This document shows positions 1 through 64,000 of a DNA stretch of 64,000 bases, one piece after another. The stretch is from Eledone cirrhosa (taxonomy: Eukaryota), in assembly GCA_964016885.1 (NCBI GenBank), contig OZ024765.1, positions 13,392,001 to 13,456,000 of the forward strand. The letters run 5' to 3'. Under the pieces are notes generated by a model. It had not been told where the DNA came from. It saw only the letters and a program-made list of their open reading frames with translations, and did not search any database. A program made the translations under genes and the position numbers. Numbering within the stretch: the first letter of the stretch is position 1; the number at the start of each line of letters is the position of its first letter.

Positions 1-28500: not shown

Positions 28501-31500
28501 CACCAACAACACCAACACCACAACAACCACACCAACACCACCAACCCAACCACCACAACAACACCACCAACACCACCAACCCAACCACCACACCAACAAC
28601 ACCAACACCACAACAACCACACCAACACCACCAACCCAACCACCACACCAACACCACCAACACCACCAACCCAACCACCACAACAACAACCACACCAACA
28701 CCACCACAACAACAACCACACCAACACCACCAACCCAACCACCACAACAACACCACCAACACCACCAACCCAACCACCACAACACCACCAACACCACCAA
28801 CCCAACCACCACAACACCACCACCAACACCACCAACCCAACCACCACAACACCACCAACCCAACCACCACAACAACAACCACACCAACGCCACCAACCCA
28901 ACCACCACAACAACCACACCAACACCACCAACCCAACCACCACGACAACCACACCAACACCACCAACCCAACCACCACAACAACAACCACACCAACACCA
29001 CCAACCCAACCACCACAACAACCACACCAACACCACCAACCCAACCACCACGACAACCACACCAACACCACCAACCCAACCACCACAACAACAACCACAC
29101 CAACACCACCAACCCAACCACCACAACAACCACACCAACACCACCAACCCATCCACCACAACAACCACACCAACACCACCAACCCAACCACCACAACAAC
29201 AACCACACCAACACCACCAACCCAACCACCACAACAACCACACCAACGCCACCAACCCAACCACCACAACAACCACACCAACGCCACCAACCCAACCACC
29301 ACGACAACCACACCAACACCACCAACCCAACCACCACAACAACAACCACACCAACACCACCAACCCAACCACCACAACAACCACACCAACGCCACCAACC
29401 CAACCACCACGACAACAACCACACCAACACCACCAACCCAACCACCACAACAACCACACCAACGCCACCAACCCAACCACCACAACAACAACCACACCAA
29501 CGCCACCAACCCAACCACCACAACAACCACACCAACGCCACCAACCCAACCACCACAACAACCACACCAACACCACCAACCCATCCACCACAACAACCAC
29601 ACCAACACCACCAACCCAACCACCACAACAACAACCACACCAACACCACCAACCCAACCACCACAACAACCACACCAACGCCACCAACCCAACCACCACA
29701 ACAACCACACCAACGCCACCAACCCAACCACCACGACAACCACACCAACACCACCAACCCAACCACCACAACAACAACCACACCAACACCACCAACCCAA
29801 CCACCACAACAACCACACCAACGCCACCAACCCAACCACCACAACAACAACCACACCAACGCCACCAACCCAACCACCACGACAACCACACCAACACCAC
29901 CAACCCAACCACCACAACAACCACACCAACACCACCAACCCAACCACCACAACAACCACACCAACGCCACCAACCCAACCACCACGACAACAACCACACC
30001 AACGCCACCAACCCAACCACCACGACAACCACACCAACACCACCAACCCAACCACCACAACAACCACACCAACACCACCAACCCAACCACCACAACAACC
30101 ACACCAACACCACCAACCCAACCACCACAACAACAACCACACCAACGCCACCAACCCAACCACCACGACAACCACACCAACACCACCAACCCAACCACCA
30201 CAACAACCACACCAACACCACCAACCCAACCACCACAACAACCACAACAACACCACCAACCCAACCACCACAACAACCCCACCAACCTAACCACCACCAC
30301 AACCACACCAACACCACCAACACGACCACCACAACAACCACACCAACACCACCAACCCAACCACCACGACAACCACACCAACACCACCAACCCAACCACC
30401 ACAACAACCACACCAACACCACCAACCCAACCACCACGACAACCACACCAACACCACCAACCCAACCACCACGACAACCACACCAACACCACCAACACGA
30501 CCACCACAACAACCACAACAACACCACCAACCCAACCACCACGACAACCACACCAACACCACCAACCCAACCACCACCACAACCACACCAACACCACCAA
30601 CCCAACCACCACAACAACAACCACACCAACGCCACCAACCCAACCACCACCACAACCACACCAACACCACCAACACGACCACCACAACAACCACACCAAC
30701 ACCACCAACCCAACCACCACGACAACCACACCAACACCACCAACCCAACCACCACAACAACCACACCAACACCACCAACCCAACCACCACGACAACCACA
30801 CCAACACCACCAACCCAACCACCACGACAACCACACCAACACCACCAACACGACCACCACAACAACCACAACAACACCACCAACCCAACCACCACGACAA
30901 CCACACCAACACCACCAACCCAACCACCACCACAACCACACCAACACCACCAACCCAACCACCACAACAACAACCACACCAACGCCACCAACCCAACCAC
31001 CACCACAACCACACCAACACCACCAACCCAACCACCACAACAACAACCACAACAACACCACCAACCCAACCACCACGACAACCACACCAACACCACCAAC
31101 CCAACCACCACGACAACCACACCAACACCACCAACCCAACCACCACCACAACCACACCAACACCACCAACCCAACCACCACAACAACAACCACACCAACA
31201 CCACCAACCCAACCACCACGACAACCACACCAACACCACCAACACGACCACCACAACAACCACAACAACACCACCAACCCAACCACCACGACAACCACAC
31301 CAACACCACCAACCCAACCACCACCACAACCACACCAACACAACCAACCCAACCACCACCACAACCACACCAACACCACCAACCCAACCACCACGACAAC
31401 CACACCAACACCACCAACCCAACCACCACGACAACCACACCAACACCACCAACCCAACCACCACCACAACCACACCAACACCACCAACCCAACCACCACA

Positions 31501-34500
31501 ACAACAACCACACCAACGCCACCAACCCAACCACCACGACAACCACACCAACACCACCAACACGACCACCACAACAACCACAACAACACCACCAACCCAA
31601 CCACCACGACAACCACACCAACACCACCAACCCAACCACCACCACAACCACACCAACACCACCAACCCAACCACCACAACAACAACCACACCAACACCAC
31701 CAACCCAACCACCACGACAACCACACCAACACCACCAACACGACCACCACAACAACCACAACAACACCACCAACCCAACCACCACGACAACCACACCAAC
31801 ACCACCAACCCAACCACCACCACAACCACACCAACACCACCAACCCAACCACCACCACAACCACACCAACACCACCAACCCAACCACCACGACAACCACA
31901 CCAACACCACCAACCCAACCACCACGACAACCACACCAACACCACCAACCCAACCACCACCACAACCACACCAACACCACCAACCCAACCACCACAACAA
32001 CAACCACACCAACGCCACCAACCCAACCACCACAACAACCACACCAACACCACCAACCCAACCACCACCACAACCACACCAACACCACCAACCCAACCAC
32101 CACGACAACCACACCAACACCACCAACCCAACCACCACGACAACCACACCAACACCACCAACCCATCCACCACAACAACCACACCAACACCACCAACCCA
32201 ACCACCACAACAACAACCACACCAACGCCACCAACCCAACCACCACAACAACCACACCAACACCACCAACCCAACCACCACAACAACAACCACACCAACA
32301 CCACCAACCCAACCACCACAACAACCACACCAACACCACCAACCCAACCACCACAACAACCACACCAACACCACCAACCCAACCACCACAACAACAACCA
32401 CACCAACGCCACCAACCCAACCACCACAACAACCACACCAACACCACCAACCCAACCACCACGACAACCACACCAACACCACCAACACGACCACCACAAC
32501 AACCACAACAACACCACCAACCCAACCACCACGACAACCACACCAACACCACCAACCCAACCACCACCACAACCACACCAACACCACCAACCCAACCACC
32601 ACAACAACAACCACAACAACACCACCAACCCAACCACCACGACAACCACACCAACACCACCAACCCAACCACCACAACAACAACCACACCAACACCACCA
32701 ACCCAACCACCACAACAACCACACCAACACCACCAACCCAACCACCACAACAACCACACCAACACCACCAACCCAACCACCACAACAACAACCACACCAA
32801 CACCACCAACCCAACCACCACAACAACCACACCAACACCACCAACCCAACCACCACGACAACCACACCAACACCACCAACCCAACCACCACAACAACAAC
32901 CACACCAACACCACCAACCCAACCACCACAACAACCACACCAACACCACCAACCCAACCACCACAACAACCACACCAACACCACCAACCCAACCACCACA
33001 ACAACAACCACACCAACACCACCAACCCAACCACCACAACAACCACACCAACACCACCAACCCAACCACCACAACAACCACACCAACACCACCAACCCAA
33101 CCACCACAACAACAACCACACCAACGCCACCAACCCAACCACCACAACAACCACACCAACGCCACCAACCCAACCACCACGACAACCACACCAACACCAC
33201 CAACCCAACCACCACAACAACAACCACACCAACACCACCAACCCAACCACCACAACAACCACAACAACACCACCAACCCAACCACCACAACAACCCCACC
33301 AACCTAACCACCACCACAACCACACCAACACCACCAACACGACCACCACAACAACCACACCAACACCACCAACCCAACCACCACGACAACCACACCAACA
33401 CCACCAACCCAACCACCACGACAACCACACCAACACCACCAACACGACCACCACAACAACCACAACAACACCACCAACCCAACCACCACGACAACCACAC
33501 CAACACCACCAACCCAACCACCACGACAACCACACCAACACCACCAACCCAACCACCACGACAACCACACCAACACCACCAACCCAACCACCACGACAAC
33601 CACACCAACACCACCAACACGACCACCACAACAACCACAACAACACCACCAACCCAACCACCACCACAACCACACCAACACCACCAACACGACCACCACA
33701 ACAACCACACCAACACCACCAACCCAACCACCACGACAACCACACCAACACCACCAACCCAACCACCACGACAACCACACCAACACCACCAACCCAACCA
33801 CCACAACAACCACACCAACACAACCAACCCAACCACCACGACAACCACACCAACACCACCAACCCAACCACCACAACAACAACCACACCAACACCACCAA
33901 CCCAACCACCACGACAACCACACCAACACCACCAACCCAACCACCACGACAACCACACCAACGCCACCAACCCAACCACCACGACAACCACACCAACACC
34001 ACCAACCCAACCACCACAACACCACCAACACCACCAACCCAACCACCACAACAACACCACCAACACAACCAACCCAACCACCACAACACCACCAACACCA
34101 CCAACCCAACCACCACAACAACACCACCAACACCACCAACCCAACCACCACAACAACACCACCAACACCACCAACCCAACCACCACACCAACACCACCAA
34201 CCCAACCACCACAACAACACCACCAACACCACCAACCCAACCACCACAACAACACCACCAACCCAACCACCACCACAACCACACCAACACCAACAACCCA
34301 ACCACCACAACAACACCACCAACCCAACCACCACCACAACCACACCAACACCACCAACCCAACCACCACAACAACACCACCAACACCACCAACCCAACCA
34401 CCACCACAACAACCACACCAACACCACCACAACAACACCACCAACACCACTACAACAACAACCACACCAACACCACCAACCCAACCACCACAACAACACC

Positions 34501-35815
34501 ACCAACCCAACCACCACACCAACACCACCAACCCAACCACCACAACAACACCACCAACACCACCAACCCAACCACCACCACAACAACACCACCAACACCA
34601 CCAACCCAACCACCACAACAACAACCACACCAACACCACCACAACAACACCACCAACACCACTACAACAACAACCACACCAACACCACCAACCCAACCAC
34701 CACAACAACACCACCAACCCAACCACCACAACAACCACACCAACACCACCAACACGACCACCACACCAACACCACCAACCCAACCACCACAACAACACCA
34801 CCAACCCAACCACCACACCAACACCACCAACACGACCACCACACCAACACCACCAACCCAACCACCACAACAACACCACCAACCCAACCACCACAACAAC
34901 ACCACCAACCCAACCACCACAACAACACCACCAACACCACAGCTAAACAGAACAGCTACAACAATAGAATCACTACCATCACCAACACCACCACAACAAC
35001 AACCACACCAACACCACCAACCCAACCACCACAACAACACCACCAACCCAACCACCACCACAACACCACCAACCCAACCACCACAACAACACCACCAACC
35101 CAACCACCACAACAACACCACCAACCCAACCACCACAACAACACCACCAACCCAACCACCACAACAACACCACCAACCCAACCACCACCACAACCACACC
35201 AACACCACCAACCCAACCACCACCACAACCACACCAACACCACCAACACGACCACCACAACAACACCACCAACCCAACCACCACAACAACACCACCAACC
35301 CAACCACCACAACAACACCACCAACCCAACCACCACAACAACACCACCAACCCAACCACCACCACAACCACACCAACACCACCAACCCAACCACCACCAC
35401 AACCACACCAACACCACCAACACGACCACCACAACAACACCACCAACCCAACCACCACAACAACACCACCAACCCAACCACCACAACAACACCACCAACC
35501 CAACCACCACAACAACACCACCAACCCAACCACCACCACAACCACACCAACACCACCAACACGACCACCACAACAACACCACCAACCCAACCACCACAAC
35601 AACACCACCAACCCAACCACCACAACAACACCACCAACCCAACCACCACCACAACCACACCAACACCACCAACACGACCACCACAACAACACCACCAACA
35701 CGACCACCACAACAACACCACCAACCCAACCACCACAACAACACCACCAACACCACAGCTAAACAGAACAGCTACAACAATAGAATCACTACCATCACCA
35801 ACACCACCAACAACA
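25590..35815. repeat. 10.2-kb C/A-rich minisatellite (mainly 35/38-bp units) filling protease intron 2
   Basis: Unit caccaccaacccaaccaccacaacaaccacaccaa. Almost no G or T on the + strand. Confidence 0.97.
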
Positions 35816-35840
35816 CATAGTAACTTTTCTTACATTCCAG

Positions 35841-35965
35841 AAACCATGGACCTAAGAAGATTTCTGCCCACTTTGGTTCTGTCAATACAATCCAGATGCC
35901 AATACAGATTCCTGTAGACAATTACACAATGCATGAAGACTTTGTCCGCAGAAGAAAGTATCTTT
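35841..35965 (+). CDS. S1A serine protease exon 3
   Basis: ttccag|...|gtgagt. Encodes NHGPKKISAHFGSVNTIQMPIQIPVDNYTMHEDFVRRRKYL. Phases 2/1 join exons 2 and 4 without stops. Confidence 0.88.
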
Positions 35966-36454
35966 GTGAGTATTATAACACACACACACACACACACATA
36001 TATATCATCATCATTATCGCTTAACATCCATCTTCCACGCTAGTATGGGTTAGACGGGTTTGTCCCATTTAGAGGCAAGTTGGGTCGGGTGACCGTATCT
36101 CGCTCATACAGAACTGTCTCTGGCAGATTTTCTATGGCTGGATGCCCTTCCTAACACCAACCATATTTATAGTGTGGACTGGGAGCCTTTTTACTGTGTC
36201 TCCTACACGACCACTTTATAGTGTGGACTAGGTGCTTTTTGTTGTGTCTCCTACAGAACCACTTTACAGAGCGGACTGGGTTTTTTTTGTATTGACACCT
36301 ACACGACCAGTTTACAGTGTGGACTGGATGTTCTGTGGTATCAACATAACTTTCAGTATATTTATATATATGCTAGTTAGTTTGAATTGGCTCCCCACAA
36401 GCTCAAAGAGGTGTAGTCCCTTTTTTCTCACACACGAACATATATATATATATA

Positions 36455-36890
36455 TATGTATATAAAAGGTAAACAGAAATAACAACACAATTGGTACAGT
36501 ATATGGAAGGGATATATTAGGTTAACGCTTGATATAGCAGGAAGAGGGTATTAACGTTTTGGATGCTAGTCCTTCATCAGAAGAAAGAATGAGAAATACG
36601 ATAGATTGAGAGGATGGGCGGGATGGAATTGGAAAAAATATCTTTAGATAAAAATAACAGATCCATTGGCTGGGCTCCCACCCAGCTCAAGAAAGTGAGA
36701 TCCCTTTTCTTAAACACACACATATAAATATATATACTAGCTAGGTAGCTTTGTTCACTCTTTGTTGGCTCAACTCCCTTAGAATGTAAGAAGTTAAAGG
36801 CTGAAACACTTGTCTGAGAGGGGGGCGGGAAACTTCTCCGAAGACCTTTTTCTATCAAGTTCTCTCTCTTAACAGAGTTTTTAATAGTTT
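36455..36890 (-). mobile_element. second copy of the Penelope-like repeat with a mutated hammerhead (GAAA->AAAA)
   Basis: 36460-36640 aligns with 18315-18495. Core reads CTGATGA-A-GGACTAGCATCC-AAAA-CGTT. Confidence 0.6.
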
Positions 36891-37500
36891 CTAACACATG
36901 TTCACTATCTGTTTATTGTCTAACAGTGACACCATATTGTCTCTAACACATGTTCACTATCTGTTTATTGTCTAACAGTGACACCATATTGTCTCTAACA
37001 CATGTTCACTATCTGTTTATTGTCTAACAGTGACACCATATTGTCTCTAACACATGTTCACTACCTGTTTATTGTTAACAGTAAACAGTGACACCATATT
37101 GTGTCTCTAACACATGTTCACTACCTGTTTATTGTTAACAGTAAACAGTGACACCATATTGTGTCTCTAACACATGTTCACTACCTGTTTATTGTTAACA
37201 GTAAACAGTGATACCATATTGTGTCTCTAACACATGTTCACTACCTGTTTATTGTTAACAGTAAACAGTGATACCATATTGTGTCTCTAACACATGTTCA
37301 CCACCTGTTTATTGTTTAACAGTAAACAGTGACACCATATTGTGTCTCTAACACATGTTCACTACCTGTTTATTGTTTAACAGTAAACAGTGACACCATA
37401 TTGTGTCTCTAACACATGTTCACTACCTGTTTATTGTTAACAGTAAACAGTGATACCATATTGTGTCTCTAACATCTGTTCACCATCTGTTTATTGTCCC
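36890..37500. repeat. 52-61-bp minisatellite homologous to the exon 4 acceptor and exon start
   Basis: Unit tgttcactacctgtttattgttaacagtaaacagtgacaccatattg vs junction tgttcaccatctgtttattgtcccacag|tgaacgatgtggccatattg. Confidence 0.85.
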
Positions 37501-37504
37501 ACAG

Positions 37505-37636
37505 TGAACGATGTGGCCATATTGAAGCTGAGAGAAGCAGTGAACATCAGTGAGTGTATAAAACCAATACCCCTGGCCACACAACAACACTACTACCAGG
37601 GACAATGTATTGTGGCAGGTTGGGGTGTGAAAACAT
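37505..37636 (+). CDS. S1A serine protease exon 4 (catalytic Asp)
   Basis: cccacag|...|gtaagt. Encodes (L)NDVAILKLREAVNISECIKPIPLATQQHYYQGQCIVAGWGVKT, with NDIALLKL-like and GWG motifs. Confidence 0.93.
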
Positions 37637-37944
37637 GTAAGTTACACCTGGTAACCTTTTAAATTGTCATCCTCATCATCACTTTCATCTTTTTCCCTTT
37701 TTATTTTCTATTTTTGATCAGATTAGCATGGGGGGACGGTGCTCCAAGGCCATAGTATCTCGAATAATTGTTTCTACTTTTGGCACAAGGCCAGCAATTA
37801 CCCAGTGCATTACTGGTACTTTATTTTATTGACCCCGTAAGGATGAAAGGCAAAGTTAACCTCGGCGGGATTTGAACTCAGAATGGCAAGGGCCGTAACT
37901 CTATGCGTCAAAGCATGGCGTCCGACCCTCTACTGATACTACTA

Positions 37945-38565
37945 ATCCAGAATAATGATGGGCTGGAAGAAGTTTAGGGAGCTGCTTTCTCTGTCGACAA
38001 AGAAGGGTTTCTCCCTATGAATGAAAAGCCGGTTATATGATGCCTGTGTGAGATGCGCGATGCTGCATGGTAGTGAGACATGGGCAGCAACTGCAGAGGA
38101 TATGCGACGGCTGGAGAGAAATGAAGCAAGCATGCTCTGTTGAATGTGCAATGTCAATGTGCGTGAACGACCCAGCATAGATGAGTTGAGAGACAAACTG
38201 TGTATAAGAGGGATAAGTTGTGGTGTGCAGGAGAGAAGACTGAGATGGTATGGACATGTGATGCACATGGAGGATGAGCGCTGGGTAAAGAAGTGCCAAG
38301 AAATCCCAGTTGAAGGAAGATGCAGTAGAGGAAGACCACGCAAAACATGGGCGGAGGTGGTGAGAGCAGACCTCAAATCGCTGAAGCTCATGGAGGAGAT
38401 GACAAAGGACCGTGACAAGTGGAGAGATGCTGTGCTGAATAGGACCCATCCTACCCTTGCATGCAGGGAGAAGCGGACGTAAAATGATGATGATGATGAC
38501 GATGGTGGTGGTGATGGTGATGATGATGATGATGGTGGTGATGGTGATGATGATGATGATGATGA
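37945..38565 (+). mobile_element. RTE 3' fragment with (GAT)n tail
   Basis: GWKKFRELL...MLHGSETW...RRLRWYGHV...GRPRKTW, with internal stops. Confidence 0.85.
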
Positions 38566-38639
38566 TTTTTTCTTGAAGACTAGACCACCTGTGACCCATT
38601 GAGTTATGCTCACTTAACCCTTTAGCATTTAAACCAGCC

Positions 38640-39310
38640 AGCAGGGTATCAATAAATGAGACAGCCTGTCTTCCCACACTTCTTCGGCCGACCGCCGGTT
38701 TCCTGAGCCCAAGTCGTGATGCCATCTCTTCTGGATGACGGATGCAGTGCTCAGCCAGTTTCATTCGTCTGCAGGCAACTCCTTTTGAGACTGGTGGTAG
38801 TTATCTGTATAGTTCCTTATTTGTCAGCTTCAGTTTCCAAGAAATGTTGAGAGCCATTCTCAACATCCTTGTGTAACATCCGTCATGCCTCTTCCATAGC
38901 ACTTTGTCAATAGTCCACGTTTCACTGCCATAAAGCAGGACGGATTCAACAGTTGCTGGGAAGAGGCGCTCCTTGATATTGCGGTTTAGGTTGGACTTCC
39001 ACACCTTCAGTAGCTTGTGGCATGCCGACCATGCTATTGCTTTTCTAACTTCGAAGTCCTTGCATGAGCTGTGCATCCATGCAGCAAGATACTTAAAGTT
39101 CTCAACTGTTTTGATTGTTGTACCGTCCTTAGCAAGAACTGGAGCTGGATCAACCTGATTGTAGTGCATGATTTCGGTCTCCTTTGAATTGAGATGGAGT
39201 CCTATTTTGCATGATACAACCTCGACACGTATGAGCAGTGCTTGAGCTTGGCTGATTTCCTCTGTGATCAAGGCAATGTCATTGGCAAAGTCTGAGTCAG
39301 TTTTAATGAA
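38640..39310 (-). mobile_element. second RTE-like LINE family fragment
   Basis: DFANDIAL, GLHLNSKETEIM, VENFKYL, LLYGSETW, then KLAEHCIRH...GRRSVGR in another frame. Confidence 0.8.
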
Positions 39311-39464
39311 AGGTAGGGCCCAATCCAATCATGTTAAACCTATGTAGGGTTAACTGGTCTACTGCAGGGTTGTATCTCATTGGAGCACTGTACACAATAA
39401 TTTCATTATCATAAAAGCCCACATAAACTATGATTATACATATGACTCAGCTATCTAGTTAAAG

Positions 39465-40390
39465 CTGTATATAGCTATGGTGTGGCCACACTTAGAATTT
39501 GCATCACCAATCTGGAACCCCTATCGTGCTCAGAACATTGACTGCCTGGGAGCTGTTCAGAGACGTGCAACCAAGCGAATACCCTCCATCAGGCATCTAC
39601 CATACTCTGAACGCCTTGCTTCCCTGGGCATGGATATATTGAAGCTCCGACATCTCGCAACTGACTTGGTAAACAACCACAAAATTATTAACCATCTTGC
39701 CAACAACAACCCTGAGCACCTTTTTGATTTCCATGTGTCTAACACACGTGGGTATGCCTACAAAGTCAGAAAATAGCACAGCTCCCATGACTTTCGGAAA
39801 GATTTTTTGATGCTCAGAGTTGTTGAAGCATGGAACAAACTCCCTGCATCAGTTGTTAGCTGTCGAGACACTGCATCCTTTAAAACCTCCATGGAACAAA
39901 CAACCTGCATCAGTTATTAGCTGTCGAGACACTGCATCCTTTAAAACCTCCATGGAACAAACTCCCTGCATCAGTTATTAGCTGTTGAGACACTGCATCC
40001 TTTAAAACCTCCATGGAACAAACTACCTGCATCAGTTGTTAGCTGTCGAGACACTGAATCCTTTAAAACCTCCATGGAACAAATTCCCTGCATCAGTTAT
40101 TAGCTGTTGAGACACTGCATCCTTTAAAACCTCCATGGAACAAACTCCCTGCATCAGTTGTTAGCTGCCAAGACACTGCATCCTTTAAAACCTCCATGCT
40201 TCCTGAAATTCGCCAACACTACACCTGATATTCCCCCTCCATACACACGTACACATGTATTTCATGACTCATATACTATTCACTTCCCTGATATTTGTAT
40301 ATTATTCTATGTACTATACATGCACCTTTGATGAGTTGTAGTGCACCTGAGCACTGTACACAATCATTTCATTATTATTATTATTATTAT
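39465..40390 (+). mobile_element. CR1-type LINE 3' end with ~6x61-bp internal array and (ATT)n tail
   Basis: VWPHLEFASPIWNPY...AVQRRATKRIP...LPYSERLASLG...NTRG; 3' stem-loop tgtagtgcacctgagcactgtaca. Tail-only copies at ~2318-2538, 23790-23930 and 43505-43635. Confidence 0.85.
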
Positions 40391-41032
40391 TACCTTTCCC
40401 TTGGACAACATCGGTGGTGTGTAGAGGGGAGACTGGTATGTATGGGTGACTGCTGGCCTTCCACAAACAACCTTGCCTGGCTTGTGCCTCAGAGGGAAAC
40501 TTTCCAGGTGCAAAATCATGGTCATTCGAGACCCAGTGGGGCCTTAGAGTGCACCTGGGCACTGTACACAATAATTTCATTATCATTATTATTATTGGCA
40601 GTATCGGTAGAGGGTCAGACGCCATGCTTTCCAACATAGTTACGTCCCTTTACGATCTGAGTTCAAATCCCGCCGAGGTTGACTTTGCCTTTCATCCTTA
40701 CGGGATCGATAAAATAAAGTACCAGTAATGCACTGGGTAATTGCTGGCCTTGTGCCAAAAGTAGAAACAATTATATTTATTACACAAAGGGCAGTGGATT
40801 GGTAGATGGTCAGACGCCATGCATATAGTTATGGCCCTTTACGATCTGAGTTCAAATCCCGCCGAGGTCAACTTTGCCTTTCATCCTTACGGGGTCAATA
40901 AAATAAAGTACCAGTAATGGACTGGGTAATTGCTGGCCTTGTGCCTAAAGTAGAAACAATTATTATTATAAAAGCCCATTTGAACTATGATTATATATAT
41001 ATGACTATATAACAGGGTTGCTATTTCCACAG

Positions 41033-41175
41033 ATTTTGGTCCTTTATCAACAAGGTTACACTACACTGCTCTACCTATTGTACCTCTGAAACACTGCCAA
41101 GCCCTTAGTCCATATCTTCAGGATCAACATCTCTGTGCTGGGGAATTAAGGCCTGATGGTAGGACAACCTGTAAG
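41033..41175 (+). CDS. S1A serine protease exon 5
   Basis: ttccacag|...|gtaaga. Encodes (Y)FGPLSTRLHYTALPIVPLKHCQALSPYLQDQHLCAGELRPDGRTTCK, with the LCAG motif. Phases 1/0. Confidence 0.92.
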
Positions 41176-41749
41176 GTAAGACACAGTCAAGGACACCTGT
41201 TTTAGATTAATGTTTGAACTGGTCTGGTCTCAACACAACCATTGTATTTCTTTTTTATCTTCTTTCTTCTGTCATCATCATCATCATCATTATCATCCTT
41301 GTTACCATCACCATTATCATGATTGGCATCATCATCATCATCAACATCACTATCATCACTATTGTCATCACCAGTGTCATCTGATCATCATCATCATCAT
41401 CACCATTATCATCATCATCATCACCACCATTATCATCAATGTCATCATCACCATCAACATTATCATCCTATCATCATCATCATCAACATCATCACCATCA
41501 ACATTATCATCCTATCATCAACATCATCAGCACTATCATCTGATCATATATATATACACATATAGCTAGAGAGAGAGAGAGATACGAAAAGATTCAGGAC
41601 CCCGACGGCTGAGCTCCGGCCATTTCGACAGCTAGATCTGAACTCCTAGCTAGATAGAGAGATAGGTATATAAACATATTGCCCCAGCATGGTCACAGTC
41701 TATTGACTGAAACCAGTAAAACAATACAGAAACAAGCTAAATTCACCAC

Positions 41750-41890
41750 CATAGGCGCTGAGCTAACCAGCCGCAGGTGTGAGCCTCGCGAATTGGAATG
41801 GCTCTTCCAGCGCGTCTCCCTTGCCGTCTTCCACGGAAACTCCTTCTCCATCCTGTCCGCCGGGGCTGTGGGGAGGCCATCGATATGATT
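41750..41890 (+). mobile_element. 3' fragment of another CRE-like element
   Basis: EPRELEWLFQRVSLAVFHGNSFSILS is homologous to the C-terminus at 48047-48150. Confidence 0.65.
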
Positions 41891-41944
41891 ACTTAACTCT
41901 TTCATTACCATATTTCTAATTCAAGGTTGTCCCTAATACATAAA

Positions 41945-43490
41945 CATTTTTTCACGCTCAGAGTTGCTGATGCATGGATCAAACTCCCTGCATCAGTTGT
42001 TAGCTGTCGAGACACTGCATCCTTTAAAACCTCCATGGATCAAACTCCCTGCATCAGTTGTTAGCTGTCGAGACACTGCATCCTTTAAAACCTCCATGGA
42101 ACAAACTACCTGCATCAGTTGTTAGCTGTCGAGACACTGCGTCCTTTAAAACCTCCATGGAATAAACTACCTGCATCAGTTGTTAGCTGTCGAGACACTG
42201 CATCCTTTAAAACCTCCATGGAACAAACTACCTGCATCAGTTGTTAGCTGTCGAGACACTGCATCCTTTAAAACCTCCATGGAACAAACTACCTGCTTCT
42301 GTTGTTAGCTGTCGAGACACTGCATCCTTTAAAACCTCCATGGAACAAACTACCTGCTTCAGTTGTTAGCTGTCGAGACACTGCATCCTTTAAAACATCC
42401 ATGGAACAAACTACCTGCATCAGTTGTTAGCTGTCGGGACACTGCATCCTTTAAAACATCCATGGAACAAACTACCTGCATCAGATGTTAGCTGTCGAGA
42501 TACTGCATCCTTTAAAACCTCCATGGAACAAACTACCTGCATCAGTTGTTAGCTGTCGAGACTGCATCCTTTAAAACCTCCATGGAACAAACTACCTGCT
42601 TCAGTTGTTAGCTGTCGAGACACTGCATCCTTTAAAACCTCCATGGAACAAACTACCTGCTTCAGTTGTTAGCTGTCGAGACACTGCATCCTTTAAAACC
42701 TCCATGGAACAAACTACTTGCATCAGTTGTTAGCTGTCGAGACACTGCATCCTTTAAAACCTCCATGGAACAAACTACCTGCTTCAGTTGTTAGCTGTCG
42801 AGACACTGCGTCCTTTAAAACCTCCATGGAATAAACTACCTGCATCAGTTGTTAGCTGTCGAGATACTGCATCCTTTAAAACCTCCATGGAACAAACTAC
42901 CTGCATCAGTTGTTAGCTGTCGAGATACTGCATCCTTTAAAACCTCCATGGAACAAACTACCTGCATCAGTTGTTAGCTGTCGAGACTGCATCCTTTAAA
43001 AGCTCCATGGAACAAACTACCTGCATCAGTTGTTAGCTGTCAAGACACTGCATCCTTTAAAACCTCCATGGAACAAACTACCTGCTTCAGTTGTTAGGTG
43101 TCGAGACACTGCATCCTTTAAAACATCCATGGAACAAACTACCTGCATCAGTTGTTAGCTGTCGGGACACTGCATCCTTTAAAACCTCCATGGAACAAAC
43201 TACCTGCATCAGTTGTTAGCTGTCGGGACACTGCATCCTTTAAAACATCCATGGAACAAACTACCTGCATCAGATGTTAGCTGTTGAGACACTGCATACT
43301 TTAAAACCTCCATGCTTCCTGAGATTTGCCAACACTACACCTAATATTCCCCCTCCATACACACGCACACATGTATATCATGAGTCATGCACTATTCACT
43401 TACCTGACATTTATACATTATTCTATGTACTATACATGCACTTTGATGAGTTGTGCACCTGAGCACTGTACACAATAATTTTCATTATAT
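41945..43490 (+). repeat. ~22x61-bp minisatellite within a CR1 3' end
   Basis: Unit catggaacaaactacctgcatcagttgttagctgtcgagacactgcatcctttaaaacctc, followed by the CR1 3'UTR. Confidence 0.9.
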
Positions 43491-43699
43491 AAATGGTGTG
43501 GTGTGTATATCATGACTCATACACTGTTCATTTTCCTGGCATTTGTACATTATTCTATGTACTATACATGCACCTTTGATGAGTTGTAGTGCACCTGAGC
43601 ACTGTACACAATAATTTTATTATTATTATTATTATTTACAGAATACCCCCATACCTTAATTAACTAAACATTTCAAGATATTGTTATTTTCTTTTTCAG

Positions 43700-43855
43700 G
43701 GAGATTCAGGAAGCCCCTTGATGTGTTTTGATGCCCAAAAGAAAGAAAGGGTTCTCGTAGGTATTGTATCCTATGGCTGGAAGTGTAAAACAGGGCTGTC
43801 TGTTTATGCCAGGGTATCGTACTTCAATAAATGGATCCTAAAACATATACAGTAA
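43700..43855 (+). CDS. S1A serine protease exon 6 (catalytic Ser, stop)
   Basis: tttttcag|GDSGSPLMCFDAQKKERVLVGIVSYGWKCKTGLSVYARVSYFNKWILKHIQ*, with GDSGxP, GIVSYG and VYARVS...WI motifs. The six exons total 963 nt = 320 aa + stop. Confidence 0.95.
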   Translation, partial: GDSGSPLMCFDAQKKERVLVGIVSYGWKCKTGLSVYARVSYFNKWILKHIQ

Positions 43856-43891
43856 ACTTGTGTGGTGTGGTTTCTCTATAAATATATTTAA

Positions 43892-44912
43892 CTCTTTAGC
43901 ATTTAAACCGGCCACATCTGGCCAGAATTCTCTCACCTTTTTCTCTTCAAACCAGCCGCTCATACTGATGTTAAGGTATTATTCTCAAAATAAATAATAT
44001 CAAAATTTCATAGATTCGATATTATGTGAGGTACAGCCTTTACTGTGAAAATACAATAGTATATATAGTGTAATGTAAACGTTATGTGAGATATTATGCG
44101 AGGTAAAGCCTTTACTGTGAAAATACAATAGTATATATAGAATAATGTAAATGTTATGTCAGATATTATGTGAGGTAAAGCCTCTACAGTGAAAATACAA
44201 TAGTATATATAAAGTAATGTAAATGTTATATGAGATATTATGTGAGGTAAAGCCTTTACTGTGAAAATACAATAGTATATATAGAGTAATGTAAATGTTA
44301 TGTGAGATATTATGTGAGGTAAAGCCTTTACTGTGAAAATACAATAGTATATATAGAGTAATGTAAATGTTATGTGAGATATTATGTGAGGTAAAGACTT
44401 TACTGTGAAAATACAATAGTATATATAGAGTAATGTAAATGTTATGTGAGATATTATGTGAGGTAAAGCCTTTACTGTGAAAATACAATAGTATATATAG
44501 AGTAATGTAAATGCTAAAGGGTTTAACCGGCTACATCCGGCTAGAATTCTTTAACCTCTTTCTCTTCAAACCGGCTGTAACTGGCCACTCATACTTATGT
44601 TAAGGTATTCTTGTCTAAATAAATATTATCAAAATCTCATAGATTTGATATTATGTGAAGTAAAGTCTTTTCTGCGAAAATATAACAGTATATATAGAAT
44701 AATGTAAATGCTAAAAGGTTAAACTGGCCACATCTGGCCAGAATTCTCTCACCTCTTCCTGTTCAAACCGGCTGCTCATACTGATGTTAAGGTATTTTTC
44801 TTAAAATAAATATCAAAATCTCATAGAATCAATAGTGTGAGATACTACGTGAGATAAAGGCTTCTCTGTGAAAATATAATATTATATATAGAGTAGTGTA
44901 AATGTTAAAGGG
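43892..44912 (-). mobile_element. three head-to-tail copies of the piggyBac-like MITE, the first with ~7x72-bp expansion
   Basis: TTAA|CTCTTTAGCATTTA start. TAAATGYTAAARGG-TTAA-like ends at ~44521, ~44718 and 44912. Reverse complement of the 15639 element. Confidence 0.75.
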
Positions 44913-45134
44913 TTAATTATATATTAGGTGTGGGGTCTTAAACAACTCCTAAAAACAAGGATATCGCTACAAAAAAAACAAAAGAAATATTTTGAATAAA
45001 ATATATTATGTCTAAAATATACAAAGAAATCTGTTGTAAAATTTGATACAAACTGACAACAGTTGCCTCCCTTTAATCTCTGAACCTGCTAGAAATAGCA
45101 GCCAAGTCTATTTCACTACGTTGTTTTATATATA

Positions 45135-45630
45135 AACTAGCTCCAAAGTGACATATTTTCCAACACTATCTCCCCATTGCCCCAGTGTGACACCCTAGCT
45201 CTCCACTGCCATAGTGTACCACCCTAGCTCCGCAGTGCCACAGCGCGGCACCCTATCTTCAATGTGCCATATTTTTCCACAATATCTCCCTATTGCCATA
45301 GAGGGTCGTCCAAGCTTCATATTTCTACACTGTGTCACTGAAAATCTCCAGTACCATAGTGTGCCATCCTAGCTCCGCAGTGCCATAGTGCGGCACCCTA
45401 GCTTCAAAGTGCCATATTTCAACACCCTATCTACCCGTGGCTATAGAGGGTCACCCTAGCTCCGAAAGTGCCGTATTTGGCCACCCTATCTCCGTAGTGT
45501 CATAGGGAGGGGGGGGGGGTCACCCTAGCTCCATATTTCCATACTGTGCCACCCTAACTCTACAGTGCCATAGTGCGGCACCCTAGCGCGGAAGTGCCAT
45601 CTTTTCCACCTTCTCCTCCCATTGCCATAC
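45135..45630. repeat. degenerate ~29-31-bp GC-richer minisatellite
   Basis: Recurrent caccctagctcc..agtgccata. Confidence 0.7.
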
Positions 45631-46819
45631 TGCGTCTCTCAAGGTCAACAAATTTTGTGGGGAGGGTAAAGTCAATTATATTGGCCCCAGTGTGCAGTAC
45701 CGGATGTAGGACGAGGCCCTTTGATAGTTACCATATTTTCCGGCATCGAAGACACTATTTTTTCCCTAAAATAAGTCTCAAAAATCTACCATGCGTCCTG
45801 GAGGCCGAACGCTGTTTATTTGGATTGGCAGTATCGGTAGAGGATCGGACGCCATGTTTTGTAGCATAGAGTCACGACCCGTTATGGTCTGAGTTCAAAT
45901 CCCGCCAAGGTTAACTTTGCCTTTCATCCTTACGGGGATCGATAAAATAAAGTACCAGTAATACACTGGGATAATTGCTGGTCTTGTGCCAAAAGTAGAA
46001 ACAATGATTTTTTTCTTCAAATTTTTGGTTGTCAAAATTAGGGTGCTTCCTCGAGGACGAAGCCTCTTTGGCGCCGGGAAATACGACCTCAAAAATTTGA
46101 AAGATTCATCGTAAACCTTTTGGGGGAAAGAAGACAGCCCTTATTTCCTGACAGGCCAACGGGGCCCTGTGTTTAAACACACCTAAGCACAATCGTAAAT
46201 CCGGCACTGGGTTTAGACACAGGGTCAACAATTTGGAGGAAGAGAAAGTCGATTAGATCGACCTCAGTGCATTACTGGTATTTTATTTTTTCGACCCCTA
46301 TGGCCGGAGTTTCAAAATAATGTAAACAATATACAGAAAGGTAAGAAAATATATTATGAAATATTGGTTTCTGTTTAGACACAAGGCCAACAATTTTCAG
46401 GGGAGGGGAAAGTCGACACCAGTGTATTACTGGTACTATATTTTATCAACCCCGTAAGAATGAAAAGCAAAATTAACTTTGGCGGGATTTGAACTCAAAA
46501 AGTAAAGAGGCATAGCTATATGTTACAAAACATGGCGTCCGGCGCTCTATCAATTGCTGCCAATCAACAACCCTTATAATAATTGTTTCTACGTTAGGCA
46601 CAAGGCCAGCAATTACCCAGTGTATTACTGGTACTTTATTTTATCGACCCCGTAAGGATGAAAGGTAAAGTTAACCTCGGCGGGATTTGAACTCAGAATG
46701 GCAAGGGCCGTAACTCTATGCGCCAAAGCATGGCATCCGATACTCTACCGATACTGCCAATCCAATGGTTTCTGATTCAGGTACAAGACCAAGGCCAACA
46801 ATTTTGCGGGAGGGGAAGA

Positions 46820-47400
46820 TCACAGCTCCAATATTATGGGCATGAGGTTAGAATGTCTCAGGAAAGAATCACTGGACATATTTGTAGCTCGGAGATGAGA
46901 GAGTCACTCCAGGTAGAGCTGCTACTTCTCCGAATTGAGAGATCACAGCTCTGATACTATGGACATGTGGTTAGAATGTCTCAGGAAAGAATTGCTGGAC
47001 AGATTTGTAGCTCGGAGATGAGAGAGTCACTCCAGGTAGAGCCGCTACTTCTCTTAATTGAGAGATCACAGCTCTGATACAATGGACATGTGGTTAGAAT
47101 GTCTCAGGAAAGAATTGCTGGACAGACTTGTAGCTCAGAGATCAGAGAGTCAGTCCAGATAGAGCCGCTACTTCTCCAAATTGAGAGATCACAGCTCTGA
47201 TACTATGGACATGTGGTTAGAATGTCTCAGGAACGAATTGCTGGACAGATTTGTAGCTCCAGGTAGAGCCGCTACTTCTCTGAATTGGGAGATCACAGCT
47301 CCAATATTGAGGGTTTGAGGTTAGAATGTTTCAGGAAAGAATTACTGGACAGATTTTACGAGCGAAACCAACCGGCAGGAGACCCAGAGCAAGATGGTTG
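46820..47400 (+). repeat. ~4-5 tandem ~123-bp units derived from an RTE-like ORF end
   Basis: Unit translates as IERSQL*YYGHVVRMSQERI...; the array ends with the GRRPR motif. Confidence 0.7.
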
Positions 47401-47989
47401 ATAACATTCATGAGCTTGGCTAGTTTCTGAGTTAGACACAAGGCCAATAATCTTGTAGGTGGGTAAAGTCAATTAAATCGACCCCAGTGTATAACTGGTA
47501 CTTTATTTTATCAACCCTTCTAAGGATGAAAGGCAAAGTTAACCTCGGTGGGATTTGAACTCAGATCGTTAAGAGTGATATGCCGCAAACGTAAACAAAA
47601 TATATATATATATACAAAAAGACGAGAAAATATATTCAATTAAATATTAAAATAAAGTCTGGGTTAAAAAATAATAATGAAGGGTCTTACTTGAGATATC
47701 AGGAACAGGATTGATATAACGGGAACTGTATATTAAAGGTGTAGGTGGAAGGCAAAAGTGGGAAATGTTGGGTCCAGATGGAAGGAAGGATGATAGGAAT
47801 ATAATATAATTATGAAAATATAAACAGAGCATATAAATAAATTTACAGTAGAATAACATAAATATGTTTTAAATATATACATAGATAACATTACAAATGC
47901 TTCGATAACATTATAAATTGCTCGCCATTCTTTCAGAAAGATATATTCTTTTAATGTTACAATAATAAAGAAAATGTAAAGGAAGGGGG

Positions 47990-50900
47990 AACAATGGAGC
48001 CAACACCAGAGCAAAAGACAGCAGCCAGGGGTACTGGGAAACCTCTCTAATGAGTTTTGAGGCAAGCCAGCACACTCGCAGCGTTGCCTCGGGTGATGGC
48101 GAGGCTGATGTGCTGAAACAGCCAAGCGCCCTCGCGAGATTCGCCAGTTACCTCTATTAGGCGAGCCGCCAGTGAAGAGAGGAACCTCGCAGTCAGCGGT
48201 CCGACTCCCCCAAACGTCTCGAAAGCCACAGGCTGAAAAATGTAGCTGGCCGACAGATCAGAGTATTTGAGGGTCTTACTCCGCTCGGCTGCGGAAGCTG
48301 TAGCTCTCGTCCTAACCGCAGCATCCAGGATGTGGGAAAGAGCAAAAGAGTCATTAACAGTGACGTCCCAGACACAGCACCTGCCTCTCGACTAGGAGCA
48401 CAGGGTAAGGCTGTCAGGTCTTTTGCCGTCACTTTTGGACAACCCAAATGGTTCCAATACTGAGGGGATATTCGCCCGGACCAAAGCTCTCTTCAGAATG
48501 AGGTTTAGCTCCGTGTGACGCGCGAAGCGGCCGGCATCCAGGCGGCAAGAAAGACCGTGAGGGCCTGTGGAGTCGAGGAGTTTGCCGCATCGGCACCTCA
48601 AACCCATGCAGACGTCAGCTCCCACTCTGAGGGCGATGGAAACACGAAGTTCGTCCAGGCTGAGTAGGCCACCGACGTTGGCCACGGGTAGGGTATCAAC
48701 CCTATCGCCTGAGTATTTGGCGCTGGCAGATAGTAAGCGGCACCTTGCAAACTGATCTGACTGGACGAAGAGGGAGTCGAAGGTGGCCTTCGAACTTATG
48801 CTGTCCCAAGTTCTCTGACTTCGACTGTCCTCCACTTTCTCAGGAAGAGACAAGCCCAACTCACTCCATTGCTGGAGAGCTTCATCCAACTCCCTGTTGG
48901 AACTAGTCCATGTTGGAGAGGAGAGGATGCTGCTCACCAGGGTGGAGCAAGCGTGGGCGAAGGAAAGGAAGCAGGGGAAAGAGAGGGACGAACACTTACG
49001 AAGACTAAGACCCTCAAATCGCTTGGGCAACGCAGCCTGGTCGTGGGACTCTGGAGAGAGTCTAACATTGACCAGGCACTCGAGTCTCTCGAAGATTAGG
49101 TCGTCGAAGCGTTGGAGACAGGACAGAAATTTGTGAGAGGGGCTGACCCTGAGCAGATACAGAAGCTTAGGAACAGACAGGTAGTTCCTGAGTATGAAGA
49201 AACCTTGATGGGGTTCGATAACTTCGATATTCCTCAGCAGCTGCTCAAGGCCAACCATCTTCGATTGGAAGATTGACTCGAAGGCCAGGTCTGTGATTGG
49301 GGCTCCTAAGGAGCACCAGGCCGACGGGGGAGGGACCGCGATGGAAGGGAAGGACTCTGCAAACAGGTCAATTAGCTGTTGGTGTTGAGAAGCCGGGTGG
49401 TTGAGGATCCAGAGCTTACATTTGGAGCTATTGACCTGGAGACTCCGGCAGCCAAGCTCCTCAACCATCTTGTTGGCAGTGGCGAGAACCATATCCGGAG
49501 TTCCCCCCCAAACAGGTGTCGTCGAGGTACCAGACATTGAGGTCCAACTCAACCCCCATCTTGGTGACGTCATCAATGCCCAGTGCAAACAGAGCCGGCC
49601 CGATTGGGTCACCCTGTTGGACTCCTGAGGCAGTGGTGATGATTTTGGTTACCGAAAGAGAGGTAGGAGGGCTTCCGATAAGTCTGCCAAGCAAAGTGGT
49701 AGAGTTGTGGGATCCTCTCTCTTACTGAGCCGAGGACAATGTCGCGGTTGACGGAGTTAAAGGCGTTCCTGAGGTCAAGTTTGAGGATGACCTTGGGGGA
49801 CGAGGAGGGCAAGTTGGTAAATGCTCTGGTAGCGTGGACAGCAGCCTCACATCCCAACTTAGTACCCACCCCCAGCTGCTGGATAGGGGAAAATTCATCC
49901 GCCAGTGAGTCGGAGACCAACAGCAAACACGCCTTTGCAGTGGGGCGGCGAAGGGTGCAGCCAACCGCAATGGGGCGCAGGTCCCCGTTGGGCTTGGTGA
50001 GACCAAATAGCTTCGCACCGAAGAACAGTGGGCGGATGAACGGGAAAACGTTCACTGAAGAGAACTGATTCACAAACTGAGTCAGACTCTCCAAGAGCTC
50101 GAGTCCGGCGTCACCGGCCAATAAGGAGATACCATCCTTGAGATGTTGAGGACGAAGGCCGTCAATTCCCGCGCCTGACCCAGCGGGGAAGGATGAAATC
50201 GCCTTTCTGATGATATTGGTGGTGTAAACCGGTCTCGAGTATTCTGGTGGTTCGGGCCAGTGTAGCTGATCATCTGGGGGTGCCGATGGGTGCTTGCTTC
50301 GCTTTCAGTCGCTCAAGAGAAACAGAGTTGCACGGAGCAAGTGAGGACAGAGAAGAGAGGAGACGGACAGCCCGTTTAATGTAAAATCCGCTGAAGTTGG
50401 CATTGACCGCTCGCTTGAGGTCTACCGGTTGTCTGTTGGTGGACACCGAGCTCGATGTCGAACTGAGATGAAACGTGGTTGGGGTGGACTCAAACAGCTG
50501 GAACTGCCGCTTGAGAGAGGACGTGAGGGAACCCGAATTCGCATTGTGCACGTGAAGAGAGATGTGGGGAAACAAAAACAAATTCTGCCAGTCAGACCTA
50601 TTGTTGGACGAGCAAACGTTTTTCAATAAATTAGAGAGGACACGTGCAAAGCTATTCAGAGCTCCCTTAGGGATCCGGTTAACGAGCTTTGATTTGGAGA
50701 AGCCCTGGAGGGCTGTGGCAAAGTCCTCGGTAGAGAGTTGGTCATCGAAGCGTGGGTCATCCCCACGGAATACGTCGGAGCTGAAGTGGCACCGATTACA
50801 GGTCCAGTGTTGAAGCCTTTCGGCTTGAGCTTGGTGATGCCCACACAGCTTCTGTGGTAGCTTGCGTGGCATAGGTGACATTTAATTGTCTTTAAGTACC

Positions 50901-51430
50901 GGCTAGTGCGGGCACAGAGAGCGCAATCAGGTGGTGGGCTGGCAGCAGAGGGCCAGCGTTGGAATTCGGTGGAGGGAGTGAGTCAGTAAAGGAGGCAGCA
51001 GTGGTTTTATAACAGTGGGACTAGAGCGGAGGTTGGGTGGTGAGCTAACAGTTGTAGAGGTGGTGTGGTTGGCCGGGTTGGATTGGTTCGGAATCTGCCG
51101 TGAGGAGGAGGAGGATGTAGGTGGGGGAAAGTTAGCTCCTCTCGTGTATGCCGGCAGTTGGAGGAGAATGGGAGGTCGAAGGCTGACCGGTTGTCACATA
51201 GTCGTTCCACCAAGCAGGCCTCTTGGTCGTTCGACGCGTGCCACCGCCACCTAGAGTGGACTAGGTTAAAGTGGTGGCAACGTTGCCAATCAGCAATCGC
51301 CAGGTGATAGTTCGGTCGAAACATCGGGTCACCGACGGGTTGAACGAATACCTAGGTGGGTTGTGCGCGAGAACGAAGTAAGGGATGAGCAAGGGGAGGG
51401 TTAGAAAGTGGAGAAAGAGGGGAGGGTGAG
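47990..51430 (-). mobile_element. near full-length degenerate CRE-like non-LTR retrotransposon (RT plus restriction-like endonuclease)
   Basis: LRPIAVGCTLRR, QLGVG..GCEAAVHA, KLDLRNAFNS, GVQQGDPIGPALF, WYLDD, CRCG..D..G.H.LSC..RH, KRPD, AFETFG, WLFQHISLAITRGNA across several frames. GC-rich. Boundaries approximate. Confidence 0.85.
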
Positions 51431-52253
51431 AAAATTATGAGTGCGTGAATAGAGTATTGTGGTCATGTGAGCGGCAGGTAAATATAGTGGGAGAGAAAGA
51501 GCACTGGACATGCAAAGAGAAGGAAAATAAAAACGCTAGAAGTACAAAATCTAAGGCTGTGAGTTTGTGTAATATTTCGCATGGGTAAATCCGTAGTAAA
51601 AACCGAAATTGTCTGTGAAATAGAATGGAAGCATGGATTGACCTTTCAGTCACACCTGACTATAAATAGATTCAGATTATTTCAAGAGGGAGATGGGATG
51701 GTGCCATGTGTTATCTCTTCTTGTGAAGCTAATGGCGGTTCCTCGCCATTTATAATTTTTTTTGGGGGGGGGGGGGGGGGGTTTAAAAAATTGTAAGTGT
51801 ACGTTAAGGAGGAATGTATAATTATGTGATACAATTGCTCCAGGTTGGTTCCATGCGTTGTTGCCACAATCAATCCTTTTAAATTTTTTATTTTTCTTCT
51901 GAAGATCTGTTATTCCTCTCCGTAGATTGTAAATGGTAAAATCCGTTCGAATGTCCCTGTGGGTTAAGTGCTCCAACGGAATGGTAAAATCCAGTTCTTC
52001 GATGAATATTTTGAAGTTGTCTCAGACAAAGCACAAACTCATGCAAAAAAAAAAGGGGAAAAGGTGAAAATGTTTACCTCGTTTGGTGTCGAATTTGTAG
52101 ACACGTTTGTTTTCCTTTCGGCTTGTAAGAACGTGGCAAAGGTTGTTGTAGTGTCTTATTACTCTGGAGTTTCGCTATATATATATATATATATATATAT
52201 ATCGAAACGGCTTGAGCTCTGCCGTCGAGGTCATACTTTTTCCTATATATTTT

Positions 52254-52311
<58 letters not shown>

Positions 52312-52389
52312 GAATAGCTTTCACCGTATTTTTGACTAAAGGAATTTTAGCCTTATAATGGGTTTTAAAACATACTTACTTGCCATATA

Positions 52390-52508
52390 TATAGGAAAAA
52401 GTATGACCCCGACGGCAGAGCTCAAGCCGTTTCGACGGCTATTTCTGAGTCCAGAAATAGCCGTCGAAACGGCTTGAGCTCTGCCGTCGGGGTCATACTT
52501 TTTCCTAT
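52390..52508. repeat. perfect inverted repeat (~57-bp arms, 4-nt loop), Penelope-like inverted terminus
   Basis: ataggaaaaagtatgaccccgacggcagagctcaagccgtttcgacggctatttctg-AGTC-reverse complement. Related arm copies at ~13376-13412, 52202-52245, 41590-41640 and 2240-2298. Confidence 0.8.
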
Positions 52509-52585
52509 TTCCCACTCTACTACCCTAAATATTGAGTACTCTGGTGCGTTATGGTCCACCTGGTTCCTTACCACAATTCCTTTGT

Positions 52586-52616
<31 letters not shown>

Positions 52617-52739
52617 AATTAATATATATATATTGGATAGAGGTGTAGGGTTAAAGTGGGAGTGGGAGAAAATACCCTCCTCCTCTCTGTACACGTGTGT
52701 GTGTAAGTATGTGTATGTGTGTATGCGTATATATTTATG

Positions 52740-53770
52740 TATGCTTGTATATATGTATATATATATGTGTGTGTATTTATGTGTGAATGTGTGTAGATTT
52801 ATGTATGTTTATATATATATCCATGTATATGTGTGTATATTTATGTATGTTTATATATACACATGTATATGTGTGTATATTTATATACATGTATATGTGT
52901 ATATTTATGTTATATATACACATGTATATGTGTGTATATTTATGTATGTTTATATATATATCCATGTATATGTGTGTATATTTATATATGTTTATATATA
53001 TATATATATCCATGTATATGTGTGTATATTTATGTATGTTTATATATACACATGTATATGTGTGTATATTTATGTATGTTTATATATATATCCATGTATA
53101 TGGGTGTATATTTATGTATGTTTATATATATATATATCCATGTATATGTGTGTATATTTATGTATGTTTATATATATATCCATGTATATGTGTGTATATT
53201 TATATATGTTTATATATATATATATATCCATGTATATGTGTGTATATTTATGTATGTTTATATATACACATGTATATGTGTGTATATTTATGTATGTTTA
53301 TATATATATCCATGTATATGGGTGTATATTTATGTATGTTTATATATATATATATCCATGTATATGTGTGTATATTTATGTATGTTTATATATACACATG
53401 TATATGTGTGTATATTTATGTATGTTTATATATACACATGTATATGTGTGTATATTTATGTATGTTTATATATATATCCATGTATAAGTGTGTATATTTA
53501 TGTATGTTTATATATATATATATATCCATGTATATGTGTGTATATTTATGTATGTTTATATATATATATATATCCATGTATATGTGTGTATATTTATGTA
53601 TGTTTATATATATATATATCCATGTATATGTGTGTATATTTATGTATGTTTATATATATATATATATCCATGTATATGTGTGTATATTTATGTATGTTTA
53701 TATATACACATGTATATGTGTGTATATTTATGTATGTTTATATATACACATGTATATGTGTGTATATTTA
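52740..53770. repeat. TA-rich ~38-46-bp minisatellite
   Basis: catgtatatgtgtgtatatttatgtatgttta(ta)n. Confidence 0.9.
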
Positions 53771-55369
53771 CCGATACTGGCAAATTTATTTTAATGCATA
53801 TAAAAAAAAACATGTTGTGTATACATTTTTTGTATACACAACATTATATATATACACCCTCTATATATATTGTTATACTTTGGTAGAGTCATGTTGCCAA
53901 TAACAAACACACACACTTGTTAGGATTCACTTCAATTTATTATTGTAGTTTCCCTGTTGCTTCGTCTAATAACTGGATGGTTATTAGATGTCACTCAACA
54001 ACTATCATCATCACCATCATCACCATTATCACCACCACCATCACCACCATCATCATCACCACGATCACCACTCCTAACATCATCACCACCACCACCATCA
54101 TCACCACCACCATCATCCCCCCACCCTGCCCACCACCAACATCATCATCACCACCACCATCATCATCCCCACCACAATCCCCACCACCATCATCATCATC
54201 ACCACGACCATCATCATCCCCTCCCCAACACCATCACCACCACCATCATCATCACCACCATCATTATCACCACCACCACCTTAACCCCCCCCCCTCACCA
54301 CCATCGTCGTCATCAACATCATCTTCGTTTAATGTCCATTTTCCAATTTTAGCATGGGTTAGACAGATTGTCAAATTTTGCGACAAGTCTGGTTTGGAGA
54401 CCACGTCATGCTCATATAGATATGTATTTTGGCTTGGTTTCTACAGCTGAATGTCCTTCCTAACACCAACCACTTTACAGGGTGGACTGGGCGCTTTTTA
54501 TCATGGCAGCAGCACAACTATCTTACTGGGTGGATGAGAGTTTTGTTGTGTCACCAGCACAACTATTTGAAAGGATGGACTGGGTGCTTTTTATCATGTC
54601 ACCAGCACAACTATTTGACAGGGTGGATTGGGCAGTTTTTTATCATGTCACCAGCACAAACACTTATAAGATAGACTGGGTATTTTTGTCATGTTACCAG
54701 CACAACCACCTTACAGGGTGGACTGAATACATTTGCTTTTCAGTGTCACCAGCACAACCATTTGACAGGGTGGACTAGGTGTTTTTTATCATGTCACCAG
54801 CACGATCAATTTATAGGGCAACTTGGTATTTTTTGTCATGTCACTAGCACAACCAACTTACAGGGTGTACTGGGTGCTTTTTGAAATGTCACCAGCACAA
54901 CCACCTTACAGTGTGGACTGGGTATATTTTCTTTTCAGTGTCACCATCATGACCAGGTTACTGTGTGGGCTGGGCATTTTTTGCCAGGTTATTAGCCTTA
55001 CATGGTGGACTGGGCGCTTTTTGTCATGTCACCAGCATGATCACCCAACAGGGTGGTCAGGGCACTTTTTGTCGTGTCATTTGGACAAACGCCTTACAGG
55101 GTGTACTGGGTGCTTTTTGTTGTCTCACCAGTACAACCATTTGACAGGATGGACTGGGCGCCTTTTCTCATGTCACCAGCACGACAACTTTACATGGTGG
55201 ACTGAGTACATTTTTTTTTTTACGTGTCACCAACAAGAGCACTCTACGGAGTGGACTGGGTACTTTTTTGTCATGTCACCAGCACAACTACCCAACTAGG
55301 TACTTTTTTGTCATGTCACCTGTATGACCAAAAACCACCACAACAACAACAACAACAACAACAACAGCA

Positions 55370-55541
55370 GGAATTTAGTGAAGATAAACGTTTAATTTTC
55401 CTCCAATATCTACATAAGTTATATCACAATAAATAAGGTGGAGCGTGGAAGAAACGTGAAATCTAGAATATTCTCTGTACAGATCGATGAATTTGTGTCT
55501 TCGTTTTCCAAATCAAAAAGCCATTCTTCTTTACCTGTTCT
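55370..55541 (-). other. probable non-coding terminal (3'UTR) exon of the CTCK gene
   Basis: GTAAGT donor 1 nt after the TGA. Strong pyrimidine tract plus CAG acceptor at 55542-55544. ATTAAA at 55391-55396, followed by a (TGT)n downstream element. Confidence 0.5.
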
Positions 55542-55809
55542 CTGAAAAAGAAAATGAATGAGAAAAGAGAAAATAATTTATTTAAAAATTTGACTTGGTT
55601 ATATTCTGTGAAGGAGCTTGGCTTAGTGGTTAGAGTGTTGGGCTTGCAATCAAAAGGTTGTGAGTTTGATTCTTGGACCAGGTTTTGTGTTGTGTTCTTG
55701 AGCAAGACATTTTATTTCACATTGCTCCAGTTTACTCAGCTGTAGAAGTGAGTTGTGACGTCACTGGTGCCAAGCTGTATCGGCCTTTATCTTTCTCTTG
55801 GACAACATC

Positions 55810-57590
55810 ATATATAGTGTATATATCGAGTATAGAGTGTATATATTGAGTATATAGTGTATATATTGAGTATATAGTGTATATATTGAGTATAGAGTGT
55901 ATATGTTTAGTATAGAGGGTGTATATATAGAGTAAGTTGTAATGTCACTGGTGCTAAGCTGTATCGGCCATTGTCTTTCTCTTGGACAACATCATATATA
56001 GTGTATATATAGCATGGAAGATAGACATTAAACGATGATGATGATGATAGAGTGTATATATTGAGGGTGTATATATAGTGTATATATAGAGTATATGGTG
56101 TATATATAGAATATATGGTGTATATATAGAGTATATAGTGTGTATATAGAGTATATAGTGTATATATAGAGTATATAGTGTATATATAGAGTATATAGTG
56201 TATATATAGAGTATAGAGTGTATATATAGAGTATAGAGTATATAGTGTATATATAGAGTATATAGTGCATATAGAGTGTATTTATAGAGTATAGAGTGTA
56301 TATATAGAGTATAGAGTGTATATATAGAGTATATAGTGTATATATAGAGTATATAATGTATATATAGAGCATAGAGTGTATATATAGAGTATAGAGTGTA
56401 TATATAGAGTATATACTGTATATATAGAGTATAGAGTGTATATAGTGTATATATAGAGTATAGAGTGTATATATAGTGTATATATAGAGTATATAGTGTA
56501 TATATAGTGTATATATAGAGTATATAGTGTATATAGAGTGTATATATAGAGTATAGAGTGTATATATATAGAGTATATAGTGTATATATAGAGTATATAG
56601 TGTATATAGAGTGTATATATAGAGTATATAGTGTATATATAGAGTATATAGTGTATATATAGAGTATATAGTGTATATAGAGTGTATATAGAGTATAGAG
56701 TGTATATATAGAGTATAGAGTGTGTATATATAGAGTATAGAGTGTATATATAGAGTATATAGTGTATATATAGAGCATAGAGTGTATATATAGAGTATAG
56801 AGTGTATATATAGAGTATAGAGTGTATATATAGAGTATAGAGTGTATATATAGAGTATAGAGTGTGTATATATAGAGTATAGAGTGTATATATAGAGTAT
56901 ATAGTGTATATATAGAGCATAGAGTGTATATATAGAGTATAGAGTGTATATATAGAGTATAGAGTGTATATATAGAGTATATAGTGTATATATAGAGTAT
57001 ATAGTGTATATAGAGTGTATATATAGAGTATAGAGTGTATATATAGAGTATAGAGTGTGTATATATAGAGTATATAGTGTATATATAGAGCATAGAGTGT
57101 ATATATAGAGTATAGAGTGTATATATAGAGTATAGAGTGTATATATAGAGTATATAGTGTATATATAGAGCATAGAGTGTATATATAGAGTATAGAGTGT
57201 ATATATAGAGTATAGAGTGTATATATAGAGTATATAGTGTAAATATAGAGCATAGAGTGTATATATTGAGTATAGAGTGTGTATATAGAGTATAGAGTGT
57301 GTATATATAGAGTATAGAGTGTATATATTGAGTATAGAGTGTATATATAGAGTATAGAGTGTATATATAGAGTATAGAGTGTATATATAGAGTATAGAGT
57401 GTATATATAGAGTATATAGTGTATATATAGAGCATAGAGTGTATATATTGAGTATAGAGTGTATATATAGAGTATAGAGTGTGTATATATAGCATAGAGT
57501 GTGTATATATAGCATAGAGTGTATATATAGAGTATAGAGTGTATATATTGAGTATAGAGTGTATATATAGAGTATATAGTGTGTATATTT
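55810..57590. repeat. ~20-bp minisatellite
   Basis: tatatatagagtatagagtg. Confidence 0.92.
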
Positions 57591-57853
57591 ATATATATTA
57601 CCCAACTATGAGTTAAACAGTCTCCCCAACCCACAATTGGCCAAGTGTGGTCAGTACAGCTACACGCCTGACATGACCAAATCAGAAAATGGTGGAGGTC
57701 AATCAGGGAGGGGTTCCTCTGGTAGGGGTGAAAAGGCCCTGGATTCAATATTCTGTGAAGTCATTTCTATATAAAATAAATATATTTTTCCTCTACTAAC
57801 ATATTGAGTACCTTATTTGTGTACCTGCGGTTTCTTTCCAATCCCCTTCAGTT

Positions 57854-58140
57854 GTGAAGCCCTGTTGGAGACAGATAAGCAACAGAAGACCGTTTGTTTT
57901 CCAACAAGACTCCACACCTTCTCACAAAGCCAGAACAACACAAACATGGATGCGAGACAATCTCCATAACCAGGTCCCTCCAGACACATGGCCTCCTAGC
58001 TCACCAGACCTCAATCTCCTGAACTATTACATAAGGGGTGTAGTTGAAAGTCCGCCATTACCAGTACAATGTCCAGTATTAGAGGTCATTTGATTTGGGC
58101 ATTCCAACACTTCAGACCCCGTATTAAAGCAGCCATTGAA
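57854..58140 (+). pseudogene. Tc1/mariner-superfamily transposase fragment
   Basis: FVFQQDSTPSH...WPPSSPDLNLLNYY resembles the FQQDxAPxH and WPPxSPDLNPxD catalytic-domain motifs. Confidence 0.75.
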
Positions 58141-58569
58141 GCTAACTACGATTTCATTAAATAGATATCATATATATGTTGTAAATAATATTTGTGCCAA
58201 TTTGTATCTAAATATAACATTTCTTTGATATGCTATATGTCTTCTTCTTCTTTTCTTCTTCGTCGTCTCCTTCTTCTTCTTCATCACCCACTTATTCCTG
58301 TGGGAGTCATGGGGTCAGAGTCCTCAAACACTCCTTCCAGCGGGTCCTGTCAGAAGCAACTGTCTCCACATGTCCATAGTATCAGAGCTGTGTTCTCTCA
58401 ATTCGGGGAAATAGCAGCTCTACCTCGAGTGACTCTCTGATTTCCGAACTACGCACTTTATTGAGTAAAGTTACTCCAAAGACTAAATTTATGCAAATGT
58501 CCTAAAAAAAACAACAACTTACCCTGCATAAAAAGAAATATACAAAACAAACACTGAAAGGTACTTACT

Positions 58570-58859
58570 TCAGCTGCACACCTTACACTTGCATGCGTGA
58601 ATTTGAGCGTAGTATAGTTGAGTGCGTTTCTTCCTTGGTCCACAAATAGCAGTAACTGCCTGGATTTTCTTTATTTCACCCCGACAACATTTGCAAGCCA
58701 GGTCCAACTGGTGACCTCGACTGGAGAAGAGCATTGGTAAAGATGAACTGGTACCACATGTCCCACCACAGTATGATATCTGGACTTTACTCCTGGAGCG
58801 GCAATAGCCCAAGGAGTCGTGGACAAAGTCCACTTTAGTCTTCAGGTAACAGTTCTCAG
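58570..58859 (-). CDS. C-terminal cystine knot (CTCK) exon with stop
   Basis: cttcag|(T)ENCYLKTKVDFVHDSLGYCRSRSKVQISYCGGTCGTSSS...CKCCRG...ICG...IHACKCKVCS*. CxGxC, CxCC and CxC motifs. Phase 1 joins the previous exon. Confidence 0.9.
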
Positions 58860-58959
58860 CTGAAGGCAGATAAAAACATGAATTAACACAACTAATTCAC
58901 ATATTTAACCCTTTTATTACCATATTTCTAATGAATGACACAGTCTATCATTTAATAAT

Positions 58960-60425
58960 ATAATACTATGGTTTAGTAATATTATATTTCTATGGTTTAG
59001 TAATATTATATTTCTATGGCGGTGAATTGGCAGTATCGGTAGAAGGTTGGACGCCATGCTTTCTAGCATAGTTACGTCCCTTTACGGTCTGAGTTCAAAT
59101 CCCGCGGAGGTTAACTTTGCCTTTCATCCTTACGGGGTCGATAAAATAAAGTACCAGTAATGTTTTTTGCTGGCCTTGTGCCTAAAGTAGAAACAATTAT
59201 ATTTCTATGGCAAAACATAAATGAACTAAGTGAGGAATTAGAAATAAGAGGGATCAGATGCTGTTTACTCGAGAGAAGACTACGTTGGTATGGTCACGTG
59301 ATGCGCATAAAAGATGACAGCTGTATAAAAAAGTGCAGGGCGATCAAAATAGACGGTAGCTACGGAGTAGGCAAACCCAGAAAAACCTGGGATGACTTGA
59401 TAAATTCCAACCTCACACACTTACACCTCTCCAAGACAATGTCACTGGACCGAGATCTTTGGCGCTACACAGTAATACAGAAGACCCGCCTTGCCTAAGT
59501 ACAAAGCGAAACCTACAGTCAGTAGGCACCTCTTAACTTAAATACACTCCCATCCCACTACCCCTACCCCCACCCCCATCTACACCACCCCTTTCGATGT
59601 AAAGCTATGTTGATACCACAACATCCAGTCCTAAATAAATGAAGTCATGTAGGTGTCACGACAAAAAAACACACAGTCCACGCTGTAATGTGGCCATGTA
59701 GGTAACACGGTAAAAACCTCCCAGTCCACACTGTAAATGTGGTTGGTGTTAGGAAGGGCATCCAGCCGTAGACAACCTGCCAGACAGTCCTATACGAGCG
59801 AGCGACCAATCTTGCCTCAAGTGGGACAATTCCCGTCCAGACCCATGCTAGCATGGAAGATAGACGTTAAACGATGATGATGATATTTCTGTGGTTTAGT
59901 AATAATAAATTTCTATGGTTTAGTAATATTATATTTCTATGGTTTAGTAATATATTTCTATGTTTTAGTAATATAATTCTATGGTTTAGTAATATAATTC
60001 CATGGTTTAGTAATATAATACTATGGTTTAGTAATATTATAATTCTATGGTTTAGTAATATATTTCTATGGTTTAGTAATATTCTATTTCTATGGTTTAG
60101 TAATATTATATTTCCATGGTTTAGTAATATTATATTTCTATGGTTTAGTAATATATTACTATGGTTTAGTAATAATATAATTCTATGGTTTAGTAATATA
60201 ATACTATGGTTTAGTAATATTATAATTCTATGGTTTAGTAATATATTTCTATGGTTTAGTAATATTATATTTCTATGGTTTAGTAATATAATATTTCTGT
60301 GGTTTAGTAATAATATATTTCTATGTTTTAGTAATATTATATTTCTATGGTTTAGTAATATTATATTTCTGTGGTTTAGTAATATATTTCTATGGTTTAG
60401 TAATATTATATTTCCATGGTTTAGG
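58960..60425. repeat. 21-24-bp minisatellite interrupted by a SINE+RTE insertion (59018-59882)
   Basis: atttctatggtttagtaatatt on both sides of the inserted block. Confidence 0.85.
59210..59882 (+). mobile_element. RTE 3' fragment with tail
   Basis: Close paralogue of 7533-8207 ([19 protein letters not shown]...). Confidence 0.85.
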
Positions 60426-60712
60426 AGAGAAAAATAACATCTGTGAGGAGCAGATTATATCTTGGAGGTGTAAATAACATATGGGAGGGATAAATCACAT
60501 CTGGGAAGGGCAAATCACACCTGAGAAAAGCAAATAACATCTGGAAGCAGTAAATATCATCTGGGGGAGGGGAATTACATAGAGGAAGGATTAATTATAT
60601 AAGGTGATAGGGAGGGGCTAATCATATAAGGGGTTGGAATAAATTAGAATAATTTGTAGCTAATAATTAATTATTTTTGTGAATTAAAGGTGGAGAAAAT
60701 AAAAGGACTAAC

Positions 60713-60770
60713 TTTTCTTTGGCTGACATATTGGACAACATGTGTCATTGGTGATGTATTGTTCTTCATT
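60713..60770 (-). CDS. small exon completing the VWC domain (CCPxC)
   Basis: ttccag|NEEQYITNDTCCPICQPKK+A|gttagt. Phases 0/1. Confidence 0.85.
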
Positions 60771-60994
60771 CTGGAAATAACAAATAAATAGATGATGATG
60801 ATGATAGTAACAACATTTTTTATGTTGACGATGACATCAATAATGATGATGACGGTGATGATGGTGCTGAAGACAATGACAATGATGATGGTTAGTATAC
60901 AGGTAGTTGGATTCGTAAGGGTGAGGTTACGAGTTCAATTCTCGGACCAGGTGATGCGTTGTGTCCTTGAGTAAGACACTTTATTTCATGTTGT

Positions 60995-61650
60995 TCCTTC
61001 TGCCAGGAGTTGTGACTGACAGATAGTATCAGTAATGGAAAGACTAATGGAAACATTTCCTTGGTCTGATCTGATGATCAGCTCCTTTCTTCTACCAGGA
61101 GTTGTGACTGACAGATAGTATCAGTAAAGGAAAGACCAATAGAAACATTGTTTCATTGGTCTGATCTGATGATCAGCTCCTTTTTTCTGCCAGGAGTTGT
61201 GACTGACAGATAGTATCAGTAATGGAAAGACTAATGGAGACATTATTTCCTTGGTCTGATCTCACGATCAGCTCCTTTCTTCTGCCAGGAGTTGTGTCTG
61301 ACAGATAGTATCAGTAATGGAAAGACCAATGGAAACATTGTTTTCTTGGTCTGATCTGAGGATCAGCTCCTTTCTTCTGCCAGGGGTTGTGTCTGACAGA
61401 TAGTATCAGTAATGGAAAGACCAATAGAAACATTGTTTCCTTGGTCTGATCTGATGATCAGCTCCTTTCTTCTGCCAGGAGTTGTGACTGACAGATAGTA
61501 TCAGTAATAGAAAGACCAATGGAAACATTGTTTCCTTGGTCTGATCTGATGATCAGCGCCTTTCTTCTACTAGGAGCTGTGACTGACAGATAGTATCAGT
61601 AATAGAAAGACCAATAGAAACATTGTTTCATTGGTATGATCTGATGAGGT
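60995..61650. repeat. ~7x95-bp minisatellite with internal hairpins
   Basis: ccaggagttgtg-like starts at 61095, 61190, 61285, 61380 and 61475. Confidence 0.9.
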
Positions 61651-61731
61651 CCACCTCACTCGGCAAGCGAATGAGGTCTGGGATCTTGTCGATCGATCAG
61701 AGCGAGTAGACAGACAGACATACATACTTAC

Positions 61732-61836
61732 CTCTTTACATTCTGGAATCTTACATATTCTGTTGCAGATGCTGACCCCTGCTGTACATTGACAGAGGAA
61801 ACAGGTATCGTTCACCTTGGTCCACATCTCTCCCAA
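61732..61836 (-). CDS. VWC-like exon of the same gene
   Basis: ccatag|LGEMWTKVNDTCFLCQCTAGVSICNRICKIPECKE|gtaagt. GExW...CxxCxC pattern, phases 0/0. Confidence 0.88.
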
Positions 61837-61869
61837 CTATGGAACAGAGAATAGATTGGGTTAACATAA

Positions 61870-62460
61870 TGGTAGTGGTGGAGGAGGAGGTGGTGGTGGT
61901 GGTGGTGGTGGTGGTTGGGATGAGGATGATGGTGGTAGTGGTGATGGTGGTGTGGGTGGTGGTGGTTGTTGGTGGAGGTGAAAAGATTGGGTTTATATGG
62001 TGATGGTGGAGATGGTGGTGGTGATGGTGGTGGTGGTGATGATGATGTTGGTGATGATGGTGGTGGTGATGATGGTGGTGGTGATGATGGTAGTGGTGAT
62101 GATGTTGGTGATGATGGTGGTGGTGATGATGTTGGTGATGATGGTGGTGGTGATGATGGTGGTGGTGGTGATGATGGTGGTGGTGATTGTGTTAGTGATG
62201 ATGGTCGTGATGGTGATGGTGTTGGTGATGGTGGTGCTGGTGCTGGTGATGATGGTGGTGATGGTGTTGGTGATGATGATGGTGGTGATGATGCTGGTGG
62301 TGTTAGTGATGATGATGGTTGTGGTGATGATGATGATGGTTGTGGTGATGATGATGCTGGTGGTGGTGATGATGATGCTGGTGGTGATAGTGGTGATGGT
62401 GATGGTGGTGATAGTGTTGGTGATGGTGTTGGTGATGGTGATGATGATGATGTTAATGAT
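61870..62460. repeat. (GGT/GAT)n tract, intronic
   Basis: Direct inspection; lies between the TIL and VWC exons. Confidence 0.9.
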
Positions 62461-62518
62461 AAAGATATATTGAACTCAGACTAATTAAAAATAACCAGTA
62501 ACGAATAACATAACTTAC

Positions 62519-62724
62519 CTGTTTCTTCTGACCATCCAATGTGATACACTCATTACAGACCGCTTCCTTAACACACTTGTCATCTTTATTTCTGAAGTAA
62601 CCTTTCTTACAGGTACAGCCTGGCTTATAATCCTCGCAGTCCTCCCCGTTGTGATCTTCAAACTGTGACCCACACTTCTTTTCACACAAAGATGTCTTTG
62701 TGTATTCAGAATTGGGAGGACAAA
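62519..62724 (-). CDS. VWF/mucin/SCO-spondin-like protein, TIL-domain exon (gene continues beyond the window)
   Basis: Long pyrimidine tract, tttag|...CAG|gtaagt. CPPNSEYTKTSLCEKKC...C...PGCTCKKGYFRNKDDKCVKEAVC is a TIL cysteine pattern. Confidence 0.88.
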
Positions 62725-63517
62725 CTAAAGAAGAAGGAGAAGAAGAAGAAGAAAAAGAAAAAGAAGAAGGAGTAGATGAAGAAGATGAAGGTTGGATAAC
62801 ATCAATGAGCTTGGCTGGTCCCACTTGGAGATCCAGCTGGATCTGTTGGAGAATGCTGCTTCTGATAGAACCCTCTTGAAGGTGTGTTTGATAAGTATTC
62901 AACAGAGTTATGTTGATAACAGATATGAAGCACTCTACTGTTAAATTTTATCTGGAGTATTATATTATTAACAATAGTAATAAATGGAAAAAATATCACT
63001 ATAGCATCATATTTATTTTATTATACATATTTCTGGGATACTAAATTATAGTATGCTTTCATCAGATAAAATAAGTTGACTGTTGAGGTCTATATTTTGG
63101 GTATGTCACTATCTTATACATCAAATATTATATTTTATCTGATGAAAGCATACTATTATTTAGTATCCTTGAAATCATCATCATCATCATCATCATTTCA
63201 TTTTACGTCCGCTTTTCCCTGCTTGCAAGGGTGGGACGGGAATTGATTCTGGCTTGATTTCTACAGCTGGATGCCCTTCCTAACACCAACCTCATTTACA
63301 GTGAATGGTGGGTGCTTTTTTGCCATTGCACCTCCACGACCACTTTGCAGTGGAATGACAGGGACCCCAGTCCCTATCATCTAATTATATATATACATAT
63401 ATATATATACACACACACACATTATATATATATAATGTATGTATGTATGTATGTATGTATGTGTGTGTGTGTGTGTATATATATATATGTATATATATAT
63501 GTATATATATATGTATA

Positions 63518-63644
<127 letters not shown>

Positions 63645-63653
63645 GTGTATATG

Positions 63654-63701
<48 letters not shown>

Positions 63702-63704
<3 letters not shown>

Positions 63705-63800
63705 GGGTTGGACAAAATAATGGAAACACCTAGCATCATAATTTTGAAATATCTATAAAACCGTCAAAAGCTTGTTTATTTTTATTGTTCTACAGTAATT
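63702..63800 (+). mobile_element. Tc1-like terminal sequence inserted at (TA)n
   Basis: TA|CAGGGGTTGGACAAAATAATGGAAACACC resembles a Tc1 TIR. The partner TIR is not seen. Confidence 0.4.
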
Positions 63801-64000
63801 TTGGGAGCTGTACTTTTGTGATCCTTTCTAACAATTCGCGTAAGGGTCCGACGGTCCCTATCTGAAAGTTTTGGTTTTCTTCCGGAGTTTTGTTTCGACG
63901 AGGAGGTTTTTCTCTCTTTCTCAAAGGGCGGTGGATTGGCAGTATATCGGTAGAGGGTCGGACGCCATGCTTTCCAGCATAGTTACGTCCCTTTATGATC

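What the first reader, a model, noticed from the sequence alone, without database searches (positions are those of the whole stretch)
36890..37525. Second exon-seeded minisatellite: repeats of the acceptor and catalytic-Asp codons of exon 4
Seen: ~10 units each carry a CTAAC branch-like motif, tgtttattgt, ACAG and a degenerate TGAACGATGTGGCCATATTG (taaacagtgacaccatattg). The real acceptor is effectively the last unit of the array. Two independent cases in one gene suggest a recurrent process that amplifies 3' splice junctions upstream into the intron (inference), and raise the question of how the spliceosome picks the last AG.
Basis: partly seen in the sequence, partly recalled or inferred. 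Interest (0 to 1): 0.7.

Follow-up and report, generated by a model that had tools for sequence, protein, structure and literature searches.

The report
Splice-acceptor "mirage" repeat in protease gene
The last 36 bases of an intron and the first 20 bases of the next exon of a chymotrypsin-like protease gene are echoed ten extra times inside that intron, a repeat type already known from lancelets; none of 261 other predicted exon starts sampled in this genome had such a copy, so it is likely a tolerated accident rather than a process aimed at splice sites.

Summary
Observation confirmed. 36890-37524 holds ten 52-61-nt units (92-100% alike) plus a diverged last unit spanning the exon-4 acceptor (AG|37505) of an S1A protease. 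All 19 paralogous exons examined have AG at this place and no upstream copy; the array is locus-specific. This is a 'mirage', described in amphioxus (PMC3087553). The scan has noted the same kind before, in this genome and others. The inferred acceptor-targeting process is not supported: 0 of 261 predicted acceptors carried an upstream junction copy, about 8-13 being expected from intronic rates, against 7 of 229 donors. Repeats run up to acceptors and stop. The splicing question is real: 8 of 10 homologous decoys score at least as well as the true acceptor; 16 of 17 array AGs lead to premature stops. No RNA was available. The gene may be under relaxed constraint (Ile16 activation motif lost). 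Ordinary, with one useful side result: a donor/acceptor asymmetry.

The parts
36890..37468 (+). Ten intronic repeat units (3 x 52, 5 x 60, 2 x 61 nt), each with CTAAC, a pyrimidine-rich stretch, one or two AGs and an exon-derived CCATATTG tail
37469..37524 (+). Diverged last unit = authentic junction: 36 nt of intron 3 plus 20 nt of exon 4
37469..37473 (+). CTAAC, likely branch point (A at -33), near the -35 to -26 peak of YTRAY motifs in 250 predicted acceptors
   Evidence: function inferred
37503..37504 (+). Authentic acceptor AG, at the same place (2 nt before the Asn/Tyr-Asp codons) in 19 of 19 paralogous exons
37449..37450 (+). Only decoy AG that gives an in-frame, stop-free extension (+54 nt, 18 aa); weak score (-1.3)
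37505..37636 (+). Exon 4 (NDVAILKL, catalytic Asp102 motif); strong donor GTAAGT (score 10.8)
35841..35965 (+). Exon 3 (predicted), phase-1 donor; intron 3 is 1539 nt
25398..25554 (+). Exon 2 (His57 motif TSAHC); RLDS where 38 of 42 paralog exons have [IV][IVL]x[GS]
24858..25361 (+). Exon-2-derived array (56-nt units, then 26-nt units), upstream of exon 2 and separated from the acceptor by about 36 nt
41033..41175 (+). Exon 5 (predicted)
43700..43855 (+). Exon 6 (GDSGSP, Ser195 motif) to the stop codon; PF00089 match; 61% identical to a bivalve chymotrypsin-1-like protein
13749..13804 (+). Candidate exon 1 (signal-peptide-like); as assembled it runs into a stop and into a dispersed 108-nt repeat, with no good donor
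   Evidence: identity as exon 1 is inferred

Best explanation
It is a locus-specific minisatellite of the 'mirage' type: a stretch of about 56 nt spanning the exon-4 acceptor was duplicated in tandem and amplified to ten extra copies, and the spliceosome likely still uses the last copy. Shown: unit structure, derivation from the junction, the ancestral acceptor position, locus specificity, and rarity of such copies at sampled acceptors. Inferred: amplification by slippage or unequal exchange (identical neighbouring units; the junction copy left out of homogenisation); choice of the last AG by exon definition with the strong exon-4 donor 132 nt away; removal of most mis-spliced transcripts by nonsense-mediated decay; survival helped by weakened constraint on this paralog. 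Arrays arise throughout the introns of this genome, and those crossing an acceptor are likely mostly purged.
For: Blocks of identical adjacent units; last unit 74-85% alike to the others, which are 92-100% alike. 19 of 19 paralogs share the AG position and none has an upstream copy. The array hits only itself in the genome search and 0 of 313 other loci. Junction copies at 0 of 249 acceptors; 13.0 expected (all intronic positions) or 7.9 (dispersed repeats removed), p = 1.5e-6 and 3e-4; after clustering at 80% identity 0 of 255, 8.5 expected, p = 1.8e-4. The positive control (this acceptor) was detected, score 50; cross-locus chance hits were 1 of 1431 and 1 of 608. About 8-11% of unique intronic 50-mers have an intron-side copy both near and far from exons. 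16 of 17 array AGs lead to stops. Amphioxus BflGb6 has the same anatomy with normal splicing suggested by RT-PCR (PMC3087553 section 16). Ile16 motif lost; exon 2 ranks 3rd and exon 6 6th from the bottom of 41 in mean identity to paralogs.
Against: No RNA was examined, so use of the last AG is inferred. Eight of 10 homologous decoys score 5.1-6.3 against 4.9 for the true acceptor (matrix trained on predicted, score-selected acceptors), so local sequence does not explain the choice. Exons 2-6 have no stop or frameshift and keep the catalytic triad motifs, which argues against much relaxation. The sample covers five Pfam families with predicted, not annotated, junctions. Earlier unchecked notes list several acceptor mirages in this genome, so they do recur at some low rate.
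Confidence: 0.8

Rival explanations
1. A mutational process tied to splicing or exon chromatin preferentially amplifies 3' splice junctions.
For: Two exon-derived upstream arrays in one gene. Array ends are about twice as frequent 45-120 nt from junctions as deeper in introns (49 loci against a mean of 25.1 of 256; permutation p = 5e-5). Earlier unchecked notes list other cases in this genome.
Against: 0 of 261 acceptors carry a junction copy and 0 of 260 an exon-edge copy. The pile-up of ends also occurs at donors (40 against 19.4 of 223) and is not matched by more copying: 8.4% near against 10.1% far for acceptors, as expected if exons act as barriers. A mutational bias hidden by selection cannot be excluded.
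Confidence: 0.07
2. The array acts as a copy-number dial: leaky use of decoys diverts transcripts to decay, or adds 18 residues before the catalytic Asp.
For: Decoys have CTAAC, a pyrimidine-rich stretch and AG, and score like the true site; one decoy is in frame. Human donor-side arrays in the 6-16 and CBS genes use neighbouring pseudo-sites (PMC1557585 passages).
Against: The in-frame decoy is weak (-1.3) and lies 7 nt behind a stronger AG; none of 19 paralogs has the array; amphioxus cases reportedly splice normally.
Confidence: 0.08
3. The gene is already dead or barely expressed, so the acceptor choice no longer matters.
For: RLDS replaces the Ile16 motif. The candidate exon 1 runs into a stop and a dispersed repeat, and no other signal-peptide exon was found in window 1-25300.
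Against: Exons 2-6 are open and phase-compatible, with triad motifs and GT/AG sites intact. The true exon 1 may lie outside the window. Non-activatable protease homologues can be functional (own knowledge).
Confidence: 0.25

Closest known systems
Amphioxus 'mirage' minisatellites (globin BflGb6, BflGb9; Adh3; troponin C; PGBD5). PMC3087553: passages and section 16 read. PMC3902484: one passage read. Canestro 2002 (PMC117041): not held, known only through those citations.
   Same: Tandem units made of the 3' end of an intron plus the 5' part of the next exon (BflGb6); many units keep AG; concerted evolution inside the array with a boundary unit left out.
   Different: Mollusc-type genome; unit 52-61 nt (BflGb6 150-160, Adh3 10-72); 10 extra copies against 3-6 units; splicing and length polymorphism are not shown here.
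Human junction-spanning VNTRs: F7 intron 7 (37 bp), 6-16, CBS intron 13, lamin B2, PDGF intron 4 (PMC1557585, passages read)
   Same: The first element spans an exon-intron boundary, repeats the splice site, and the exon-proximal site is preferred.
   Different: Those repeat donors downstream of the exon; this repeats an acceptor with its branch-like motif upstream.
S1A chymotrypsin-like serine proteases (Pfam PF00089)
   Same: His57, Asp102 and Ser195 motifs; intron position before the Asp102 exon shared with 19 paralogs.
   Different: The Ile16 activation motif is replaced by RLDS; exon 1 is uncertain.

Membership tests
Mirage minisatellite | Head-to-tail tandem array whose unit spans an exon-intron boundary | tested here: met
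Mirage minisatellite | The authentic junction is the boundary unit and the copies lie in the intron | tested here: met
   19 of 19 paralogs fix the AG at 37503-37504
Mirage minisatellite | Locus-specific origin, not a dispersed repeat | tested here: met
   self hits only (with that tool's caveat on skipped words); 0 of 313 loci
Mirage minisatellite | Internal homogenisation with the boundary unit excluded | tested here: met
   92-100% among ten units, 74-85% to the last
Mirage minisatellite | Normal splicing despite cryptic sites | not testable with these tools
   no RNA run could be laid; frame and paralog evidence only
Mirage minisatellite | Length instability between alleles or cells | not testable with these tools
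   short-read contigs of one sample collapse the array
   0 of 249-261 against 3.2-5.2%
S1A protease | His/Asp/Ser triad motifs | tested here: met
   TSAHC, NDVAIL, GDSGSP; PF00089 match on exon 6
S1A protease | Ile16-type N-terminus for activation | tested here: not met
   RLDS; 38 of 42 paralog exons match [IV][IVL]x[GS]

The most novel reading that the evidence does not exclude
Acceptors, unlike donors, are a near-absolute barrier to tandem duplication in this genome (0 of 261 against 7 of 229) because upstream decoy acceptors really are used; this array is then a rare survivor whose decoys bleed transcripts into nonsense-mediated decay in proportion to copy number, a mutable dimmer helping to switch off a protease paralog that has lost its activation motif.
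Probability: 0.1. Interest if true: 0.5.

Novelty: new member of a known kind. Interest (0 to 1): 0.2.

Why it matters
The locus itself is ordinary for a repeat-rich invertebrate genome. Its value is as a natural test of 3' splice-site choice among ten near-equal acceptors, the mirror of the human F7 donor case. The sampled donor/acceptor asymmetry, if it holds on an annotated genome, would put a number on the cost of an upstream decoy acceptor and show that mirages are survivors, not targets. Five literature searches (listings only) showed no cephalopod mirage report or such an asymmetry test, but most subscription papers and all supplements went unseen.

Tried and rejected
RNA: no RNA holder listed; this says nothing about expression. 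Laying the two DNA runs on the candidate exon 1 gave no cover beyond 13705, uninformative. Protein search with exon 2 found nothing; exon 6 found one bivalve protein. Assembly artefact: rejected for the junction. Transposon-borne satellite: rejected for both exon-derived arrays (0 of 313 loci), whereas the 48-, 61- and 108-nt arrays of the window are dispersed families (73, 17 and 8 of 313 loci). I first took the 108-nt array (13805-15638) for a third, donor-seeded case; rejected. TRF alone found 1 junction-spanning array (a donor) in 215 loci, so I changed to direct alignment with positive controls. A hotspot near exons: the pile-up of array ends is not matched by more copying, so I read it as a barrier effect. 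CTAAC as a special motif: 13 occurrences in the last 60 nt of 250 predicted acceptors, with no positional peak. Canestro 2002 could not be read.

Full report
Setting. The window is G000:C26:13392001-13456000 of a 3.0-Gb assembly and is rich in tandem repeats (118 TRF rows). It holds a plus-strand S1A protease gene with predicted exons 25398-25554 (TSAHC), 35841-35965, 37505-37636 (NDVAILKL), 41033-41175 and 43700-43855 (GDSGSP), all GT/AG and phase-compatible (the script's end coordinates were one or two bases long and were corrected from the printed boundaries). The only named protein hit is a bivalve chymotrypsin-1-like protein, 61% identical to exon 6. That the animal is an octopod comes from earlier AI notes and my recall; I did not test it.

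The array. Ten units precede the exon: three identical 52-mers, then 60, 60, 60, 60, 61, 61 and 60 nt, followed by a diverged unit made of the last 36 nt of intron 3 and the first 20 nt of exon 4. The ten are 92-100% alike and 74-85% alike to the last. Against a 61-mer the junction matches 29 of 36 intronic and 14 of 20 exonic bases without gaps (shuffle p = 3e-5). A short-read contig covers 37445-37787 without differences (one sample, perhaps the assembly's own).

Direction of copying. Of 38 matches to exon 4 in the genome, the 19 best paralogs were inspected: all have AG two bases before the Asn/Tyr-Asp codons and none has an upstream copy at the threshold. The boundary is therefore older than the array. 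The array matches only itself in the genome search and none of 313 other loci. A second array (24858-25361) derives from the first 60 or so bases of exon 2 (score 67, shuffle maximum 34 of 2000) and is also locus-specific, but about 36 nt of unique intron separate it from the acceptor.

Is there a process aimed at acceptors? I took 360 exon loci from the 454 match rows of five Pfam searches (trypsin, kinase, P450, myosin, AMP-binding) and later added 19 paralog exons. Junctions were predicted, not annotated. Dropped before counting: junction scores under 6, matches of 600 nt or more, donors of last trypsin exons, duplicates, and low-complexity 50-mers. The test asks whether the 50-mer centred on a junction has a copy within 450 nt on the intron side; the null is the same geometry at intronic positions 150-1000 nt away. 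The window's exon-4 acceptor was detected (score 50), and cross-locus chance hits were 1 of 1431 and 1 of 608. Acceptors: 0 of 249, against 193 of 3686 intronic positions (13.0 expected, p = 1.5e-6) or 78 of 2444 without dispersed repeats (7.9 expected, p = 3e-4); 0 of 261 in the enlarged set; 0 of 255 after clustering at 80% identity. Donors: 7 of 214, near expectation (8.0 or 4.2); at the stricter threshold 2 of 214 against 7.2 or 4.0 expected. Acceptors against donors: 0 of 261 and 7 of 229, Fisher p = 0.005. I inspected 5 of the 7 donor hits and found 4 convincing; with 4, p = 0.047. An exon-edge test, which detects the exon-2 array, gave 0 of 260 acceptors and 2 of 229 donors, both below the intronic rate. 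The 95% upper bound for acceptors is about 1.1% (rule of three), which still allows many cases genome-wide and fits the several unchecked earlier notes on this genome. So mirages recur but are not enriched. One result pointed the other way: array ends are about twice as common 45-120 nt from junctions (49 against 25.1 of 256 acceptor loci; 40 against 19.4 of 223 donor loci). But the share of unique positions with any intron-side copy is similar near and far (8.4 and 10.1% for acceptors, 11.3 and 8.2% for donors), which is what a barrier at the exon would give. Null positions within a locus are not independent, so the p-values are approximate.

How the last AG is chosen. There are 17 AGs in the array. 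All but one lead to a stop; the AG before 37451 adds 18 codons in frame. With a matrix trained on 250 predicted acceptors, the true site scores 4.9, the ten homologous decoys 3.2-6.3 (eight at 5.1 or more) and the seven secondary AGs -1.3 to 0.0. Each decoy has its own CTAAC, so scanning from a branch point does not settle the choice. The likely answer, from established splicing knowledge and untested here, is exon definition with the strong exon-4 donor (score 10.8), with nonsense-mediated decay removing errors, since any stop would lie upstream of two further junctions. No RNA could be laid.

Why it survived here. Exon 2 has RLDS where 38 of 42 paralog exons have an Ile16-type start (the other four were partly cut by my window or are near-variants), and exons 2 and 6 rank 3rd and 6th from the bottom of 41 in mean identity. 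The candidate exon 1 at 13749 runs into a stop and into a dispersed 108-nt repeat, and no other signal-peptide exon was found upstream in the window. Against decay, exons 2-6 are open with intact triad motifs. Relaxed constraint is plausible, not shown; whether exon 1 is truly broken stays open.

What is known. Amphioxus mirages have this anatomy: BflGb6 repeats the 3' end of an intron plus the 5' part of exon 2, shows concerted evolution with a boundary unit excluded, and RT-PCR suggests normal splicing (PMC3087553, passages and section 16); PGBD5, Adh and troponin C are similar (PMC3902484, one passage). Human donor-side cases are F7, 6-16, CBS, lamin B2 and PDGF (PMC1557585, passages). I reached the mirage reading from these papers before the look-ups; the scan's earlier notes on this and other genomes agree and are not counted as support. 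Verdict: a real feature, a new member of a known kind, low interest; the sampled donor/acceptor asymmetry is the part worth following.

Noticed in passing
window 25660-35751: A 10-kb array (35-nt period, about 288 copies) almost free of G and T on the + strand fills intron 2 of the protease gene; it starts about 35 nt after the exon-2 donor.
   Followed up: no
window 13805-15638: 108-nt x 17 array starting at the 3' end of the candidate exon 1; a dispersed family (8 of 313 loci), also near an exon of a paralog on C26 (L142, L304).
   Followed up: partly
window 25042-25361: 26-nt units derived from the exon-2 array carry AG followed by GTAAG/GTCAG/GTGAG; four AGs of the exon-2 array score 6.6-7.0, above the true exon-2 acceptor at 6.1.
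   Followed up: partly
L200 (G000:C1:322457484-322460690): A MAP-kinase-like exon: a degenerate array 250-680 nt downstream repeats the exon end plus donor, a donor-side mirage detached from its exon.
   Followed up: partly
L203 (C25), L229 (C18), L113 (C3): Single or short tandem duplications of exon end plus donor (97 nt in a P450 gene; about 80 nt and 24 nt in myosin genes).
   Followed up: partly
L296 (G000:C2:189921096-189924257): A stretch resembling the end of a kinase exon (HRDLK region) recurs about 90 nt after its donor; possibly a duplicated exon fragment.
   Followed up: no
sampled loci genome-wide: Ends of tandem copies pile up 45-120 nt from both acceptors and donors at about twice the deep-intron rate, and the rate is higher on contigs C13-27 (7.7%) than elsewhere (3.5%).
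   Followed up: partly
window 39829-40198 and 41973-43314; 4852-5157, 22913-23428, 36166-36327, 54467-55288; 101-1398 and 44018-44513: Arrays of 61, 48 and 72 nt each recur within the window; the 61- and 48-nt units are dispersed families (17 and 73 of 313 loci).
   Followed up: partly
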